A stretch of 64,000 nt of DNA. Origin: a phage. The stretch lies in the NCBI GenBank assembly GCA_024683775.1, contig GCA_024683775.1_4106.1; one strand, written 5' to 3'. Both the position numbers and the translations under genes were made by a program. Shown here piece by piece: positions 1 through 64,000 of this stretch; the first letter of the stretch is position 1, and every line of letters starts with the position of its first letter. Under the pieces are notes generated by a model, which saw nothing but the letters and a program-made list of their open reading frames with translations, was not told the origin of the DNA and made no database searches.

Positions 1-12
1 AAAAAAAAAAGC

Positions 13-41
13 TTGACAGGTAGATTTTAATTATATATAAT
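13..41 (+). promoter_or_regulatory. sigma70-type promoter (TTGACA, 17-bp spacer, TATAAT)
   Basis: TTGACA at 13-18, 17-nt spacer, TATAAT at 36-41, about 38 nt upstream of the ATG at 79. Confidence 0.55.
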
Positions 42-78
42 TATCACATACCCAAAATCACAAAAAAAGACAAATAAA

Positions 79-1188
79 ATGCCAAAAGTAAGTATCGACA
101 AAGAAAAATTCATTGAAGAGATGAACAACAAGTATGGAACATATGGTGAATTTGATTTCAGCACTTTAGTATTCAAAGCAAGTAAGACAACAGTTAAATG
201 TAATAAATGCGGAAAAGAAAATACTAAACCTGCACTACGTCACATTTCATGTACATGTGCTTCATGTTATTCAAACATGTCACAGCGTTCGAACAACGAA
301 AAATTTATCAGTACTGTAGAAACTAAATTTGGAAAAGATAAATTCAAATTTGATAAACTAAATTACACTAATGCTATATCAAAAGTAACAATTTTCTGCA
401 CAGATGAAGAGCATAATGATTACTTTGAAATTACACCAAACAAATTTCTTACTGGTAAGGGTTGTCCTGTATGTAATAAAAATGAAGCATACAGTACTGA
501 AGAATTCGTAGAAAAAGTAAAAGAAAATTATGGAAATGACAAATTTGACTTCACGAATACAATATACATTAATCAAAAGAGTAAAGTTGTTGTATACTGT
601 AACGATGGATGTCACTTTTGGGAAGTAGACCCAAAAACTCTATTAGTTGGAAAAACAGGATGTGGTAAATGCTCAGGGAAAGGTGGTCGAAGTAACGATG
701 AATTCATTTTTGAAGCAAAACGTATTCATGGTGATAAGTATGACTATAGCACTGTTGATTATGTTAGTAGTTTAATTTCAATTGACATCAGATGCCCTAC
801 TCATGGAGTATTTAAACAATCACCAAAATCACACATTTTTGGTCGCGGATGTCCTCGTTGTGGAAAGTACGGATATCAATCATCTAAACCTGGATATTTC
901 TATGTTCAGAAACTAACTAACAAAGATAAGACTGTATACAAATATGGAATTACTGGTGATATGAAGAGACGATTACATGAACAAAGTCGTGACTCTGAAT
1001 TTGAACATGAAGTACTCGTCGAACGTTACTTTGAAGATGGTCATAAACCATTAGTACTGGAAAAGTTTTTGAAACAATATATTGATAGTGGTGTTGTAAG
1101 TACTGAAGAGTTACCATCAGGATTTACTGAAACTTTTGATGCTAAGTATCTTGAAAGTGTTTTGGAAATCGTAAATACTTTTAAGTAA
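79..1188 (+). CDS. Zn-ribbon tandem-repeat protein with C-terminal T5orf172 (GIY-YIG-like) domain
   Basis: Four ~50-aa repeats each with K(Y/F)G.DKFDF and paired CxxC motifs; C-terminus YKYGITGDMKRRLHEQ resembles the T5orf172/MUG113 core. Confidence 0.55.
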   Translation: MPKVSIDKEKFIEEMNNKYGTYGEFDFSTLVFKASKTTVKCNKCGKENTKPALRHISCTCASCYSNMSQRSNNEKFISTVETKFGKDKFKFDKLNYTNAISKVTIFCTDEEHNDYFEITPNKFLTGKGCPVCNKNEAYSTEEFVEKVKENYGNDKFDFTNTIYINQKSKVVVYCNDGCHFWEVDPKTLLVGKTGCGKCSGKGGRSNDEFIFEAKRIHGDKYDYSTVDYVSSLISIDIRCPTHGVFKQSPKSHIFGRGCPRCGKYGYQSSKPGYFYVQKLTNKDKTVYKYGITGDMKRRLHEQSRDSEFEHEVLVERYFEDGHKPLVLEKFLKQYIDSGVVSTEELPSGFTETFDAKYLESVLEIVNTFK

Positions 1189-1211
1189 ACAACCATAAGG
1201 AGTTGACACGG

Positions 1212-1562
1212 ATGTTAACTGTATACATTTTTAAGAAAGAAGAGTACTTAAAGAGTCAGTACTCAAAAATTGAGATTAACGTTCCATACGGGACTTTAGT
1301 TGGTTATGATGAAGCTAGTGAAACTTTGTATTATAATGATGATAGACTGGACTATAGTATTGATTCATTTATTGAAGACATACTTGATAGTAACACTGAA
1401 GATATGTTATATGAAGAATACTTAGATAAGTACAAAGAACGTATGTCAAAGTTACATGCTGATGCTCCAGTACTGAACATTTCAAAAACTCCTTCTGAAT
1501 TCGAGCCACAAAACCCATTCCAACGCCTAATTGATGCTGGGGTAAATTTCCGAATTACTTGA
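1212..1562 (+). CDS. hypothetical protein
   Basis: ORF with AAGGAG 9 nt upstream of ATG 1212 (track start 1203 is TTG). Confidence 0.45.
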   Translation: MLTVYIFKKEEYLKSQYSKIEINVPYGTLVGYDEASETLYYNDDRLDYSIDSFIEDILDSNTEDMLYEEYLDKYKERMSKLHADAPVLNISKTPSEFEPQNPFQRLIDAGVNFRIT

Positions 1563-1601
1563 TTAATAAATATCTTCATATTACTGATGGAGATATTTTC
1601 T

Positions 1602-1910
1602 ATGTCACAGATATGTTATGTTATAGTAAATGATGCGTGGCCTGATTATGTTAAGATAGGATTTACCAGTAAATCTGAAATGACAGAACGTTTAAGGACA
1701 TATCAAACTGCTACACCTTTTAGAGATTTTGTGGTATACCATGAAGTACACTTTGAAGATGCACGTTTAGCAGAGAAAGAAATTCACAAAAGACTAAAAC
1801 AAATGAACGCAGTAAGGCAACCTAACACCGAGTGGTTCAAGATGCCTAAGAAGATAGCAGCGAACATCGTTGATTCTGTTCTTGACGATATGGAAAACGA
1901 CTTGCTATAG
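1602..1910 (+). CDS. T5orf172 / GIY-YIG-like domain protein
   Basis: YVKIGFTSKSEMTERLRTY motif; GGAG 9 nt upstream of ATG 1602. Confidence 0.5.
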   Translation: MSQICYVIVNDAWPDYVKIGFTSKSEMTERLRTYQTATPFRDFVVYHEVHFEDARLAEKEIHKRLKQMNAVRQPNTEWFKMPKKIAANIVDSVLDDMENDLL

Positions 1911-1922
1911 TAATAAATATAG
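1911..1922 (+). promoter_or_regulatory. late-promoter-like element (ATAAATA core)
   Basis: taATAAATAtag about 33 nt upstream of the tail-fibre ATG; resembles T4 late -10 TATAAATA. Confidence 0.35.
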
Positions 1923-1951
1923 TATATATTAATCATTAAAGGGATTTATAC

Positions 1952-3580
1952 ATGAGCATAAGTTTTAATAACCCACTGGATACTATGACTAGTACTGGTG
2001 CTAATGGATCTTTAGAACTAATAGTGCTTGGTGGTACACCAACTAATCCAAGACCTATTCGTTTTAATTCATCTTCTGTCATTTTACCAGTACAGGCATT
2101 GCCAGCAGGTGAGCAAGGTGCTATGGTATTTGATAGAAATGAGTTGGTGTTAAAATACCACAACGGGACAAGTTGGATTGCAGTATACGATACTGATACA
2201 ATTCTTGAACCAATCCGTATTTCACTCGATGAAGTGAACCGTAAACTGAATTTAAAAGTTGAAACAGTAACATATAGTAGTAGTGCTGTTCCAAGTGCGA
2301 GCATTAGTGGTACGAATTTAAATATCGTATTCCCTATTCCATCAAGTAGCGGTACTGGCCCAACAGGTCTTTATACTTCAATGAAGCCTGGTGCAATTAC
2401 CCAGTACTCATTGACTTCTGGACAAACTGTTGCTAGTATTCGTGAACAGATGTCTGGAGTAACCAATGGTCAAAGTGGTCGTAATGGTTCACAAGGTTCT
2501 CCGTGGAAAACATCTGATGGTTGGTGTTTTGCTGATGGAATGTGGTGGACATGGGATGGTGAAAATGGTACAATCACAAAACAAGTTCCAAATCTTAACC
2601 AAGAAGCATACTTGAAAGGTATTACCACATCAGGCGTAACTAAAACTGATAGTGTGATTGCAAGTAGTGCATCAATTAGTGGTACTGCGATATCAATTGA
2701 ACAACTTCCACCGCACTCATTTAGTTTCAGTGGAACTACTGGTGCTGCTGGTCGTCATAGTCATAGCCAAGCACTAAAAGGTATGGACAGAAGTGGTCTT
2801 AATGCGTTAACATCCAGTAACGACAACGGAATCCCAACTGTAATTAATAACATTAACGAAGCACCTAATCACGTGCATAGTTTCAGTGGTTCAACCAATA
2901 CCGTTGGTAGTGGACAAGCACATACCCACGGAATTAGCAATATTGACGTACCACACTTTAATGTGGCATACTTATATAACATTGCTGAGTCTAACGTTGC
3001 ATTGAGTGAAAAAGTTGCAAACACTCGTTATGTACTTAAAACTGGTGATACAATGTCTGGTTCATTGAGTATCGCAAACAGTGCAACAATTCGTTCGAAT
3101 GATACTTCATTAGTACTTTACTTCCGTAACGCGGCAGGAACTACTGAACGTGCAGCAATTTATCACAGTTCATCAACAAATACATTACGTTTGAGAAGTA
3201 ATGGTGGTTCTGAAGTTACAATTAACTCTTCTGGTGTACTTTATGCTCCATCAGTAACTGGTGCATCATTGTCTATTTCTGGAAACACAGCAACTGTTGC
3301 TAGTAAAAACATCGTCAGATCTATTAACGGTAACAACGCTGATGCAAGCGGTAACGTAACTTTAACACTGGGTGCTGTACAAGATGTTCGTTTAAGTAAA
3401 AGAACATCTACGCGAAGTGTTCCTGATTCTTCTTGGATCTATGCACCAGAAGGTGCTACGCTTGATGGGTTGTTTATTTCCGTAAATGGGAGTTCTGGTA
3501 CACACGTTGAAGGTTATAGTTGGAGATATACACAAAAATTAGTCAATGGTGTATGGACTAACGTAGTAGTGGAGTCTTAA
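1952..3580 (+). CDS. tail fibre protein
   Basis: Ser/Thr/Gly/Asn-rich 542-aa protein with HSHS, HVHS, HTHG His-x-His motifs and LKTGDTMSGSL motif typical of phage tail fibres. Confidence 0.6.
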   Translation: MSISFNNPLDTMTSTGANGSLELIVLGGTPTNPRPIRFNSSSVILPVQALPAGEQGAMVFDRNELVLKYHNGTSWIAVYDTDTILEPIRISLDEVNRKLNLKVETVTYSSSAVPSASISGTNLNIVFPIPSSSGTGPTGLYTSMKPGAITQYSLTSGQTVASIREQMSGVTNGQSGRNGSQGSPWKTSDGWCFADGMWWTWDGENGTITKQVPNLNQEAYLKGITTSGVTKTDSVIASSASISGTAISIEQLPPHSFSFSGTTGAAGRHSHSQALKGMDRSGLNALTSSNDNGIPTVINNINEAPNHVHSFSGSTNTVGSGQAHTHGISNIDVPHFNVAYLYNIAESNVALSEKVANTRYVLKTGDTMSGSLSIANSATIRSNDTSLVLYFRNAAGTTERAAIYHSSSTNTLRLRSNGGSEVTINSSGVLYAPSVTGASLSISGNTATVASKNIVRSINGNNADASGNVTLTLGAVQDVRLSKRTSTRSVPDSSWIYAPEGATLDGLFISVNGSSGTHVEGYSWRYTQKLVNGVWTNVVVES

Positions 3581-3581
3581 T

Positions 3582-4100
3582 ATGAAAACATATACACATT
3601 TCAAAAAATATATCCCAGTAGAAAAGAAACATGGAGATAATGTTCTTTATCTATTGTCAGATGAGGGTGTTGACTGGTATGATTGTCAAAACGAATTCAG
3701 ACAAGATACTTTAAAAGTTCAGTACTCTGACGATGGATATATTGCACAAGCATCATATGATGTAACATTGTTAGTACCGTATGGATACAGTGTTTCTGAG
3801 TTGGAGCATGATGGAGATGAAGATGAAGTAGTTGGTAAAATCTATGATGGAAGTAAAATTTCTGATTATGTTGAATCTACTGATGAAAAGATCAAACGTC
3901 TATCATCTGAGCACCAAGAATTAAGAACCGTAGCAATTAATGAGTTGAATAACATTAAGATGGCGATAGATCTTGAGGTAGCAACTGATTATGAAATAGA
4001 ACTGTTTCCTAAGTTGAAAGCATATGTTCTTGAGCTATCATCTCTAACAACATCTGAATTTAGTAAGAAGAAGTTTTCGTTCCCTGTTAAACCTGTTTAA
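3582..4100 (+). CDS. hypothetical protein, possible tail-fibre assembly/chaperone (by position only)
   Basis: 172-aa acidic ORF immediately downstream of the tail-fibre gene. Confidence 0.3.
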   Translation: MKTYTHFKKYIPVEKKHGDNVLYLLSDEGVDWYDCQNEFRQDTLKVQYSDDGYIAQASYDVTLLVPYGYSVSELEHDGDEDEVVGKIYDGSKISDYVESTDEKIKRLSSEHQELRTVAINELNNIKMAIDLEVATDYEIELFPKLKAYVLELSSLTTSEFSKKKFSFPVKPV

Positions 4101-4108
4101 AAGTTTTT

Positions 4109-4138
4109 TTGGAACAAAATCGTAAGTAGTGATACAAT
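4109..4138 (+). promoter_or_regulatory. promoter (TTGGAA, 18-bp spacer, TACAAT with TG extension)
   Basis: ttggaaCAAAatc box at -35 and tgaTACAAT; member of the GAGACAAAC-box promoter family. Confidence 0.45.
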
Positions 4139-4141
4139 GTA

Positions 4142-4177
4142 GTCATCTTACAGAGGTTGTGAGATGACATTTTTTTT
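4142..4177 (+). terminator. hairpin plus T-run (terminator or attenuator)
   Basis: GTCATCT / AGATGAC 7-bp stem at 4142-4148 and 4162-4168 followed by TTTTTTTT 4170-4177. Confidence 0.45.
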
Positions 4178-4201
4178 CAAAACACATGGAGAAGCAAACA
4201 A

Positions 4202-4507
4202 ATGGCAAAAGCTAAAAAAGAAGTTAAAGTTGAAATTCGTGACCTAAATGATGAACAACGTAAACGTCTAGGTGATGCACTAAACAACGCAGTAGTACAA
4301 CTTACTTTTATTGACGACACCAAAGCATCCTATGCAGATTTCATTAGTTCCATCTCTGATGAACTAGGTATTGATGCATCCGATATCAAACAAGCCGCTC
4401 AACGTATCTACAAAGGCGATTACTTTGATAAACAAAACAAACTCGATAATATCGAAACTATCCTAAGTGTTACTAACAATTTGCCACAAGCAGATGACGA
4501 TTACTAA
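4202..4507 (+). CDS. hypothetical protein
   Basis: 101-aa ORF with GGAG upstream. Confidence 0.45.
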   Translation: MAKAKKEVKVEIRDLNDEQRKRLGDALNNAVVQLTFIDDTKASYADFISSISDELGIDASDIKQAAQRIYKGDYFDKQNKLDNIETILSVTNNLPQADDDY

Positions 4508-4531
4508 TAAGTACTAAAAACTAAACTTTAT

Positions 4532-4560
4532 AGCCTCCAATGAATGGGGGCTTTATTTTT
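4532..4560 (+). terminator. rho-independent terminator
   Basis: AGCCTCCA/TGGGGGCT stem followed by TTTATTTTT. Confidence 0.5.
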
Positions 4561-4589
4561 AACTTAATAAACGTAAAGGAATACAAACG

Positions 4590-7500
4590 ATGTATATCGA
4601 TGCTTATATGGAACGTAAACGTACTGGTGATATTTTGCACGTAGCAGAACGTAAAAACGGTAAACGTATTCTACGTCAGTTGGACCCAGTATATGAATAT
4701 TATGTTGAATCTCCTACTGGTGAACACAAAACAATTTATGGAACTAACGCAAAGCATTTGGAGTTTGAAACTCAATCACAGATGAATAAAAGCGTTGAGC
4801 AACATAAAAATGAAGGTCTACGTATTTTTGAAAGTGATTGCAACATTACCTTCAAAACGTTGGCTAGAGAATACATGGGTAAAGGTTCGCCGGATTTGAA
4901 CGTAGCATTTTTCGATATCGAAACAGACTTCCATAAGAAGTTTGGTTATGCTCCACCATCAGATCCATTCAACCGTGTAACTGCAATTTCTCTATATCAA
5001 TCATGGACTGGTAAGGATTATGTACTGACTTTGCCACCAACTGATATGGAAATGTACGAAGCACAAGATATTGTTCGTCAGTTAAACGAAGAAACTAACG
5101 ACCCTAACAGTACTGTCATCCTTTATACGGATGAGAAAGAAATGTTTATGGAGTTCTTTAGTCTAATCGATGACTCTGATGTAATTTCAGGTTGGAACAG
5201 TGAATTCTTTGATATTCCATATATGGTCAACCGTACCAAGAAAATCTTCAACGAAGCAACTACTGCTCGTTGGTGTTTGTGGAATAAAAAACCAAATGCT
5301 CGTGAAGCTGATAACTTTGGTAAAACTGTAGTAACATATGATCTTATTGGTCGTGTACACTTAGACTATCTTGCTCTTTATAAGAAACATGCTGGTCAAG
5401 TTGAACAGTCGTACAAACTAGATTATATTGCTGAAAAGGTAACTAAAGAAAACAAAGTATCCTATGAAGGTTCATTGGATAAACTATACCGTGAAGATTA
5501 TATTACATTCTTGCGTTATTCTAAGCAGGATAGTATTCTTCTAAAGAAAATTGATGCTAAATGTGACTTTATCAACCTGCACAACCGTCTTGCTCATAAA
5601 GAATGTGTACTAATTAGTACTACAATGGGTTCGGTTGCACTAATCGACACTGCTATCATCAACCTTGCTCACAGTCGCGGTGAAGTTGTTTTTAACAAAG
5701 CACCGAAAGATGATATTGAGATAGATCCAGAGATGGAGTACTATGGTGAAGAAGGTGATGAAGAAGATGAGAAAATCAGTGCAAAAGCTGCTGGTGCATG
5801 GGTTCAAGATCCAGTTCTTGGCCTTGTTAGCGATTTGGGATGTACAGACTTTAACTCATTGTATCCAACTGTACTACGTACACTTGGCATGAGTACTGAA
5901 TGTATTCTTGGACAACTTCGTCAAGACTACACTGATGCATATCTTGCTGCTAAAGTACAAGAGCAAAAAGCTAAATCCAAATCTAAAGCGTTTGAACCTG
6001 ATTGGACCGCTGCATGGCATGGTTTATTTGCTGCTGTAGAATTTACAATGGTTCATGAAAAATCTGACAAAACTTTGATTGTTGATTTAGAAGATGGTAG
6101 TTCGTTCAATGCAACTGGTAAAGAATTGTATGATATTATCTTTGCTGAAGACAGTACTATTGTACTAAGTGCTAACGGAACACTTTTTGATAAGTCTAAG
6201 TATGGTGTAATTCCAGATATTCTTACTCAATGGTATTCTGAGCGTAAAGCACAACAAAAAATGGTAATCGACTACAAACACATGTACAGTGATGGGTGGG
6301 AATTCAATGGTTCTGAGAAGGTTGAACCTTTGCTATCTAACTACACAAGTGGTACAATGTTCCGTACAAACTTACATGACAATGATCCTGTTTATCTATT
6401 ACGTATTGCTATTGGTAAAGGTCAATGGGAAGAAGTTGCAAAACTCATTGTGGAAAATGGTTTAGTACTGAAAGATGGTCGTATTTTCTGTGCAACGGAA
6501 GATAAGAATTACTTCAAACAGCAAAGTGCATTCTGGAAACAGAACCAGCAAATTCGTAAGATTCTTCTAAACAGTCTATATGGTGCACTATTGAACAAAG
6601 GTTCACGTTTCTTTGATAAGCGTTTAGGTCAGTCCGTTACCTTAACTGGTCGTTCTATGACTAAACATATGGCAAGCCGTATCAATGAAATCACTACTGG
6701 TGTTTATAATCACCAAGGTGGCTCTGTAATTTACGGTGATACTGACTCCGTTTACTTCAGTGTAACTCATTACCTGAAAGAACAAGGTATTCCATATAAT
6801 CTTTCTAAAGAAGAAATTGTTGACATGTATATCAAAATCGGTGATGAAGTTGGTGAATCATTCCCTTCATTCATGAACGAAATGTTCAATACTGGTATTG
6901 AGAAAGGTAAGATTGTTGGTGCAGACCTAGAGATGGTCGGTTCCCGTGGTCTATTCCTGAAGAAAAAGCGTTATGCAATTCTCAAGTACTGGGAAGATGG
7001 TTTCCGTAAAGATGTTGATGGAAAGCCTGGTGAAATTAAAGCGATGGGTCTTGAAATTAAACGTTCAGATACGCCAAAATACATCCAGAACTTCCTAGAA
7101 GAGACTCTAATTGCATTGCTGGTGGGTGAGTCTGAAGCTCAACTTAAACAGCGTGTACGTGACTTTAAAGAGGTATTTAAAGACATGCCTGTACACGAAA
7201 AGGGTTCACCGAAAACTGTTAAGAACTATACCAACTTAGAAGCAGAATATGAAGTTTCTGGTAAATGTAAAGTTGGTCACGTATTAGCAGGTATTCAATG
7301 GAACCGTCTACGTGAAGTATATGATGACAAAACTGTACCTGAAGTAACTGACGGTACAAAAGTAATTGTATGTAACTTAAAAGATAACCCGATGGGTATT
7401 AAAGCAGTAGGTTACCCAATTGACTGTGTGGAATATCTACCTGAATGGTTCTTAGAACTACCATTTGATACAGAGAAAATGGAAGAAATAGTTCTAACTA

Positions 7501-7595
7501 AAAAATTAGAAAACATTTTTGGTATTCTGGATATGGATATTGGTATTCATGAGAAAAGCACAGCAGCCGTTAATAACGGATTCTTCACCTGGTAA
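4590..7595 (+). CDS. DNA polymerase, family B (T4 gp43-like)
   Basis: 1001 aa; exonuclease motif FFDIETD, polymerase motifs KILLNSLYGAL and YGDTDSVYF. Confidence 0.9.
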   Translation: MYIDAYMERKRTGDILHVAERKNGKRILRQLDPVYEYYVESPTGEHKTIYGTNAKHLEFETQSQMNKSVEQHKNEGLRIFESDCNITFKTLAREYMGKGSPDLNVAFFDIETDFHKKFGYAPPSDPFNRVTAISLYQSWTGKDYVLTLPPTDMEMYEAQDIVRQLNEETNDPNSTVILYTDEKEMFMEFFSLIDDSDVISGWNSEFFDIPYMVNRTKKIFNEATTARWCLWNKKPNAREADNFGKTVVTYDLIGRVHLDYLALYKKHAGQVEQSYKLDYIAEKVTKENKVSYEGSLDKLYREDYITFLRYSKQDSILLKKIDAKCDFINLHNRLAHKECVLISTTMGSVALIDTAIINLAHSRGEVVFNKAPKDDIEIDPEMEYYGEEGDEEDEKISAKAAGAWVQDPVLGLVSDLGCTDFNSLYPTVLRTLGMSTECILGQLRQDYTDAYLAAKVQEQKAKSKSKAFEPDWTAAWHGLFAAVEFTMVHEKSDKTLIVDLEDGSSFNATGKELYDIIFAEDSTIVLSANGTLFDKSKYGVIPDILTQWYSERKAQQKMVIDYKHMYSDGWEFNGSEKVEPLLSNYTSGTMFRTNLHDNDPVYLLRIAIGKGQWEEVAKLIVENGLVLKDGRIFCATEDKNYFKQQSAFWKQNQQIRKILLNSLYGALLNKGSRFFDKRLGQSVTLTGRSMTKHMASRINEITTGVYNHQGGSVIYGDTDSVYFSVTHYLKEQGIPYNLSKEEIVDMYIKIGDEVGESFPSFMNEMFNTGIEKGKIVGADLEMVGSRGLFLKKKRYAILKYWEDGFRKDVDGKPGEIKAMGLEIKRSDTPKYIQNFLEETLIALLVGESEAQLKQRVRDFKEVFKDMPVHEKGSPKTVKNYTNLEAEYEVSGKCKVGHVLAGIQWNRLREVYDDKTVPEVTDGTKVIVCNLKDNPMGIKAVGYPIDCVEYLPEWFLELPFDTEKMEEIVLTKKLENIFGILDMDIGIHEKSTAAVNNGFFTW

Positions 7596-7605
7596 GGAAA
7601 ATATT

Positions 7606-7746
7606 ATGATTATTGCAGACGAAACTAAACTAAAATATGACGAAGTAAATGACGTATTCTCTGATGAATCACTGGCACTGTCTGAGGACAGTGTTAACGA
7701 GGCGTGGGAACAGTACGTTTTATGGAGTGCATCCCAAGGAGAGTAA
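7606..7746 (+). CDS. hypothetical small protein
   Basis: 46-aa ORF starting at ATG 7606 just after the polymerase stop; the track ORF from 7519 overlaps the polymerase. Confidence 0.3.
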   Translation: MIIADETKLKYDEVNDVFSDESLALSEDSVNEAWEQYVLWSASQGE

Positions 7747-7747
7747 T

Positions 7748-8050
7748 ATGGAAAATATCTATAAGCGTGTTGGTGCAGTACTGGAAGATAGTACTATCGT
7801 AAATTCAGTACTTGCATACAATAATGATGATGAAGTTGTTCTAATGTCTGCTGGTTTCACCAGAACTGGTTCTGTTGAAATTGACGGTGAGATTGTTGAC
7901 GTCTATTCTATTGAAAAGAAACGCAAAGTTGTCATTGTTGAAGATGTTAACACGTTAAAAGACTTAGAACATCTACGTTACAAATTCAACATTGGTGCAG
8001 GTGCAAACGCTGATAAGCCGTACCTTAAACGTTGGAACACAAAATACTGA
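7748..8050 (+). CDS. hypothetical protein
   Basis: 100-aa ORF from ATG 7748. Confidence 0.4.
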   Translation: MENIYKRVGAVLEDSTIVNSVLAYNNDDEVVLMSAGFTRTGSVEIDGEIVDVYSIEKKRKVVIVEDVNTLKDLEHLRYKFNIGAGANADKPYLKRWNTKY

Positions 8051-8057
8051 TAAAAAA

Positions 8058-8087
8058 TTGAGACAAGCATCATTCACGAGATATAAT
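8058..8087 (+). promoter_or_regulatory. promoter with GAGACAAAC-type -35 box
   Basis: ttGAGACAAgc at 8058-8068, 18-nt spacer, TATAAT at 8082-8087. Confidence 0.5.
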
Positions 8088-8154
8088 GGTGCTTGTAGTA
8101 ATCTGAAGCATACAAAAACATTTTTGATTAACAAATAAAACGGAGAATTATATA

Positions 8155-8886
8155 ATGGATCTACGCAACGTACTACGTGACCTAGTTAACACTACCAACG
8201 GCATCGACTTTTCTTGTATCGCAGTTAGCAGTGAAGACCGTGGTGATGGACAGCGTGTTTACATGGAAGCATACACCGATGACCGCACCCTAGTTATGCG
8301 TGCTCACACTAAAGAAGACGTACCAGAAGTTCAAGGTCGTTTTGGTCTTGGTAACCTAGGTCTTCTACAGGGTCTAATGTCTCTAAAAACTTATAGTACT
8401 GAAGGAACTACTATCACTTCTAATTTGAAAGATGGTGCAGTTAAGAGCCTAGCATTCAAAGCAGAAGATGCAAGCACTACTTTCATGGTTCAACCAGAAA
8501 AACTAATTCCAGCCCAGCCTCGTTTCCACGAACAACCATATGACGTACAGGTTACACCTAGTGCAGCTAAAGTTCAGGAACTAAAAAGCTTCTCTGGTGT
8601 GTTTAAATCTTTCAGTTCTCTAGTAACTCCATACACTGAAGGTGATACTCTTTACTTCCACGTTGGTGAGAAGAACAAAAGTAACCACGTTGGTGCACTA
8701 GCATTCTCTAAAACTGAAGGTGAACTAGGTCTTGGTTTTGGTTATAACATTGACCGTGTTCTACAAGCTCTATCCCGCGTTTCTAACGCAGAATCTGTTA
8801 CCCTTGGTATTACCAAAACTGGTATGCTAAACGTAACTCTAGACACTGGTATTGCGGTATACAAGATTTACGTAACAGGTTGCTAA
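8155..8886 (+). CDS. sliding clamp (T4 gp45-like)
   Basis: 243 aa; NVLRDLVNTTNGI and FGLGNLGLLQGLMSL align by eye with the T4 gp45 N-terminal region; highly biased codon usage; position near polymerase. Confidence 0.55.
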   Translation: MDLRNVLRDLVNTTNGIDFSCIAVSSEDRGDGQRVYMEAYTDDRTLVMRAHTKEDVPEVQGRFGLGNLGLLQGLMSLKTYSTEGTTITSNLKDGAVKSLAFKAEDASTTFMVQPEKLIPAQPRFHEQPYDVQVTPSAAKVQELKSFSGVFKSFSSLVTPYTEGDTLYFHVGEKNKSNHVGALAFSKTEGELGLGFGYNIDRVLQALSRVSNAESVTLGITKTGMLNVTLDTGIAVYKIYVTGC

Positions 8887-8896
8887 TATAAATAAT

Positions 8897-8924
8897 GGGG
8901 AACATGGAGTTCCCCAAATTTTTG
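8897..8924 (+). terminator. rho-independent terminator
   Basis: GGGGAAC-ATGGA-GTTCCCC hairpin then T-run. Confidence 0.6.
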
Positions 8925-8952
8925 ATTTAAAAATAAGTAAAGGAAGACAAAA

Positions 8953-9159
8953 ATGCCATTATATACATATCGTTGTGAAAAAGAAGAATGTAAACACAGT
9001 TTAGAAAAGATTGTAAAAATTGCCAATCGTGAAGAACCTCATGATTGTCCTCAATGTAATGGTGAAAAGACTATGAAGTTGGAAGTTTTTACCCCTGGTG
9101 ATAAAGGTGCTAATCTTTATTTCCGTGGTAAATGGTTTGCAAACACTGGAGGTTACTGA
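8953..9159 (+). CDS. FmdB-like zinc-ribbon protein
   Basis: MPLYTYRCEKEECKH...CPQCNG pattern typical of FmdB-family Zn ribbons. Confidence 0.5.
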   Translation: MPLYTYRCEKEECKHSLEKIVKIANREEPHDCPQCNGEKTMKLEVFTPGDKGANLYFRGKWFANTGGY

Positions 9160-9160
9160 T

Positions 9161-9463
9161 ATGAAAATTAAAATGATTAACGATTATGTACTGGTTCGTC
9201 AAATTGAAGCACAGAATAAAAGTACTGGTGGTATTATCCTAGGAAACGTGGAACCACCATGTGTTGGTATGGTGATTTCAGTTGGTGAAGGTAAAGTACT
9301 ACCTAATGGGCAAATTGCAGAACATAATATTTGTGTTGGTGATATGGTTGTATTCGGTCGCTCATCACTAAACACTCCTATCACTGAAGATCTTGGTGGT
9401 GGTGAAGACACATATTATGTGATGAAAATTGAAGAAATTTTTGGTAAGAAATCAAATGGCTAA
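9161..9463 (+). CDS. GroES-like co-chaperonin (gp31-like)
   Basis: DYVLVRQIEAQNKSTGGIILG ... VGDMVVFG matches the Cpn10 pattern; GGAGG 7 nt upstream of ATG 9161. Confidence 0.6.
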   Translation: MKIKMINDYVLVRQIEAQNKSTGGIILGNVEPPCVGMVISVGEGKVLPNGQIAEHNICVGDMVVFGRSSLNTPITEDLGGGEDTYYVMKIEEIFGKKSNG

Positions 9464-10181
9464 AAAAAGGTTTATTCCTTTCTGGATGGTCCCCGCTCAT
9501 TGGGGACTTTCTGGTAAAGCGAAAGAGATTGCGAAAGCATACTACTATAACGATGATTATGAAGCTGATATGTTAGTTGCAGAACTTACATATCTAACAC
9601 CATATGAAGTTGATGTAGCACAGTTGGATATCAAAAAGAAATACAATGTATTAGAAACTCTTGATTATCTAATAGCACAGGCAGATGTACAATTGAAGTA
9701 TTCCAAGATTACCCGTGATGAGTATAATGTAAAATTACTTGATGCTAAATTAAGTACTGGTGCAATTACTCAAAAAGAGTATGATATGGAAGTAATCGAA
9801 CTAATGCCTGATGGTGATGACAAACGTCTTAAAGCTATCGAGTTTGCATATCGTTATGAAGAGATTACACAACAAGAGTATTCAAAGGAAATCTTTACTT
9901 TACGTAAAGAACCTTGGATTGATTTGGATGTAGTACTTAATCCAGAAACAAATGAAGTTGAATTTGTTTTTGATTATAATGAATACTTTTGGAAAAAGTT
10001 AAAAGCGGAAGGTCATCCAGGTAATGACGAAGAAGAAATTATTGACAACTTCGTTAGAGACATGGGGCGTAAACTAGCTACGGATGATTTCAGTGATGAT
10101 TATGACGTAAAGCTAGTGAATGCGAACGAAGGGTTAGAGAATCTACCTGGTTTACCTGAAGGGTTCCGTTCATACAAATAA
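9456..10181 (+). CDS. hypothetical protein with ITxxEY repeats
   Basis: ORF overlapping the GroES-like stop by 8 nt; repeated ITRDEY / ITQKEY / ITQQEY motifs. Confidence 0.4.
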   Translation: MAKKRFIPFWMVPAHWGLSGKAKEIAKAYYYNDDYEADMLVAELTYLTPYEVDVAQLDIKKKYNVLETLDYLIAQADVQLKYSKITRDEYNVKLLDAKLSTGAITQKEYDMEVIELMPDGDDKRLKAIEFAYRYEEITQQEYSKEIFTLRKEPWIDLDVVLNPETNEVEFVFDYNEYFWKKLKAEGHPGNDEEEIIDNFVRDMGRKLATDDFSDDYDVKLVNANEGLENLPGLPEGFRSYK

Positions 10182-10214
10182 AAAAAGGAGAGCAAAAGCT
10201 CTCCTTTTCTTTTA
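10181..10214. terminator. bidirectional terminator between convergent genes
   Basis: A-run, GGAGAGC-AAAA-GCTCTCC hairpin, T-run. Confidence 0.6.
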
Positions 10215-10225
10215 TCTTTAATTTA

Positions 10226-10915
10226 TTAAACCATCGCTGGGATGAATTTGAATAGTTTGATACCGAAGTCACCAGCAGCATCAGCAGCTTGGGAACGTAG
10301 AACAACTTCAGTAACACCATCTTTAGCGAGTAGTGGAACTGCGGTTAGGTCATCAATTAGTAGACGGCCTTCTTCGATCTCAGTACTTGGAACGCCTTGG
10401 AAAGATTGAATATCTTTATCAAATACGTTAGCACGTTCAACGAGGAAAGTAACTACTGATGCACTAGCGATATCAACAGCACCAACACTTAGGATACCGT
10501 CAGCAGCGTTGGTAAAACCAGTAACTGCAAATGGTTCAGCGTCGTTGCCAGCGATTTCGGAAGTAGCGATGATAACTGCACGTTGTTGAACAACATCAAC
10601 GATACGTTTAACGTTAGTTTGTGCAGCGTAAGCAGCGTTATAATCAGCTTCTAGAGTTGCTGCTTCAAATGGAGTACCATCGATACGGATGATACCTTTT
10701 TCGTTTAGATATGCAACGATTTCATCAGCTACGTCAGTGTTTAGGAAACGTTGTAGACCAGCGAAAGAACCAACTGCACCAGTAACACGCACGTTAACAT
10801 TACCAATTTTACTAATTGCGATAGATGCTAGGGCGTTTTTGCCACAGAAGTAACCTAGAATTTTATCAAAGGAATAACCATTGATACGTTCAAAAGAAGT
10901 ATTAGTATTAGACAT
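10226..10915 (-). CDS. abundant late protein, paralog B (probable virion structural protein)
   Basis: 229 aa, Ala/Gly/Val/Thr-rich, strongly biased codons; paralogous to 10931-11530 (QQRAV(I/L)..TS and ER..VFDK motifs); GGGGGA RBS. Confidence 0.5.
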   Translation of the reverse strand: MSNTNTSFERINGYSFDKILGYFCGKNALASIAISKIGNVNVRVTGAVGSFAGLQRFLNTDVADEIVAYLNEKGIIRIDGTPFEAATLEADYNAAYAAQTNVKRIVDVVQQRAVIIATSEIAGNDAEPFAVTGFTNAADGILSVGAVDIASASVVTFLVERANVFDKDIQSFQGVPSTEIEEGRLLIDDLTAVPLLAKDGVTEVVLRSQAADAAGDFGIKLFKFIPAMV

Positions 10916-10930
10916 ATTGTAGTCCCCCTA

Positions 10931-11530
10931 TTATAGTTGTACTGGTAGAGCAGCACGAACTTTAATTGCAACAGCGTCAGCGGCAGCAGCATCACCAACA
11001 CCATCAGTACCTAGAGCAACATAAGATTTGGTACGGAAGAATTTAGCTTGTGCAATAGCTTTAGCTAGTTCAACAGTTGGATCAACTGGAACAGAGTAAG
11101 CAGCACCTGGGCGAACTTCTTGTTTGTCAAATACGTCTTGACGTTCACAGATGAAGGTTAGAGCAACAGAACCAGCACCACCTGTAACATCAGCACCACT
11201 AGTACCAAACGCGATTACGTTACCACCAACGGTTTTAAAGTCAGCAGGGATAACAACAGCGGTGTCTAGAGCTAGTACGGAAGTAGTAACTAGTACTGCA
11301 CGTTGTTGTAGTAGTTGGGTAATCATGAATTGGTTGTATTGAGCATTGCTGATTGCAGTTTGTAGTGCTTCATCTTGAATTTCGGAACCGTCAGAAGTAA
11401 CAGCGGTAGTACCAACTTCAACATCTGCTGGTAGATCAACAACGATGGTTACGAAACCATTGTTACCACCCCAGTATTCACGAGCAGTAGCAGACATACC
11501 ATAGTTACGGTTAAAAGAATTAAGACTCAT
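10931..11530 (-). CDS. abundant late protein, paralog A (probable virion structural protein)
   Basis: 199 aa; paralog of 10226-10915; GGAG RBS; late-type elements upstream. Confidence 0.5.
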   Translation of the reverse strand: MSLNSFNRNYGMSATAREYWGGNNGFVTIVVDLPADVEVGTTAVTSDGSEIQDEALQTAISNAQYNQFMITQLLQQRAVLVTTSVLALDTAVVIPADFKTVGGNVIAFGTSGADVTGGAGSVALTFICERQDVFDKQEVRPGAAYSVPVDPTVELAKAIAQAKFFRTKSYVALGTDGVGDAAAADAVAIKVRAALPVQL

Positions 11531-11572
11531 AAAAATCTCCTTGTCAAATTTTGTGCAGGAACACCCTGCTTA

Positions 11573-11647
11573 ATATTATTTATCAAAAAATATAAACCAC
11601 ATTTAAATTTAAGGCAATATTCCCTGATCTCTATGATATTATTTATC
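11573..11647 (-). promoter_or_regulatory. two copies of late-promoter-like GATAAATAATAT element
   Basis: Minus-strand GATAAATAATAT at 11584-11573 and 11647-11636, 40-115 nt upstream of the start at 11530. Confidence 0.4.
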
Positions 11648-11651
11648 AAAT

Positions 11652-16908
<5,257 letters not shown>

Positions 16909-16955
16909 GATGTTTGTCAGGGCAATGAGCCTTGACAAACAGAGTAAAAAAAACC

Positions 16956-16985
16956 TTGGGACGGTTAAAAATCCCATGATATAAT
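16956..16985 (+). promoter_or_regulatory. promoter (TTGGGA, 18-bp spacer, TATAAT with TG extension)
   Basis: ttggga at 16956-16961, catgaTATAAT with TATAAT at 16980-16985; second promoter upstream of the SSB gene. Confidence 0.45.
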
Positions 16986-17072
16986 GTAAATTGTTGATGA
17001 GTCAATGAAGACAAATCAACGTTAATAGCCCGTTAAAACTTAACAAACAAACTAATGACAAGGAAGCCCAAT

Positions 17073-18122
17073 ATGCAAACTCTAGCTGAAATTCGTGCAA
17101 AACTAAAAGCTGAACAAGAAAAAGCAGAAGCACAGAAGAATGGTACATTTACAGGTGAACGTAAAGCCGATTCTTTCCTAGCTTTCTGGAATGTCCCTTA
17201 CAATGAACCACTAAACCTACGTTTTCTACCAGATGCTGATGAGTCTAACCCATTCTTCTGGCGTGAACGTGATATGATCAACCTAACGTTCCAAGGTATT
17301 GTTGGTATGCACACCGATAAAGTTACCGTTCAAGTACCATGTAACGAAATGTGGGTTCCTAAATCATGTCCAATTCTTAAAGAAGTACGTCAATGGTTCC
17401 AAAGTGCGAATGAAACTGGAAACGAAGAACTGAAAGCAATGGCTGGTCGTTACTGGAAAAAGAAAACCTATCTAATGCAATGTTTCGTTGCTCCTGATAG
17501 CGTAGCAGTAAAAGACGATATTGCTCCAGAAAACCCAATCCGTCGTATCCTAGCTAACAAAGATATCTTTGATAAAGTTAAATCTATCCTGCTAAACCCA
17601 GGCATCAAAGAACTACCAACTCACTACATTCACGGTCGTGACTTTGGTATTGTTAAAACTAAGAATGGTGGTGGTTACAATAGCTATGACATGTCTCAAT
17701 TCTCCATGTCCGAGCGTCCACTCAATGAAGAAGAACTGGCAGCGATTGAAAAGTTTGGTCTATATAATCTAAATGATTTTATGCCAAAACAACCAACTCC
17801 AGAAGAACTAAAAGCTATCGAAGAAATGTTCGAAGCATCTGTTGATGGTAAACCTTATGACCCTGCACGTTGGGCTTTCGCTTACCGTCCAGCAGGTGTA
17901 CAAAAACCAACAACTGGTACTATTAGTGAAAACAAACCTGCTCCACAAGCTCCAGTACAACAACCTGCTCCTGCACAAACTCCTGCTCCGCAAGCACCAG
18001 TAGCTACTCCTACTCCTGCTGCTGAACCAGTAGCTGCTGCACCAGCACCAGTAGCTGAAGCTCCAAAAGAACAACTTTCTGCATCTGCACTAGTTGCTCG
18101 TTTGAAACAACAAGGTAAGTAA
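17073..18122 (+). CDS. single-stranded DNA-binding protein (T4 gp32-like)
   Basis: N-terminus QTLAEIRAKLKA and LNLRFLP resemble gp32; Pro/Ala/Gln-rich flexible C-terminal tail; AAGGAAG RBS before ATG 17073. Confidence 0.75.
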   Translation: MQTLAEIRAKLKAEQEKAEAQKNGTFTGERKADSFLAFWNVPYNEPLNLRFLPDADESNPFFWRERDMINLTFQGIVGMHTDKVTVQVPCNEMWVPKSCPILKEVRQWFQSANETGNEELKAMAGRYWKKKTYLMQCFVAPDSVAVKDDIAPENPIRRILANKDIFDKVKSILLNPGIKELPTHYIHGRDFGIVKTKNGGGYNSYDMSQFSMSERPLNEEELAAIEKFGLYNLNDFMPKQPTPEELKAIEEMFEASVDGKPYDPARWAFAYRPAGVQKPTTGTISENKPAPQAPVQQPAPAQTPAPQAPVATPTPAAEPVAAAPAPVAEAPKEQLSASALVARLKQQGK

Positions 18123-18140
18123 TAGTATTTGAAAAGTTAA

Positions 18141-18169
18141 GGGGCAACGGAGTTTGCCCCGTTTTATTT
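18141..18169 (+). terminator. rho-independent terminator
   Basis: GGGGCAA-CGGAGT-TTGCCCC hairpin then GTTTTATTT. Confidence 0.6.
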
Positions 18170-18191
18170 CATAAAATTCAAGGAGCGAATT

Positions 18192-19310
18192 ATGAAAATG
18201 ACAAGTGGTTTTGCAAACATTCTAAAAAATAGTACTGGTAGCGTTAAAAAGAATACTGGTGTTAGCGTAGGCTTTCATGATCCTGATACATGGATTAGTA
18301 CTGGTAACTTTGCTTTGAACTATCGTATTAGTGGTTATTTTGACCGTGGTATTCCACTAGGTAAAGTAACCATGTTTGCTGGTGAATCTGGTTCTGGTAA
18401 ATCATTTATCGTTTCTGGAAACATCGCCCGTGAAGCACAACAACAAGGTATCTTTGTTGTTATGATTGATTCCGAGAACGCATTGGATTCAGATTGGCTA
18501 CAAGCACTAGGTGTAGACACTTCAGAAGAAAAACTACTAAAAGTAAACATGGGTATGATTGGTGATGTTGCTAAATTTACCTATGAGTTCATCGAAGGGT
18601 ATCGTAAAGAATACGAAAATACTCCTAAAGAAGAACGTCAAAAAGTATTATTCATTATCGACTCAATTGGTATGTTGAATACTGAAGTTGCTAATGACCA
18701 GATGAAAGCTGGTAACTTGAAAGGTGATATGGGTCACAAACCTAAACAGCTTAAAGCTTACATCACCAACTGTGTAAACTCGATTGGTTCACTTAACATT
18801 GGTATGGTTTGTGTAAACCATAGTTATGAATCCCAAGATATGTTCAACCCTGATCCAAAAGTATCTGGTGGTAGTGGTTTGATTTATGCATCTTCTATGG
18901 TTATCGCAATGGGTAAACTAAAACTTAAAGAAGATGAAGAAGGCAACAAGACTTCAGATGTAAGTGGTATTCGTTCTAAATGTAAAGTCATGAAGACTCG
19001 TTACAACAAACCATTTGAAGATGTTGAGATTAAAATTCCTTGGGATAAAGGTATGGACCCACGCAGTGGTCTACTAGATATGTTCGAGAAATATGAACTT
19101 ATCGTTAAATCTGGTAACCGTCTAATGTACGTTGATATTGACACTGGTGAACAGATTCTAAAATATCGTAAAGAATGGATGCGTAACGAAGATTCTTGCC
19201 TTGATTTAGTTATGAATCAATTCAAACGTCACCCTTTGATTGAAGAAGTCAAAGAAGAAGAAAAAGGTGATGAATCATTTGGTACTGATATTGGAAGTAG
19301 TGAGGAATAA
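18192..19310 (+). CDS. uvsX: RecA-family recombinase UvsX
   Basis: Walker A GESGSGKSF in a RecA/UvsX-like context; AGGAG RBS. Confidence 0.85.
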   Translation: MKMTSGFANILKNSTGSVKKNTGVSVGFHDPDTWISTGNFALNYRISGYFDRGIPLGKVTMFAGESGSGKSFIVSGNIAREAQQQGIFVVMIDSENALDSDWLQALGVDTSEEKLLKVNMGMIGDVAKFTYEFIEGYRKEYENTPKEERQKVLFIIDSIGMLNTEVANDQMKAGNLKGDMGHKPKQLKAYITNCVNSIGSLNIGMVCVNHSYESQDMFNPDPKVSGGSGLIYASSMVIAMGKLKLKEDEEGNKTSDVSGIRSKCKVMKTRYNKPFEDVEIKIPWDKGMDPRSGLLDMFEKYELIVKSGNRLMYVDIDTGEQILKYRKEWMRNEDSCLDLVMNQFKRHPLIEEVKEEEKGDESFGTDIGSSEE

Positions 19311-19771
19311 TGAAACCTTGGCATTGGATCATCAAAGATGATAAATCTAAAATAATCGACATGATTGAACACTTCGAAAAAGAAACTGAAGAAGCTCGTC
19401 GTGAAGTTAAAAAGATTGGCATCATTGAAAAGATTGCTCAGGAGATTCCAGGCTGGCATGAGACTCGTCTCAGTCAGCTTCAAGAACTAGAAGCGGTACT
19501 TGAAATGCTAGAAATTGAAATGCGTCAACTACAAGCTGAAAAGTTTAAATATTTCCTTGAAGCATATCGTCGAGCACTATCATCTTCTGACTGTAAAAAG
19601 TATGTTGAAGGTGATAAAGAAGTTTGTGAATTATCCGAACTAATAAATGAAGTATCATATATCCGTAATACGTTTTCCAGTATTGTTAAATCCTTAGAGA
19701 TGAAAGCTTTTCAGTTAAACAATATTGTGAGACTACGTGCTGCTGGTATTGAAGATGCACGTTTAGAATAA
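19310..19771 (+). CDS. hypothetical protein (coiled-coil rich)
   Basis: 153-aa ORF directly after uvsX. Confidence 0.4.
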   Translation: MKPWHWIIKDDKSKIIDMIEHFEKETEEARREVKKIGIIEKIAQEIPGWHETRLSQLQELEAVLEMLEIEMRQLQAEKFKYFLEAYRRALSSSDCKKYVEGDKEVCELSELINEVSYIRNTFSSIVKSLEMKAFQLNNIVRLRAAGIEDARLE

Positions 19772-19779
19772 CTATCCAT

Positions 19780-19806
19780 AAGGACGCATTACGCGTCCTT
19801 TTTCTA
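19780..19806 (+). terminator. rho-independent terminator
   Basis: AAGGACGC-ATTAC-GCGTCCTT hairpin then TTTCT. Confidence 0.55.
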
Positions 19807-19818
19807 TGCGAGAATAAA

Positions 19819-20637
19819 ATGACAAAATTAGATGAGTTCCTATCAAACGTATCAGTACTAGACACCGAAACAACTGGTGTCGAAAGTGAAGATGATATTA
19901 TTGAATTTAGTATTTCATATCCTCACGATGCACATGAGAATATTGATACTATTGATAACTACACTTTGCGTTATAAACCACTAAAAGATATACCACCAGA
20001 AGCAAGTGCTGTGCATTTTATCAGTACTGAAGATGTAGCAAACTGCATTGGTTATAAAGATGACTTAGAAAACATTGACGCACTAATGGGGTGTCGTAGT
20101 TATTTTATTGGACACAACGTTCAATTTGACCGCCGAATGATGGTAGATAATGAATATAAATATCGTAACTCAGTTTCGCAGTACTTGCTCGATGAAGATA
20201 AATGGATTTGTACCCTTCGTTTAGCTAAGAAGATGTTTGCAGAAGACACTGAATTCAAAAACTTAACTCTAAGTTATTTGTGGTATAAATTTGGTTGCTA
20301 TCGTGACGTACATCGTGCAGTGAATGCTCACGCAGCAAAAGATGACGTATTCATGTGTTACCAAGTTCTAATCAAATTGATTGAAGTTGCGATTGAACGT
20401 GGACATATTGACCCTAATGGTGACATTGGTGAACAAATCGTAACATTCTGTAATACACCAATGCGTTATAAATTCATGCCATTTGGTAAACACAAAGGCG
20501 AACCAATGGAAACTGTTCCATTGAACTATATTGAATGGATGATTACTAACAGTGATATCCTTGATGCAAGTAACCCAAACTGTGATAAAGATTTAGTATA
20601 TACATTTGAGTACGAATATAATACTCGAACTAATTAA
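19819..20637 (+). CDS. DnaQ-like DEDDh 3'-5' exonuclease
   Basis: Exo I LDTETTG, Exo II GHNVQFD, Exo III H...D (HRAVNAHAAKDD). Confidence 0.65.
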   Translation: MTKLDEFLSNVSVLDTETTGVESEDDIIEFSISYPHDAHENIDTIDNYTLRYKPLKDIPPEASAVHFISTEDVANCIGYKDDLENIDALMGCRSYFIGHNVQFDRRMMVDNEYKYRNSVSQYLLDEDKWICTLRLAKKMFAEDTEFKNLTLSYLWYKFGCYRDVHRAVNAHAAKDDVFMCYQVLIKLIEVAIERGHIDPNGDIGEQIVTFCNTPMRYKFMPFGKHKGEPMETVPLNYIEWMITNSDILDASNPNCDKDLVYTFEYEYNTRTN

Positions 20638-20652
20638 TAAAGGTATTCATGG

Positions 20653-22137
20653 ATGAAAACTTGTAAGCTAACCTTACTGGACGAGGTTAATTGTAAATTT
20701 GAGGGACTAGATCCCTCAATTCGTCAGAAGATGATTCGTGCAACAGAATATGTACTTCCATACGCTAAGTTCACCCCTGCTGGTCGTATTGGTCGTTGGG
20801 ATGGTAAGGTACAGTTTATGAACTTAGGTGGCAGTACTTACTACCACATGTTGGATAAGTTGTTGCCAATCTTAGATGAAGCAAAAATTGATATTGAACT
20901 TGAAGATCATCGTGTCAATTATGGATTCAATTTTGAACCAATTGATGAAGATATTTTTAGTGATGTTGTGTTTGGTGCTGGACACCACATGGAAGGTAAG
21001 TCAATCAAGCTCAGAGAGCATCAGGTGAACGCAGTTAATGCTTGCCTTGCAAACCCACATGGTTTATTATTAGCAGCTACAGGGGCTGGTAAAACGCTCA
21101 TCACAGCGGCATTATCCAAGAAGGTACAAGAGTATGGACGTTCTGTGATTATCGTACCTAGTACTGATTTGGTGCAGCAAACATATGATGACTATGTTAT
21201 GTGTGGTCTGGATACTGGTGTGTTCTATGGTGCACAGAAAGACTTTGGTCACCAACACACAATCACTACTTGGCAGTCATTCAACTCTTTGTGGAAGAAA
21301 ACAAAGAAAGGTGAAATTGAACTGACCGAACAAGATGTTCATGACTTTATTGATGGTGTGGTTTGTGTGATTGTCGATGAGTGTCAAGGTGCTGGTGGTG
21401 ATGCATTAGTTCAAGTACTCTCTAAAGTTATGAATAACGTACCACTTCGTTGGGGTTTAACTGGTACTATTCCAAAAGACCAAGTTGTTGCTGCGAAGAT
21501 TAAATGTAACGTTGGTGATGTGATATTTAAAATCACAGCTAAAGAATTACAAGATAAAAAAATACTAAGCACATGTAATGTGAACTGTATTAAACTTAAA
21601 AGTAATTTAAAGTTCGCGTCATATGCAGAAGAATTAAAGTACTTAGTTACTGACCGTGATAGAATGGCATATGTAGCATCACTGATAGGTGCGTTAGCAG
21701 AATCTGGAAACACTTTAGTACTGGTTGATAGACTTGAAGCTGGTGAATTACTTTGTGAATTTTTGGGTATTCCTAAGTCAGAATTTGTTCGTGGGGAAAC
21801 CAAAAAGAAAGATCGTGAATCTTCATATGGTGAAATTCGCTGGGCTGATAACAAAATACTCATTGCAACCTATGGGGTAGCAAGTACTGGTATCAGTATT
21901 TCTCGTTTGTATAATGTTGTTCTAATCGAACCAGGAAAAAGCTTCGTTCGTACCATACAGTCCATTGGTCGTGGGTTGCGTCGAGCAGAAGACAAAGACC
22001 ACGTGGAAATCTTTGATATCAGTGGCACAAACAAATATAGTGCAAAACACTTACGTGAACGTTTACAATACTATAAGGAAGCACAATATCCTCATAGTAT
22101 CATAGATGTTAAGGATTGGGAAAATACAGCGGGATAA
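20653..22137 (+). CDS. uvsW: SF2 helicase UvsW-like
   Basis: N-terminal GRWDGKVQF as in T4 UvsW, Walker A AATGAGKT, DEAH-like VIVDECQ. Confidence 0.75.
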   Translation: MKTCKLTLLDEVNCKFEGLDPSIRQKMIRATEYVLPYAKFTPAGRIGRWDGKVQFMNLGGSTYYHMLDKLLPILDEAKIDIELEDHRVNYGFNFEPIDEDIFSDVVFGAGHHMEGKSIKLREHQVNAVNACLANPHGLLLAATGAGKTLITAALSKKVQEYGRSVIIVPSTDLVQQTYDDYVMCGLDTGVFYGAQKDFGHQHTITTWQSFNSLWKKTKKGEIELTEQDVHDFIDGVVCVIVDECQGAGGDALVQVLSKVMNNVPLRWGLTGTIPKDQVVAAKIKCNVGDVIFKITAKELQDKKILSTCNVNCIKLKSNLKFASYAEELKYLVTDRDRMAYVASLIGALAESGNTLVLVDRLEAGELLCEFLGIPKSEFVRGETKKKDRESSYGEIRWADNKILIATYGVASTGISISRLYNVVLIEPGKSFVRTIQSIGRGLRRAEDKDHVEIFDISGTNKYSAKHLRERLQYYKEAQYPHSIIDVKDWENTAG

Positions 22138-22146
22138 TCCCGCTGT
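22126..22146 (+). other. perfect hairpin with the uvsW stop codon in its loop
   Basis: ACAGCGGGA-TAA-TCCCGCTGT (9-bp stem, 3-nt loop); no T-run follows. Confidence 0.5.
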
Positions 22147-22149
22147 ACA

Positions 22150-22158
22150 TGATATAAT
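22150..22158 (+). promoter_or_regulatory. extended -10 promoter element TGaTATAAT
   Basis: catgatataatgt immediately after the hairpin; same motif as at 16977 and 57314. Confidence 0.4.
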
Positions 22159-22193
22159 GTGTCGTATGACAACAACAAGGAAGTAAAATAAAA

Positions 22194-22622
22194 ATGGAAT
22201 TAAGATCTAGTATTGCTTTTATCTGTGACCAAGAAACGTTAGATGTAATTGATGTATTGTTGAATGATGATGGTATCATGGATGACATGGTATCTTCACT
22301 TGACTATATACCTGAACTAGAAACTGACGATACTAATGTTTGGAGATGTAATATTGACACTAATTCATGGATTAATATCTATGAATTGCAAACCAGAATT
22401 GACTCGAAAGTTGAATCATTAAAATATGATATCATCTATGCAAGTACTGATACTACAACGTTTATTGATGTTGTTAGTCTTAGTGGTAATTTTGATTCTT
22501 ACTTAGATACCGATGTTGATAAGATTCAAGAAATGTGTGAAACGTATGGTCTTGAATTCTATGGTACATCCGATGAAGATGAAGAAGATTACTACGATGA
22601 AGATGAAGATTCCCAGTACTAA
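22194..22622 (+). CDS. highly acidic small protein (candidate DNA mimic)
   Basis: 142 aa, Asp/Glu-rich, C-terminus DEDEEDYYDEDEDSQY. Confidence 0.45.
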   Translation: MELRSSIAFICDQETLDVIDVLLNDDGIMDDMVSSLDYIPELETDDTNVWRCNIDTNSWINIYELQTRIDSKVESLKYDIIYASTDTTTFIDVVSLSGNFDSYLDTDVDKIQEMCETYGLEFYGTSDEDEEDYYDEDEDSQY

Positions 22623-22631
22623 GGAGATGAG

Positions 22632-23129
22632 ATGAACGTATTAACCCCAGAAAATAATTCATTTGATATGGATTTAGTAACTGAACACATTCCATCAGAA
22701 ATGTATTGTGTTTTAGATTTGAGTCCAAACGGTGACTCTGACTTTTATTTTCGCCACATTTTGAACACTGTATCATTTAATAGTATCAGTGCTGATTTGC
22801 AGATTGGTGAAAAGATTATCCAAGTACCATTGGGTTGGCAAATCATGTTGGGTGATGAAGAGACAGGTATGGTTGAGATGTGTACCATTGAAAACATTCT
22901 TAATATGAAAGAACCTAAAGCTTTTGTTTACAATCCAATCCGTTCGATGTATCCTAAGTTTGAACCTGTAAAAGTACTGCGTGTATTCGCACTCACTACT
23001 AAGTGGCAGATCCCTATGCTGCCTAAGAAGAACTTACTATGTGTTCCTCTGCACAGTGGTGATAATCCACCTTGTGTTTACTTTGCAGATGAGAACGAGA
23101 AAATTCAAGATTTGTATCTAGGAGTGTAA
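22632..23129 (+). CDS. hypothetical protein
   Basis: 165-aa ORF. Confidence 0.4.
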   Translation: MNVLTPENNSFDMDLVTEHIPSEMYCVLDLSPNGDSDFYFRHILNTVSFNSISADLQIGEKIIQVPLGWQIMLGDEETGMVEMCTIENILNMKEPKAFVYNPIRSMYPKFEPVKVLRVFALTTKWQIPMLPKKNLLCVPLHSGDNPPCVYFADENEKIQDLYLGV

Positions 23130-23131
23130 TA

Positions 23132-23977
23132 GTGTTAGATTTCAGTAATATTAAAGCTAAGTCAGTAGACGAAAACGATAAACCAACCCAGCATACATTT
23201 TCTATTGCTGAATTTCTAAAACATATTGACCGTGCAGATTACAAATACTATAATGACATGACCGAAGATGAGCGTAAGGAATTTACGCCTTATACTGTAC
23301 TTCGTTGGGTAAGTTCACTTGATGACTCACTTCAAGTAACTTTCCCTAGTAGTAAAGTGGAAAACGTATTTGGTAAGTGGAAAGCTGGTGGCAAAGAAGC
23401 ACTCACTGAACTTGTCAAAGAACTCAATAGTACTGGTGTTAATGTAACATCAGTTACTAAGTACTGTCACAGTGACTATGATTGGCGTATCAAGTTTGCC
23501 GTACAAAGCAATGATGATGCTAACAAGTTGATTGCAGCAATGACTGAATTTAGTATTGCTGGTGGACAGATCATCTCATTGGTTGACAGTGACGTTGTAC
23601 GTTATCAGTTGATTATGTTGAATGATATGGTTAATGATGGGTTCTGGGATATGAAAGAACACCCTGAACTTGTATATCAACTACTATGTTCTGTTCATGA
23701 TATGTTGGGTGGTAAGGAATTACCACGAAACTGGTTAAACTTTTCCAAGAGTTTTAAGCGTGCTAATAATGAATTATTTGAACTCATTAAAAGTACACAG
23801 CCAGATTCAATCGCAACTCAAATGAACGAAGATGAATATAAAATTGTTTTGTTGCAATATAACAAAAAAACATTCGAGTCTTTCCTTGAAGACATAGGTT
23901 TACAAGAGAAAGAAATGAAATCAATGATGAAATTATTTAAAGAAGAATGTAAGAAATATGGCAAAGAAATCAAGTAG
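23132..23977 (+). CDS. hypothetical protein
   Basis: 281-aa ORF, GTG start with AGGAG 7 nt upstream. Confidence 0.4.
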   Translation: MLDFSNIKAKSVDENDKPTQHTFSIAEFLKHIDRADYKYYNDMTEDERKEFTPYTVLRWVSSLDDSLQVTFPSSKVENVFGKWKAGGKEALTELVKELNSTGVNVTSVTKYCHSDYDWRIKFAVQSNDDANKLIAAMTEFSIAGGQIISLVDSDVVRYQLIMLNDMVNDGFWDMKEHPELVYQLLCSVHDMLGGKELPRNWLNFSKSFKRANNELFELIKSTQPDSIATQMNEDEYKIVLLQYNKKTFESFLEDIGLQEKEMKSMMKLFKEECKKYGKEIK

Positions 23978-24668
23978 TCCCGTATACAAATGTAAGTTCT
24001 GTGATAAAGAATTTAAACGCGAAGACACAGTTAACACACATAAGTGTGTTAAACGTGACCGCTATGAAGATCGTGATAGCCGCCCCATGAGGGAGGCTTT
24101 TCGCATTTATATGCAATTCATGGAGTTAAACCATTTCCCTTTCAAGAAGGGAGTTGAACCATTAATGGCTTTTATAAAATCAAAGTACTTTAGTGATTTT
24201 TATGATTTTGCAATTTATTATTTGAACAACCGTGATATTTTAGATATTGATGGTTTTGTAAAAAGTCTAATTGTAAGAAACCGTCCTATTATGGAATGGA
24301 GTACTTATAAAGCAAAGGATGAATGGATATTAGATTGTATTCGTTCAGAATCTCCCAATGCTGCGGTTTCCCGTAGTGTTGTTGCGATGGTGGAATGGGG
24401 TCAGAATCTGAACTTGGAGTGGAATAAGTTTTTTTCCAATGTGAGTTCTGCCCGTGCAATTGCATGGATTGAGAGTGGTAAGATTTCACCTTGGATTATC
24501 TGGTTAGCACCAAAAGAAAGTACTAATAAGTTTTTCAAGAATCTCTCTAACTCTGAAATCGAGTATATACTTAAATACATTGATCCTAGTTACTTTGAGG
24601 TTAAAACTATAAAGTACAAAAAGGAATGTGATGAAATAAAAAGTATGCTACGTGAGGCTGGATTATGA
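23958..24668 (+). CDS. hypothetical protein with N-terminal C2H2-like zinc finger
   Basis: YKCKFCDKEFKREDTVNTHKC motif. Confidence 0.4.
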   Translation: MAKKSSSPVYKCKFCDKEFKREDTVNTHKCVKRDRYEDRDSRPMREAFRIYMQFMELNHFPFKKGVEPLMAFIKSKYFSDFYDFAIYYLNNRDILDIDGFVKSLIVRNRPIMEWSTYKAKDEWILDCIRSESPNAAVSRSVVAMVEWGQNLNLEWNKFFSNVSSARAIAWIESGKISPWIIWLAPKESTNKFFKNLSNSEIEYILKYIDPSYFEVKTIKYKKECDEIKSMLREAGL

Positions 24669-24994
24669 ATGGAAAAAGTATATATAATAAAATACCAGAA
24701 GGGTATGTACCTGTGCCTAAAGCAGATAAATCTAAATCTTTATCATTGCTTAGACAGGGTTCTATAACTGAAATTACACTTGATGGTAAAACCTTTCAGG
24801 TGCACGATCCTGTTCGTGTAGAAAAAATTATCAGTATGGTTGAAAGACATGAGGAAAGATTCTTTGGTCTAAGTCAAGAGTTGTCAAAGACCAAACAAAA
24901 GTGTACAATGTTAGAAAATCAGGTAACCAAATTATCTAACACTGTAAACAAATTGCAGGAGCAAATCAAAAATGCAGGATTCGACAAATTCTAA
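24665..24994 (+). CDS. hypothetical protein
   Basis: 109-aa ORF with C-terminal coiled-coil-like segment. Confidence 0.4.
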   Translation: MNGKSIYNKIPEGYVPVPKADKSKSLSLLRQGSITEITLDGKTFQVHDPVRVEKIISMVERHEERFFGLSQELSKTKQKCTMLENQVTKLSNTVNKLQEQIKNAGFDKF

Positions 24995-25610
24995 TTCGTA
25001 CCGTAAAGCACGAACAGATATCGACATTGACTTCAAAGATAGTAAGTCAGTGATTGCACAGCTTCCTTGTGTGCGAAGTACAGAAAAAATTACGGAGGAT
25101 GGTTTAATCCCCCATAACAGTGGTGTTCATTTTGATAATATACCAATTGACCCTATCACTGGTTTAGCCAGCATACAATATAAAGAAGCCGAACGCTTGG
25201 GATATCAAAAGGTAGATATCCTGTCACAATCGGCTTACCAGTATGTTCGTGATAGAGCACATTTAAAAGAACTAATGAATCAGGAACCTAATTGGGATCT
25301 TCTGTTAGAACCAGAAATAGTTGAACATCTTTCACAGATTAAAAAACACGTTACATTATTAAATGTGTGGAAACCTAAATCCATTGATGAACTTGCAATG
25401 TTTATTGCAATGATTCGTCCTGGAAAAAGGCAGTGCCAAAGTATGAATACATGGAGTGAAGTTGAATCCACTATATGGGATTACAGTACTATTGGCACAG
25501 ACCAAGCAGGAAATAAGTTACGATATTTCAAAAAGCCACATGCGTATGCATACAGCTTAATGATTGTAGTTCAACTTAACGCTTTAGTTGAACATCTTAC
25601 TTCTTCTTAA
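24972..25610 (+). CDS. DnaE-like (Pol III alpha) palm-domain fragment, C-terminal half
   Basis: TDIDIDF resembles the DnaE catalytic PDFDVDF; IDELAMFIAMIRPG vs DnaE FEDMIALVALFRPGP; HAYAYSLM vs SHSAAYALV; GGAG RBS. Confidence 0.45.
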   Translation: MQDSTNSNSYRKARTDIDIDFKDSKSVIAQLPCVRSTEKITEDGLIPHNSGVHFDNIPIDPITGLASIQYKEAERLGYQKVDILSQSAYQYVRDRAHLKELMNQEPNWDLLLEPEIVEHLSQIKKHVTLLNVWKPKSIDELAMFIAMIRPGKRQCQSMNTWSEVESTIWDYSTIGTDQAGNKLRYFKKPHAYAYSLMIVVQLNALVEHLTSS

Positions 25611-25950
25611 GAGCCACATTACGACGCTTGATGCGTTTTTGTGGCAAATCACTTAAAGAAACTACTGGACCACAAACGAAATTCACCGCAGGGGTATCGA
25701 ATCTCTGTGTGTAAGGTTCAAATTTCTCCATCTCTTCTTGGAAGAATAGACAGACTGGAATTGACCTGTTGCTTTGCCACCACCAATCATGTGCTATACC
25801 CAACAATTCATCTTGCATTGGTTCATCCATATCATCAAAGCAGTAAAGAGTAGTATACTGTTTACTTTTTATCTTGATAATACCAATGAAAGTTTTACCA
25901 TCACACTGAACTACCGTGATAAATGGTGGAATAGTATTATATTGATTCAT
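25597..25950 (-). CDS. hypothetical protein (lone minus-strand gene)
   Basis: 117-aa ORF with basic C-terminus; TATAAAT elements in the divergent upstream region. Confidence 0.4.
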   Translation of the reverse strand: MNQYNTIPPFITVVQCDGKTFIGIIKIKSKQYTTLYCFDDMDEPMQDELLGIAHDWWWQSNRSIPVCLFFQEEMEKFEPYTQRFDTPAVNFVCGPVVSLSDLPQKRIKRRNVALKKK

Positions 25951-25958
25951 ATGAGTTC

Positions 25959-25982
25959 CATAAATATTAGTATAAATTTATA
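25959..25982. promoter_or_regulatory. divergent late-promoter-like region with 12-bp palindrome TATAAATTTATA
   Basis: cATAAATAtta at 25959-25969 and the perfect palindrome at 25971-25982 lie between divergent starts at 25950 and 26008. Confidence 0.4.
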
Positions 25983-26007
25983 CCTATTATTTATGGAAGG
26001 AAAAACT

Positions 26008-26985
26008 ATGGCTCATCACGGCGTGTTTATGTACCCTTATAACCAAGAAGTATCATTGGGCAATTTTAATATGCCATATAGCAATGAGAAACTTACAATA
26101 TACAGAGGTGCAAATAACAATTTATCATTCACAGTGCATAACGCTGATGGAAAATATACATTACTAAAAGATAACGAATATCTAACATTCATGATTTTTG
26201 ATGCTAGAAACAATACTAAATTATTCGATGTAGTTTTGGATAAACAAAAACCATCATGGCTATCAGAAAGTGGACAAGCAAGACAAACATTAGGCAATAG
26301 TAAAAAAGTATATTATGGATGTATTGTTCCTGCTGGTGTAATTCAGGATACTAGTCCTGGTTCAAAATATAGATGGAGTATTACTAAAGTAACAATGGAT
26401 GGTTCCTTGATTGAACCTACACAGTACTTATACACTGGTCTTGATTATGAAGCCTCTGCTGAATTGATCATTTCCGACCAAGCTGCTCCTGTGTTTGTGC
26501 CAAGTATTGAAGTATCTGTTAATAAAAACCCAGCATGGACTACCATCAAACGCTTGTATCATGAACCAATCGCTCGTGGCGTTATTGGTGAATTTGATAT
26601 AATGGCAACATCTCCCCTTCCTGCACAAATGCAGTACGGATTAGTTGATGGTCTTAGTACTATTGCAATGTACTTTGATAAATTCATTGGTAGAATTCAA
26701 TTACAAGGATGTTTGTGTAATAACGTACCAACTGATAACGAAAACTATAAATGGTTTATTGTTAAATTGGATGGTAAAGAATATATCGAAAATGATATTG
26801 ATGAAAATGGATTCCCTAAAGCGTTAGATGGGATTCAAGCATTTAATTTTAAAGGTAATTACATGTGGTTGCGATTGGTTGTTTGTATTCATCCTAAGAT
26901 CGTTCCAGTTCCTTATGACTATGCGGCAGTAAGAAAAGTCTATGACCCACTACTGTCAGTTCCTAAAATTTTGATTCGCAGGTGA
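26008..26985 (+). CDS. hypothetical late protein (probable structural)
   Basis: 326-aa ORF from ATG 26008 with GGAAGG RBS; the track ORF from 25774 extends upstream without RBS. Confidence 0.45.
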   Translation: MAHHGVFMYPYNQEVSLGNFNMPYSNEKLTIYRGANNNLSFTVHNADGKYTLLKDNEYLTFMIFDARNNTKLFDVVLDKQKPSWLSESGQARQTLGNSKKVYYGCIVPAGVIQDTSPGSKYRWSITKVTMDGSLIEPTQYLYTGLDYEASAELIISDQAAPVFVPSIEVSVNKNPAWTTIKRLYHEPIARGVIGEFDIMATSPLPAQMQYGLVDGLSTIAMYFDKFIGRIQLQGCLCNNVPTDNENYKWFIVKLDGKEYIENDIDENGFPKALDGIQAFNFKGNYMWLRLVVCIHPKIVPVPYDYAAVRKVYDPLLSVPKILIRR

Positions 26986-27011
26986 GACAAAACAAGTGTT
27001 TGTGCTATAAT
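26982..27011 (+). promoter_or_regulatory. promoter with GAGACAAAC-type -35 box
   Basis: gtGAGACAAAac at 26982-26993, 18-nt spacer, tgcTATAAT with TATAAT at 27006-27011. Confidence 0.5.
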
Positions 27012-27040
27012 CATTTGTGAGAAATAACAAGGATTAAATT

Positions 27041-28096
27041 ATGAACGCTGTACAAAACATCATGGCACAAATCATGAATGACCCAGTACCAGGAATTGGT
27101 ATGTGGACACATCACAATTGTCCTGCTTGTGTGTTCCGTGGTCATTCACGCCCCGATACTAAAAATCGCGGCAATCATATGTTTAACGCAGATGGTTCTG
27201 TTTCTTATAACTGTTTTAACTGTAGTCTAAAAACTGGGTGGCAACCTGGAAAATATATGAGCAAAGATATGGAGTCTTTGCTCATTTCTTTTGGTGCACA
27301 GGATAAGGAAATAGAACTAGCTAAATTTTACATTAAAGAAATGGTTGATAGTGGAGACTTTGCAGAACAAGAAACTACTGCATCTAAACTATATCAACGT
27401 GTAACTGTTCGTGAATTACCACCGAACTCAAAAACATTTTGGGAATGGGCATCGTTACCAGAAGAGCAAATACCACAAGAATTTATTAGTGTTCTGAATC
27501 ATGTGAATGAGCGAAATCCATATCTATTAGATTTAGAATTGTATTGGAGTCCAGCTAAAGAACATAAAATGTATGACCGATTTATCATACCATACGTTAT
27601 GAACGGTAAAATTATCGGATATACTGCTAGACACAAACTTAAAGACCCAGGAAGTACCTATCGTTTTATTAATCAGGTCAGTACTAATATTCTATATAAT
27701 TATGATCTGTTACAAGATGAACGAATTAAAACTATATTAGTTTGTGAAGGTCCAATGGATGCAGCACTAATGGGTGGTGTTTCTGCAAATAACTTTAAAT
27801 TGTCAGCAGTACAAATAGATGTACTTAAAGCTGCACAAGAAAAAGGTAAAAAGATTGTTATCGTACCAGACCGTGATAAGGATGGATTACAAACAATCGA
27901 ACAAGCACTAGAATATGGATTTAGTGTTTCTTTCCCAGATTTTGGGGCAGTACGTGTTGGAAGTACTATACGTCACATTAAAGATTTTGACGAAGCATGT
28001 GCTAGATTTGGAAGATTATTTTGTTTACAACTGATACATGATAGTATAGTTGACGAGCCTTTCTATATTAAAGCACAAACGGATAAGTGGATGTAA
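27041..28096 (+). CDS. DNA primase (T4 gp61-like)
   Basis: N-terminal zinc-binding HNCPAC...CFNC, Toprim-like LVCEGPMDA. Confidence 0.75.
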   Translation: MNAVQNIMAQIMNDPVPGIGMWTHHNCPACVFRGHSRPDTKNRGNHMFNADGSVSYNCFNCSLKTGWQPGKYMSKDMESLLISFGAQDKEIELAKFYIKEMVDSGDFAEQETTASKLYQRVTVRELPPNSKTFWEWASLPEEQIPQEFISVLNHVNERNPYLLDLELYWSPAKEHKMYDRFIIPYVMNGKIIGYTARHKLKDPGSTYRFINQVSTNILYNYDLLQDERIKTILVCEGPMDAALMGGVSANNFKLSAVQIDVLKAAQEKGKKIVIVPDRDKDGLQTIEQALEYGFSVSFPDFGAVRVGSTIRHIKDFDEACARFGRLFCLQLIHDSIVDEPFYIKAQTDKWM

Positions 28097-28122
28097 CACA
28101 GGATATAAATGAGGGAACATAA

Positions 28123-29643
28123 ATGATTCAAAGCACAGTGGACGTCAAACAGTATGGGATTAATGCACAACAATACTTACTATCCCAAGTTTTCAGTAAT
28201 CCAGATTTATTTGTACGTTGTAAAAATATTCTAAAGCCAGAATATTTTGATAAAACATTTCATGAAAGTATTCAGTACGTTCATGATTATGCAGCAAAAT
28301 ATAGTTCATCCCCTACACTGAAAGATATCGAAGTGAAAGGTGGTTATCAGTATGATCATTATGAAGTACAAGAACTTCATAAACAGGCAGTACTGGATAC
28401 CTGTAGTGAGTTTTGCCGTCACAAAGCTCTAGCTCTAGCAGTAGAGAAAGGTATGGAATTAGTACATCAGAAAAAATATGGTGGCATCGAAGAACTCATT
28501 CGTGAAGCTATGTTAGTATCTGTACAGAATGAGTTGGGTCTTGATATCTTTGAAAATCCAGAAGATACCATTCGTTCATTGAGCACTATGCAAGGTTCAT
28601 TCAAGAGTGGATGGGAAACCCTTGACTATAAACTATTCGGTGGTTTTGGTCGCCGTGAACTTGAAATCTTTGCAGCCGCGTCTGGTGGTGGTAAATCAGT
28701 AGTACTACAGAACTTAGCAGTTAACTTTGCTAAGGCTGGTATGAATGGTGCATACATTTCACTAGAACTAGCAGAAGAGTTGGTAGCCGTTCGTATCTAT
28801 GGTATGATGACTGAATCTAAGCTAAGTAACGTTAAGAACGAAGCTGAAAAGATTGGTCTACGAGTTCAAATGGAAGGCAAGGATAGTGGTATATTGCGTA
28901 TTAAACGTTTACCAGAATCCGTAACAACCACTGATGATATTGAAAGTTATCTTCGTGAATTGCAAATTAAAATGGAAGTCAAATTAGATTATGTTTGTGT
29001 GGACTACCTTGACCTATTAACATCAAATCGTCTTGGTCCTAATGATAAATCTAATACATTTACAAAAGATAAATTTGTATCTGAAGAATTGCGTGCACTA
29101 GCAACCAAAATGGATTTGACCGTCTTCACTGCGTCACAGTTTAACCGTAGTGGTATGGATGAAGATAAGAAAAGTCAAAGTCAGATTGCTGGTGGTATTT
29201 CTAAAATCTATACTGCGGATAACGTTATCTACATTGAAGCACGTAAAGAAACTGGCGAACTTTGGTTTGACTTCCAGAAAACACGTAACAGTAGTGCAGT
29301 TGGTTCACGTTTGCGTATGTCATATGATATCGATTCACTTCGTGTACTAGACCACGCAACCACAATCCAACAATTCGAAACTGATGGGTCAGGATTCCGT
29401 CACAGTGGCATCTCTAAGGTCGGCGGTGGTAACATGGCAATGCCACCAAGTACAATGCAAACACTGCGTCATACGCTTTCTGGTGCTCCTAAACCAAGCA
29501 CTACACCGAGTGTTGAAAGCGTAACACTAAATACAGATAGTGATCCAATCACTTCTACACAAACTGAATCCCAGCCTCAACAGCCTCACATTGGTACTGA
29601 TCGTGTAAATGCAATGAAGCAATGGTTAAATCAAAGGAAATAA
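28123..29643 (+). CDS. replicative DnaB-family helicase (T4 gp41-like)
   Basis: Walker A AAASGGGKSV in a RecA-fold context; 506 aa. Confidence 0.8.
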   Translation: MIQSTVDVKQYGINAQQYLLSQVFSNPDLFVRCKNILKPEYFDKTFHESIQYVHDYAAKYSSSPTLKDIEVKGGYQYDHYEVQELHKQAVLDTCSEFCRHKALALAVEKGMELVHQKKYGGIEELIREAMLVSVQNELGLDIFENPEDTIRSLSTMQGSFKSGWETLDYKLFGGFGRRELEIFAAASGGGKSVVLQNLAVNFAKAGMNGAYISLELAEELVAVRIYGMMTESKLSNVKNEAEKIGLRVQMEGKDSGILRIKRLPESVTTTDDIESYLRELQIKMEVKLDYVCVDYLDLLTSNRLGPNDKSNTFTKDKFVSEELRALATKMDLTVFTASQFNRSGMDEDKKSQSQIAGGISKIYTADNVIYIEARKETGELWFDFQKTRNSSAVGSRLRMSYDIDSLRVLDHATTIQQFETDGSGFRHSGISKVGGGNMAMPPSTMQTLRHTLSGAPKPSTTPSVESVTLNTDSDPITSTQTESQPQQPHIGTDRVNAMKQWLNQRK

Positions 29644-29646
29644 TGA

Positions 29647-29919
29647 ATGTCTAGTAAATCCAATAAAAAGAATCTACTTGATAGTATAGTTGACTATACA
29701 CCAGAGAAAGATACATTACAGAGTTTTGGTAATCGTGCAGATCATGCAATCAACTCTGTTATTCATTTATTGGAGAGTATCGAAGATGAATTTAACCAAA
29801 CTGATGCTGAAGATTTGAAGAAACGTTTATTTCTTAGTATTAAGAACCGAGATTATAAAAAGTTTCAGAAGGGCTTGGAGAACATAGCACTTGATGAAAA
29901 ACGTAATAAAGGGAATTGA
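29647..29919 (+). CDS. hypothetical protein
   Basis: 90-aa ORF. Confidence 0.4.
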   Translation: MSSKSNKKNLLDSIVDYTPEKDTLQSFGNRADHAINSVIHLLESIEDEFNQTDAEDLKKRLFLSIKNRDYKKFQKGLENIALDEKRNKGN

Positions 29920-29920
29920 T

Positions 29921-30088
29921 ATGAAGAAGAAAACTAAACTAAAAGAAAATGCTTCTGCTGGTGCAACATCAGCAGGTGCAGTAGCATCAGTCAGTACTGG
30001 ATTAAATTACCCATTACTTCGAAGAATGCCTCCTACAAATTTCTTTGGATATAAAGTTGTTGAGACTAAAAATAAGGATATTGAATGA
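29921..30088 (+). CDS. hypothetical small protein
   Basis: 55-aa ORF from ATG 29921. Confidence 0.3.
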   Translation: MKKKTKLKENASAGATSAGAVASVSTGLNYPLLRRMPPTNFFGYKVVETKNKDIE

Positions 30089-30477
30089 AACCATATACTT
30101 TCTACACAATTAATACTGTTGTAGATATAGGTGATGGTACAACTCCAACAATCATCGATTCTAAGTTCACAGGTGCTATGAATTTGTCGAGGTTGTTGGA
30201 GGCTATTATGGTACATGATTATCCCATGATGGTAAGTGTAGTAAAAACTGAAATAGATCTATATAAAGATAACAACGCATCTTTCTATAATCTTCCAGTT
30301 TCATGGGGTAAATGTACTCTTAGTACTTTCAAATTCGCAATACCAATGGATGTTGATTTGCGTTTGAATGGAATACCATTAGTTTTACCTACAGAATTAA
30401 ATGGTAAAAGAATTACAAAATTTATCACAACAGGTAATGATACAAATATTAGCATCAGCAAACAGACCTTTTCTTAA
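30085..30477 (+). CDS. hypothetical protein
   Basis: 130-aa ORF. Confidence 0.4.
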   Translation: MKPYTFYTINTVVDIGDGTTPTIIDSKFTGAMNLSRLLEAIMVHDYPMMVSVVKTEIDLYKDNNASFYNLPVSWGKCTLSTFKFAIPMDVDLRLNGIPLVLPTELNGKRITKFITTGNDTNISISKQTFS

Positions 30478-30498
30478 TTGTGATAAATATCATAAAGC

Positions 30499-30520
30499 AA
30501 GACAGAGGTCTTTTTTATTT
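30499..30520 (+). terminator. weak hairpin plus T-run
   Basis: AAGAC-AGAG-GTCTT followed by TTTTTTATTT. Confidence 0.4.
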
Positions 30521-30534
30521 TATATGGAGTAATT

Positions 30535-31497
30535 ATGGATATAAACCAAACAGCAGCGGAGCTACAGAAGTTTGCTGACGCACATAATTTGAATGTTGAT
30601 GTTTCTGTTGTACTGGATAATATGGATGCGGGTGATTTCATCACACTAAATGCCGCTATGGATAATTCAGATAACCGTGAAATTTTTCAAATTCTACAAA
30701 AGTACAAAGCACAAATGAGTGAAAGTTTCTCATACTTCAGTACTGATAATGTAACTAAACATATTGTTGAAAGTTCTGATTGGCATAAGACAGTTGATTC
30801 TATGACAATGAAAGACTTAGTTGAAGCATACAAAAGTAACTTCACATACTCTGATGTTTCTAAGTTGAGTATTCAAGAATTAAAAACTATTGTGTTTGAA
30901 GATTTATCCTCTAATTTGGAAAATCCAGAAAATCAATTAAAATCTACACAGATTGCTAAAATGAATGTGTCACAGCAACAACAGCAAGTGAACCCACAAA
31001 CCCAAGCTAAACTTAAACAAGCAGAACTACAACGTAATGCTAATAACATTAAAGTTAGCGTCCCTGGGAATCAAAGCGGTACTGATTCAATTGAACCTGT
31101 TGTTGGTATCGATGCTGGACAAAACCCACAGCAATCTTTAGTAGTAACTAAAAGTGGCACTAAGCCAAACGAATTGAATGTTTTCCCTTTGGATGATGTA
31201 ACTCCAGTTGACAATCAAAATCAAAGTACTACAATTCGTGAAGAGAAATCACCACAAGAAATTAATAGTGAAGTGATGGGTGAGCCTGGTATGGAACCAG
31301 ACGGTAATCCAAATTCACCATCTCCACTAACACAACACGCACCAGGTATGGGTGAAATGATTCATGCAATCGCTGATATCGAAAAAGAAGATGATATCTA
31401 TGGTGATGAAAGTGTAATGGCAAACTCTGCACAACAAGAGAATGATGAGATGGTAGATCAAATCATTGATTTCTGTCACCGTATGCGAGGCCGATAA
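30535..31497 (+). CDS. hypothetical protein (Gln/Asn-rich)
   Basis: 320-aa ORF. Confidence 0.45.
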   Translation: MDINQTAAELQKFADAHNLNVDVSVVLDNMDAGDFITLNAAMDNSDNREIFQILQKYKAQMSESFSYFSTDNVTKHIVESSDWHKTVDSMTMKDLVEAYKSNFTYSDVSKLSIQELKTIVFEDLSSNLENPENQLKSTQIAKMNVSQQQQQVNPQTQAKLKQAELQRNANNIKVSVPGNQSGTDSIEPVVGIDAGQNPQQSLVVTKSGTKPNELNVFPLDDVTPVDNQNQSTTIREEKSPQEINSEVMGEPGMEPDGNPNSPSPLTQHAPGMGEMIHAIADIEKEDDIYGDESVMANSAQQENDEMVDQIIDFCHRMRGR

Positions 31498-31715
31498 TGA
31501 GAACTGTACCTAATGTTCATGGTCACAACACTATGGTTTCCAACGAAGAATACAGACTATTACAGAAAATTAAGGCACGAGGTTCCGTGCCAGTTGAAAA
31601 AGTAAACGAATACTATCAGGAACTTGCGGATAAAATGGTATCTCGTGGAGTCCTAAATATTGTTGAGAAAGATGACGGTACTGAAGAGTATTCAACTGTT
31701 AGGAGTAATAAATGA
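31497..31715 (+). CDS. hypothetical protein
   Basis: 72-aa ORF. Confidence 0.35.
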   Translation: MRTVPNVHGHNTMVSNEEYRLLQKIKARGSVPVEKVNEYYQELADKMVSRGVLNIVEKDDGTEEYSTVRSNK

Positions 31716-32389
31716 ATTACGAGTACGATCAACAATCAGTTAATCAGATGGCTGATTTGTTAAGCGGTTTGAATGACATTGAAGCTGGTGCAACCCATAA
31801 TGCGTCTGGTGTTCCTTACAAGTCAGGTGGTGATATCGGTGCAATGACCGACATTTTGACATCATTAAATGAAGCTGGTATGAATTATGGTGTTGATCCA
31901 GAACAGACACATCCACATGTTGTTCCATTCCACGCCCCATACAATGAACACATGCTTGGTCACCAACCAGCACAACCTGTTGTACAACGTGCACCTGCTA
32001 AACCTAAAACTAACTGGAGTTTAGTAGAAGAAAAAATTCAAGGTACTAAATCAACAAAAGTATACAGTGTTAAATGTAATCATAGTTCTCAAGTTATCAT
32101 GAATAATATTATGATGTATGAAGCTGCACTAACACTAGTAAACCTTCTCAACGAAGGAAGAATGTTGACAGATGCAAAAGTTCTTGGTATCATCAGTTCC
32201 GGTTTACAATACACCAATGTAATTACCGAAGCATTGAAGGCTGCACAGAAACGTCAACGTGTTCTGAATGAGTCGAAGTACGATGAAGCAAAAGATTTAG
32301 ATATCATCATCGCTGAAAAGAAAGCTGAAGCATACAAACTCAAAGAGCGTGTACTGAACTTTCTAAAGAGTGAAGGTTATATAAAGTAA
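31712..32389 (+). CDS. hypothetical protein
   Basis: 225-aa ORF. Confidence 0.4.
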   Translation: MNYEYDQQSVNQMADLLSGLNDIEAGATHNASGVPYKSGGDIGAMTDILTSLNEAGMNYGVDPEQTHPHVVPFHAPYNEHMLGHQPAQPVVQRAPAKPKTNWSLVEEKIQGTKSTKVYSVKCNHSSQVIMNNIMMYEAALTLVNLLNEGRMLTDAKVLGIISSGLQYTNVITEALKAAQKRQRVLNESKYDEAKDLDIIIAEKKAEAYKLKERVLNFLKSEGYIK

Positions 32390-32422
32390 ATAAATTTAGT
32401 GATATTTTATAAGGAAATTCAA

Positions 32423-33055
32423 ATGTCTAACTACAAAAAACTAATGGAATCTGCTTCACGTGTTGAAGCAATGAAGTTCATCAAATTGAACGAATCTAAT
32501 ATTGAGAAAGCTGAAATCGTTCTCTCTGTTAAAGGTGAAATCGTTGACAAACTACAACGTCAGTCTGAAGTAATCAATAACATGGGCGTTGACGTTCTAG
32601 GTCCACTACTTGACCGTATCAAAGCGGAACAAGGTCTTGATGCTGCACAGAACTTTAGTGATAGCGTTCGCCACCTACTTCAACATGCAGTTACTACTCT
32701 AATGGATGTTAAAGACAAAATCAGTACTGAAACTTTAAAACTAACTGGTGATATCACTGATGGTCCAGCAGTTTCTGATATTGGTAGTGAAGATGTTGAT
32801 ATCGACATTGCTGCTGACACCCCAACGTTCGACATGGGTACTGATGCTGATTTCGAAGAAGATATTATTTCTGAGCCAGTACCAACTGAGCGTGAAATGA
32901 AAGAATCTGTAAAACCAACTCAAATTGGTATTAAGATGGAAAGTGTTCGCGGTACTGTAGGTACTAAATTCTTCAAAAACAAAGAAGAAATGAAAACTTG
33001 GCTATCTGAGAACGAGAAGAAAGTTAAACGTGTACTAGGATACGTTAAAAAATAA
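32423..33055 (+). CDS. hypothetical protein
   Basis: 210-aa ORF from ATG 32423 with AAGGA RBS. Confidence 0.4.
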   Translation: MSNYKKLMESASRVEAMKFIKLNESNIEKAEIVLSVKGEIVDKLQRQSEVINNMGVDVLGPLLDRIKAEQGLDAAQNFSDSVRHLLQHAVTTLMDVKDKISTETLKLTGDITDGPAVSDIGSEDVDIDIAADTPTFDMGTDADFEEDIISEPVPTEREMKESVKPTQIGIKMESVRGTVGTKFFKNKEEMKTWLSENEKKVKRVLGYVKK

Positions 33056-33071
33056 TTAAGGATGAATCTAA

Positions 33072-33401
33072 ATGAGATTTCAAGATCTTACAGAAGAGGC
33101 TCCTGGTAAAGACATACGCAATATGATTACTACTATTGCGTTGTCTTTAGTATCATCGGGTCGCGAAGAAGTGAACCTACAATCTTTAATCGCTGAAATC
33201 AAAAAGCGAACCAACATTGATGTTCCTTATAATGTTATGATGGATATTCTAAACTCTTTGCCATTTGTGCAAGATGCGAATTCGGATGTTGTAACATTTA
33301 CTGGTAATGATTCAGAAAGTACTGGTGAAGTTGAACAGAACTCTGAAGACCAAGTTGAAGATTGGGCAACAAAAGCTGCTGTTGCAGCAAATAAGCAATA
33401 A
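33072..33401 (+). CDS. hypothetical protein
   Basis: 109-aa ORF. Confidence 0.4.
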   Translation: MRFQDLTEEAPGKDIRNMITTIALSLVSSGREEVNLQSLIAEIKKRTNIDVPYNVMMDILNSLPFVQDANSDVVTFTGNDSESTGEVEQNSEDQVEDWATKAAVAANKQ

Positions 33402-33404
33402 AAA

Positions 33405-33434
33405 CTGAGACAAACAAAAATACGATGCTATAAT
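33405..33434 (+). promoter_or_regulatory. promoter with GAGACAAAC-type -35 box
   Basis: ctGAGACAAACaa at 33405-33417, 18-nt spacer, tgcTATAAT with TATAAT at 33429-33434. Confidence 0.5.
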
Positions 33435-33447
33435 TAGGAGTACACGG

Positions 33448-34167
33448 ATGTACACACCACCAATTGTTAGCAGATATACATACGTTGATTACAAAAGAAT
33501 TGAAGGCGGCCCCGAAGGTCGCCTTTATTCAACTCCAACAGGGAATCTGCCGTCAGTGACAACAATTCTTAGTGCCACCTCTGACAATGAGGGGTTGAAA
33601 AAATGGAGAGAATTTGTTGGTGAAGAGAAAGCTAATGAGATTACATTAGAAGCATGTACTGTTGGTACTTTTATGCACGAGAACTTAGAATATCGTCTGG
33701 ATGGAAAGCCAGACCACCAAGGTGGTATGCCGATACGAGTTCTGGCCCGTAGAATGGCTGACAAAATTCAAGAAGAAGCATGGCCTAGAATCAATGAAGT
33801 GTGGGGTCAGGAAGTTCCATTATTCTATGAAGGATTATGGGCTGGAACAACTGACTTAGTTGGAGTTCATGATGGTATTCCTTCTATCATGGACTATAAG
33901 AATTCCCGTAAATTAAAGACATGGGAACATATCGAAAATTACCGTATGCAAATCGCTGCATATGCACTATCGCATAATCAAATGTTTGGAACAAATATTG
34001 AGCGTGGTGTAATTTTCATCTGTGTAAGAAAAGATCCTAACAATTTACAATATCAAGAATTCGTTATTGAAGGACAAGACTTCAAGGATGCGGTTGATAT
34101 GTGGATTGGTAGAGTTGAACAATACTATATTTTACGTGGAGAAATTGAATCAAATGGAACAGCATAA
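33448..34167 (+). CDS. PD-(D/E)xK family nuclease (RecB/Cas4-like fold)
   Basis: Motifs H (FMHENLEY), D (TTDLVGV), D-x-K (MDYK) and QxxxY (QIAAY). Confidence 0.6.
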   Translation: MYTPPIVSRYTYVDYKRIEGGPEGRLYSTPTGNLPSVTTILSATSDNEGLKKWREFVGEEKANEITLEACTVGTFMHENLEYRLDGKPDHQGGMPIRVLARRMADKIQEEAWPRINEVWGQEVPLFYEGLWAGTTDLVGVHDGIPSIMDYKNSRKLKTWEHIENYRMQIAAYALSHNQMFGTNIERGVIFICVRKDPNNLQYQEFVIEGQDFKDAVDMWIGRVEQYYILRGEIESNGTA

Positions 34168-34711
34168 ACAAATGAAACAAGACCTATATACAATTCGTGC
34201 ACTAGAAAGTAAAGGCTACTCCTTAGATGAAGTAATCAAACTAAGTGATGAAGAAATTGACAAACTACAACTTTCAAATAAACTTCTAGTTAATATTAAA
34301 GATTATAAATCTCGCGGTGCAAAACCAGTAGAAGTAATCAAAGAGAAAATTGCTGAAGATATTAGTGTTGATGAAGTATCTCGTAATGTTGCACCAGAAG
34401 TAATCGAATCATATGTAGTAGATACTGAAGAACAAATTAAAGTATCTGAAGAAGTACAAGTAATCGCTGAAGAACTAGCACCTGTTGTTGAAGAAGAAGA
34501 CGTTGTTGTTATTGAACGTGTTGAAGCTTCAAAAGAAGATTTGGATATTATCAAAGAAGCACTAAAAACCAAAGAACTAAAAAGTGTTGCAAACTATGTA
34601 AAACACTTGAAATCCCTAGTTCCTGAATCAATTCTTTCTTCCGTTGATAGCTCTGTTGTATCTCAACTAATCAATGAGCGTATTGCTGAAGTTAAAGAAA
34701 ACGCTAAATAA
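34154..34711 (+). CDS. hypothetical acidic protein
   Basis: 185-aa ORF from ATG 34154. Confidence 0.4.
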   Translation: MEQHKQMKQDLYTIRALESKGYSLDEVIKLSDEEIDKLQLSNKLLVNIKDYKSRGAKPVEVIKEKIAEDISVDEVSRNVAPEVIESYVVDTEEQIKVSEEVQVIAEELAPVVEEEDVVVIERVEASKEDLDIIKEALKTKELKSVANYVKHLKSLVPESILSSVDSSVVSQLINERIAEVKENAK

Positions 34712-34739
34712 TCCTATAATACTATAGGAGATAGTTTTT

Positions 34740-35321
34740 ATGGCACAACAACAAATTGCGTTACAGCAAGTAAGAACTGGTAAGCAACGTGACTTACCAG
34801 ACGCGTTGGAAAAAGGCCAGATAGGATTCAGTACTGATGTGGGTCGTGTATTCATCGGCCTACCTTCCTCATCAGACCCAGCAAGCTTAGTTGCTGGGCG
34901 TACATGGGAAACTGATCCAAACTCTGGTAAAGAGAACGTGGAAATAATTACCGAATTCTCACCGTGGAGAACGGTATCCAAAATCATCAACCGTCCATTT
35001 GAAGTAGACATTCCACAAAACCAAGAGAGTGTTGAAGTTATTATTGAAAGTGAAAGTCGTGTATTCATCGACTACATCGCGTATAATAGCAATGAGACTA
35101 TTTTAGAATCAGGCACAGTGCAAATTGTTGCTGCTGGTTCTTCAACTATGATTGCACAGTCAAATAACACAAGCCGTACTGATGCAATTTTATCTATTCT
35201 GTTTAGTAATCCAGTTTATGATTCAAGTACTGGAAATATGCAATTTGACATAGTTAATGCGGATTATTTAAATTCAGGATACCACATAGAATTTGTATAT
35301 CGTGGGTGGGACAAACCTTAA
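34740..35321 (+). CDS. hypothetical protein
   Basis: 193-aa ORF with GGAG RBS. Confidence 0.45.
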   Translation: MAQQQIALQQVRTGKQRDLPDALEKGQIGFSTDVGRVFIGLPSSSDPASLVAGRTWETDPNSGKENVEIITEFSPWRTVSKIINRPFEVDIPQNQESVEVIIESESRVFIDYIAYNSNETILESGTVQIVAAGSSTMIAQSNNTSRTDAILSILFSNPVYDSSTGNMQFDIVNADYLNSGYHIEFVYRGWDKP

Positions 35322-35340
35322 AAGGCGTCCCGCCTTTTTC
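35321..35340 (+). terminator. short hairpin plus T-run
   Basis: AAAGGCG-TCC-CGCCTTT followed by TTTTC. Confidence 0.4.
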
Positions 35341-35387
35341 TTCCACAAAATTTAAGAACTGTATAAACAATATAACAAGGATGACAC

Positions 35388-37706
35388 ATGATTAACGTAA
35401 CCAAGCGTAATGGAAAAAAAGAACCGTTATCTTTGGATAAGATCCATCAAATTTTATTTTTTGCTGCCGAAGGGCTGAGTGGTGTATCTGTTTCCGAAAT
35501 TGAAATTCGTGCACAACTTCAATTCTTTGAAGGTATTGAAACAAATACTATTCATGATATTCTGATTAAATCAGCAGCAGAACTTATTTCTGAAGATACA
35601 CCAAACTACCAATACGTTGCTGGTCGCTTACTAAATTATAGTATCCGTAAGCAAGTGTATGGTGACTATGACCCTATCAAGTACACTGCACATCTACAAG
35701 AAATGGTAGATACAAAAATCTATGATCCAGAAATTCTTGAGAAATACACACTTCAAGAAATTGAAGAGCTTGGACGTTACATCAAACATAAACGTGATGA
35801 TAAATTCACTTATGTTGCTATGCGTCAGTGGGAAGGAAAGTATCTATATAAGAATCGCGTAACTAAGAAAATCTACGAAACTCCACAAATGGCATATATG
35901 ACCATTGCAGCAATCATCTTTATGGAGTATGATCGCTCTGTACGTATGTCTTATGTTAAGAAGTTTTATGATGCTGTTAGTAACTTTGATATCAGTCTCC
36001 CGACTCCTATCATGGCTGGTCTACGTACCAATACACGTCAGTTTAGTTCTTGTGTAGTACTAAACGTTGGGGATAGTCTAGATAGTATTGGTTCTTCTAA
36101 CCACGCTATCCTACGTTATATTTCCCGTAAAGCTGGACTTGGTATCAATATGGGCCGCATTCGTGCTCTGGACTCCGAGATTCGTTCAGGTGATGCAGTA
36201 CACACTGGTTTGATTCCTTTCATTGCATCAACTGCTAAGACCGTTAAAAGCTGCTCTCAAGGTGGTGTACGTGGTGGTGCAGCAACAGTCCACTTCCCAT
36301 TGTGGCATTTGGAATTTGACAATCTTGTAGTACTGAAAAATAACAAAGGTACTGAGTTCAACCGTGTTCGACAACTTGACTATTGTTTCCAAGTGAACAA
36401 AACACTATATCAACGTTTAGTTGATGGCAAGAATATTACATTCTTTAGTCCTAATGAAGTTCCTGGGCTATATGAAGCATTCTGTTCTAACCAAAAAGAA
36501 TTTGAAAAGCTGTACAAGAAGTATGAAGCTGATCCAAGCATTCGTAAAAAATCTGTATCTGCTGTTGAAGTATTCAGTACTCTAATGACTGAACGTGCAG
36601 AAACTGGTCGTATCTATATTCAAAACATTGACCATGCAAACACACACTCAACCTTTATTGAATCAATTGCACCAATTGAACAATCCAACTTGTGTCAAGA
36701 AATCGCACTACCATCTGTGCCATTTGATGATATTAATACTGGTGAAGGTTTGATTAGTCTATGTACTTTGAGTGCAATCAACTGGGGTAACTTTGATCGT
36801 CCAGAAGATATGGAAACTGCTTGTGATCTTTCTGTACGTGCTCTTGATTCTCTATTGGATTATCAAGACTACCCAGTAGTTCATGCTGACCGTGCAACTA
36901 AAATGTATCGCCCATTAGGTGTTGGTATAATTAACTTTGCATACTTCCTTGCTAAACGTGGTTTGCGTTACAATGAAGCTGCATTGGAAACAGTTAACGA
37001 GTGGGCTGAAGCATGGTCTTATTATCTAATTAAATCTTCTGTTCAGCTTGCTAAAGAGAAAGGTAAGTGTGAAGGTTTTGACACACTAAAATATGCTAAA
37101 GGTATTTTACCAATTGATACCTATAAAGAAGATATTGATGCGTTGGTATCTCCTGAACTAAAACAAGATTGGGAAACATTGCGTCAGGATATCAAACAAT
37201 ATGGTATTCGTAACGCAACAACTATGGCACTGATGCCAGCAGAAACTAGTGCACAAATCAGTAACAGTACTAATGGTATTGAGAAACCTCGTTCACTTGT
37301 AACTAAGAAACTATCTAAAGATGGTATTCTGAAACAAGTAGTTCCTGAAATCAATAAGTTGAAAAACAAATATGATTTATTGTGGGACCAGAAAGATAAC
37401 ATCGGTTATCTACAAATCTGTGGTGTTCTTCAGAAATACATTGACCAAAGTATCAGTGTGAATACCAGTTACAATCCAGCACACTTCCCTGATGGTAAGT
37501 TGCCAATGTCAACACTACTAACTGAATTAATGTATGCATACAAAGTTGGTTTGAAAAATCTGTACTATCATAATACTAATGATGGTTCTGATGAAGTTGA
37601 TGTTGAGAAAGTACTAAAAGAAGCTGCAAAACCAGAATCAGGACAGTTTGTGTTGCCTACACTACCTGACTTAGATGAAGGTGATTGTGATAGTTGTAAG
37701 ATCTAA
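35388..37706 (+). CDS. nrdA: ribonucleotide reductase class I large subunit
   Basis: 772 aa; N-terminal ATP-cone (VTKRNGKKEPLSLDKI), active-site NLCQEIALP, C-terminal Cys pair. Confidence 0.9.
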   Translation: MINVTKRNGKKEPLSLDKIHQILFFAAEGLSGVSVSEIEIRAQLQFFEGIETNTIHDILIKSAAELISEDTPNYQYVAGRLLNYSIRKQVYGDYDPIKYTAHLQEMVDTKIYDPEILEKYTLQEIEELGRYIKHKRDDKFTYVAMRQWEGKYLYKNRVTKKIYETPQMAYMTIAAIIFMEYDRSVRMSYVKKFYDAVSNFDISLPTPIMAGLRTNTRQFSSCVVLNVGDSLDSIGSSNHAILRYISRKAGLGINMGRIRALDSEIRSGDAVHTGLIPFIASTAKTVKSCSQGGVRGGAATVHFPLWHLEFDNLVVLKNNKGTEFNRVRQLDYCFQVNKTLYQRLVDGKNITFFSPNEVPGLYEAFCSNQKEFEKLYKKYEADPSIRKKSVSAVEVFSTLMTERAETGRIYIQNIDHANTHSTFIESIAPIEQSNLCQEIALPSVPFDDINTGEGLISLCTLSAINWGNFDRPEDMETACDLSVRALDSLLDYQDYPVVHADRATKMYRPLGVGIINFAYFLAKRGLRYNEAALETVNEWAEAWSYYLIKSSVQLAKEKGKCEGFDTLKYAKGILPIDTYKEDIDALVSPELKQDWETLRQDIKQYGIRNATTMALMPAETSAQISNSTNGIEKPRSLVTKKLSKDGILKQVVPEINKLKNKYDLLWDQKDNIGYLQICGVLQKYIDQSISVNTSYNPAHFPDGKLPMSTLLTELMYAYKVGLKNLYYHNTNDGSDEVDVEKVLKEAAKPESGQFVLPTLPDLDEGDCDSCKI

Positions 37707-37710
37707 TTAA

Positions 37711-37737
37711 AGATCCCGCTTCGGCGGGATTTATTTC
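37711..37737 (+). terminator. rho-independent terminator (TTCG tetraloop)
   Basis: ATCCCGC-TTCG-GCGGGAT then TTATTT. Confidence 0.65.
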
Positions 37738-37751
37738 ATAGGAGTGATATA

Positions 37752-38525
37752 ATGAAAGTTGACTATCGTAGTCCAATAGATATTGGATTCATAGAAGAAT
37801 TTTGGGATGATCTTGATATGGATATGATTGTTCGCTATCAAAAACTCCCACAAGACTTTATAAAAAAACATTTTGATAAAATGAACCCTAATATGTTAGC
37901 TCGATATCAAACAATGACAACTGATTTTCTTAAAGAAAAGTGGGAGTGGTTTGATAAAAATGTTATTGCACAATATGTAGTCATGCCAATGGAATTGATT
38001 ATGGAAAAATGGAATGACTTCAAAGATAACTTTCTGGATACTGTTGCTAAGTATCAAAAACTAACACAAGATTTTATTCAAGACAAATGGAATGACCTTG
38101 TTGAATTTAGAGATGGTGTAATGTCGGAAATTTCCAGATACCAAAAACTAACACTTGATTTCATTAAAGATAAATGGGATTATATTGATAAGAACTATAT
38201 TTCATATTATCAAACTTTAACGGTTGATTTTATCAAAGATAATATTACTGCATTAAATGTTGCAGCAGTATCCGCATTTCAAATACTATCGGATGATATA
38301 CGCTCATTGATGGGGTTAGAAGCACCAGCAAAAACTATTACGGGTAATCAAATACTCGCGTTGGACCCATGTGCCGATGGTATGGCTCGATACAATGCTC
38401 ATACACCTGACAATAATACAGTTTTGACATGGAATGAACTACTTACACTACACTTGGGTTCACAAGAAGGAATTAGTGATATCCATTGGCTATCATATAA
38501 ATTGGGTCATAAAATTAATACATAA
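37752..38525 (+). CDS. tandem-repeat protein (about seven ~24-aa YQxLTxDFIxDKW repeats)
   Basis: Repeats RYQKLPQDFIKKHF, RYQTMTTDFLKEKW, KYQKLTQDFIQDKW, RYQKLTLDFIKDKW, YYQTLTVDFIKDN. Confidence 0.5.
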   Translation: MKVDYRSPIDIGFIEEFWDDLDMDMIVRYQKLPQDFIKKHFDKMNPNMLARYQTMTTDFLKEKWEWFDKNVIAQYVVMPMELIMEKWNDFKDNFLDTVAKYQKLTQDFIQDKWNDLVEFRDGVMSEISRYQKLTLDFIKDKWDYIDKNYISYYQTLTVDFIKDNITALNVAAVSAFQILSDDIRSLMGLEAPAKTITGNQILALDPCADGMARYNAHTPDNNTVLTWNELLTLHLGSQEGISDIHWLSYKLGHKINT

Positions 38526-38537
38526 AGGAATATATAT

Positions 38538-39662
38538 ATGTCAGTTTTCAAAATTAATGAGAAGTCTCACCTAGAAAAGAATATGTTTTTTGATGAAAGT
38601 GTTGATATTCAACGATTTGAAAGTAACAAATACTCTACACTTGAAAAACTAACTGAACAACAGAAAAGTTTCTTCTGGACACCAGGTGAAGTTGACGTAT
38701 CTAAAGATAAAATTGATTTTGCTAACCTCAATGATTCTGAGAAGCATATCTTTACATCAAACTTAAAACGTCAAATCCTTCTTGATTCAGTTCAAGGTCG
38801 TGGTCCTAATCTAATGCTACTGCCATATGCATCTCTACCTGAACTTGAAAACTTTATTGAAACATGGGCGTTCTTTGAAGGTGCTATTCATAGTAAATCA
38901 TATACACATATTATTCGTAACATTTATCCTAATCCATCTGAAGTTTTTGATACTATGTTGGACATTCCAGAAATCACCGATTGTGCTGCTGATGTTTCAA
39001 AATACTATGATGACCTTGATGAACTAGGAACATTGTATCGTGCATTAGGTGAAGGCACTCATACTGTTAATGGTAAAACTATTGAAATTAATATGTATGA
39101 TCTAAAGAAAAAACTATGGTTATGTTTGAATAGTATTAACATTCTTGAAGGTGTTCGTTTTTATGCTAGTTTTGCTTGTTCATGGGCATTTGCAGAGAAC
39201 AACCTCATGGAAGGTAATGCAAAGATTATTCGTCTAATTTGTCGTGATGAAAACCTTCATCTCGCAGCAACACAAATGATTTTACGTCTTCTAAAGAAAG
39301 AAGATCCAGATATGGTAAAAATTGCCGAAGAGTGCTATGATGAAGTACTGGAAATGTTTATGTCTGCTATTCGCCAAGAAGAAGCATGGGCAGATTTCCT
39401 CTTTAAAGATGGTTCTATTATTGGATTGAACTCTGAAATTCTTAAACAGTATGTTCGCTGGATTGGTTCTAAGCGTATGACTGCACTTGGTATCAAATGT
39501 CCATATACTGTATCCAAGAGTAACCCACTACCGTGGACTGAACACTGGGTAAGTGGTAGTTCTGTACAGGTAGCACCACAAGAAACTGAAATCAGTTCTT
39601 ATATCATTGGTGGTATTGTGAATGATATCCAAGGAGATACATTCTCGCCATTTAAACTATAA
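38538..39662 (+). CDS. nrdB: ribonucleotide reductase class I small subunit
   Basis: 374 aa, length and ferritin-like helical pattern of R2; adjacent to nrdA. Confidence 0.8.
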   Translation: MSVFKINEKSHLEKNMFFDESVDIQRFESNKYSTLEKLTEQQKSFFWTPGEVDVSKDKIDFANLNDSEKHIFTSNLKRQILLDSVQGRGPNLMLLPYASLPELENFIETWAFFEGAIHSKSYTHIIRNIYPNPSEVFDTMLDIPEITDCAADVSKYYDDLDELGTLYRALGEGTHTVNGKTIEINMYDLKKKLWLCLNSINILEGVRFYASFACSWAFAENNLMEGNAKIIRLICRDENLHLAATQMILRLLKKEDPDMVKIAEECYDEVLEMFMSAIRQEEAWADFLFKDGSIIGLNSEILKQYVRWIGSKRMTALGIKCPYTVSKSNPLPWTEHWVSGSSVQVAPQETEISSYIIGGIVNDIQGDTFSPFKL

Positions 39663-39674
39663 AATAAAACTAAC

Positions 39675-39699
39675 AGGGATTCTATGAATCCCTTTTCTT
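39675..39699 (+). terminator. rho-independent terminator
   Basis: AGGGATTC-TAT-GAATCCCT then TTTCTTA. Confidence 0.5.
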
Positions 39700-39710
39700 A
39701 TGGAATTTAT

Positions 39711-39875
39711 ATGAGTGATATTTTTACAATTGAGCGTAATGTTATCTATGACTTCTACCTAACTGGTGGATTTAAGGTAACTGGTGCAGTATCTGATGTT
39801 TGTCCCAATGGCCTTGTACTGGTAGATGGTACTAGAGTCGTTCAGGCACACATTGTCATGTTTGTACCAACCTAA
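39711..39875 (+). CDS. hypothetical small protein
   Basis: 54-aa ORF from ATG 39711; the track start at 39684 lies inside the terminator hairpin. Confidence 0.3.
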   Translation: MSDIFTIERNVIYDFYLTGGFKVTGAVSDVCPNGLVLVDGTRVVQAHIVMFVPT

Positions 39876-39881
39876 TAAAAT

Positions 39882-39911
39882 TTAGGACAAACACCAGAAC
39901 TGTGCTATAAT
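39882..39911 (+). promoter_or_regulatory. promoter with GGACAAAC box
   Basis: ttaGGACAAACac at 39882-39894, 18-nt spacer, tgcTATAAT with TATAAT at 39906-39911. Confidence 0.45.
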
Positions 39912-39913
39912 GA

Positions 39914-42774
<2,861 letters not shown>

Positions 42775-42851
42775 AATCTTATTGTTATTTTTATAAAGTA
42801 TTTACCCAAATTTACGTTTTTTTGATAGTTTATATGGAGTTAAAGTAATAA

Positions 42852-44160
<1,309 letters not shown>

Positions 44161-44182
44161 AGTGTAATAATCAGTCGAGGGA

Positions 44183-45526
44183 ATGATGAGTAAAATCAAG
44201 CTTACGGATAAGCAACAAGAAATTTTTGATAATTTTGTAGATCGTGTTTATAATTATGCAGGTAAAACTATATCTGTACTGTCAGCACCAGCGGGTACAG
44301 GTAAAACTTTCACTACTGCTGAGATTGTTAAAGCACTATGTAAAAATTACAATATTGCAGTAACATCGCCAACACACAAGGCAAACTCTGTTATTCGCAA
44401 TATGCTAATCAACAATGCTGGGTTAACTAAAGAAGATGCACAGGTTAGTACTATTCACTCATTTCTAGGTTTAAAACTAGTATATGAAAAGAATCGTCAA
44501 GTACTGAAGCATGACCCACAAAGTAAAGTTAGTAATACTAATGTTGATATTCTAATTGTCGATGAATGTAGTATGATTTCAGAAGAACTGTTTCAACACA
44601 TTCAGGATCAATTGTGGCGTGTTCGCCGAGCGGTTTTATTCATCGGTGATCGCTGTCAGTTGCCTCCAGTTGAATCAGAAGGAACAATAGGAGAAACTAA
44701 GCTTTCCCCTACTTTTGATGTTCCAGTACAATATGAATTAACAGAAGTTTTACGTCAAGCGTTGGATAACCCTATACTTGCAATTGCAACTGCAATTCGT
44801 GAGTGCATAGGTACTTCCAAGAACCCGTTTGATATTATGCACCAGACACATGGTTTGAGTACTATTACACCAATTGAAGATGAAGATCTTTTCTTGGAAG
44901 TTTACCGTGAATTTATTATGGAGAACAAAGGTTCAGCTAAGAAGATATTTGATTTTGTTAATGAAAATAAAATTTTGGCATACACTAACTACCGTGTGAA
45001 CTTGGCTAACATCTACATTCGTAGCCAATTGTTTGAAGTACCAGAGGAATTCACAAAAGGTGAACCGATTGTATTTGAAAGTATCACTGAGAACAGTCCA
45101 TATGTGGTCCAGCAAATCATCCAATGTCCTGATGTGAAAACCGAAAGTTTCATGGGGATTGACTGTTGGCAATTCCGTTTACCAAATGGTAGCTACATCT
45201 TAGGTGTAGGGCCAGAAACGAGAATTGCAATGGAAACTAAACTTGATGAACTAGTTAAAAACATTGAGAAAAAAGAAATCAACCCATTGACAAAGAAACC
45301 ATATATGTGGCAAGATTACTATGTGATTAAAAACAAATTACATATTATCAACTATCCTTATGCAACAACTGTTCACAAATCACAAGGAAGTACATTCGAT
45401 AACATCTGGTTTGATACTGATTTTATTGAGCGTATTGGCACTAATGATACAAAATGTAGAATCCTATATACTGCAATGACACGACCGCGTTATAATGTTA
45501 TGTTGCGTCAAAATGCACGATTCTAA
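44183..45526 (+). CDS. dda: SF1 helicase Dda-like
   Basis: Walker A SAPAGTGKTF, Walker B ILIVDECSM, 447 aa. Confidence 0.75.
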   Translation: MMSKIKLTDKQQEIFDNFVDRVYNYAGKTISVLSAPAGTGKTFTTAEIVKALCKNYNIAVTSPTHKANSVIRNMLINNAGLTKEDAQVSTIHSFLGLKLVYEKNRQVLKHDPQSKVSNTNVDILIVDECSMISEELFQHIQDQLWRVRRAVLFIGDRCQLPPVESEGTIGETKLSPTFDVPVQYELTEVLRQALDNPILAIATAIRECIGTSKNPFDIMHQTHGLSTITPIEDEDLFLEVYREFIMENKGSAKKIFDFVNENKILAYTNYRVNLANIYIRSQLFEVPEEFTKGEPIVFESITENSPYVVQQIIQCPDVKTESFMGIDCWQFRLPNGSYILGVGPETRIAMETKLDELVKNIEKKEINPLTKKPYMWQDYYVIKNKLHIINYPYATTVHKSQGSTFDNIWFDTDFIERIGTNDTKCRILYTAMTRPRYNVMLRQNARF

Positions 45527-45565
45527 TAGACTAAATGATATACACAAATAATTTTGATTCTTAAC

Positions 45566-45577
45566 AATAAATAATCA
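45566..45577 (+). promoter_or_regulatory. late-promoter-like element caATAAATAATc
   Basis: ATAAATAAT 33 nt upstream of ATG 45610. Confidence 0.35.
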
Positions 45578-45609
45578 AAAGTGTTTTGTATTATGGAGAA
45601 GAATATACA

Positions 45610-46176
45610 ATGAACAATTTACTACAAGTATTCAAAATTGAAGTTGCAGGGACAAATCTAGATAATATTCCTTATTATATGTATGAAGATTATGATTCAT
45701 CTTCCCCAACAACTGCACCAACCGACCAACAAACAATTGACAAGTCTGTAGCACTACTACGTTACCTACAGGTTACACGTCTACTATCAACATATTCTGT
45801 TCCAGTGTATTGTACTGTTGAATTTGCTACCCCAGGCACAGCAGCAACTATTCCAACTGGTGCAACCATCAATGTTGGTTATATCAGCTACGAGCCATTC
45901 CTAAGCACTCTAAGTGTTGAAGAACAAGCTGCACTAACCACTGTTGATCTTAAAACTGCTAAAGCAGCAGAAGTTATTCAAGAGTTGCTAAACGAATCCC
46001 TAAAAGGTGACGGTACTAACGCAATTGAGAATGAAGAAATTTCTGTTCAGAAAACAATCCAACGTGTTAAAGATGCACTATCTACCACCACTGTTGATTT
46101 CATTGAGTACGAGAATGTGTACCTAAACGTACCTTCTATTACTGATGCTTCTGTAGTTTCTTACGTAAAATTATAA
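45610..46176 (+). CDS. hypothetical late protein (possible structural)
   Basis: 188-aa Thr/Ala/Val-rich ORF from ATG 45610. Confidence 0.4.
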   Translation: MNNLLQVFKIEVAGTNLDNIPYYMYEDYDSSSPTTAPTDQQTIDKSVALLRYLQVTRLLSTYSVPVYCTVEFATPGTAATIPTGATINVGYISYEPFLSTLSVEEQAALTTVDLKTAKAAEVIQELLNESLKGDGTNAIENEEISVQKTIQRVKDALSTTTVDFIEYENVYLNVPSITDASVVSYVKL

Positions 46177-46199
46177 TTTAACCACATGGAGTTCTTGAC

Positions 46200-46394
46200 A
46201 TGACTGACAAAACCTTTTATGATCGTATTATTGAAGACAAGGGTGTTTTCGATAAAGTTGTTTATGACTTAGAACTTATGATCAAAGACGCACCAAATCC
46301 ACGCGTGCGTACTCAAGCAGAGTTTGCTAAAACTTATCTAGTGCAAGTTCAAGCAATCTGTGAAGCAATTAAAAAACATAATGATAGTGCTTGA
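46200..46394 (+). CDS. hypothetical small protein
   Basis: 64-aa ORF. Confidence 0.35.
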   Translation: MTDKTFYDRIIEDKGVFDKVVYDLELMIKDAPNPRVRTQAEFAKTYLVQVQAICEAIKKHNDSA

Positions 46395-46419
46395 CAGAAC
46401 ATTAGTTCTTAACTATAAT
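46391..46419 (+). promoter_or_regulatory. consensus sigma70 promoter (TTGACA, 17-bp spacer, TATAAT)
   Basis: TTGACA at 46391-46396, TATAAT at 46414-46419, about 45 nt upstream of the IF3-like ATG. Confidence 0.6.
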
Positions 46420-46463
46420 TACTATCGAATTGAACATTAAAACCATATCGGAGCTTTTATTAC

Positions 46464-47526
<1,063 letters not shown>

Positions 47527-47539
47527 CAGTATATAACCT

Positions 47540-49706
<2,167 letters not shown>

Positions 49707-49707
<1 letters not shown>

Positions 49708-50501
49708 TGCCAAGTAAAAGTAAAAGTCAAGCGAAATTCTTCGCTGCTGCTGCCCATAATCCTGAATTCGCCAAAAAAGCAGGGATTTCACAAAGTGCAG
49801 CAAAAGAGTGGAATGCAGCCGATGAAAAAGAGGGAAATCTTAAGAAAGGTTCAAAACTCCCTAATAAAGTAAAAGAATCTAGTATGCGTGGTTTGGTTGA
49901 TATTGTACAAGATGCAGAATTAGCTGATACAGAAGACAGAACTAGTGATATAATGGATTCATGTGAAGAAGACCATAAAGAGAAATTGGAAGAAATGCCA
50001 CAACGTTTCGATAGTTTCCAAGGCCAAGACCGTGACGAGTTCGTTGACAAAACTGCTGAGATGACAGGTAAGCACAACATGGTTAAGTTCGCAGAACACA
50101 AAGATTATGATGTGTTTATGAATAAGAATGGTACTGGGTTTATTGCCTATGATAAAGCGGGTAAACAGCTTGCTATCGTTAGTGGACATTTGTCGAATGA
50201 TGCAGTGGTTGGTGTACCACAAGTGTTTGAGATTTCTGCTACGGCCTCTAAAACTGGTACTAAAGGTATCATCTATAATATCTTTATGGATATGGTTTCT
50301 CATGGTATTAAAGTACTAAGTGACAGTCTTCACACAGATGATGCAATTAAATTCTGGACCCGATTGATTGGTTCACACCAAGTCTACATTGTGGGTGGTG
50401 GTGAAGTATTGGCTAAGGCTAGTCCAGAGAAGGTTCACAAGTACTGGAGTGATGATGAATTTAGTCCTAGTGCTGAATTACAATTACTTCTGGTAAAATA
50501 A
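49707..50501 (+). CDS. hypothetical protein
   Basis: 264-aa ORF, N-terminus MPSKSKSQAKFFAAAAHNPEF. Confidence 0.45.
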
Positions 50502-50507
50502 TAATTG

Positions 50508-50537
50508 TCGGGGCATTTAATGTCCCGATATTTTTTT
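50508..50537 (+). terminator. rho-independent terminator
   Basis: TCGGGGCAT-TTA-ATGTCCCGA hairpin then TATTTTTTTT. Confidence 0.55.
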
Positions 50538-50565
50538 GAGACAAACAAAGCATTGATGATACAAT
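50536..50565 (+). promoter_or_regulatory. promoter with GAGACAAAC-type -35 box
   Basis: ttGAGACAAACaa at 50536-50548, 18-nt spacer, tgaTACAAT with TACAAT at 50560-50565. Confidence 0.5.
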
Positions 50566-50600
50566 GTTGCATGACAAAGAGACATTAAAAAGGAATTCAA

Positions 50601-52565
50601 ATGGCTAAGAAAGAAAGTGCTGTTCTTCAGGAACATGATGTACAACGTCTAAACGATTATCAACATGCTCGCTTACGTACTGAGATGTATCTGGGTTCAC
50701 GTTCTGTTCACGAAAGTCAAGTACTGATCTTTGGTGAGTCTGGATATGAAGTTAAAAACGTTGAGTGGGTTCCTGCAATTCTAACTGCTACTCGTGAAAT
50801 TATCGATAACAGCTTAGATGAATTTAAAAAAGCTGGAACAAAAGAGCCAGTACTCAAAGTTGATTTCAATGAAGAAGAGTTATCCTTTGAGATCAGTGAT
50901 AATGGTCGTGGTATTCCAATTGACTATGTTCCTGAGTATCAGAAAAACCTTTGTACAATGGTAATGACTGAAACTAAAACTGGTCGTAACTTTGATGATT
51001 CGAAGCGTGATGAAACAATCGGTCAGAATGGTTTGGGTGGTTCAGTTGCAATGATTGTAAGTTCTAAAGCTGAACTTGAAATCCATCGCCAAGGTCGCCC
51101 GTATAAAACACAAAGTAGCAATGACGGATATGACGGTTTTTATAAGTTCAATCAGAAGTTCGAAGAAGGAACTATTATGTTTCCTGAACTTCATGTACAT
51201 GAACCAACTATTCGTAAGGTTCAAGCAGATAAGACTGGAACAACAATTCGCTTCACTCTGAGTTCTGAGGTATTTCCTAACCGTAAACTGCCAACCGAAT
51301 TGTTATACAGTATTTTGAAAGAAATGTCTGCTGCTAACCCTACCTATAAGATTTTCCTTAACGGTAAGCGTATTGCAATTAAAGGAACTACTGAAAAAGC
51401 ACTATTCAACGCATCTAAACTGATGCAATTGAACGTTAAAGATGAATCATTCAACTTTAACAGTACTTTCTACATTGTTCCTAATGCAGTATCGGGTATG
51501 AACACTAACTTCCATATGCATGGTTTGGTTAACAATGCCCCAGCATTTGATGGCGGTACACATCTTGATACATTCAAGAAATTCTTCTCATTAGGAGTCG
51601 GGACTGCTCTAGAGAAAGAATCAAAGAAACGCAAGATGAAACCTAACCGCTCTGATATTGAAGAAGGTCTGTTGATTTATAACGTAACAACGATGAAAGC
51701 ACCATCATTCAACTCACAGATTAAATCAAAACTAACCAACGAAAACGTTATTCGTCCAATTCAACAAGCGATGAATTCTGAATGGTTCGATGAATTAGTC
51801 AAGAAGAACAAAGAGTGGATTGATGAAATTTTTGAACGCTGTGCTGCTCGTACCAACAAGAAAGATGCAGAAGAAGATCGCCGTCTAGCTAAAAAACTAC
51901 TGAAAGGTAAAGTTGCAAAACTATTGGACAGTACAGGTACGGATCGTTCCAAATGCATCCTACTAATTGCTGAGGGTGATTCTGCTATTTCCAACATGGC
52001 GAGTGCTCGTGATCCTAAAGTTCATGGTATTCTACCATTGCGTGGTAAAATTATGAACGTCAGTGGTAATGAGAAAACCAAAGAATTAATGGATTCAATG
52101 GCATTGCATGATATAATGGCGAGTATCAACCTGATTCCTGGTGTAAAAGCGGAAAGAGCAGACCTTAACTATGGTAAGCTTTATATCTGTGCCGATGAAG
52201 ATGAGGATGGAAAGAACATTGGTGCTTTAGTATGTAACTTCCTATACAAATTCTGGCCTGAACTATTCCAAGACCCAGAGAATCCATTTGTGTATATATT
52301 CAAAACACCATTCATCATTCTAGAGAAAGGTAAGGAATCCAAGTACTACTATGGTCATGATGTACATGAATACAACCCAGATGATTGGAAAGGTTGGAAA
52401 GCAACCCGTGCGAAAGGATTGGGTACGTTAGAAAAAGCAAACTTCCGTGATGCATTCACTAACAGTGTTGCAGTAGCGATTACAGATGATGGTCGCCTTG
52501 GTGAAACTCTTGATTTGATTTTCAACAAGAAACGTGCTGATGATCGTAAGAACTGGATGGAATAA
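50601..52565 (+). CDS. DNA topoisomerase II large subunit (GyrB-like; T4 gp39+gp60 equivalent)
   Basis: 654 aa; GHKL ATPase motifs (DNGRGIP, GLGGSVA) and Toprim region (LIAEGDSA). Confidence 0.85.
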   Translation: MAKKESAVLQEHDVQRLNDYQHARLRTEMYLGSRSVHESQVLIFGESGYEVKNVEWVPAILTATREIIDNSLDEFKKAGTKEPVLKVDFNEEELSFEISDNGRGIPIDYVPEYQKNLCTMVMTETKTGRNFDDSKRDETIGQNGLGGSVAMIVSSKAELEIHRQGRPYKTQSSNDGYDGFYKFNQKFEEGTIMFPELHVHEPTIRKVQADKTGTTIRFTLSSEVFPNRKLPTELLYSILKEMSAANPTYKIFLNGKRIAIKGTTEKALFNASKLMQLNVKDESFNFNSTFYIVPNAVSGMNTNFHMHGLVNNAPAFDGGTHLDTFKKFFSLGVGTALEKESKKRKMKPNRSDIEEGLLIYNVTTMKAPSFNSQIKSKLTNENVIRPIQQAMNSEWFDELVKKNKEWIDEIFERCAARTNKKDAEEDRRLAKKLLKGKVAKLLDSTGTDRSKCILLIAEGDSAISNMASARDPKVHGILPLRGKIMNVSGNEKTKELMDSMALHDIMASINLIPGVKAERADLNYGKLYICADEDEDGKNIGALVCNFLYKFWPELFQDPENPFVYIFKTPFIILEKGKESKYYYGHDVHEYNPDDWKGWKATRAKGLGTLEKANFRDAFTNSVAVAITDDGRLGETLDLIFNKKRADDRKNWME

Positions 52566-52576
52566 TATAGATTAAT

Positions 52577-52599
52577 GGGGAACATGGTGTTCCCCTTTT
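52577..52599 (+). terminator. rho-independent terminator
   Basis: GGGGAACA-TGG-TGTTCCCC then TTTT; near-identical to the hairpin at 8897. Confidence 0.65.
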
Positions 52600-52615
52600 A
52601 CAAAGAGACAATGGA

Positions 52616-54028
52616 ATGGCTAAAAGTAAAAAAACCGAAAATCAAAGCATCGATAACCAAACACTAACTCTACTAGATTATAACAGTTCTGATTATGTGA
52701 ATACCACATCACTAGAATATTCAATGTACACACTAGACCGTGCAATCCCTGGGATTGATGGCCTTAAGAGTTCACAACGTAAAGCAATATTCACCCTCTC
52801 AAAAGTTAGTGGTGAAATCAAAACTGTATCATGTGCTGGTAAAATGATTAGTGATGGTATCTATCTACACGGTGATACATCTGCATCTGGAACTCTCCAG
52901 AACCTAGCATCACCAGTGGTAAACAACTACCCACTCATTGGTAAACGTGGTGGTTTTGGTACACAAGTAAACAGTACTCCAGCTTCTGCTCGTTATACTT
53001 ATGTTAAAAAGAATAAAAGTACTGAAATGTTAGTGCTACGTGACGCTGACATTATTCCAATGAAAGAGAACTATGATGGTACTACAATGGAACCAAGTTT
53101 CTTTTTACCTATCATCCCACTATCTTTGTTTGGTAACGATAGTATGTCAGTAGGTTATAAGAGTACAATTCTACCACATAAGATTGAAGATGTTATTGAT
53201 AACTGTATTCGTGCTATTGATAAAAAACCATTAAAAGAAATGACTCCATACTATGTTTCATGTGGTGCAAGTGATATCGTAACTAAGCTTGATGAAAACA
53301 AATATGAGTTCTATGGTAAAGCACAAGTAATTGATGCCAGTACTGTTAAAGTGACAGGTCTACCACCAAACTACAGTATTGAGAAATTCATCGAGAAACT
53401 CATTAAGATGAGCGATGATGGTGATATTCGTGATTATGATAATGATAGTACTGATGTTATTGATATCACAATCAAACTACCACGCGGTACATCTGCTAAA
53501 TGGGTGGAGAAAGATGTAATTGAATACTTTGGCATTCATAAGAAGATGACACAAATCCTAACTGTTCTAGGTGAGAATGGTAAGGTTAAAGTCTATGATA
53601 ACACAATGGATTTGATTAAGGACTTTGTTGAATTCCGTTTCAAATACTATGTGAAACGCTATGAGAAGAAACTTGATGATTGTGCTGCTGAAGTACGTTA
53701 TAAGATTCTAATCAAAGAATGTTTTGATAATGATATGATTGCTAAGGTTAAGGGTTTTGCTAACCGTTCAGAAATGGTTGAGTTTGTTAAATCATTAAAC
53801 ACTGAAATCGAAGCAACCGATGAGAATATTCAAAGCATCGTAAACTTCCCATCATATCGTTGGACCCAAGACAATTATCAATCAGTACTAGCTGATATTC
53901 AACATAACTTGGATTTAATGGATGAATATAACAATCTCCTGTCGAATCATGATTTGATTTGGAACATCTATAAAGATGAGTTGAAAGAACTACGTAAGAT
54001 TGACTTCACGCCAAAAACTGAAGATTGA
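52616..54028 (+). CDS. DNA topoisomerase II medium subunit (GyrA-like; T4 gp52-like)
   Basis: 470 aa; SMYTLDRAIPGIDGLKSSQRKAIF breakage-reunion region. Confidence 0.8.
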   Translation: MAKSKKTENQSIDNQTLTLLDYNSSDYVNTTSLEYSMYTLDRAIPGIDGLKSSQRKAIFTLSKVSGEIKTVSCAGKMISDGIYLHGDTSASGTLQNLASPVVNNYPLIGKRGGFGTQVNSTPASARYTYVKKNKSTEMLVLRDADIIPMKENYDGTTMEPSFFLPIIPLSLFGNDSMSVGYKSTILPHKIEDVIDNCIRAIDKKPLKEMTPYYVSCGASDIVTKLDENKYEFYGKAQVIDASTVKVTGLPPNYSIEKFIEKLIKMSDDGDIRDYDNDSTDVIDITIKLPRGTSAKWVEKDVIEYFGIHKKMTQILTVLGENGKVKVYDNTMDLIKDFVEFRFKYYVKRYEKKLDDCAAEVRYKILIKECFDNDMIAKVKGFANRSEMVEFVKSLNTEIEATDENIQSIVNFPSYRWTQDNYQSVLADIQHNLDLMDEYNNLLSNHDLIWNIYKDELKELRKIDFTPKTED

Positions 54029-54038
54029 TTATAAACAG

Positions 54039-54068
54039 GGAAGACCTTTATGGGTCTTCCTTGTCCTT
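54039..54068 (+). terminator. rho-independent terminator
   Basis: GGAAGACC-TTTATG-GGTCTTCC then TTGTCCTTT. Confidence 0.5.
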
Positions 54069-54070
54069 TA

Positions 54071-54080
54071 TATAAATAAT
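54071..54080 (+). promoter_or_regulatory. late-promoter-like element TATAAATAAT
   Basis: Exact TATAAATA 39 nt upstream of ATG 54117. Confidence 0.4.
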
Positions 54081-54116
54081 CTATAGATAATGGTAGCTTG
54101 GCTATGGAGAATTATA

Positions 54117-56513
54117 ATGACAACTTTTACCCCTAGATGGGATATAAAAGCCGATGCTCGATATATACAAGAAGGACAAGACATTCTTGTGCGTTTGAGT
54201 ATCAACAAAGAAACCACAACGGATGATAGTTATATACTTAATGAAAACGAATACTTAGAGATGATTCTAACTATTCAGGGTTTGGACAGTTCTGATGCAG
54301 TATTTCAACCAGAAGATCACTACGCAGTGTATGTTGGTAATGATGAATCTAATCTCACACCTATATCATCAGGTATTACTGGTAACAAGTTGATTAATGG
54401 TAAGCACAAATGTAAAATTGATAAAACTCAATTTGATCTATCGGCAAGCACTAATACCGAAGATGTTTATTTTATTAAATTGCATTGTAAAGATGATGGT
54501 ACATTTAACAACTCTGAACAGATTAACTTCTATCTTCAAGCAGTAAATGTTATGTACTATGGTAACATTTCCCCTAGTGGTGAAATTGGTTCAAATGAAG
54601 TAACAATTGAATATGATAGTCAGGAAGTGTGGGTTACTCCTGGAATCGAAATCGGTGATGATGACAAATTATATTGTATTGGTGATATTGAATACGGTTC
54701 CAACAGTACTTTATTTGTACAGGGATTTGGTCGTCGTCGTCCATTTATTTTAGGAACTGATACATCAACTGACATATCTCCTAGAGTATTTTATCCAGCG
54801 TATCGTCTACTCGATATGACCCCAGCAGAAGTTCCTGCTCGCCACATCACTGATGATTATGCAATCCTACGTCCTATTGATAATATATGGCCTGTATTTG
54901 GTATTAATAAAGAAATTAAGGTTAATATTCAAACTAGCTCTGGAGAGTTACTAGATTCAGGATTGGTTTTCAACCCAAATGGACAATTTCTGCAAACATT
55001 CCTATATGACTCTGATGCATGTGATGCATATTTCAAAGTTGAAATTGTTGATATTTTGAGTACATATAGTTATGACACTGACCGCTTCGCTATAAACCAA
55101 CGTTTCAAAGCATATCAAATGTGGGTATGTCCAGACAATGTAGATGGTATATACGCTGATGGTGATAAACCTTTACCTAATCATTTGTATCAGTTGAAAG
55201 ATAACGTTGTATATCCATATGTAATCTCTGGTGAATATGATCTAGGTGAAACAAAGCCAGTGTTTAAAAGTTCAGATTGGATTGATTTAGGATATTATGA
55301 TTCAAGCTTAGGTGAGAATATTATAGGTGAAGAGAAGATGTTCCGTGTTCTAGTGAACGCAGAAGAAGAAAACTCAATAGACTTCACAACTGATAGTGAT
55401 TTAGGTAGTATTCATGTGGGTGAATATTTCGGTCACAGTACTTATCCACAAATACAAACTACCAGTACTAATCAGGTATCTTATGTATTAGATGGTGGGC
55501 CTGATGATATTCGCAAATATGGTTTGGACCTCACCGCAGATGGGTTCTTGGTCGGAACTGCATATGCAAAAAGTTTAGATTTCAGTGCAAATGATGATAT
55601 AAAATTGGAATTCAACATCAAAGCATATGACACTGAAGGTGGTGTTGCGTCCAAGTTATTTAAACTGAAAATTGTACGTGGTTTTGGACAAAACTACTTA
55701 AGTGCACATATTGTACCTTCTGTTTATTTTGAACGTGAATGGTTTAAGTGTATTAGTACACCATCATTTACAAAACAAGCTTTCCATCGACAATCAGATG
55801 ATAGATACGGGTTACAAAAAGTACCACGTATTCTATTAAAAGAAAACTTTTTGAGTCAGAACTATACTTACACTACGTTGAGTGATATTAAAAAAGTACT
55901 TAGGGAAAATATCATAAACCAAACTGGTGCAACTATACCTGATGGAAAATTTAGAATGGTAATGGGCAACTATAAAGTAATGTCAGCACTTGACAACCAA
56001 GGTAACTTGCAGTATGATATATTATACCGTGAAGTTTTACCCGCAGGTTCATTGGTGTCGGTTTCTAAGAATCCAAGAAGTTACACGCAAATTGATAACG
56101 GAACACTCGGTGAAATATTTGGCTTGCGTCAAAATATTTTTGCAGCAATTGGCGAAGACACAACTAACCTTGTGAAAGACCCAACTGATTTACAAAACCG
56201 TGGTTTGTATGTAGATGCTATACCAGGAATTTCTGATGAGATGCTAGATACTGTTCCTCGCTTCATGAATCACCCATACGAAGAAGATGGAGTTAAAAAG
56301 AAATTCATGCCAATCATTCCAGTTGCATACTGTGCACCAGGAAAGGGTGAAGCATTCTTTAACACTTTACTTCAGAACAATGAACATGGTAAGATGGTTG
56401 GTGTTGAGTTTGAAATCACAGGAGTTGAATTTGGATTCTTTGCACATGAATTCGAAAACTACGTTCATGATACATTTTTGATTTCATTACAAAACAGCAA
56501 TTTAGGAGGATGA
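54117..56513 (+). CDS. large hypothetical late protein (probable virion/baseplate protein)
   Basis: 799 aa from ATG 54117 with GGAG RBS; late-type element upstream. Confidence 0.5.
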   Translation: MTTFTPRWDIKADARYIQEGQDILVRLSINKETTTDDSYILNENEYLEMILTIQGLDSSDAVFQPEDHYAVYVGNDESNLTPISSGITGNKLINGKHKCKIDKTQFDLSASTNTEDVYFIKLHCKDDGTFNNSEQINFYLQAVNVMYYGNISPSGEIGSNEVTIEYDSQEVWVTPGIEIGDDDKLYCIGDIEYGSNSTLFVQGFGRRRPFILGTDTSTDISPRVFYPAYRLLDMTPAEVPARHITDDYAILRPIDNIWPVFGINKEIKVNIQTSSGELLDSGLVFNPNGQFLQTFLYDSDACDAYFKVEIVDILSTYSYDTDRFAINQRFKAYQMWVCPDNVDGIYADGDKPLPNHLYQLKDNVVYPYVISGEYDLGETKPVFKSSDWIDLGYYDSSLGENIIGEEKMFRVLVNAEEENSIDFTTDSDLGSIHVGEYFGHSTYPQIQTTSTNQVSYVLDGGPDDIRKYGLDLTADGFLVGTAYAKSLDFSANDDIKLEFNIKAYDTEGGVASKLFKLKIVRGFGQNYLSAHIVPSVYFEREWFKCISTPSFTKQAFHRQSDDRYGLQKVPRILLKENFLSQNYTYTTLSDIKKVLRENIINQTGATIPDGKFRMVMGNYKVMSALDNQGNLQYDILYREVLPAGSLVSVSKNPRSYTQIDNGTLGEIFGLRQNIFAAIGEDTTNLVKDPTDLQNRGLYVDAIPGISDEMLDTVPRFMNHPYEEDGVKKKFMPIIPVAYCAPGKGEAFFNTLLQNNEHGKMVGVEFEITGVEFGFFAHEFENYVHDTFLISLQNSNLGG

Positions 56514-56514
56514 T

Positions 56515-56826
56515 ATGTTCAATCCATTTTTTGATCCATCAACCATGACCGAGAAAGAGTTACAATTGAAAATTAACGAACAATCGATGCGTATTACGTC
56601 TGCTCGTGCAGCAGGTATGAGTGATATGATTGTTGGTAACATGCAAACCGTTCTGAATCAGTGCTATGCTGAATTAGAGATTCGTCAGGGACAAAAAGAA
56701 AAAACCTCCTATGATGAGCAAGACCCATGTATATTTGACATGAACTCTTACTTAACGGATAACGAAGAGGATCAGAAGAAGAAAAATGAAAGTACAAGGA
56801 AACAGATTTATAAGTCCCAATGGTGA
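56515..56826 (+). CDS. hypothetical protein
   Basis: 103-aa ORF. Confidence 0.4.
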   Translation: MFNPFFDPSTMTEKELQLKINEQSMRITSARAAGMSDMIVGNMQTVLNQCYAELEIRQGQKEKTSYDEQDPCIFDMNSYLTDNEEDQKKKNESTRKQIYKSQW

Positions 56827-57304
56827 TGTAAAATGTAACCTTAATGCAGTCGTGTATGCAATCAACTGTGGTGCAGATATTCAGTACTTACAGCTACAGG
56901 AGATTGATGAACCGGAACGATTGAAATTTAACGATAATTGTAAAAAATTTGGTTTAGAACAGCGTATGCTGGATTATACAATAGAACATGATAAAAACCA
57001 TGAGCTATGGCGTTATGATCCAGTGTACGATAACATCAACTTGCGTGAGTACTTTTTACAGAAATGTACATCGGATGAAGCCCGTGAACGTGTAATGTAT
57101 GAGATTGATTTGTTTGAACATTACAACATGACTAAGCTTTTAAGATGTATGATCTGGTTAGTTGATTATATGGAAGAGCACAATATTTTTTGGGGTCTTG
57201 GGCGTGGTAGTTCAGTGGCTTCGTATTGTTTGTTCCTGATTGATTTGCATATGGTTGATTCTTTGAAGTATAAACTAGATGTAAATGAATTTTTGAAATG
57301 GTAG
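56786..57304 (+). CDS. DnaE-like (Pol III alpha) palm-domain fragment, N-terminal half
   Basis: WGLGRGSSVASYCLFLIDLHMVDSLKYKLDVNEFL resembles DnaE [34 protein letters not shown]; ends just before where the catalytic Asp pair would lie. Confidence 0.45.
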   Translation: MKVQGNRFISPNGDVKCNLNAVVYAINCGADIQYLQLQEIDEPERLKFNDNCKKFGLEQRMLDYTIEHDKNHELWRYDPVYDNINLREYFLQKCTSDEARERVMYEIDLFEHYNMTKLLRCMIWLVDYMEEHNIFWGLGRGSSVASYCLFLIDLHMVDSLKYKLDVNEFLKW

Positions 57305-57344
57305 AAAAACATGTGATATAATGTTGTTTGAGGCGTTATATCAC
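57293..57344 (+). promoter_or_regulatory. promoter (TTGAAA, 18-bp spacer, TGtgaTATAAT) embedded in a 9-bp inverted repeat
   Basis: -10 at 57317-57322; GTGATATAA at 57313-57321 and TTATATCAC at 57336-57344 are perfect inverted repeats. Confidence 0.45.
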
Positions 57345-57367
57345 TCACATAGAAAAAGGATTTTTAT

Positions 57368-57712
57368 ATGTCAAAACACACAACTTATCGTGGAACCACC
57401 ATTGATATGGATATGCTAAAGTATCAAAACCAGCACCAAGTAGCACTAGGTAATGCAAACCTAAATGCTCGTGGTGATAAGATTGGTTCAGGTGGTACGG
57501 TCATTAAAACCCGTGAAGAACTAATCCAAGAAAAAGAACGTGAAATGCAAATTCCTGATTTCATTCCTGAACACCAACTTCACAGTGCTGAATATAGTAC
57601 TGAAGAAGTATGGGATGATGAAAGCTTTGAAGTTCAACCACAAGAACCAGAAGTTGAAGTATCTGAAGAGAAGAAAGCTCCACGCCGAGCAAAAACTAAA
57701 GATCAGGAGTAA
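57368..57712 (+). CDS. hypothetical protein
   Basis: 114-aa ORF. Confidence 0.4.
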   Translation: MSKHTTYRGTTIDMDMLKYQNQHQVALGNANLNARGDKIGSGGTVIKTREELIQEKEREMQIPDFIPEHQLHSAEYSTEEVWDDESFEVQPQEPEVEVSEEKKAPRRAKTKDQE

Positions 57713-57715
57713 TTC

Positions 57716-58042
57716 ATGACCAATAAAGTAATGACAGCTTGTAAAGGTAAAGTTATTGTAACTGAACTAGAACATGGTGAGCGTAAAACCGCAGGTGGTA
57801 TTGTACTGACAAGTGATGATGGTAAGATACGTGGTATTCGTTGTCGTTGGGCTAAAGTATATTCTGTTGGTGAAGACATTACCGATATCAAAGAAGGACA
57901 ATGGATTCTAATTGACCACGGTCGTTGGTCGAGAACTATTGAGATTGATGGTATTAAAATGAATCTCGTTGATTATCCAGCAGCAGTAAGTTTGGTATCT
58001 GACACTGATCCACGCATCTCTGCTCAAACATTTGGTCGTTAA
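57716..58042 (+). CDS. GroES-like co-chaperonin (Cpn10 family)
   Basis: GKVIVTELEHGERKTAGGIVLTSDDGK closely parallels GroES [27 protein letters not shown]. Confidence 0.7.
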   Translation: MTNKVMTACKGKVIVTELEHGERKTAGGIVLTSDDGKIRGIRCRWAKVYSVGEDITDIKEGQWILIDHGRWSRTIEIDGIKMNLVDYPAAVSLVSDTDPRISAQTFGR

Positions 58043-58053
58043 AACATAAATCT

Positions 58054-58086
58054 AAAGCTCGGATATATTATCTGGGCTTTTTATTT
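58054..58086 (+). terminator. rho-independent terminator
   Basis: AGCTCGGAT-ATATT-ATCTGGGCT (with G-U pairs) then TTTTTATTT. Confidence 0.5.
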
Positions 58087-58098
58087 GGATGAAAATAC

Positions 58099-58368
58099 AT
58101 GATAACTGATGATGGAAAATATAGTTTTTCTGACGTTACGTTAGTTTCTAAAAATGGACGATTTATGTTTGAAGATAGAACTAACACGAAGTACGTATAT
58201 GAAGTTTCTCATGATATGTTTAAGTACTTACTTATCGTATCAGCCCAGGCCGAAGCAATGGGTGTGAAGAACAAAGCAAACTCATTTAATTTTTTGTTTA
58301 ATCAACTTGAAATGACAGAAGACTTATTCACTGCATTGTTGTATGATTATGCAGATTGGATTTCATAA
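58099..58368 (+). CDS. hypothetical protein
   Basis: 89-aa ORF. Confidence 0.4.
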   Translation: MITDDGKYSFSDVTLVSKNGRFMFEDRTNTKYVYEVSHDMFKYLLIVSAQAEAMGVKNKANSFNFLFNQLEMTEDLFTALLYDYADWIS

Positions 58369-58394
58369 ACACCTAATATACAAGGAAATAAAAC

Positions 58395-59348
58395 ATGACT
58401 ACATTATGGACTGAAAAATACCGCCCACAAACTATGGAAGATTATGTATCTAAGAACGAAGCCCTACGTCAGAAGATGGAAGAATGGATTCGTACTGGTG
58501 ATATCCCACATATTGGATTTTTTGGACCAGCAGGGACAGGTAAAACTTCAGCAATCAAAGTACTACTGAATGGTCTGGAAGCTAACGGACACCTTGACCC
58601 TAGTGATGTAACAACACTGAATATGTCAGATGAAGGTATCGATGCTGTTCGTGACAAAATTGATGCAGCAGCAAAACTATCATGTTTTGGTCGTTATCGT
58701 GTATTTGTTCTGGAAGAAATGGAACAAATGAACCACAAAGCACAGGGTAGCTTGAAACGTGTCATGGAAGATTACCATGAAAATGCTCGTTTCATTCTTA
58801 CCAGTAATGAACCACATAAGATTCAGAAACCTATTATCTCTCGTGTTCAGGTCATCACCATTGAGAAGCATGATATGGAACAATTCATGTCACGCATCTA
58901 CAACGTACTATTGGCAGAAGGAGTAGATCTAAGTACTGATGAAAGTATTGAACAAGTACAAAAATACATCAATGTTTCATATCCTGATTTCCGCAAAACG
59001 CTAAACGTATTGCAAAGTTCAGTAGTCGATGGTAAACTTGTAAAGCTTGAAGACAGTATTGAGAACTCTGCTGGGTATCGTACTGCCATTATTGATGCAC
59101 TAAAAGCTGGTAACATTCGTCAAATGCGTGAGCAGATCGTGCAAAACATTCCTGATGATGAGATGGATGCATTCTTCTCTTATCTGTATCGTAATGCAGA
59201 AATGTTCAGTACTGATGAAATTACTCTAATGAAAATTAAGGTTAAGATTCGTGACGCTGTTGTTAAACAAGCTACCGTGTCTGACCGTGAAATGAATCTC
59301 AGTGCATTACTGTGTGAGATTGACCTAATCTGTTCGGGGAACATGTAA
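58395..59348 (+). CDS. clamp-loader ATPase (RFC-like; T4 gp44-like)
   Basis: EKYRPQTMEDYV, Walker A FFGPAGTGKTS, LTSNEPHKI sensor region. Confidence 0.85.
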   Translation: MTTLWTEKYRPQTMEDYVSKNEALRQKMEEWIRTGDIPHIGFFGPAGTGKTSAIKVLLNGLEANGHLDPSDVTTLNMSDEGIDAVRDKIDAAAKLSCFGRYRVFVLEEMEQMNHKAQGSLKRVMEDYHENARFILTSNEPHKIQKPIISRVQVITIEKHDMEQFMSRIYNVLLAEGVDLSTDESIEQVQKYINVSYPDFRKTLNVLQSSVVDGKLVKLEDSIENSAGYRTAIIDALKAGNIRQMREQIVQNIPDDEMDAFFSYLYRNAEMFSTDEITLMKIKVKIRDAVVKQATVSDREMNLSALLCEIDLICSGNM

Positions 59349-59974
59349 TGAAAGACCGTTGTATTGTATTCGACTGTGATGAAGTACTACTAGATCACAT
59401 TGGTTCATTAGGAGAATACGCAAAACTCCAATATGATATCAACCCAACAACACCATACCCACTCGCATACGATTTATCTGAATGGTTTGGTGTTTCACGA
59501 GAAAAAGTTCAAGAGATCATTACTGAATTCAATCAACGTTCGTATATGTTTGGATTACTAAAACCTGTAGAAACTAACACTGTAAGTATTATGCATGAAC
59601 TGCGTGATCGTTTTTACAAGGAAAAATTCATAGTACTGACTAAGTGTGGTAAGAAAGGTTATAGCGAGGTACTTCGCAATACTAATCTTATGCATGTATT
59701 TGGTGAGACATGTTTTGATGAAATCATCATTGTTGAAATGAATGAATCTAAGCATGAAGCATTAGTAGAATTAAAAGAACGATATGACGTAAAACTGATG
59801 ATTGATGATTATATCAATAATATTGAAACATCAATGGAATTGGGTATCCCATCAGTTATGATGCGAGCGTCCCACAATCATATGTATAAAAATGGTTATG
59901 GGTATGACTATGTTAACAACTGGGATGAACTACGTTTAAAAATCTATTCAGTACTGTCGAAATATTACCAATAA
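59348..59974 (+). CDS. HAD-superfamily 5'(3')-deoxyribonucleotidase-like protein
   Basis: N-terminal IVFDCDEVLLD (DxDxV motif) and MIDDYINN. Confidence 0.55.
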   Translation: MKDRCIVFDCDEVLLDHIGSLGEYAKLQYDINPTTPYPLAYDLSEWFGVSREKVQEIITEFNQRSYMFGLLKPVETNTVSIMHELRDRFYKEKFIVLTKCGKKGYSEVLRNTNLMHVFGETCFDEIIIVEMNESKHEALVELKERYDVKLMIDDYINNIETSMELGIPSVMMRASHNHMYKNGYGYDYVNNWDELRLKIYSVLSKYYQ

Positions 59975-59989
59975 TATAGTAAAAACAAT

Positions 59990-60014
59990 GGGGATTATTT
60001 AATCCCCTTTTATT
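59990..60014 (+). terminator. rho-independent terminator
   Basis: GGGGATT-ATTT-AATCCCC then TTTTATT. Confidence 0.55.
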
Positions 60015-60073
60015 GTTTTTTAAAAGTAGTAAATAGTATTATATGTGCTAGTTTTTTAAGGATAATATAAAAC

Positions 60074-60640
60074 ATGGATGATTTAGATTATACAGATAAT
60101 GCAGTCCAGCAGTTGTATGATAACAGCGGTATGCTAGATATACTTCTGGCTGTTGAAAAATATTTTGATGATAATGATTTGTACGCATATCATGGTATCA
60201 TCGAAGGTGAACTCGTTGAAGGTCCGATTGTTAGTAAGTACTGGTGTACTGTGACATTCAAATACTATCGTGAGAATTTCCCTGATCCTACTGCATTCTC
60301 AATTCTTGAGAAGCACGGGACTAAGGTATATGTGAAAGCAGATTATGAAATTACACCTATTCAAGATCCTAACCGTCAGGCTGATATGAAGAGTGTGGCA
60401 ACGCAATCTGGTTCTGTTCGTATTCCAAAAAATGAACGAATTCCAGTTCTATTGGTTCGTGTACAAATTCCTAGAAACCTAATCAACCCTGAAAGTTTTG
60501 ATGAATACAAACTAATGGCTTCCGAGTTCAATAGTAATCCTATGAATGCACAAGAACCATCAGATGAGCCAATTACTGGTGAAGATGTTGATTTAGATGT
60601 AGAAGTATCTGATGATGTACAACAAGGTGGTATGCAATGA
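60074..60640 (+). CDS. hypothetical protein
   Basis: 188-aa ORF. Confidence 0.45.
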   Translation: MDDLDYTDNAVQQLYDNSGMLDILLAVEKYFDDNDLYAYHGIIEGELVEGPIVSKYWCTVTFKYYRENFPDPTAFSILEKHGTKVYVKADYEITPIQDPNRQADMKSVATQSGSVRIPKNERIPVLLVRVQIPRNLINPESFDEYKLMASEFNSNPMNAQEPSDEPITGEDVDLDVEVSDDVQQGGMQ

Positions 60641-61317
60641 AAAAGAAACTAAATGAACAAGGTTTACGTCCACAAGTACTAAAGGATTTGATTCATCCTA
60701 TTATTAGTGTAGATGAATATACTCCTAAGATTGAAGATAGTAATATCGTTGTTATGTTTCAAGTACTAAACAACTTTGATGCTGCATATGACCTGTCATC
60801 TTTTATTGAGAAGTCTCCAATTGATGCAGTTGATACTGAAGCTGCTGAAACACCTAACCTGGATGGTCGTTATCAGGTATTCGTTGAAATGGAACGTGAT
60901 GCGGAATTTCCAGAAAACCTACTTCGTCTTATCAAAACTATTGAAAACATTTGCCCAAATCCTGGCTGGAAGATTCAGCTTTATGGTGTGAATGATCCGA
61001 TTGATGTTGATTTTGATGAAATTCAACAACGTATCGATTTGGGTATTCCTAAATCCATCAGTGAATTTTTAGACTTTGCTGGTGTATCTGTTGTTAAAGA
61101 AGGTCACATGCTTGCACTAAACACTGCATATGGTAAACTACATTACAGTACTGGTAGTGGCTTTGTGTCAGAAGCATACGTAAAACAGCTTCTATCGAAC
61201 GATACGCAGGTAGATACATCTCGCTTAAGTTCGGTACTAGGTGAAAGTTATAGCGTCCTACGTAGCGGTAATCAGTATGTAGTAGGTAAAGATGGGAAGT
61301 ATTTGGTGTTACGATGA
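60637..61317 (+). CDS. hypothetical protein
   Basis: 226-aa ORF. Confidence 0.45.
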   Translation: MKKKLNEQGLRPQVLKDLIHPIISVDEYTPKIEDSNIVVMFQVLNNFDAAYDLSSFIEKSPIDAVDTEAAETPNLDGRYQVFVEMERDAEFPENLLRLIKTIENICPNPGWKIQLYGVNDPIDVDFDEIQQRIDLGIPKSISEFLDFAGVSVVKEGHMLALNTAYGKLHYSTGSGFVSEAYVKQLLSNDTQVDTSRLSSVLGESYSVLRSGNQYVVGKDGKYLVLR

Positions 61318-62132
61318 GAATTTTAAACATGCTTAAATCTCTCCATGAGACTACCAAACTTCACCAAGACGACAAGTATCATCGTAGTACAACTAAAGAT
61401 TTGGCATGTAGAATGTATATGAGACGATTCGAAATTTCTCGAATCGGTAAAGGATGGGACGATATCAAACGTGAAGATATCGACCCTGATGCGGTATTCA
61501 AAGCATACATGGCACGAAAAGTTTTTATCAATGAGAAAACTTTTTATATTGACAGCGATAAAGAACTTGAAGTAAAATTTACGAAAGGCTTGTGGAAGAT
61601 TTGGTGCTTAGAGACGTTCGGTGAAGTGTTACCAGAGCCACCAGTACCAGAAACTTACAAAGATCTAAAAGCTATATTTGACAATGAACATATACATACA
61701 AATTACTCACTATATGAAACTGTTTCCGAAGCGGTATTTTATGGAGAGTTGAACGGTCATAACAAGTACTTTGATAGTATGGTGAGTTTTGATTTATTCT
61801 GTCATCTCCCTGGTATCTCTAGTTGGACATGTGACCAGCATCGAGCTAGTAAGGTAGACAAGCGTAAGTTCTCTGCCCAACGCTTTATGCAAGCTGCTAT
61901 GGGTATGTACAAATTGGATTATCTTGGGTGTCCAGAACCATATAAACATTTTTGGAAAGAACGTGCACAAAAGTGCATGAACTATTGTATAATTCGTTTA
62001 ATGGATTCATACATTTTAAAATTCAGAAATGCAACTGTGTATGATATGCCGGAACCACCAAAGAATGAAAAGTACCCACCAGTAAAAACATTTGTGTGGT
62101 ACAAGGACAAGAGTAACAAAAGGATGCACTAA
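61314..62132 (+). CDS. hypothetical protein
   Basis: 272-aa ORF. Confidence 0.45.
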   Translation: MRILNMLKSLHETTKLHQDDKYHRSTTKDLACRMYMRRFEISRIGKGWDDIKREDIDPDAVFKAYMARKVFINEKTFYIDSDKELEVKFTKGLWKIWCLETFGEVLPEPPVPETYKDLKAIFDNEHIHTNYSLYETVSEAVFYGELNGHNKYFDSMVSFDLFCHLPGISSWTCDQHRASKVDKRKFSAQRFMQAAMGMYKLDYLGCPEPYKHFWKERAQKCMNYCIIRLMDSYILKFRNATVYDMPEPPKNEKYPPVKTFVWYKDKSNKRMH

Positions 62133-62150
62133 GGTGCGTCCTTTTTTTCT
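62121..62150 (+). terminator. rho-independent terminator
   Basis: AGGATGCA...GTGCGTCCT hairpin overlapping the stop codon, then TTTTTTT. Confidence 0.5.
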
Positions 62151-62162
62151 TTAAAAAATGGT

Positions 62163-62191
62163 TTGACAAATACATCGTGTGTATGTAGAAT
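62163..62191 (+). promoter_or_regulatory. consensus sigma70 promoter (TTGACA, 17-bp spacer, TAGAAT)
   Basis: TTGACA at 62163-62168, tgTAGAAT with TAGAAT at 62186-62191. Confidence 0.6.
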
Positions 62192-62231
62192 GTACGTATC
62201 GTATCAATTTTAATTAATTAAGAGGTTAGTA

Positions 62232-63359
62232 ATGAAAGGAAAATATTTTTTCATTGACAACGGAAAAGAAGTTGAAATCAAAGAATTTAACTTCAACTAC
62301 GTTCTTAACTCACTGTTAAAACAGTATGATCGTTCATCGAATCGAAAATATATGTATACCATTGTTGTGGACAGAACATACGATTCATTGGGAAATCCAC
62401 ATTTCGACACCCGTTCACTTTCACTCGACGAGATCTATTTTGATAATCGCCGTTTGAAGGTAATGGATTTGATGAAAGATAAAATTCATTTCTCAAATGT
62501 GAGAATCGTTCCAGATCTCCCAATTCCTCCGTTAGAGAAGGAGTACCGAGACTGGAAGGAAGGCAAACTTCGTCCAAACATGGCAGCAGTAGCTACTTCA
62601 CCAGACGTTCCGGCTCCTATTGTTCTTAAGAAGAAACCTATCGATCCTGAATGTGATATGGTTGCTGACATTGAACGTTGGATGGAATTCCCAGATACAA
62701 TTAAAAAAGATTCGGTAAAAGTACTGGATTGGTATGTTAACCTCCCAGTATGTGCACAAGAAGTTGGTATGAAGATTCAGAAGATCTCTGAGCGACAATT
62801 GGATTTGAACGCAGCACTACAACAACACAGTGATTATATCCGTTTATTAATGGGTAACCTTACAACAGCACTGGAAAAGTTATTCCCGTTGAAGCCTACC
62901 TTTGCACAGAAGTTGTTTGGGAAAGCAGATATCAAAGTTCAACCATCTGATTTACCAAAAGTAATGAAAGCATTGAATGAGGCCGTGAAGTACGATACTA
63001 ACAAGTTTAGTGGTATTACGTCTTTATTCACTGAAATTCGTGAGGAAGTTCGTGAAATCAAAAATGAACTTGAGTATGGTAAGATTGGGTGTGAATATGC
63101 AATTCGTCGTTTGGAAGATCCATTTGAATATGAACTAACGCTTGAACGTATTATGAAAATGGGTATTTCAACAGCAATGACTGAAACTAGTATTGTTGGT
63201 GTTAGTAAGCAGTATCAGATTGATATGAGCCGAATGATTGATATTCAAACTATCACTATCCCATTGATTATAGGTCGTTTACAAGCTCAAACTGGTAAAG
63301 CAGTCGATGAAGATACTGCCAATATCATTCGCAACCTAGCGTATGGAAATAAAGAGTAA
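62232..63359 (+). CDS. hypothetical early protein
   Basis: 375-aa ORF downstream of a consensus promoter. Confidence 0.45.
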   Translation: MKGKYFFIDNGKEVEIKEFNFNYVLNSLLKQYDRSSNRKYMYTIVVDRTYDSLGNPHFDTRSLSLDEIYFDNRRLKVMDLMKDKIHFSNVRIVPDLPIPPLEKEYRDWKEGKLRPNMAAVATSPDVPAPIVLKKKPIDPECDMVADIERWMEFPDTIKKDSVKVLDWYVNLPVCAQEVGMKIQKISERQLDLNAALQQHSDYIRLLMGNLTTALEKLFPLKPTFAQKLFGKADIKVQPSDLPKVMKALNEAVKYDTNKFSGITSLFTEIREEVREIKNELEYGKIGCEYAIRRLEDPFEYELTLERIMKMGISTAMTETSIVGVSKQYQIDMSRMIDIQTITIPLIIGRLQAQTGKAVDEDTANIIRNLAYGNKE

Positions 63360-63367
63360 AAAAGTAG

Positions 63368-63396
63368 TTGACAGTACTGAGTGTTGCCTGTAGAAT
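63368..63396 (+). promoter_or_regulatory. consensus sigma70 promoter (TTGACA, 17-bp spacer, TAGAAT)
   Basis: TTGACA at 63368-63373, tgTAGAAT with TAGAAT at 63391-63396. Confidence 0.6.
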
Positions 63397-63442
63397 GTTT
63401 ATCACTGAGCAACACTATCTTAAATTAACTGAGGAATACACA

Positions 63443-64000
63443 ATGTCCGAGAAAGAAATCAATCCGAAAAAAGCAACAGTTAAACAAGCCAAAGCAACCA
63501 AAACTGCCAAACGTACTACCAAAACAGCAGCACACACAATTGACGCAACTGATATCTTCGAACAACAGTCCAAGTCACTTCCAGTACTGAAAGATACTAA
63601 AGGCAACAGTATGGCTTTAACTGTGCAGAATATTAATACCATCGGAACCACTGCTGGGGCAGGTGTAGGACGTTTGGCTGATGAAATCATGTCAAAAGTT
63701 AACGTCACTGATGATAATACCGAATTCGGTAAGTCTATTACTACTATCTTGACATTGACTCGTGCAGTTGATATTGATAGTCTACAGGACGATAAATCAA
63801 TCGTAGGCTGGGTCAAAAAACTTTTTGTTAATGCTAAACAGAAAGTTGGCGATCAGTACAAAAACAGTAAAGAACAAATTGATGAAATCATGAACACTCT
63901 TCAGGTTGGTATTAACCGCCAGCATGGGGAATGTGCATGGCTAGACACTGCTTACAACGAAAACAAAAACTATCTCTTTGAACTACGTGATACGTTAGTT
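63443..64000 (+). CDS. hypothetical early protein (partial, runs off the window end)
   Basis: ATG 63443 with GAGGA RBS; open to the window end; Lys/Thr/Ala-rich N-terminus; not in the ORF track because no stop is reached. Confidence 0.45.
   Translation, partial: MSEKEINPKKATVKQAKATKTAKRTTKTAAHTIDATDIFEQQSKSLPVLKDTKGNSMALTVQNINTIGTTAGAGVGRLADEIMSKVNVTDDNTEFGKSITTILTLTRAVDIDSLQDDKSIVGWVKKLFVNAKQKVGDQYKNSKEQIDEIMNTLQVGINRQHGECAWLDTAYNENKNYLFELRDTLV

What the first reader, a model, noticed from the sequence alone, without database searches (positions are those of the whole stretch)
13..1910. Zn-ribbon repeat protein fused to a T5orf172 domain, plus a second stand-alone T5orf172 gene
The 369-aa product has four tandem ~50-aa modules, each with a K(Y/F)G.DKFDF motif and two CxxC pairs, followed by a T5orf172 (GIY-YIG-like) domain. 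It is driven by a consensus sigma70 promoter. A second, shorter T5orf172 protein lies 400 bp downstream. The architecture suggests a sequence-specific DNA- or RNA-binding array attached to a nuclease-like domain, possibly a homing-type or host-nucleic-acid-targeting enzyme. I do not recognise this domain combination.
Basis: partly seen in the sequence, partly recalled or inferred. Interest (0 to 1): 0.5.

Follow-up and report, generated by a model that had tools for sequence, protein, structure and literature searches.

The report
Homing endonuclease gene beside capsid gene
The 369-aa gene is a selfish, optional "homing endonuclease" cassette (four zinc-finger DNA-reading modules plus a T5orf172/GIY-YIG-type cutter) lodged just after the major capsid gene of a jumbo E. 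coli phage; this gene type was described in 2023, so it is an ordinary though clear example.

Summary
ORF A (79..1188, 369 aa) has four tandem ~60-aa zinc modules and a C-terminal T5orf172/GIY-YIG-like domain, behind a perfect sigma70 promoter. ORF C (1602..1910) is a clear stand-alone T5orf172 protein.

The domain combination is not new. Barth, Dunham & Seed 2023 (PMC10448857) define "T5orf172 homing endonuclease genes" with repeated CapR/DUF723/DUF4379 zinc-finger modules, often beside capsid genes. PHROG 681 "endonuclease" matches ORF A at 8.8e-75.

The window is an Asteriusvirus (121Q/PBECO4-like) jumbo coliphage. ORF A sits in a variable slot between the major capsid gene and ORF B. That slot is empty in 8 database records. 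In others it holds 3-, 4- or 5-module T5orf172 genes, a differently built one, or an unrelated endonuclease.

All 11 genomes with the 4-module gene share a block of purely synonymous changes 58-105 nt before the capsid stop codon, in three different capsid-gene backgrounds. None of 12 other genomes has it. This is a co-conversion or target-recoding signature of homing.

ORF C is different: present in every relative, dN/dS about 0.04, so a fixed gene rather than a mobile one.

Verdict: new member of a known kind, low to moderate interest.

The parts
1..1211 (+). Optional cassette (promoter + ORF A + ribosome-binding site of ORF B). It is absent from empty-site relatives. Its left end lies a few bases upstream of window position 1, right after the capsid-gene terminator.
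   Evidence: fEgEco12 is 99.9% identical from 1212 onward but has only 110 bp between the capsid stop and ORF B. The window is identical to contig L015 over 5188 nt, and window position 1 is 55 nt after the capsid stop.
13..41 (+). Perfect sigma70-type promoter TTGACA-17-TATAAT carried by the cassette.
   Evidence: 12/12 match. 2 such sites in the window against 0.05 expected. The hexamers are conserved in BF17 and A4, and other cassette types carry their own promoter-like sites.
79..1188 (+). ORF A, 369 aa: free-standing T5orf172-family homing endonuclease gene.
   Evidence: PHROG 681 'endonuclease' 8.8e-75. 281 homologues carrying DUF723/DUF4379. Presence/absence and allelic replacement in relatives.
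97..270 (+). Zinc module 1 (residues 7-64; C41, C44, C58/C60, C63).
   Evidence: Module profile E 7.9e-12. AlphaFold2 model: helix plus beta-hairpin.
292..483 (+). Zinc module 2 (residues 72-135; C107, H112, C129, C132).
   Evidence: Module profile 9.4e-22. C107, C129 and C132 invariant in 35 homologues. Best Pfam hit CapR, 0.013, below cut-off.
493..684 (+). Zinc module 3 (residues 139-202; C174, C178/H179, C195, C198).
   Evidence: Module profile 3.9e-21. C174, C195 and C198 invariant. DUF4379 0.002-0.023, below cut-off.
685..873 (+). Zinc module 4 (residues 203-265; C239, H242, C258, C261). It is the most divergent module between alleles.
   Evidence: Module profile 2.8e-30. Cysteines invariant. 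DUF723 0.018, below cut-off. Only 57% identical to the BF17 module, against 97% for module 1.
874..1185 (+). T5orf172 / GIY-YIG-like nuclease domain (residues 266-369). Invariant Y275, G290-I291, R298, H310, E328, E351.
1212..1562 (+). ORF B, 116 aa, acidic, no known domain. It forms the right border of the cassette and is not part of it.
   Evidence: PHROG 15724, unknown function, 1.2e-52. Present in all relatives, and homology with empty-site genomes starts at its ATG.
1602..1910 (+). ORF C, 102 aa (107 from the ATG at 1587): stand-alone minimal T5orf172 domain. It is a fixed core gene, not mobile.
   Evidence: Pfam T5orf172 3e-13 and MUG113 1e-12. Present in all 37 relatives. dN/dS 0.03-0.05. 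68-69% identical orthologues in Cronobacter phage GAP32 and Serratia phage BF.

Best explanation
ORF A is a free-standing homing endonuclease gene of the T5orf172 family. It sits in a hotspot directly downstream of the major capsid gene of an Asteriusvirus jumbo coliphage.

Proposed mechanism; none of these steps was shown here, each is inferred or taken from the literature:
1. Host RNA polymerase transcribes the cassette early, from its own consensus promoter.
2. The four zinc modules, arranged as 'beads on a string', together read a long DNA site.
3. The C-terminal GIY-YIG-type domain, joined by only about 10 residues, cuts nearby. It uses the invariant Arg298 and Glu351, which are aligned with the catalytic Arg/Glu class of GIY-YIG enzymes.
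4. In a mixed infection the enzyme cuts the allele of a co-infecting relative that lacks this cassette.
5. Repair copies the cassette and neighbouring capsid-gene sequence from the carrier genome.

My more specific and less certain claim is about the target. I place it in the 3' end of the capsid gene, about 58-105 nt before the stop codon, in the sequence version carried by empty-site and 3-module genomes. The carrier would be protected by about 11-15 synonymous substitutions there.

ORF C is not part of this element. It is a conserved stand-alone T5orf172 domain, most likely a long-domesticated nuclease domain whose partner or substrate is unknown.
For: Shown here:
- Family membership by profile: PHROG 681 at 8.8e-75 and 281 DUF723/DUF4379 homologues.
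- Four modules with invariant zinc ligands, and invariant Y275, G290, R298, E328 and E351.
- The slot between the capsid gene and ORF B is 106-110 bp and empty in fEgEco12 and CMSTMSU, and also empty in PBECO4 and four Salmonella phages (8 records).
- Elsewhere the slot holds cassettes that make it 1080, 1160, 1260, 1350 or 1769 bp long and encode different endonucleases.
- Every cassette begins right after the same terminator hairpin and carries its own promoter-like site.
- BF17 and the window's own contig have a capsid gene nearly identical to empty-site fEgEco12 over the first ~980 nt (0 and 1 differences). Then come 19-20 substitutions, all synonymous and including a TCT-to-AGT serine switch, in the last ~125 nt.
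- A core of 11 of these substitutions is in 11/11 four-module genomes, spread over three capsid-gene backgrounds, and the haplotype is in 0/12 other genomes.
- The right flank shows 0-4 differences in 760 nt.
- The modules are mosaic between alleles: 97, 94, 78 and 57% identity to BF17 for modules 1-4, with 88% for the nuclease domain.

From the literature:
- The architecture, and its location near capsid genes in 31% of neighbourhoods: PMC10448857.
- The T5orf172 protein Odn cuts DNA in vitro, and its E180A mutant is dead: PMC8263062.
- The zinc-finger cysteines of CapR are needed for DNA binding: PMC8096241.
Against: - No cleavage activity or target site has been measured.
- The Pfam matches of this particular protein are all below the curated cut-offs.
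- The synonymous block could be a passively co-transferred stretch of a diverged donor rather than the target itself.
- WPEC5 carries a 3-module cassette in a capsid gene identical to the empty-site allele. Not every cassette type is therefore linked to recoding, and the real target could be the intergenic insertion point.
- Ordinary homologous recombination between co-infecting phages could move the cassette without any cut.
Confidence: 0.8

Rival explanations
1. ORF A is a domesticated derivative of a homing endonuclease that now serves the phage. It could be a nuclease that excludes competing phages or satellites (like ICP1 Odn), or a zinc-finger regulator acting near the capsid operon (like CapR), rather than a self-propagating element.
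For: Relatives of this family have been co-opted in exactly these ways (PMC8263062; PMC8096241). The gene lies next to the capsid operon. Its own strong promoter suggests regulated, useful expression. Cutting a competitor's capsid gene would also act as exclusion.
Against: The gene is dispensable: 8 records lack it. It is replaced by non-orthologous endonucleases in the same slot. It travels with a flanking haplotype across backgrounds. Those are the marks of a selfish element. The catalytic-type residues are retained, unlike in a pure repressor. Exclusion and homing are mechanistically the same cut, so this rival overlaps with the best explanation.
Confidence: 0.1
2. ORF A is an inactive relic: a cassette that once homed and has lost cleavage activity, and that persists and spreads only by ordinary recombination.
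For: Homing endonuclease genes commonly decay after fixation. The Pfam scores of its domains are weak. The slot shows turnover between alleles.
Against: The reading frame is intact in all 11 four-module genomes and in more than 35 homologues. Zinc ligands and the Arg/Glu positions are invariant down to 33% overall identity. An identical protein is found on at least 10 independent contigs.
Confidence: 0.07
3. ORF A targets host DNA or RNA as a general nuclease for host takeover.
For: It has an early-type sigma70 promoter, and GIY-YIG enzymes include non-homing nucleases such as T4 EndoII.
Against: A four-module sequence-reading array argues for a rare, long site. The gene is optional within one genus infecting the same host. 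Its linkage to a capsid-gene haplotype points to a phage target. No RNA-binding family matched.
Confidence: 0.03

Closest known systems
T5orf172-family homing endonuclease genes with repeated CapR/DUF723/DUF4379 zinc-finger domains (Barth, Dunham & Seed 2023, PMC10448857; ICP1 gp174, gp165, gp121 and others)
   Same: N-terminal array of related zinc-finger modules plus a C-terminal T5orf172 domain. Free-standing gene next to an essential (capsid) gene. Module-level shuffling between alleles. Different endonuclease classes share one hotspot.
   Different: The host lineage: Asteriusvirus jumbo coliphages were not found in that paper's held supplementary tables, one of which was truncated when stored, although GAP32 is present. 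This allele's domains are divergent enough to fall below Pfam cut-offs. Here a defined empty site and a cassette-linked synonymous haplotype in the capsid gene are documented.
ICP1 Odn (Gp88), the only T5orf172 protein I found with demonstrated nuclease activity (PMC8263062)
   Same: C-terminal T5orf172 domain with a conserved catalytic Arg and Glu. Specificity is supplied by a separate N-terminal DNA-binding domain.
   Different: Odn uses a RepA_N domain captured from a satellite and acts as anti-satellite immunity. ORF A uses four zinc modules and behaves as an optional cassette.
PLE CapR (PMC8096241) and Pfam CapR homology domain PF21817
   Same: Same type of Cys-based zinc module, and the cysteines are required for DNA binding. 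Module 2 of ORF A has CapR as its best Pfam hit (0.013).
   Different: CapR is a single-module repressor without a nuclease. ORF A has four modules plus a nuclease.
Canonical GIY-YIG homing endonucleases (I-TevI; T4 SegA-G)
   Different: Domain order is reversed, with the nuclease C-terminal. The linker is very short. DNA binding is by zinc-module repeats rather than NUMOD/helix-turn-helix modules. Pfam GIY-YIG PF01541 is not matched by this protein.

Membership tests
T5orf172-family homing endonuclease gene (sensu Barth et al. 2023) | T5orf172 (GIY-YIG superfamily) nuclease domain | tested here: met
T5orf172-family homing endonuclease gene (sensu Barth et al. 2023) | Conserved catalytic Arg and Glu of the GIY-YIG core | tested here: met
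   R298 and E351 (also Y275, G290, E328) are invariant in 35 homologues down to 33% identity. Their equivalence to the catalytic residues rests on alignment, not on an assay.
T5orf172-family homing endonuclease gene (sensu Barth et al. 2023) | One or more CapR/DUF723/DUF4379 zinc-finger DNA-binding modules | tested here: met
   Four modules by profile. Precomputed DUF723/DUF4379 on nearly all 120 listed homologues. Significant DUF4379/DUF723/CapR hits on distant homologues. Single modules of this protein score only 0.013-0.023.
T5orf172-family homing endonuclease gene (sensu Barth et al. 2023) | Free-standing gene beside an essential gene, variably present among close relatives | tested here: met
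   It lies directly after the major capsid gene. The slot is empty in 8 records and occupied by at least 5 other cassette types.
T5orf172-family homing endonuclease gene (sensu Barth et al. 2023) | Site-specific double-strand cleavage of the cassette-less allele, and super-Mendelian inheritance | not testable with these tools
   Only indirect evidence: a cassette-linked synonymous haplotype in three capsid-gene backgrounds.
Canonical GIY-YIG homing endonucleases (I-TevI/Seg type) | Match to Pfam GIY-YIG PF01541, with an N-terminal catalytic domain | tested here: not met
   No PF01541 hit for ORF A at E<=1. Only relatives give weak hits (0.0054 and 0.46). The nuclease domain is C-terminal.
Canonical GIY-YIG homing endonucleases (I-TevI/Seg type) | NUMOD/IENR1 or helix-turn-helix DNA-binding modules | tested here: not met
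   No such Pfam, PHROG or NCBIfam match. Zinc modules are present instead.
Pfam T5orf172 (PF10544), for ORF C | Score above the curated cut-off over the whole domain | tested here: met
   50.6 bits against 20, profile positions 2-99 of 101.
Mobile homing endonuclease gene, for ORF C | A DNA-binding domain, and presence/absence polymorphism among relatives | tested here: not met
   It is only the 102-aa nuclease-type domain. It is present in all 37 related records and in all 12 sequences analysed (11 relatives plus the window), with dN/dS 0.03-0.05. Orthologues exist in other genera.

The most novel reading that the evidence does not exclude
The capsid-gene/ORF B slot of Asteriusvirus phages is a natural arena in which at least six endonuclease cassettes compete, each tied to its own set of synonymous changes in the last ~125 nt of the capsid gene. 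If the 48-nt block linked to the four-module gene really is its recognition site, then the natural allele series would give a direct read-out of how each ~60-aa zinc module reads DNA. That series comprises 3-, 4- and 5-module arrays, with module 4 only 57% identical between alleles. The result would be a modular recognition code for a compact new DNA-binding scaffold, with roughly 12 bp per module as my own guess.
Probability: 0.15. Interest if true: 0.55.

Novelty: new member of a known kind. Interest (0 to 1): 0.27.

Why it matters
It matters modestly.

- It adds jumbo coliphages of the 121Q/PBECO4 group to the lineages colonised by T5orf172 homing endonucleases.
- It corrects 'hypothetical protein', 'DUF4379 protein' and 'DNA polymerase II' annotations of this gene.
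- It provides an unusually clean natural system. Near-identical genomes exist with an empty site, with different cassettes, and with a cassette-linked synonymous haplotype in an essential gene.
- That makes two open questions directly testable: where T5orf172 enzymes cut, and how their zinc-module arrays specify a site.
- It also explains a local hotspot of synonymous variation and mosaicism in a gene (the major capsid protein) that is widely used for phage phylogeny.

Tried and rejected
- BLASTP of ORF A against itself found no internal repeat. The repeats are only visible with a profile.
- tblastn of ORF A and ORF C against the whole window found no further copies.
- A sequence search of the PDB gave only chance-level hits, such as nanobody and haemagglutinin.
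- NCBIfam gave nothing.
- I considered that ORF A and ORF C form a two-gene system, and rejected it: ORF C is fixed in all relatives, including those with an empty slot.
- I considered that the shared capsid-gene haplotype merely reflects common descent of the four-module genomes, and rejected it: it occurs in three distinct capsid backgrounds that also contain empty or other-cassette genomes.
- A literature search for this specific locus in papers on 121Q-like phages found no description of it.

Full report
**What is there**

The window is from an Asteriusvirus-type jumbo coliphage (121Q/PBECO4 group). The first 2 kb match 37 phage records, the best being Escherichia phage BF17 at 90.5%. The window is base-for-base identical over 5188 nt to a metagenomic contig (L015). 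On that contig, window position 1 lies 55 nt after the stop codon of the gp23-like major capsid gene.

Four genes follow on the + strand:
- ORF A, 79..1188, 369 aa.
- ORF B, 116 aa. Its true start is ATG 1212; the ORF list's TTG at 1203 is upstream of the point where homology with relatives begins.
- ORF C, 1602..1910, 102 aa (or 107 aa from the ATG at 1587).
- A tail-fibre gene, 1952..3580.

**Checking the observation**

A profile seeded from module 4 alone recovers four tandem modules at residues 7-64, 72-135, 139-202 and 203-265 (E 8e-12 to 3e-30). A plain BLAST self-comparison sees nothing.

Each module has a helix carrying a (T/S)xE(E/K)FI motif, then an aromatic-Gly-x-D-K-(F/Y)-D-(F/Y) stretch, a beta-hairpin and a CxxC knuckle. 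Only module 1 has two Cys pairs. Modules 2-4 pair a C-x2-4-H/C with one CxxC.

In 35 homologues down to 33% identity, nine cysteines are invariant: C107, C129, C132, C174, C195, C198, C239, C258 and C261.

The promoter at 13..41 is a perfect TTGACA-17-TATAAT. Such a site is expected 0.05 times in the window and occurs twice.

ORF C is an unambiguous T5orf172/MUG113 domain (3e-13 and 1e-12, above cut-offs).

The T5orf172 assignment for the C-terminus of ORF A is below Pfam's threshold when the protein is taken alone (17.6 bits against 20). Other evidence supports it:
- Three of nine C-terminal domains of the same family (two database homologues and the SHEFM2K slot protein) pass both the T5orf172 and MUG113 cut-offs, and one more passes MUG113 only.
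- PHROG 681 'endonuclease' covers ORF A residues 24-368 at 8.8e-75 and also hits ORF C.
- Y275, G290-I291, R298, E328 and E351 are invariant. By alignment, R298 and E351 are the catalytic-type Arg and Glu.

**What it is**

The decisive evidence is comparative. In every relative the gene order is capsid protease, scaffold, major capsid gene, [slot], ORF B, ORF C, tail fibre.

The slot between the capsid stop and the ORF B start codon has these states:

| Slot length | Content | Genomes |
|---|---|---|
| 106-110 bp | empty | fEgEco12, CMSTMSU |
| not measured | empty | PBECO4, four Salmonella SD phages (8 empty records in all) |
| ~1080 bp | 3-module + T5orf172 gene | WPEC5, slurp01 |
| not measured | variant 3-module + T5orf172 gene | EC.P1 |
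| ~1160 bp | differently built zinc protein + T5orf172 | SHEFM2K, TH47, JNE01 |
| ~1260 bp | the 4-module gene | window, BF17, 121Q, A4, WPEC3, Turkey3, JP4, UB, four contigs |
| 1350 bp | 5-module version | Turkey5 |
| 1769 bp | unrelated 532-aa endonuclease-like protein | ph0011 |

fEgEco12 is 99.9% identical to the window from position 1212 onward, so the insertion polymorphism is clean. Every cassette starts right after the same capsid terminator hairpin (AGGGACTCTTCGGAGTCCC followed by a T-run). Each brings its own promoter-like site.

**Signature of homing**

The capsid genes of BF17 and of the window's own contig are nearly identical to that of empty-site fEgEco12 over the first ~980 nt (0 and 1 differences). 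They then differ at 19-20 positions within the last ~125 nt. All of these changes are synonymous, and they include a TCT-to-AGT serine switch that needs two base changes.

A core of 11 of these changes lies 58-105 nt before the stop codon. It is present in all 11 four-module genomes examined, and the haplotype is in none of the 12 others.

The 11 carriers fall into three different capsid-gene backgrounds (fEgEco12-like, PBECO4-like, A4). The first two backgrounds also include empty-site or other-cassette genomes. So the block travels with the cassette, not with the genome.

The inner end of the block varies between genomes, as conversion tracts do. Other cassette types have their own synonymous clusters in the same stretch. 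The right flank (ORF B and ORF C) shows only 0-4 differences in 760 nt and no cluster.

Within the four-module class, the modules themselves are mosaic. Identity to BF17 is 97, 94, 78 and 57% for modules 1-4, and 88% for the nuclease domain.

**Mechanism**

Shown here: the architecture, the conservation of putative ligands and catalytic-type residues, the optional presence of the gene, replacement by other cassettes, and the linked flanking haplotype.

Taken from the literature:
- A T5orf172 protein (Odn) cuts DNA in vitro and is killed by a Glu-to-Ala change (PMC8263062).
- The zinc-finger cysteines of the related CapR are required for DNA binding (PMC8096241).

Inferred:
- The four modules jointly read a long site, and the nuclease domain cuts nearby.
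- The target is the cassette-less allele of a co-infecting relative.
- Repair copies the cassette plus adjacent capsid sequence.

I place the target in the recoded 48-nt stretch of the capsid gene with about 45% confidence. The main alternative is the intergenic insertion point, because WPEC5 carries a 3-module cassette next to an unrecoded capsid allele.

**Comparison with what is known**

Barth, Dunham & Seed 2023 (PMC10448857) describe exactly this class:
- 87% of 229 T5orf172 homing endonuclease genes carry CapR, DUF723 or DUF4379 zinc-finger domains.
- These domains are often repeated, 'beads on a string'.
- Domains are shuffled between genes.
- 31% of gene neighbourhoods contain a capsid gene.
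- Different endonuclease classes share hotspots.

More distant homologues combine the same modules with a DUF559 (Vsr-like) nuclease. PHROG 559, 'HNH endonuclease', shares the repeats. This confirms that the array is a portable DNA-targeting unit.

RefSeq already calls the 121Q orthologue 'endonuclease'. I found no paper that describes this particular slot.

The finding is therefore a new member of a known kind.

**ORF C**

ORF C is a different matter. It is just the ~100-aa T5orf172 domain and keeps the family motifs (CYVI, KIGFT, ERLR, AEKEIH, TEWF).

- It is present in all 37 relatives, including those with empty slots.
- It is 82-100% identical at the protein level, with dN/dS 0.03-0.05 at saturated dS.
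- It has 68-69% identical orthologues in Cronobacter phage GAP32 and Serratia phage BF.
- More distant relatives in T5-like phages are the namesakes of the family.

So it is a fixed, functional gene, probably an old domesticated nuclease domain. Its substrate and any targeting partner are unknown. It is always preceded by the acidic ORF B.

**Verdict**

The claimed novelty of the domain combination does not hold. Interest is low to moderate. The main value is a clean natural system for finding the target and the recognition rules of T5orf172 zinc-module endonucleases.

Noticed in passing
window 3364-4124: The 3' end of the tail-fibre gene and the whole 172-aa tail-fibre assembly gene are replaced in otherwise 97-99% identical genomes (L013, L014, WPEC5). 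Those genomes have a 569-570-aa fibre and no separate assembly gene. This is a host-range cassette swap about 1.5 kb downstream of ORF C.
   Followed up: partly
window 1212-1562 (ORF B): ORF B is an acidic 116-aa protein with no domain match (PHROG 15724, unknown function). It always lies directly upstream of the stand-alone T5orf172 gene ORF C. A PHROG-based annotation note in one relative record suggests the same pairing in Cronobacter phage GAP32. It could be a partner or inhibitor of ORF C.
   Followed up: no
L001:3833-3955 and equivalents (just upstream of window position 1): The last ~57 nt of the major capsid gene and the terminator hairpin are almost invariant, even at synonymous sites, across genomes that differ by 6-8% elsewhere in the gene. 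The 70 nt just before them are saturated with synonymous changes. This could reflect a nucleotide-level constraint or repeated homogenisation by conversion.
   Followed up: partly
L007:1876-3474 (phage ph0011): In ph0011 the same slot holds an unrelated 532-aa protein. It has short repeated 'KYG(V/T)..' motifs and a region that looks restriction-endonuclease-like by eye. I read it as a different class of homing endonuclease in the same hotspot, but I did not run it through domain searches.
   Followed up: no
window ~1910-1980 (end of ORF C to start of the tail-fibre gene): In the right-flank alignment, the last ~70 columns have only 1-2 mismatches per 50 nt in all diverged genomes except A4 (8 and 11), against ~10 per 50 nt in the preceding 700 nt. 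This conserved junction may serve as a recombination anchor for tail-fibre exchange.
   Followed up: no
window 46391-46419: This is the only other perfect TTGACA-17-TATAAT site in the 64 kb window. I did not examine its context.
   Followed up: no
window 685-873 (module 4 of ORF A): Module 4 of this allele is only 49-67% identical to module 4 of every other allele examined, while modules 1-2 are 94-97% identical to BF17. DNA similarity to the 3-module alleles resumes at about 802-841. This suggests a recombination joint inside the module.
   Followed up: partly

What the first reader, a model, noticed from the sequence alone, without database searches (positions are those of the whole stretch)
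8058..8087. Promoter family with a conserved GAGACAAAC box at -35 upstream of replication genes
At least seven promoters share a box (T/C)TGAGACAAAC or a close variant 18 nt upstream of a TATAAT-like -10, usually with a TG extension. They are at 4109, 8058, 16879, 26982, 33405, 39882 and 50536, with a weaker relative at 11652. The conservation extends beyond what sigma70 needs. The downstream genes are the polymerase operon, clamp, SSB, primase-helicase, nuclease and topoisomerase. This looks like a phage-specific middle-promoter class read by a dedicated activator, analogous to MotA-box promoters in T4, but with a different box.
Basis: seen in the sequence. Interest (0 to 1): 0.55.

Follow-up and report, generated by a model that had tools for sequence, protein, structure and literature searches.

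The report
Jumbo-phage replication-gene promoter class
Ten promoters in this jumbo E. coli phage window share a phage-specific box (TGRGACA) exactly 13 bases upstream of a perfect extended -10; relatives have the same class, and a sigma factor the phage itself encodes probably reads it rather than a T4 MotA-like activator.

Summary
All eight listed sites exist, and I found two more at 16956 and 43815. The composite motif is on the + strand only and is far above chance: 9 vs 0.41 expected in the window, 18 vs 0.00 in the whole genome of a 99.7% identical phage. The conserved core is T-G-R-G-A-C-A, 13 nt, TGnTATAAT.

The window is an Asteriusvirus-like (RaK2-like) jumbo coliphage. The same class, with identical geometry, was published as the 'divergent RpoD-like promoter' (TGAAACG) of phages CBB and GAP32, also upstream of DNA-synthesis genes. 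I found it at orthologous positions in six lineages, each with its own box variant.

A separate early class (TTGACA-N16/17-TATAAT) fills the early regions. These regions hold a phage sigma70-family gene that is present in every clade member. The predicted -35-reading helix of that sigma is invariant within Asteriusvirus and changes in the lineages where the box changes. No MotA or AsiA homologue and no MotA box exist.

Best reading: host core RNA polymerase plus the phage sigma reads this class, which also drives the gp55-like late sigma gene. That gives a three-sigma cascade. This step is inferred, not shown. It is a new member of a known kind, of moderate interest.

The parts
4109..4138 (+). 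Box-class promoter TTGGAACA-N13-TGA-TACAAT, upstream of g355 (4202) and DNA polymerase (4590)
   Evidence: Orthologous site in ELP22, Munch, GAP32 and BF. Gene names.
8058..8087 (+). Box-class promoter TTGAGACA-N13-GAG-TATAAT, the only site without TG, upstream of the sliding clamp gene (8155). It is embedded in a hairpin at 8063-8096.
   Evidence: Orthologues in six lineages. Hairpin.
11652..11681 (+). Weaker member CTGGGAAA-N13-TGC-TATAAT, upstream of the RNase H-like 5'-3' exonuclease (11743)
   Evidence: Identical in ELP22; the orthologous position carries a good box in Munch, GAP32, BF and RaK2.
16879..16908 (+). Box-class promoter GCGAGACA-N13-TGA-TATAAT, the distal of two tandem promoters before gp32 SSB (17073)
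16956..16985 (+).
   Evidence: The tandem pair is conserved in ELP22, GAP32, BF and XbC2.
26982..27011 (+). Box-class promoter GTGAGACA-N13-TGC-TATAAT, upstream of primase (27041) and helicase (28123)
33405..33434 (+). Box-class promoter CTGAGACA-N13-TGC-TATAAT, upstream of the RecB-like exonuclease (33448). The -10 ends only 13 nt before the ATG.
39882..39911 (+). Box-class promoter TTAGGACA-N13-TGC-TATAAT, upstream of g401 (39941), g402 and the NTP pyrophosphohydrolase
43815..43844 (+). Additional site CCAGGACA-N13-TGA-TATAAT inside the RNase H gene, 341 nt upstream of the dda helicase (44186). Conserved only within Asteriusvirus.
50536..50565 (+). Box-class promoter TTGAGACA-N13-TGA-TACAAT, directly after a terminator-like hairpin and T-run, upstream of the topoisomerase II large (50601) and medium subunits

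Best explanation
These are genuine promoters of one phage-specific class that the whole RaK2-like jumbo-phage clade shares. Each has an A/T-rich tract, a box T-G-R-G-A-C-A (often followed by A-A-c) at the -35 position, exactly 13 nt of free sequence, and a near-perfect extended -10, (g)TGnTATAAT. The class heads the replication, recombination and nucleotide-metabolism operons and the gene for the gp55-like late sigma factor.

It is the Asteriusvirus version of the 'divergent RpoD-like promoter' (TGAAACG-N13-TGnTATAAT) published for phages CBB and GAP32.

Proposed mechanism (inferred, not shown):
1. Host sigma70 holoenzyme first reads the canonical early promoters (TTGACA-N16/17-TATAAT).
2. One early product is a phage sigma70-family factor (g519 in fEgEco12, encoded about 37 kb beyond the window's right end).
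3. This factor binds host core RNA polymerase. Its altered region 4.2 helix reads TGRGACA in place of TTGACA, while region 2/3 reads the extended -10.
4. That turns on replication genes and the late sigma, giving a three-sigma cascade.

Sub-probabilities:
- Real promoter class homologous to the CBB/GAP32 class: about 0.9.
- Read by the phage sigma: about 0.45.
- 'Middle' timing: about 0.6.
For: Enrichment and strand bias:
- 9 vs 0.41 expected in the window.
- 18 vs 0.00 expected in the genome, none on the minus strand.
- Nearly all of the 23 genome sites are intergenic and precede + strand genes.

Geometry is identical to CBB 'Promoter 1', where 11 of the 18 sites lie upstream of CBB_258-329, a region with many DNA-synthesis genes.

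Orthology: the same promoters sit before the same genes in ELP22, RaK2, Munch, GAP32, BF and XbC2, each with a lineage-specific box.

Footprint, window vs ELP22, 10 promoter pairs, as fraction identical:
- box 0.89
- TGn plus hexamer 0.99
- spacer 0.66
- upstream 0.57

A separate early family (29 exact TTGACA-N16/17-TATAAT vs 0.36 expected) clusters at 0-21 kb and 266-327 kb. It never overlaps the box class.

The sigma gene lies in that early region, behind canonical promoters at 303118, 304484 and 304805.

The sigma has Pfam Sigma70_r2 and r3. It aligns to SigA, RpoS and RpoD through region 4. The AlphaFold model is confident for region 4 (pLDDT 80-89), and Foldseek returns only sigma factors.

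The sigma is present in every clade member.

Mapped on E. coli sigma70 residues R584, E585, R586, I587, R588, Q589, the phage helix reads:
- RSSLHR in fEgEco12, RSSIHR in ELP22 and RTSLHR in Munch; box TGRGAC
- KATLSR in GAP32, CBB, BF and XbC2; box TGAAAC

The helix RSSxHRKY is invariant in 11 sigmas that are otherwise down to 48% identical.

Munch sigma is overall nearer the GAP32 group (45%) than Asteriusvirus (36%), yet it shares both the R/H helix and the G-box.

The late sigma gene (PHROG late sigma, E 9e-153) is preceded by a box promoter in fEgEco12, XbC2 and CBB.
Against: - No transcription data exist for any member, so neither start sites nor timing are shown.
- The -10 is the textbook sigma70 extended -10, which sigma70 holoenzyme can use without any -35. 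Meanwhile the phage sigma has lost several sigma70 residues tied to -12 and TG recognition and to melting: W433/W434 to T/T, Q437 to M, H455 to Y, E458 to V. That fits host sigma70 reading at least as well as phage sigma reading.
- The covariation of helix and box amounts to about one evolutionary event. RaK2 (helix RGTLHY, box TTGAACA, register 13-14) does not fit a simple code.
- The region 4.2 alignment contains an 8-10 residue insertion in the helix-turn-helix turn, so the residue mapping is approximate.
- The sigma gene is not in the window. Its presence in this phage is inferred from relatives 99% or more identical.
Confidence: 0.5

Rival explanations
1. Host sigma70 holoenzyme reads these promoters through the extended -10. 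The TGRGACA box is the binding site of an unidentified phage activator or sigma appropriator. This would be functionally MotA/AsiA-like but unrelated in sequence.
For: - The -10 is a perfect sigma70 extended -10.
- The box sits where the T4 MotA box replaces the -35.
- Box conservation exceeds what sigma70 needs.
- Many small early proteins have no assigned function.
- g355 (4202-4507) has a weak PHROG 'transcriptional regulator' hit (E 1.6e-7).
Against: - No MotA or AsiA homologue is found (tblastn and phmmer best E 0.4-1.3), and no MotA-box pattern.
- No candidate activator has been identified.
- g355 is itself behind a box promoter, so it cannot start the class.
- This reading leaves the clade-wide phage sigma without a promoter class, and it treats the helix/box covariation as coincidence.
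Confidence: 0.22
2. They are ordinary strong sigma70 promoters with no dedicated factor. The extended -10 carries recognition. GACA, with a 16-nt spacer, is a partial -35. The extra conservation (the T and the G/A-G) reflects descent from a common ancestral promoter or a DNA-shape preference. The genes would then be early or constitutive.
For: - GACA lies in the same register as the GACA of canonical GTTGACA-N13-TGnTATAAT promoters in the same genome (positions 138618, 138710, 168030).
- The RaK2 version (TTGAAC-N17/18) is close to a sigma70 -35.
- An upstream A-tract resembles a proximal UP element for host alpha-CTD.
- The related phage PA5oct is reported to rely on host RNA polymerase and to have TTGAC/TATAATA promoters (PMC7318152).
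Against: - In 22 sites the two most important sigma70 -35 bases (TT of TTG) are never present. They are replaced by a conserved G-R with a conserved T one base upstream. Meanwhile 29 perfect TTGACA promoters exist elsewhere in the genome, so the phage can and does keep consensus -35s where it wants them.
- The box is maintained at 0.89 identity while spacers drift to 0.66.
- The box changes in concert across all promoters of a lineage. That implies a shared reader that changed, not host sigma70, whose region 4.2 is conserved among these hosts (established knowledge).
- The bare heptamer is depleted genome-wide.
Confidence: 0.2
3. The shared sequence is not a promoter class. It would be a repeated element of another kind, for example a replication or packaging signal, or a chance resemblance.
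For: A subset of sites overlap hairpins (7 of 23 with z < -1.5). One site (43815) lies inside a gene.
Against: - Strict + strand bias matching gene orientation.
- Intergenic position 13-170 nt before start codons.
- Perfect two-block promoter architecture with fixed spacing.
- Conservation at orthologous positions in six lineages.
- Hairpins are not a general property (mean z -0.7).
Confidence: 0.03

Closest known systems
'Divergent RpoD-like promoter' (Promoter 1) of Pectobacterium phage CBB, also reported for Cronobacter phage GAP32 (Buttimer et al. 2017, PMC5259590; Abbasifar et al. 2014, not readable here)
   Same: - Identical architecture: a 7-nt box, 13 nt, TGnTATAAT.
- Same gene targets (DNA-synthesis genes and the gp55-like sigma gene).
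- Same syntenic positions.
- Same clade of RaK2-like jumbo phages.
   Different: The box is TGRGACA(aa) here and TG(A/G)AA(C/T)(G/A) there. No paper I could read describes the class in Asteriusvirus. None assigns a reader to it or notes the link to the sigma region 4.2 helix.
Phage-encoded sigma cascades: Bacillus phage SPO1 gp28 and gp33/34, and coliphage phiEco32 gp36 (PMC8948821; PMC13401047)
   Same: Host sigma reads the early promoters. A phage sigma70-family protein made early redirects host core polymerase to a phage-specific promoter class for later genes.
   Different: In those systems the sigma-promoter assignment is experimental; here it is inferred. From my own knowledge, SPO1 middle promoters differ from the host consensus in both elements. 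Here only the -35 differs, and the -10 is the host-type extended -10. The third tier here is a T4 gp55-type sigma.
T4 middle promoters (MotA box plus AsiA-remodelled sigma70)
   Same: A sigma70-type -10, often with TGn. A phage-specific box replaces the -35. Replication genes are the targets. (Established T4 knowledge.)
   Different: The T4 box is (a/t)(a/t)(a/t)TGCTTtA centred at -30. That pattern is absent here. MotA and AsiA homologues are absent. This phage encodes a full-length sigma70-family factor instead.
Extended -10 (TGn) promoters of E. coli, and phage switches that favour them (Thermus phage P23-45 gp39; Tagami et al. 2014, cited in PMC7318152)
   Same: TGnTATAAT is present in 9 of 10 window sites. 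Such promoters stay active when -35 recognition is disabled.
   Different: A strongly conserved element at the -35 position is kept here. Pure extended -10 promoters do not need one.

Membership tests
CBB/GAP32 'divergent RpoD-like' jumbo-phage promoter class | A 7-nt box beginning TG and containing A-C/T near its 3' end, placed exactly 13 nt upstream of TGnTATAAT | tested here: met
   TGAGACA-N13-TGC-TATAAT here, against TGAAACG-N13-TGC-TATAAT in CBB Table S6.
CBB/GAP32 'divergent RpoD-like' jumbo-phage promoter class | Consensus box sequence TGAAACG | tested here: not met
   The box here is TG(A/G)(G/A)ACA. Position 4 is G in 19/22 sites and position 7 is A in 21/22. This is a lineage variant.
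CBB/GAP32 'divergent RpoD-like' jumbo-phage promoter class | Located upstream of DNA-synthesis genes and of the gp55-like sigma gene, at syntenic positions | tested here: met
   Orthologous sites lie before g355/pol, clamp, rnh, gp32 (two), primase, recB-like exonuclease and g401 in six genomes. The late sigma gene is covered.
Canonical sigma70 promoter | -35 hexamer TTGACA, with TTG the most important bases | tested here: not met
   Only GACA is kept (16-nt spacer register). TT is replaced by G-R in all 22 genome sites. Canonical TTGACA promoters form a separate family.
Canonical sigma70 promoter | -10 hexamer TATAAT, 16-18 nt from the -35 | tested here: met
   TATAAT or TACAAT is present at all sites. 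The spacing is 16 nt from GRGACA and 18 nt from TTGAGA.
Extended -10 promoter | TG at -15/-14, one base upstream of the -10 hexamer | tested here: met
   Present in 9 of 10 window sites (not 8058). The base upstream of the TG is a purine in 21/22 genome sites (G 16, A 5; the 22-site set was selected on TG, so TG frequency itself is not informative there).
T4 MotA-dependent middle promoter | MotA box (a/t)(a/t)(a/t)TGCTTtA centred near -30, 11-13 nt from the -10 | tested here: not met
   The pattern occurs 0 times in the window on either strand, and 0 (+) / 2 (-) times in the 354-kb genome.
T4 MotA-dependent middle promoter | MotA activator and AsiA co-activator encoded by the phage | tested here: not met
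   tblastn and phmmer of T4 MotA and AsiA against the complete fEgEco12 genome give best E of 0.4-1.3. This is sequence level only; a structural analogue cannot be excluded.
T4 MotA-dependent middle promoter | Activation about 1-2 min after infection, dependent on phage protein synthesis | not testable with these tools
   No transcriptome or 5'-end data were found for any clade member with this class.
Phage-sigma-dependent promoter class (SPO1 gp28 / phiEco32 gp36 type) | Phage encodes a sigma70-family protein with DNA-reading regions 2 and 4 | tested here: met
   g519 of fEgEco12 has Pfam r2 and r3 and PDB alignments through r4. The region 4 model is confident. It is present in all relatives 99% or more identical to the window and in all clade genera. 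The gene lies outside the window.
Phage-sigma-dependent promoter class (SPO1 gp28 / phiEco32 gp36 type) | Sigma gene expressed from host-type early promoters | tested here: inconclusive
   By sequence, canonical TTGAC(T/G)-N17/18-TA(T/C)AAT promoters lie 1.2-3 kb upstream in the same gene string and no box promoter intervenes. Expression was not measured.
Phage-sigma-dependent promoter class (SPO1 gp28 / phiEco32 gp36 type) | The phage sigma holoenzyme, not the host sigma70 holoenzyme, initiates at the class | not testable with these tools
   Only indirect evidence is available: the region 4.2 helix is invariant where the box is invariant and differs where the box differs.

The most novel reading that the evidence does not exclude
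A sigma70-family factor encoded by RaK2-like jumbo phages carries a beta-hairpin insertion inside the region 4 helix-turn-helix and has co-evolved with its own -35 box: TGRGACA with an R..H helix, TGAAACG with a K..S helix. This makes the middle tier of a three-sigma cascade (host sigma70, then the phage sigma70-like factor, then the gp55-like sigma) in an E. coli phage. It would also be a natural set of orthogonal sigma/promoter pairs that share one -10.
Probability: 0.4. Interest if true: 0.55.

Novelty: new member of a known kind. Interest (0 to 1): 0.4.

Why it matters
RaK2-like jumbo phages (Asteriusvirus, Alcyoneusvirus, Mimasvirus, Eneladusvirus) are common therapy candidates, but their gene-expression programme is almost unstudied. 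No promoter analysis appears in the Asteriusvirus papers I could read.

Recognising that their replication genes and their late sigma gene hang on one conserved promoter class gives a concrete map of the regulatory cascade. A clade-wide phage sigma is the likely reader.

It also yields a simple in vitro test: core polymerase plus phage sigma, on wild-type versus swapped boxes. If the sigma/box pairing holds, the lineage variants are ready-made specificity-swap experiments for how region 4.2 reads DNA.

Tried and rejected
- **Bare 9-mer search.** GAGACAAAC is not enriched, so the finding rests on the composite motif.
- **Hairpins as a class feature.** I tested whether an inverted repeat over the -10, seen at the clamp and gp32 promoters, might be general and might explain the AAC tail. 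It is not general: mean z is -0.7 and only 7 of 23 sites are below -1.5.
- **MotA/AsiA search.** Nothing found. The MotA-box pattern is also absent.
- **Structure of the sigma.** After a homologue search, the model was confident only for region 4 (mean pLDDT 51). No residue-level DNA contacts are claimed from it.
- **g355 as candidate regulator.** There was no Pfam hit and no informative PDB hit. Only a weak PHROG hit exists.
- **Papers not available.** The GAP32 paper is not held. The PA5oct promoter table is not held. So PA5oct, which gave no tblastn match to this sigma at E 1e-5, could not be checked site by site as a natural control.
- **XaC1 as an extra lineage.** It gave only one candidate site, which is uninformative.
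- **T4-type late motif.** TATAAATA occurs only three times in the window. The late class was not defined further.
- **Rfam.** No family was found in the window or downstream of the orphan promoter.

Full report
**What the window is.** Window 7000-12000 is 99.7% identical to several jumbo coliphages (WPEC3, BF17, fEgEco12, 350-385 kb). It is about 83% identical to the PBECO4/121Q group (Asteriusvirus) and more distantly related to RaK2, GAP32, CBB and Erwinia/Serratia/Yersinia phages. I fetched the complete annotated genome of fEgEco12 (374,733 bp). Its segment 204815-268814 is collinear with the window, so gene names below come from that record.

**Checking the observation.** All eight listed sites are present. 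Aligned on the -10 they read (T/C/G)(T/C)G(A/G)(G/A)ACA, 13 nt, TGn, TA(T/C)AAT. Site 8058 has GAG instead of TGn.

- Two further sites exist. One is at 16956-16985, a second tandem promoter before gp32. The other is at 43815-43844, inside the RNase H gene upstream of dda.
- The composite pattern GACA-N16-TAYAAT occurs 9 times on the + strand and never on the - strand, against 0.41 expected.
- In the whole fEgEco12 genome, YGRRACA-N13-TGNTAYAAT occurs 18 times on +, 0 on -, against 0.00 expected. A slightly looser pattern gives 22-23 sites, all on +.
- The bare 9-mer is not enriched (9 vs 19.4), and TGRGACA alone is depleted (38 vs 59.8).
- Over 22 sites the informative positions are T(17/22) G G/A G A C A, then (G/A) TG (A/C, never G/T) TATAAT.
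- The 10 nt upstream are A/T-rich (77% vs 64% genome average).

**It is a known class in relatives.** The paper on Pectobacterium phage CBB describes a second, 'divergent RpoD-like' promoter. It has a classic -10 but a -35 consensus TGAAACG. There are 18 copies, 11 of them upstream of CBB_258-329, a region with many DNA-synthesis genes, and one before the gp55-like sigma gene. [quoted passage not shown] Its Table S6 lists sequences such as TGAAACGTAAGGAATTTTTCTGCTATAAT. That is a 7-nt box, 13 nt, TGn, TATAAT, exactly the geometry found here. The fEgEco12 and phAPEC6 papers contain no promoter analysis.

**Conservation at orthologous positions.** I fetched the syntenic replication modules of ELP22 (PBECO4-type), RaK2, Munch, GAP32, Serratia phage BF and XbC2. 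The promoter is present before the same genes in each: the small ORF before pol, clamp, rnh, gp32 (two in tandem), primase, recB-like exonuclease and g401. Each lineage has its own box:

| Lineage | Box |
|---|---|
| Window and ELP22 | TG(A/G)(G/A)ACA |
| Munch | TGGGAC(A/G) or TGGGATG |
| GAP32, BF, CBB, XbC2 | TG(A/G)AA(C/T)(G/A) |
| RaK2 | (T/C)TGAAC(A/G), spacing 13-14 |

Between the window and ELP22, over ten promoter pairs, the fraction identical varies by block:

| Block | Identity |
|---|---|
| Upstream | 0.57 |
| Box | 0.89 |
| AAC tail | 0.83 |
| Spacer | 0.66 |
| TGn plus hexamer | 0.99 |
| Downstream | 0.76 |

This is a classic two-block footprint.

**A second, separate promoter family.** Exact TTGACA-N16/17-TATAAT occurs 29 times on + in fEgEco12, against 0.36 expected.

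- The loose scan shows a homogeneous family: aaaaagta-TTGACA-...(AGTACTG)-TATAAT.
- It is packed into the terminal repeat (0-21 kb) and into 266-327 kb. These regions hold many short ORFs of unknown function. CBB's authors interpret the corresponding region as early.
- The box class lies instead at 60-142 kb and 191-256 kb, with three outliers at 290873, 307103 and 318301.
- In the box class the GACA sits in the register of a 16-nt-spacer -35. The TT of TTGACA is always replaced by G-R, with a conserved T one base upstream.
- The genome therefore keeps perfect sigma70 -35 elements where it wants them and keeps something else here.

**Who could read the box.**

- T4 MotA and AsiA have no detectable homologue in the complete fEgEco12 genome (best E 0.4-1.3). 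The MotA-box pattern is absent.
- The genome does encode two sigma-like proteins.
  - g336 is next to the gp46/47-like genes. It matches the PHROG 'sigma factor for late transcription' (E 9e-153) and the late sigma transcription factor family phrog_234 (E 1e-16).
  - g519 (306080-307048) has Pfam Sigma70_r2 and r3. It aligns with SigA, SigB, RpoS and RpoD from region 2 to region 4.
- The g519 gene lies in the early region, behind canonical promoters at 303118, 304484 and 304805.
- It is present in all close relatives of the window. That includes Ecwhy_1, where the fEgEco12 paper reported it absent. It is also present in every genus of the clade: PBECO4/121Q 59%, RaK2 39%, GAP32 38%, CBB 37%, Munch 36%, BF/Erwinia/Yersinia 33%, Xanthomonas phages 31-34%.
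- The AlphaFold model is poor overall (pLDDT 51) but confident for residues 250-315 (80-89). It shows the region 4 helices with a beta-hairpin-like insertion in the helix-turn-helix turn and a long recognition helix. Foldseek returns only sigma factors.

**Helix and box compared.** The table aligns the phage sigmas to E. coli sigma70 at positions R584-E585-R586-I587-R588-Q589. From established sigma70 work, recalled rather than tested here, these include the residues that contact the -35 hexamer.

| Lineage | Helix | Box |
|---|---|---|
| fEgEco12 | R-S-S-L-H-R | TGRGAC |
| ELP22 | R-S-S-I-H-R | TGRGAC |
| Munch | R-T-S-L-H-R | TGRGAC |
| RaK2 | R-G-T-L-H-Y | TTGAACA |
| GAP32, CBB, BF, XbC2 | K-A-T-L-S-R | TGAAAC |

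- The R..H sigmas go with G at box position 4. The K..S sigmas go with A at position 4 and G at position 7.
- Within Asteriusvirus-type sigmas that have diverged to 48% identity, RSSxHRKY is invariant, as is the box.
- Munch's sigma is overall closer to the GAP32 group (45-46%) than to Asteriusvirus (36-38%), yet it shares the R..H helix and the G-box.
- This is suggestive covariation, but it amounts to roughly one evolutionary change, and RaK2 does not fit a simple code.

**Cascade logic.** The gp55-like late sigma gene is preceded by a box-class promoter in three lineages:

- fEgEco12 at 190986-191015. This lies inside the annotated 5' end of g336, so that annotated start is probably wrong.
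- XbC2.
- CBB, as Porf_244.

With three promoter families and three sigmas, the economical assignment is host sigma70 to early, phage sigma70-like to the box class, and gp55-like to late.

**What speaks against this.**

- The -10 of the class is the textbook sigma70 extended -10, which sigma70 can use without a -35.
- The phage sigma has changed several residues that in sigma70 are tied to -12 and TG recognition and to melting: W433/W434 to T/T, Q437 to M, H455 to Y, E458 to V.
- No transcription data exist for the clade. The only related transcriptome, from PA5oct, reports TTGAC/TATAATA promoters and dependence on host polymerase. No Pseudomonas phage matched the g519 sigma by tblastn at E 1e-5.
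- I therefore put the phage-sigma reading at about 0.45, sigma70 plus an unknown activator at about 0.22, and sigma70 alone at about 0.2.

**Verdict.** The finding is a real, strongly non-random, clade-conserved promoter class. The MotA analogy does not hold at the level of components. The class is already in the literature for sister genera, so this is a new member of a known kind. The added value here is threefold: the orthology map, the clean separation from the early class, and a testable sigma/box pairing.

Noticed in passing
window 8063-8096 (and orthologous sites L018, L016, L023, L017, L019): The clamp promoter is embedded in a hairpin or inverted repeat whose loop holds the -10. The stem sequence differs in every lineage but the pairing is kept: window ACAAGCA/TGCTTGT, RaK2 ACACAAGC/GCTTGTGT, Munch GACGTACC/GGTACGTC, GAP32 CGGGTAC/GTACCCG, BF ACGTATACG/CGTATACGT. 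Folding z-scores run from -2.5 to -6. It may be an RNA structure in read-through transcripts from the pol operon, or a DNA cruciform or operator. It is not a general property of the class.
   Followed up: partly
fEgEco12 genome, e.g. L005:10055-10088, 12781, 14072, 17192; L003:4629 (genome 309443): The early promoter family is unusually uniform. It reads aaaaagta-TTGACA-N9-AGTACTG-TATAAT-(a/g)tttacatc, so a conserved AGTACT (ScaI-like palindrome) abuts the -10. A second sub-family has gggTTGACTtcggtca(g/a)ccc, a hairpin that includes the -35.
   Followed up: no
window 13-41: A perfect 12/12 sigma70 consensus (TTGACA-N17-TATAAT) sits 38 nt upstream of the major capsid protein gene (79-1188). 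This is unexpected for a presumed late gene.
   Followed up: no
window 33429-33450: At the recB-like exonuclease promoter the -10 ends only 13 nt before the ATG, and the GGAG Shine-Dalgarno lies 3-6 nt after the -10. The spacing is identical in five lineages. Transcripts from this promoter would be nearly leaderless and would lack the SD.
   Followed up: no
window 4142-4168: A terminator-like hairpin plus T-run (GTCATCTTACAGAGGTTGTGAGATGAC-TTTTTTTT) lies immediately downstream of the -10 of P4109, before g355 and the polymerase gene. It may be an attenuator or leader structure.
   Followed up: no
window 4202-4507: g355 is the first gene of the polymerase operon and is conserved before pol in all lineages. 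It has a weak PHROG 'transcriptional regulator' hit (phrog_639, E 1.6e-7) but no Pfam or PDB match. It has an acidic C-terminus (…PQADDDY).
   Followed up: partly
L003:2268-2900 (fEgEco12 307082-307710) and L008:45693-45980 (195693-195980): Two good box-class promoters have no annotated + strand gene downstream. The first is followed by about 600 nt with no ORF of 50 aa or more, no tRNA and no Rfam hit. The second runs antisense to g340-g343. They could drive unannotated non-coding or antisense RNAs.
   Followed up: partly
fEgEco12 genome-wide: The heptamer TGRGACA is under-represented outside promoters: 38 vs 59.8 expected on +, 20 vs 41.3 on -. Of the 38 on +, 11 are in box promoters. This is consistent with selection against spurious sites.
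   Followed up: partly
Ecwhy_1 MH791411.1:1665-2630; L008:40974-41912: There are two annotation problems in public records. The fEgEco12 paper lists sigma Gp519 as absent from Ecwhy_1, but a 100% identical ORF is there. The annotated start of the late sigma g336 lies upstream of its own promoter; the likely start is the Met 33 codons downstream (MTNRPKRKK).
   Followed up: yes
window 13260-15562: The large terminase is annotated as three overlapping ORFs in fEgEco12 (g367-g369) and two in GAP32, BF and ELP22, but as one 2.7-kb gene in RaK2. This could be a frameshift, a split gene or an inserted element.
   Followed up: no

What the first reader, a model, noticed from the sequence alone, without database searches (positions are those of the whole stretch)
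8897..8924. Near-identical terminator hairpin reused at two loci
AATGGGGAACATGG(A/T)GTTCCCC occurs after the clamp gene (8891-8915) and after the topoisomerase large-subunit gene (52572-52595), identical apart from one loop base. Reuse of a defined terminator module suggests recombinational spread or a shared processing signal.
Basis: seen in the sequence. Interest (0 to 1): 0.2.

Follow-up and report, generated by a model that had tools for sequence, protein, structure and literature searches.

The report
Two look-alike terminator hairpins, jumbo phage
Two nearly identical small RNA hairpins sit after two replication genes of a giant E. coli phage; they are ordinary terminator-like stem-loops that each locus has carried for a long time, not a spreading module, so the finding is real but of minor interest.

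Summary
AATGGGGAACATGG[A/T]GTTCCCC occurs at 8894-8915 and 52574-52595 (0 expected by chance), and nowhere else in the 374.7-kb genome of a 99.6-99.8%-identical relative, the Asteriusvirus jumbo coliphage fEgEco12. Each copy is a 7-bp G+C-rich stem-loop of about -11 kcal/mol on the sense strand, 11 nt after a stop codon. The GenBank record of the related phage G17 already annotates both as ARNOLD-predicted terminators.

Comparative data change the interpretation. Both loci carry a hairpin across several genera of RaK2-like jumbo phages, with compensatory and G·U changes.
- Site 1, after the gene some records call a clamp, is a typical intrinsic terminator in relatives, with variable stem and loop plus a T-run.
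- Site 2, between the topoisomerase II subunit genes, is a strongly conserved hairpin without a T-run in other genera. The downstream subunit gene has no promoter candidate of its own, so the hairpin must be leaky.

The near-identity is lineage-specific:
- In PBECO4-type phages the loops differ at 4 of 5 positions.
- In JNE01 the site-2 stem is entirely different.

A single old short-patch copy from site 1 to site 2 is plausible but unproven. A dispersed module or a shared sequence-specific signal is not supported. Interest is low.

The parts
8897..8915 (+). Site-1 stem-loop GGGGAAC-ATGGA-GTTCCCC (stem 8897-8903 with 8909-8915, loop 8904-8908). A flanking U8896:A8916 pair can extend it to 8 bp.
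   Evidence: listed as terminator-like, 8 pairs, 5 GC; -11.2 kcal/mol for the 19-mer, z = -2.5; 100% paired across 6 orthologues, 2 pairs with compensatory change.
8916..8924 (+). Site-1 tail AAATTTTTG. The T-run (8919-8923) is separated from the stem by AAA, so it is an atypical or weak terminator tail.
   Evidence: Relatives outside Asteriusvirus have a T-run directly after the stem. A phosphoesterase gene present there in relatives is missing here, so this tail lies at an indel junction.
8887..8894 (+). TATAAATA, the exact T4-type late-promoter consensus, 2 nt upstream of the site-1 stem. It is conserved in all Asteriusvirus copies examined.
   Evidence: ATAAATA is reported as the putative late promoter of the related phage CBB (PMC5259590). 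Function here is inferred only.
8155..8886 (+). Upstream ORF (243 aa), annotated 'sliding clamp' in some records. Site 1 stays attached to its 3' end in all relatives.
   Evidence: The clamp identity was not confirmed.
8059..8087 (+). TGAGACA-N16-TATAAT promoter-like site upstream of ORF 8155-8886, the probable start of the unit that site 1 ends.
   Evidence: Same motif at 26983, 33406 and 50537. It resembles the divergent RpoD-like class described for CBB/GAP32 (PMC5259590).
52577..52595 (+). Site-2 stem-loop GGGGAAC-ATGGT-GTTCCCC, in the 50-nt spacer between the topoisomerase II large- and medium-subunit genes.
   Evidence: -11.6 kcal/mol; a hairpin in the 49-54 nt spacer of all 16 genomes examined, spacer MFE -10.2 to -15.1; 100% paired; A:U/U:A swap and G:U variants.
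52596..52601 (+). Site-2 tail TTTTAC: only four T. It is followed by the ribosome-binding region AAAGAGACAATGGA and the ATG at 52616.
   Evidence: It is not listed by the terminator scan, which needs at least 5 T in 8. ARNOLD did call the orthologous site in G17.
50601..52565 (+). Topoisomerase II large subunit gene (GyrB-like), upstream of site 2.
   Evidence: Pfam DNA_gyraseB, Toprim, HATPase_c; annotation.
52616..54028 (+). Topoisomerase II medium subunit gene (GyrA-like), downstream of site 2. No promoter candidate of its own was found.
   Evidence: Pfam DNA_topoisoIV, 4e-64. No promoter-like site is listed on the + strand between 50565 and 55990 in the 60 strongest rows (33 weaker ones were not shown). 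No TGAGACA or ATAAATA motif there.
50537..50565 (+). TGAGACA-N16-TACAAT promoter-like site that would drive the topoisomerase L-M unit.
54035..54064 (+). Strong hairpin (13 pairs) that closes the topoisomerase unit, followed at 54071 by TATAAATA.
   Evidence: Annotated as an ARNOLD terminator in G17.

Best explanation
These are two separate, anciently resident RNA stem-loops at the 3' ends of two replication-gene cistrons. The phage is an Asteriusvirus jumbo coliphage transcribed by host RNA polymerase.

Site 1 is the intrinsic terminator, or in this clade a weakened attenuator, that ends the short unit running from promoter ~8059 through ORF 8155-8886. A T4-type late promoter (TATAAATA, 8887-8894) abuts it. 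Late transcripts would therefore start inside the 5' arm and escape the hairpin on their way into the Zn-ribbon, GroES and structural genes.

Site 2 is an intercistronic stem-loop inside the topoisomerase II large-medium subunit operon. The downstream gene has no promoter candidate, so the hairpin must be read through most of the time. It most likely acts as a leaky terminator and/or a barrier to 3' exonucleases that sets the relative amounts or stability of the two cistrons.

The near-identity in this phage is a lineage-specific state. The Asteriusvirus site-2 element looks as if it was overwritten once, in an ancestor, by a site-1-type terminator through short-patch ectopic conversion of roughly 25-35 nt. 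The two copies have drifted independently since.

Shown:
- the hairpins and their positions;
- the two-copy count;
- conservation and compensatory change;
- the absence of concerted evolution.

Inferred:
- termination or attenuation;
- use of the late promoter;
- the conversion event.
For: Structure and position:
- Both are stable 7-8 bp stem-loops, 11 nt after a stop codon on the sense strand.
- Both are annotated as ARNOLD terminators in phage G17.

Ancient and orthologous:
- A hairpin is present at site 1 in all 14 related loci and at site 2 in 15 other genomes spanning several genera.
- Every cell is paired, with compensatory changes: A:U to U:A; an inserted pair in 3300012988; G:C to A:U and A:U to G:C in contig 2974588491.
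- G·U variants are compatible only with the + strand RNA: UB, 2974578479 and JNE01.

Site 1 as a terminator:
- In relatives the stem and loop vary freely but a T-run follows directly.
- The 40 nt after the stop are less conserved than the coding sequence (0.67 versus 0.80).
- It stays with the upstream gene although the downstream gene differs.

Site 2 as a leaky intercistronic element:
- Other genera have no T-run (GAAATAAC).
- The spacer is as conserved as the flanking coding sequence (0.815 versus 0.79).
- No promoter candidate precedes the medium-subunit gene.

Two copies only; blastn finds 2 places per genome.

No concerted evolution.

Derived, site-1-like state of Asteriusvirus site 2:
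- Edit distance is 5-7 to the nearest outgroup site-1 elements but 10-12 to most site-2 orthologues.
- Within-group site-2 distance is 5.1.

Late-promoter context: ATAAATA lies just upstream of ORFs in 8 of 10 + strand cases. It is embedded in or next to terminator hairpins at 30483, 47565 and 54072. The CBB paper reports the same motif before structural genes.
Against: No transcript data exist for any Asteriusvirus in the searched literature, so neither termination nor processing is shown.

Both tails are poor by textbook criteria:
- Site 1 has AAA between the stem and the T-run.
- Site 2 has only four T and fails the local scan.

TATAAATA is not enriched as an octamer in the window (3 found, 4.4 expected).

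The conversion scenario rests on about 27 nt per sequence:
- Two site-2 orthologues, 3300042256 and 3300031414_1, show the same A:U stem variant with a site-2-type loop. The stem swap can therefore arise without conversion.
- Convergence on a terminator form cannot be excluded.
Confidence: 0.6

Rival explanations
1. No copying at all. The two hairpins descend independently from already similar ancestral stems (GGGGAAC and GGGGTAC). Ordinary point mutation plus selection for a stable G+C-clamped stem brought them to 18/19 identity in this lineage by convergence or chance.
For: - Both loci have GGGG[A/T]AC stems across genera.
- GGGG...CCCC stems are the house style of this genome: 50 GGGG-N-CCCC candidates, and many such stems in the census.
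- The A:U variant of the site-2 stem arose in another lineage while keeping a site-2-type loop (3300042256 and 3300031414_1).
- Site-1 loops drift freely (ATGGA, ATAGT, ACTAT, ATGAT), so a 4-of-5 loop match in one sub-clade could be luck.
Against: In Asteriusvirus the stem pair, three loop bases, the tail (GAAATAAC to TTTTAC) and the 5' flank (TAATATA...) all changed towards the site-1 form together. That is many coincident substitutions in an element otherwise as conserved as coding sequence. Other pairs of 24-26 nt near-identical terminators exist in the same genome, so some copying process does operate.
Confidence: 0.3
2. The shared sequence is a specific recognition signal, for example for a phage or host RNA-binding protein or endoribonuclease. 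It would coordinate processing or translation of the two replication-gene messages.
For: - Near-identity including loop bases in this phage.
- Outside Asteriusvirus the site-2 loop (AGGAA) and spacer are unusually conserved.
- T4 offers a precedent for hairpin operators near ribosome-binding sites of replication genes, the gene 43 operator (PMC3014915).
Against: - Identity between the sites is not maintained. PBECO4, UB and G17 differ at 4 of 5 loop positions between the sites. JNE01 and Turkey5 have an unrelated stem at site 2 while site 1 matches the window.
- In other genera the two sites differ in stem, loop and tail.
- There are only two copies in 375 kb.
- There is no Rfam match.
Confidence: 0.08
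3. They are members of a mobile promoter-stem-loop cassette family (PeSL-like) that mediates modular gene shuffling.
For: - This genome does carry at least 20 PeSL-like cassettes in its early, terminally repeated region. Each has a strong sigma-70 promoter, then a GGGGAGAA/GGGGAA-type stem-loop, then ACTAA and a Shine-Dalgarno sequence.
- A one-gene indel lies exactly at the site-1 hairpin.
- RaK2 has an ORF inserted at the site-2 position.
Against: - Neither site has the promoter half. Site 1 has only a 9/12 match overlapping the stem, and nothing is listed for site 2.
- The stems differ from the early-cassette stems.
- Both sit in the conserved replication block rather than a hyperplastic early region.
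- There are two copies only.
Confidence: 0.04
4. A DNA-level element (cruciform, recombination or replication signal), or a T4 gene-60-like translational bypass across the 50-nt gap at site 2.
For: - The sequences are near-palindromic.
- The gap between the topoisomerase genes is exactly 50 nt, and ATGGAAT occurs at both of its ends in the window.
Against: - The G·U variants pair only in the + strand RNA and would be C·A mismatches on the other strand.
- After a hypothetical landing on GAA at 52614 the frame stops after 16 further sense codons and is not the medium-subunit frame.
- The ATGGAAT repeat is absent in other genera.
Confidence: 0.02

Closest known systems
Rho-independent (intrinsic) transcription terminators of E. 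coli and T4-type phages
   Same: G+C-rich 7-8 bp stem, 3-5 nt loop, on the sense strand just after a stop codon, with T residues downstream. ARNOLD predicted both in phage G17. Relatives at site 1 have the full hairpin-plus-T-run form, some with a UUCG loop.
   Different: In this phage the T-run is displaced (site 1) or only four residues long (site 2). Site 2 orthologues in other genera have no T-run at all, and the downstream essential subunit gene depends on read-through.
PeSLs, the composite promoter-early/stem-loop cassettes of T4-like phages (Arbiol 2010, PMC2839356; Comeau 2014, PMC4122927)
   Same: Short conserved regulatory stem-loops repeated within one phage genome and proposed as points of recombination. 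The same genome has a large PeSL-like family in its early region. An indel boundary lies at site 1.
   Different: No promoter half, two copies only, located in the conserved replication module, and a different stem sequence.
Intercistronic stem-loops that stabilise the upstream segment of polycistronic mRNAs (e.g. REP hairpins in malEFG, the puf operon hairpins). Cited from general knowledge, not tested here.
   Same: A stable hairpin without a functional U-tract between two cistrons of one operon, conserved in structure rather than sequence. This matches site 2 in most genera.
   Different: No decay or processing data exist. The two gene products are expected in equal amounts in a type II topoisomerase, so the benefit of differential stability is unclear.
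T4 late promoters placed inside RNA structures, and the T4 gene 43 hairpin operator (review PMC3014915)
   Same: A TATAAATA motif placed so that late transcripts would begin within a hairpin formed by longer early/middle transcripts. A hairpin lies a short distance upstream of the ribosome-binding site of a replication gene.
   Different: In the T4 examples the structure masks a ribosome-binding site or binds the gene's own product. Here the hairpins do not include the Shine-Dalgarno sequence, and no binding protein is known.

Membership tests
Intrinsic (rho-independent) terminator | Stable G+C-rich stem-loop in the transcript | tested here: met
   -11.2 and -11.6 kcal/mol for the 19-mers, z about -2.5. 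5 G:C pairs of 7-8.
Intrinsic (rho-independent) terminator | Uridine tract immediately 3' of the stem | tested here: inconclusive
   Site 1: CCCC-AAA-TTTTT passes the local scan only through the window that starts 0-2 nt after an extended stem. Site 2: TTTTAC has 4 T and is not listed by the scan. ARNOLD accepted both orthologues in G17. Site-2 orthologues in other genera have no T-run.
Intrinsic (rho-independent) terminator | Located at the end of a transcription unit on the coding strand | tested here: inconclusive
   Site 1: yes, after ORF 8155-8886 with promoter-like motifs on either side. Site 2: inside an apparent two-gene operon, with no promoter candidate for the downstream gene.
Intrinsic (rho-independent) terminator | RNA 3' ends map to the U-tract; termination in vitro | not testable with these tools
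   No Asteriusvirus transcriptome was found in the paper library.
PeSL (promoter-early stem-loop cassette) | Early sigma-70 promoter joined to the stem-loop | tested here: not met
   The best candidate at site 1 is a 9/12 match whose -10 abuts the stem (8867-8896). None is listed at site 2. True cassettes in the same genome have TTGCAA/TTGACA-N17-TATAAT 12 nt upstream of the stem.
PeSL (promoter-early stem-loop cassette) | Many copies dispersed among variable early genes | tested here: not met
   Two copies in 374,733 bp, both in the conserved replication block.
   Only two copies with up to 4 mismatches, and only these two match GGGG[AT]AC-N2-9-GT[AT]CCCC. Both positions are occupied by orthologous hairpins in other genera.
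Any curated RNA family (Rfam 15) | Match at gathering threshold | tested here: not met
   0 matches in the whole window.

The most novel reading that the evidence does not exclude
The site-2 stem-loop is a dedicated, so far undescribed cis-regulatory RNA of RaK2-like jumbo phages. It lies in a 49-54 nt spacer that is as conserved as the flanking coding sequence, with an AGGAA loop and no U-tract. It would control the stoichiometry, stability or translation of the two topoisomerase II subunit messages. In Asteriusvirus it was overwritten by a copy of the neighbouring replication-gene terminator through short-patch ectopic gene conversion. That would show that such elements are structurally constrained but interchangeable in sequence.
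Probability: 0.2. Interest if true: 0.3.

Novelty: already known. Interest (0 to 1): 0.12.

Why it matters
It matters little on its own. Both hairpins belong to a well-known kind, predicted intrinsic terminators or intercistronic stem-loops, and are already annotated as such in a related phage record.

The modest added value is comparative:
- Regulatory hairpins in these 350-385 kb phages are conserved as structures for a long time.
- Their sequences can be replaced in short patches.
- One of them, between the topoisomerase subunit genes, is under unusually strong constraint without looking like a terminator in most genera.

Anyone mapping transcription units of Asteriusvirus or RaK2-like phages, for example for phage-therapy engineering, should treat site 2 as a read-through element rather than an operon boundary.

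Tried and rejected
- IMG/VR scan for GGGGAAC-N2-7-GTTCCCC. The bare stem is a generic hairpin, so the scan gave no per-genome counts.
- MAFFT alignment of the whole site-2 spacers (A2). It put the 3' arms out of register, so pair counts were made on equal-length subsets (A3, A4) and by direct folding.
- Confirming the 'clamp' label. Pfam, PHROGs, PDB sequence search, hhalign against T4 gp45 and a single-sequence AlphaFold model all failed to confirm it. I ran no further search on this side issue.
- T4 gene-60-like translational bypass across the 50-nt gap. Rejected because the landing frame is wrong, a stop follows early, and the repeat is not conserved.
- PeSL membership. Rejected because there is no promoter half and only two copies.
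- A donor elsewhere for the divergent JNE01 site-2 hairpin. None was found: one place per genome, in JNE01 and Turkey5 only.
- Rfam: no family matched.
- Literature: no transcript maps for Asteriusvirus. The fEgEco12 and Sharanji papers do not discuss promoters or terminators.

Full report
**What is there**

The 22-mer AATGGGGAACATGGWGTTCCCC occurs exactly twice in the window, at 8894-8915 and 52574-52595, both on the + strand. No further match appears with up to 3 mismatches, and none appears in 100 dinucleotide shuffles. The core of each copy is a perfect 7-bp stem, GGGGAAC/GTTCCCC, with a 5-nt loop: ATGGA at site 1 and ATGGT at site 2. As RNA the 19-mers fold at -11.2 and -11.6 kcal/mol, about 2.5 sd below shuffles. 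The similarity extends 5' to the stop codons, giving a 33-column local alignment.

**Genomic setting**

The window is 99.6-99.8% identical, over the two tested segments, to jumbo coliphage fEgEco12 and its siblings WPEC3/5, Ecwhy_1, BF17 and others. It is about 87-90% identical to the 121Q/PBECO4/G17 group. These phages form the genus Asteriusvirus (PMC13070987).

- **Site 1** lies 11 nt after the stop of ORF 8155-8886 and before a Zn-ribbon gene, a GroES gene and a virion protein gene.
- **Site 2** lies in the 50-nt spacer between the GyrB-like large and GyrA-like medium subunits of topoisomerase II.

The 'clamp' label for ORF 8155-8886 is depositor annotation only. Pfam, PHROGs, PDB sequence search and hhalign against T4 gp45 gave nothing, and a single-sequence structure model was unusable.

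**Genome-wide count**

I assembled the complete fEgEco12 genome (374,733 bp) from eight fetched segments. With up to 4 mismatches the 22-mer occurs only at 213708 and 257388, which are the two window sites. The looser pattern GGGG[AT]AC-N2-9-GT[AT]CCCC also finds only these two. A blastn search of the 37-mer against 50,697 phage records finds two places per genome in most Asteriusvirus records. It finds one place in JNE01, Turkey5 and UB. There is no dispersed family.

**Already annotated**

The GenBank record of phage G17 annotates both orthologous hairpins as 'putative transcriptional terminator, determined by ARNOLD', at -13.3 and -12.5 kcal/mol.

**Comparative anatomy**

I retrieved the orthologous loci from IMG/VR and GenBank for a dozen RaK2-like jumbo phages, with 70-84% protein identity.

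*Site 1* is present in all of them.
- Stem and loop vary: GGGGAAC+TTA, GGGAAC+TTCG, GGGGGAA+TG, AGGGAGC+GTAAT and others.
- A T-run follows directly, which is the classic terminator picture.
- The 40 nt after the stop are less conserved than the coding sequence (0.67 versus 0.80).
- All stem cells pair, and two pairs changed on both sides.
- The hairpin stays with the upstream gene even though the next gene differs. Other genera have a phosphoesterase gene of roughly 205 aa there, which is absent from the whole fEgEco12 genome. This probably explains the odd AAATTTTTG tail in the window.

*Site 2* behaves differently.
- In other genera it reads GGGGTAC-AGGAA-GTACCCC-GAAATAAC-AAAGAGGCAAAGGAATG, with no T-run.
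- The whole 49-54 nt spacer is as conserved as the flanking coding sequence (0.815 versus 0.79).
- The stem is kept through an A:U/U:A swap and an inserted pair (GGGGATAC/GTATCCCC).
- G·U variants occur in UB, 2974578479 and JNE01. They work only in the + strand RNA.

**How the two sites relate**

The near-identity holds only for the window's clade. JNE01 shares the window's site-1 hairpin but has a different site 2.

- Within Asteriusvirus the site-1 loop is ATGGA (window, JNE01), ATAGT (121Q) or ACTAT (PBECO4, UB, G17).
- Site 2 keeps ATGGT throughout those phages.
- JNE01 and Turkey5 have an unrelated site-2 stem, AGGGAGTGC-AGGGT-GTACTCCCT.

There is thus no concerted evolution and no requirement that the two sites share sequence. 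This argues against a common sequence-specific signal.

The Asteriusvirus site-2 element is nevertheless a derived state. Relative to its orthologues it changed the fifth stem pair, three loop bases, the tail (GAAATAAC to TTTTAC) and the 5' flank. All these changes go towards the site-1 form.

| Comparison | Edit distance |
|---|---|
| Asteriusvirus site 2 to nearest outgroup site-1 elements | 5-7 |
| Asteriusvirus site 2 to most site-2 orthologues | 10-12 |
| Among outgroup site-2 elements | 5.1 |

(All.) One old short-patch conversion from site 1 to site 2 is the most economical reading. However, the tract is short, and another lineage acquired the same stem pair without the rest. Convergence therefore remains possible.

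**Function**

No sigma-70-like site is listed between 50565 and 55990 on the + strand in the 60 strongest rows (33 weaker ones were not shown). No TGAGACA-N16-TATAAT motif and no ATAAATA motif lies between the topoisomerase promoter candidate at 50537-50565 and the end of the medium-subunit gene. The medium-subunit gene therefore depends on read-through of site 2. Site 2 can be at most a leaky terminator. It may instead, or in addition, protect the upstream cistron from 3' exonucleases.

At site 1 the exact T4 late-promoter octamer TATAAATA (8887-8894) sits 2 nt before the stem and is conserved across Asteriusvirus. In the window ATAAATA mostly lies just upstream of ORFs. It is found inside the loops of terminator hairpins at 30483 and 47565, and directly after one at 54072. 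The CBB paper reports ATAAATA before structural genes and a gp55-like sigma factor in this phage group (PMC5259590). I infer that late transcripts start within the 5' arm of the site-1 hairpin and so escape it. This step is not shown.

**Context in the same genome**

A census of 145 hairpins in fEgEco12 shows that reuse of hairpins is common elsewhere.
- The terminally repeated early region has at least 20 cassettes. Each consists of a strong promoter, a GGGGAGAA- or GGGGAA-type stem-loop and a ribosome-binding site. They resemble the PeSLs of T4-like phages (PMC4122927).
- There are other two-copy terminator pairs, one of them at window 10183-10208.

The present pair lacks the promoter half and lies in the conserved replication block, so it is not a PeSL.

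**Verdict**

This is a real but ordinary feature: two predicted terminator-like stem-loops, already annotated in a relative. The mildly interesting residue is the strongly conserved, T-less intercistronic hairpin of the topoisomerase operon in other genera, and its apparent replacement in Asteriusvirus.

Noticed in passing
fEgEco12 genome 1.7-20.6 kb and its terminal repeat copy at 355-374 kb (loci L149, L156); outside the window: At least 20 copies of a cassette AGTAC-TTGCAA/TTGACA-N17-TATAAT-gttttacatcaa-[GGGGAGAAATGATTCTCCCC or related GGGGAA/GCGGGAA stems]-ACTAA-GAGGA-ATG between small early genes. It is a PeSL-like promoter plus 5' stem-loop family with no T-run after the stem.
   Followed up: partly
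window 10183-10208 (bidirectional hairpin between convergent genes) and fEgEco12 170371-170396: A second pair of near-identical terminators, AAAAGGAGAGCAAA[A/T]GCTCTCCTTTT (25/26 identical, similarity about 49 columns with flanks). A third pair, AAAGGTTGACTTCGGTCAACCTTT, lies at fEgEco12 315179 and 321133. Short terminator duplication seems recurrent in this genome.
   Followed up: partly
window 30483, 47565, 54072, 8888 (also 1566, 1913, 15558, 45567): The T4-late-like motif ATAAATA lies just upstream of ORFs. At 30483 and 47565 it is inside the loop of a hairpin followed by a T-run. This suggests composite terminator/late-promoter elements in which late transcripts start inside the terminator.
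   Followed up: partly
window 8059-8087, 26983-27011, 33406-33434, 50537-50565 (and 16881-16908): Recurrent promoter-like motif TGAGACA-N16-TA(T/C)AAT upstream of replication genes: ORF 8155, primase, exonuclease, topoisomerase and the gp32-like gene. It is probably the local version of the divergent RpoD-like class (TGAAACG) reported for CBB/GAP32.
   Followed up: partly
L005 2282-2905, L162 2281-2886 versus window 8916-8952: A phosphoesterase-like gene of about 205 aa (MSTPRFIADLHLGH...) sits between the site-1 hairpin and the Zn-ribbon gene in other genera. It is absent from the whole fEgEco12 genome, so an indel boundary lies exactly at the hairpin.
   Followed up: yes
L011 (contig of 345,809 bp, the length I recall for RaK2) 3465-4962: An ORF of more than 1.5 kb is inserted immediately after the stop of the topoisomerase large-subunit gene, at the position occupied by the site-2 hairpin in other phages. 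It is possibly a mobile or homing-type gene.
   Followed up: no
window 8155-8886: The ORF annotated 'sliding clamp' in some GenBank records has no Pfam hit, falls in a PHROG of unknown function, has no PDB sequence match and shows no hhalign similarity to T4 gp45. The CBB paper states that no gp45 homologue was detected in that relative.
   Followed up: partly
fEgEco12 332-348 kb (minus strand); outside the window: A family of GCCAGTAC-loop-GTACTGGC hairpins, each followed by T-runs on the minus strand, separates a tandem array of RCC1-like ('chromosome condensation regulator') paralogues. The terminators were evidently duplicated with their genes.
   Followed up: no

What the first reader, a model, noticed from the sequence alone, without database searches (positions are those of the whole stretch)
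10226..11569. Tandem paralogous abundant late proteins with a 5' UTR hairpin
Two adjacent minus-strand genes (199 and 229 aa) share conserved blocks, have strongly biased codon usage and strong SD sequences, and follow duplicated late-type elements. The leader carries a GCAGG-AACAC-CCTGC hairpin (11555-11569) about 20 nt upstream of the SD. This suggests a duplicated major virion component (tube, decoration or similar) with a stabilising 5' structure.
Basis: partly seen in the sequence, partly recalled or inferred. Interest (0 to 1): 0.4.

Follow-up and report, generated by a model that had tools for sequence, protein, structure and literature searches.

The report
Abundant paralogous jumbo-phage virion proteins
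This is a late two-gene operon of a RaK2-like jumbo coliphage that makes two related, very abundant virion proteins first described in 2013, whose place in the particle is still unassigned; a conserved hairpin probably starts its mRNA.

Summary
Two minus-strand genes (10931-11530, 199 aa; 10226-10915, 229 aa) are full-length paralogues. They have the strongest codon bias of 62 genes in the window. They lie between a 15-nt exact direct repeat carrying two ATAAATA late-promoter motifs and a bidirectional terminator.

The window is a RaK2-like jumbo coliphage, 99.7% identical to phage BF17. The genes are orthologues of RaK2 gp107w/gp106w, CBB_271/270 and phAPEC6 gp210/gp211. Three published virion proteomes detect them, with 56-91% sequence coverage in the CBB and phAPEC6 tables and gel bands in RaK2. 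The gene pair, its paralogy and its abundance have been known since 2013.

New here:
- The 5-bp hairpin is conserved across the clade with compensatory changes. It starts 7 nt after the proximal ATAAATA, so it probably sits at the extreme 5' end of the mRNA, which suggests a stabiliser (inferred).
Tube-family genes sit next to the sheath gene, and confident AF2 models match no PDB fold.

Their location in the virion is unresolved. My best guess is capsid-surface accessory proteins. The main rival is the inner body.

The parts
10931..11530 (-). Gene 1: 199-aa, 20.8-kDa acidic (pI 4.5) virion protein. Orthologue of RaK2 gp107w, CBB_271, phAPEC6 gp210 and 121Q gp618.
   Evidence: ORF. phrog_9326, E=2.6e-82. 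Orthologues and synteny. Virion MS in relatives. AF2 pLDDT 86.8. pI.
10226..10915 (-). Gene 2: 229-aa, 24.3-kDa acidic paralogue with an extra helical insert. Orthologue of RaK2 gp106w, CBB_270, phAPEC6 gp211 and 121Q gp617.
   Evidence: ORF. phrog_9326, E=1e-80. Paralogy. AF2 pLDDT 81.7. MS coverage 69.9% in phAPEC6 and 91.3% in CBB.
11577..11583 (-). Proximal ATAAATA late-promoter-like motif, inside the 15-nt repeat at 11573-11587.
   Evidence: Exact repeat. Invariant in 10 relatives. ATAAATA is the published predicted late promoter of CBB and GAP32. It is depleted in the window overall, yet 10 of 13 copies lie upstream of genes.
11640..11646 (-). Distal ATAAATA late-promoter-like motif, inside the 15-nt repeat at 11636-11650. 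Its context, ATAAATAATATCATA, is the same as upstream of the phAPEC6 major capsid gene.
11555..11569 (-). Conserved stem-loop GCAGG-GUGUU-CCUGC, starting 7 nt after the proximal ATAAATA. It is probably 2-3 nt from the 5' end of the proximal-promoter transcript.
   Evidence: -8.2 kcal/mol. Conservation with variable loops of 4-17 nt. Compensatory stems in RaK2 (GUAAG/CUUAC) and the Vibrio phage (GCCAG/CUGGC, CCAGG/CCUGG).
11537..11542 (-). Shine-Dalgarno AAGGAG of gene 1. The spacer between hairpin and SD (AAAUUnGAC) is also nearly invariant.
10180..10211 (.). Bidirectional intrinsic terminator that ends the operon and the convergent 241-aa gene.
   Evidence: Terminator scan on both strands. 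The UE-S1 and Munch records annotate a terminator at the same place.

Best explanation
This is a self-contained late expression cassette of a RaK2-like jumbo myovirus. It sits on the opposite strand inside the replication-gene region.

Transcription and translation (inferred from sequence and from T4):
- Two tandem T4-type late promoters (ATAAATA), read by the phage's gp55-like late sigma factor, drive a bicistronic mRNA for two ancient paralogues.
- The mRNA ends at a bidirectional terminator.
- Transcripts from the proximal promoter should begin 2-3 nt before a conserved 5-6 bp stem-loop. Such a 5'-terminal hairpin most likely shields the mRNA from 5'-end-dependent decay (RppH and RNase E).
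- Together with canonical SD sequences and extreme codon bias, this would give very high protein yield.

The proteins:
- Shown by others' proteomics on orthologues: they are incorporated, uncleaved, into the virion. CBB and phAPEC6 tables give MS coverage in the range of the major capsid and sheath proteins.
- Shown here: they have an alpha/beta fold with no relative in the PDB, plus a conserved but disordered N-terminal arm.
- Inferred, about 40-45% likely: they are capsid-surface accessory proteins (decoration or cement). They would account for the unassigned densities seen on the T=28 capsids of phAPEC6 and 121Q.
- They are not the tail tube.
For: Gene structure, paralogy, codon bias, repeat and terminator.

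Identity of the phage and conserved synteny (RNase H divergent, pair, then convergent 241-aa gene and GroES) across Asteriusvirus, Alcyoneusvirus, Eneladusvirus, Mimasvirus, Munch, a Vibrio phage and metagenomic contigs.

Virion presence and abundance:
- phAPEC6 gp210 and gp211 have 69.8% and 69.9% coverage, against 74.9% for the capsid protein and 68% for the sheath.
- CBB_270 has 91.3% coverage, the highest in its table.
- RaK2 gp106w and gp107w are among the five proteins named from the SDS-PAGE analysis, and they migrate at their predicted mass.

Late promoter:
- The ATAAATA motif is published for CBB and GAP32, together with a gp55-like sigma factor. phAPEC6 gp237c is annotated as a late sigma factor.
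- The motif occurs 13 times against 29.8 expected, and 10 of the 13 are upstream of genes.
- It precedes 9 of 15 genes examined in the phAPEC6 head-gene region, including the capsid gene.

Hairpin: conserved with covariation. It is unique to this operon among the late leaders examined.

Not the tube:
- RaK2 ORF042, 043 and 044, directly after the sheath gene, hit tail-tube PHROGs 4542, 45 and 13438.
- The two proteins hit none of those at E<=1.
- No tube fold is found by Foldseek.

Capsid-surface reading:
- phAPEC6 at 10 A shows an elongated second-layer protein in about the copy number of the capsid protein, plus a hexamer-centre protein. Both are unassigned. 121Q shows the same.
- The proteins are acidic, with pI 4.5.
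- They are unprocessed, although the phage has a T4-type prohead protease.
Against: - There is no localisation data for any member of the family.
- MS sequence coverage is only a rough proxy for copy number.
- No similarity to any known decoration fold was found.
- These phages also have a large inner body whose proteins are unassigned. Its volume would accommodate hundreds of copies of a 21-24 kDa protein.
- One metagenomic relative (L033) has a single copy at the locus and others have three. A fixed 1:1 heterodimer is therefore not obligatory.
- The transcription start has not been mapped. The 5'-terminal position of the hairpin rests on T4 late-promoter spacing, taken from my own knowledge.
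- The covariation rests on few independent events: RaK2, two Vibrio-phage leaders and the sixth pair.
Confidence: 0.6

Rival explanations
1. The two proteins are the main building blocks of the inner body. This is the radiation-sensitive proteinaceous cylinder around which DNA is spooled in the heads of phAPEC6 and 121Q.
For: - phAPEC6 and 121Q have an inner body of about 91 x 18 nm with no assigned proteins and no homologues of the phiKZ inner-body proteins.
- By my own arithmetic, that volume corresponds to several hundred copies of a 21-24 kDa protein. This fits the abundance seen.
- From my own knowledge, phiKZ inner-body proteins are also paralogous families.
Against: - RaK2 gp106w and gp107w run at full predicted mass. 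In T4 and phiKZ, from my own knowledge, internal head proteins are processed by the prohead protease, and these phages encode such a protease.
- The proteins are acidic (pI 4.5) and fairly hydrophobic, with no DNA-binding signature.
- The phAPEC6 authors favoured RCC1-like proteins for this role.
Confidence: 0.2
2. One of the two proteins is the tail tube protein, as the RaK2 authors suggested in 2013 and the first reader listed.
For: Size (21-24 kDa), abundance and beta-strand content led the RaK2 authors to this suggestion when no tube gene could be identified.
Against: - Three genes directly downstream of the RaK2 sheath gene match tail-tube PHROGs: phrog_4542 at E=4.5e-82 and 7.2e-79, phrog_13438 at E=1e-226, and the general family phrog_45 at E about 1e-4.
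- Proteins of matching sizes (25.1, 28.8 and 40.4 kDa) are in phAPEC6 virions. Their correspondence to the RaK2 tube-family genes is inferred from size and numbering only.
- The pair hits no tube family at E<=1.
- The AF2 models have a long central helix packed on a sheet and match no tube structure in the PDB.
Confidence: 0.03
3. They are another tail-associated or fibre-associated high-copy component. Candidates are the decoration rings on the sheath or the anchors of the hair-like fibres seen on these phages.
For: phAPEC6 shows unassigned brown decoration proteins at two tail levels and rings of fibres on the tail and capsid. CBB has tail whiskers with no assigned genes.
Against: - These features are low-copy: 12 copies per ring for the elongated decoration proteins, and an unstated but ring-limited number of fibres. 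That is hard to reconcile with coverage equal to the capsid protein.
- The pair is conserved in every lineage, including those not reported as hairy.
Confidence: 0.1
4. The hairpin is not a stabiliser. It could instead be an operator for an RNA-binding regulator (translational repression or timing), or it could act at the DNA level in late-promoter function.
For: The flanks of the stem (UUAAG upstream, CAnnAAAUUnGAC downstream) are almost invariant across genera. That is more than a passive structure would need.
Against: - The stem sequence itself covaries and the loop is free to vary from 4 to 17 nt. This argues against sequence-specific recognition of the stem or loop.
- No candidate binding protein is known.
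- A 5-bp stem is too short for RNase III (my own knowledge).
Confidence: 0.2

Closest known systems
RaK2 gp106w/gp107w family (PHROG 9326; CBB_270/271, phAPEC6 gp210/gp211, 121Q gp617/618, GAP32 264/265)
   Same: These are direct orthologues. They share the same two-gene order and the same neighbours (RNase H-like exonuclease, GroES), are 60-100% identical, and match the PHROG profile end to end.
   Different: Nothing material. The window's copy belongs to a species about 82% identical in DNA to 121Q and 99.7% identical to BF17 and WPEC3.
T4 Soc/Hoc-type capsid decoration genes
   Same: - High-copy virion proteins that are not proteolytically processed.
- Encoded by a lone late cassette outside the main morphogenesis cluster and on the opposite strand to surrounding early genes (T4 facts from my own knowledge; window layout).
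- Unassigned decoration densities exist on the relatives' capsids.
   Different: There is no sequence or fold similarity to Soc, Hoc, gpD, Dec or any other PDB structure. Binding to the capsid has not been shown.
T4 late promoter (TATAAATA with gp55)
   Same: - The core ATAAATA is invariant.
- A gp55-like late sigma factor is encoded by relatives.
- The motif is concentrated upstream of structural genes.
   Different: - The first T of the T4 octamer is often G here (GATAAATA).
- Per the CBB authors, gp33 and gp45 homologues were not detected.
- No transcript mapping exists.
5'-terminal stabiliser hairpins of E. coli mRNAs (ompA hp1 type; Emory, Bouvet and Belasco 1992; own knowledge)
   Same: A short GC-rich stem-loop is predicted within 2-3 nt of the 5' end of a very highly expressed mRNA. 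The structure is conserved rather than the sequence.
   Different: The 5' end and the half-life are unmeasured. The distal promoter's transcripts would carry the hairpin internally.

Membership tests
PHROG 9326 / RaK2 gp106w-gp107w virion protein family | Full-length profile match | tested here: met
   E=2.6e-82 (residues 1-199 on profile 1-195) and E=1e-80 (residues 4-229 on profile 2-195).
PHROG 9326 / RaK2 gp106w-gp107w virion protein family | Tandem pair between the RNase H-like exonuclease gene and the GroES block | tested here: met
   The same order is seen in 121Q, RaK2, phAPEC6, JNE01, UE-S1, Munch, BF, GAP32, CBB, fHe-Yen9-04, a Vibrio phage and metagenomic contigs.
PHROG 9326 / RaK2 gp106w-gp107w virion protein family | Presence in purified virions | not testable with these tools
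   Shown only for the orthologues in RaK2, CBB and phAPEC6 by MS. Not measured for this phage.
Myovirus tail tube proteins (T4 gp19-like; PHROGs 45, 4542, 13438) | Sequence-profile match to a tube family | tested here: not met
   No tube PHROG at E<=1 and no Pfam hit. RaK2 ORF042-044 do match the tube PHROGs.
Myovirus tail tube proteins (T4 gp19-like; PHROGs 45, 4542, 13438) | Tube fold (beta-sandwich with a long hairpin) | tested here: not met
   Foldseek of both AF2 models against 350,542 PDB chains gives a best E of 0.04-0.05 at TM<0.2, with no tube proteins listed.
Myovirus tail tube proteins (T4 gp19-like; PHROGs 45, 4542, 13438) | Gene adjacent to the sheath gene | tested here: not met
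   In RaK2 the sheath gene is ORF041 at about 22-25 kb, while the pair is ORF106/107 at about 98 kb.
Known capsid decoration folds (gpD/beta-tulip, Soc, Hoc/Ig-like, Dec OB-fold) | Fold or sequence similarity to a solved decoration protein | tested here: not met
   BFVD returns only uncharacterised proteins, the top hits presumably family members.
Known capsid decoration folds (gpD/beta-tulip, Soc, Hoc/Ig-like, Dec OB-fold) | Binding to the outer surface of the mature capsid | not testable with these tools
   Needs cryo-EM at side-chain resolution or immunolabelling. The 10 A map of phAPEC6 leaves the densities unassigned.
T4-type late promoter | (T)ATAAATA core about 6 nt upstream of the start, enriched before late genes | tested here: inconclusive
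   The core is present twice and invariant in relatives. The enrichment pattern fits. The start site and the sigma dependence are unmapped.
5'-terminal mRNA stabiliser hairpin | Conserved base-paired structure | tested here: met
   96.8% of cells paired. Five of six pairs show changes on both sides. 0 of 500 shuffles reach this, and slid registers give 29-39% paired.
5'-terminal mRNA stabiliser hairpin | Location within a few nt of the 5' end, and an effect on half-life | not testable with these tools
   The position is inferred from the 7-nt distance to ATAAATA and from T4 spacing (own knowledge). There are no RNA data.

The most novel reading that the evidence does not exclude
The pair, a fold absent from the PDB, is the main structural material of the inner body of RaK2-like jumbo phages. 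That would be an inner body built from unprocessed acidic alpha/beta proteins unrelated to those of phiKZ, implying independent invention of DNA-spooling cores. Alternatively, and about twice as likely but less novel, the two paralogues form the unassigned MCP-equimolar cement lattice of the T=28 capsid.
Probability: 0.2. Interest if true: 0.55.

Novelty: already known. Interest (0 to 1): 0.3.

Why it matters
The genes themselves are not new. Their orthologues were described in 2013 as abundant, distantly related virion proteins, and near-identical genomes already annotate them as virion structural proteins.

What is still open is where two of the best-detected proteins of RaK2-like virions sit. 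These are among the largest coliphage particles known. The 10 A maps of phAPEC6 and 121Q leave three features without assigned genes: a capsid-wide second protein layer, a hexamer-centre protein and an inner body.

This analysis contributes four points:
- It largely removes the long-standing tail-tube suggestion.
- It shows that the fold has no solved relative.
- It nominates the pair for the unassigned head densities.
- It adds a small, testable RNA element: a covarying hairpin placed directly after a late promoter.

Tried and rejected
Searches that gave nothing above noise for either protein:
- Pfam and NCBIfam.
- A PDB sequence-profile search, whose best hit was E=0.06 to SiaP.
- Foldseek against the PDB for both models, with no hit at E<0.04.
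- Foldseek against BFVD, which returned only uncharacterised viral proteins, the top hits presumably family members.

Other dead ends:
- An exhaustive profile search of 1.84 billion representative proteins found only 41 clusters. All have the same architecture, so no informative distant relative emerged.
- Longer relatives (290-300 aa) carry a GG(T/S)GY-type insertion with no Pfam match.
- Rfam on the region gave only sub-threshold, terminator-like hits.
- PDB sequence searches with the RaK2 tube candidates found nothing. The tube assignment therefore rests on the PHROG matches and on gene order.

Ideas rejected:
- An HK97-like reading of the secondary-structure order (N-arm, strand, long helix, sheet). 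Foldseek listed no capsid proteins.
- The hairpin as a general feature of late leaders. Other ATAAATA sites in the window and in the phAPEC6 head-gene region lack it.
- The hairpin as a terminator for the minus strand, because no U-run follows it.

Literature searches found no high-resolution structure of any RaK2-like capsid and no later functional assignment.

Full report
**What the window is.** The 2-kb region is 99.7% identical to Escherichia phages BF17 and WPEC3, 99.3% identical to fEgEco12, and about 82% identical to the Asteriusvirus phages 121Q, PBECO4 and phAPEC6. These are RaK2-like jumbo myoviruses with genomes of 350-385 kb. The rest of the window, read from the fEgEco12 annotation, is mostly replication and nucleotide-metabolism genes on the plus strand: DNA polymerase, clamp, GroES, RNase H-like exonuclease, terminase, gp32, RecA-like protein, helicases, ribonucleotide reductase and topoisomerase. 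The two genes of the finding are therefore an isolated minus-strand cassette inside that region.

**Checking the observation.**
- Genes. Both ORFs exist as described: 10931-11530 (199 aa) and 10226-10915 (229 aa), separated by 15 nt.
- Paralogy. They are paralogues over their whole length. BLASTP finds 35% identity over 83 residues, E=1e-6. Both match PHROG 9326 end to end at E about 1e-80. In alignments of 74-77 family members, nine columns are invariant across both types, from R8/R10 near the N-terminus to E129-R130/E160-R161. The longer protein has an inserted helical segment.
- Codon bias. It is real and extreme. The effective numbers of codons are 28.4 and 29.9, the two lowest of 62 genes (median 41, sd 5). 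Only 2-3% of codons end in G, and usage is almost exclusively CGT, GGT, AAA, GAA, CAA and CTA.
- SD sequences. AAGGAG lies 6 nt before the first ATG, and GGGGGA precedes the second gene.
- Repeat. The 'duplicated late-type elements' are a 15-nt exact direct repeat, TTTGATAAATAATAT, at 11573-11587 and 11636-11650. These are the only two copies in the window.
- Hairpin. GCAGG-GUGUU-CCUGC lies at 11555-11569, folds at -8.2 kcal/mol and is unique in the window.
- Terminator. A 14-bp bidirectional terminator at 10180-10211 closes the operon.

**Is the hairpin more than chance?** On its own it is not. The 73-nt stretch spanning the leader and the first codons folds no better than shuffles (z = -0.9), and a 5-bp stem is common. 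The comparative data change this.
- In ten relatives from five genera, both ATAAATA elements, the stem and the SD are conserved, while the loop varies in sequence and length.
- With more leaders from IMG/VR contigs and a Vibrio phage, the loop ranges from 4 to 17 nt, and the stem changes by compensatory substitutions. RaK2 has GUAAG/CUUAC. The two Vibrio-phage leaders have GCCAG/CUGGC and CCAGG/CCUGG. A sixth pair is U-A, C-G or U-G in different lineages.
- Counted on the alignment, 96.8% of cells pair and five of six pairs show changes on both sides. None of 500 shuffles reaches this, and slid registers give 29-39% pairing.
- The number of independent events is small, so this is good but not overwhelming evidence.
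- Other ATAAATA sites in the window and in the phAPEC6 head-gene region lack such a hairpin at this distance. It is therefore specific to this operon.

**Promoters.**
- The CBB paper reports ATAAATA as the predicted late promoter of CBB and GAP32 (35 sites before structural genes), likens it to T4's TATAAATA, and identifies a gp55-like sigma factor. phAPEC6 annotates gp237c as a late sigma factor.
- In the window the heptamer is under-represented: 13 copies against 29.8 +/- 4.8 expected. Ten of the 13 lie within 160 nt upstream of a start codon on the coding strand.
- In the phAPEC6 head-gene region it precedes 9 of 15 genes examined. The capsid gene carries ATAAATAATATCATA, the same extended sequence as the distal element here.
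- The stem starts 7 nt after the proximal motif. With T4 spacing (start about 6 nt after the motif; my own knowledge), the transcript would begin AAGCAGG..., with the hairpin 2-3 nt from the 5' end.
- That is the geometry known to protect E. coli mRNAs from 5'-end-dependent decay (ompA-type stabilisers; my own knowledge). This step is inferred, because no 5' ends are mapped.

**What the proteins are.** This is already in the literature.
- The RaK2 genome paper (2013) names gp106w (24.6 kDa) and gp107w (21.1 kDa) alongside the sheath protein and gp528 among the proteins detected from the virion SDS-PAGE analysis. It calls them 'two distantly related proteins', notes that they migrate at their predicted mass (no cleavage), and suggests that one may be the tail tube.
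- In CBB, CBB_270 has the highest coverage of all 55 virion proteins (91.3%), and CBB_271 has 56.4%.
- In phAPEC6, gp210 and gp211 have 69.8% and 69.9% coverage, next to 74.9% for the capsid protein and 68% for the sheath.

**Testing the proposed roles.**
- Tail tube is unlikely. In RaK2 the three genes directly after the sheath gene match tail-tube PHROGs: phrog_4542 at E=4.5e-82 and 7.2e-79, phrog_13438 at E=1e-226, and the general phrog_45 at about 1e-4. Proteins of matching sizes (25.1, 28.8 and 40.4 kDa) are in phAPEC6 virions; their correspondence to the RaK2 tube-family genes is inferred from size and numbering. The pair matches none of these families.
- AF2 models built on family alignments are confident: pLDDT 86.8 with pTM 0.82, and pLDDT 81.7 with pTM 0.78. 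They show a disordered but conserved N-terminal arm, a strand, a 26-residue helix and a four- to five-stranded sheet with short helices.
- Foldseek finds nothing in the PDB, with best E 0.04-0.05 at TM<0.2, so there is no tube, Ig-like or known decoration fold. BFVD returns only uncharacterised viral proteins.
- Sequence-profile searches of PDB, Pfam and NCBIfam are empty.
- The family is small: 41 clusters among 1.84 billion representatives. Every relative whose genomic context I examined keeps the same synteny.

**Most likely location in the virion.** This part is inference.
- The 10 A phAPEC6 capsid map shows three unassigned features. [quoted passage not shown] The second is a protein at each hexamer centre. 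The third is a 91 x 18 nm inner body. 121Q shows the same.
- Four properties favour a protein added to the outside of the shell: coverage in the range of the capsid protein, lack of processing despite a T4-type prohead protease, an acidic pI of 4.5, and a lone late cassette outside the morphogenesis cluster (as for T4 soc and hoc; my own knowledge). I put this at about 40-45%.
- The inner body is the serious rival, at about 20%. Its volume would also need hundreds of copies of such proteins.
- Other tail or fibre-anchor roles are at about 10%, and the tube at about 3%.
- Copy number at the locus varies: one copy in L033, two in most lineages, and three in the Vibrio phage and L035. A strict 1:1 heterodimer is therefore not required.

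**Verdict.** The useful additions are these:
- the tail-tube suggestion is now unlikely;
- the fold has no solved relative;
- the pair is nominated for the unassigned head densities;
- a covarying hairpin lies directly downstream of a conserved late promoter.

Interest is modest.

Noticed in passing
window 11653-11681 (+ strand): An extended -10 (TGCTATAAT, 11673-11681) lies 12 nt downstream of the block TGGGAAAG (11653-11660) and points at the divergent RNase H-like gene (start 11742). It is conserved in ten relatives and resembles the 'TGAAACG + TATA' promoter class that the CBB authors found before DNA-synthesis genes. The intergenic region therefore holds back-to-back promoters of different temporal classes.
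   Followed up: partly
window 10226-11530 and orthologues (L003, L004, L007-L009, L011): Leu is encoded almost only by CTA: 25 of 28 codons here, and 13-26 CTA in each RaK2-like orthologue pair (a majority of Leu codons except in RaK2 and fHe-Yen9-04). CTA is E. coli's rarest Leu codon (own knowledge), and the near-identical phage fEgEco12 encodes no tRNA-Leu. This is unexplained.
   Followed up: partly
window, 13 sites (for example 8888, 15558, 30483, 45567, 47565, 54072): ATAAATA is depleted genome-wide (13 copies against about 30 expected), yet 10 of the 13 copies sit within 160 nt upstream of start codons on the coding strand. Several of these precede genes inside the replication region that are annotated as structural proteins. 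This is consistent with scattered late cassettes.
   Followed up: partly
window 9456-10181 (+): The convergent 241-aa gene shares the terminator with the pair and follows GroES in all but one relative examined (GAP32, where its 3' end runs into the GroES gene). It is very acidic (pI 4.6) and has three IT(R/Q)xEY repeats that look SHOCT-like by eye. Some records label it 'virion structural protein', but it is absent from the phAPEC6 and CBB virion MS tables. It may be an assembly factor.
   Followed up: no
L012 708-2779; L035 7068-9390; L033 1501-2058: The family's copy number at this locus varies: three tandem paralogues in Vibrio phage 2.275.O and in a metagenomic contig, and a single copy in another contig. 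In the Vibrio phage, two of the three genes each have their own ATAAATA plus hairpin.
   Followed up: partly
P0147, P0149, P0151 (metagenomic relatives, 290-300 aa): These distant family members carry a C-terminal insertion of about 70 aa with repeated GG(T/S)GY / GGS(D/G)(Y/F) motifs and no Pfam match. It may be an added surface domain.
   Followed up: no
window 13259-15561 (+): The large terminase is annotated as three consecutive overlapping ORFs (228, 114 and 445 aa). This matches the split or duplicated terminase reported as typical of RaK2-like phages.
   Followed up: no
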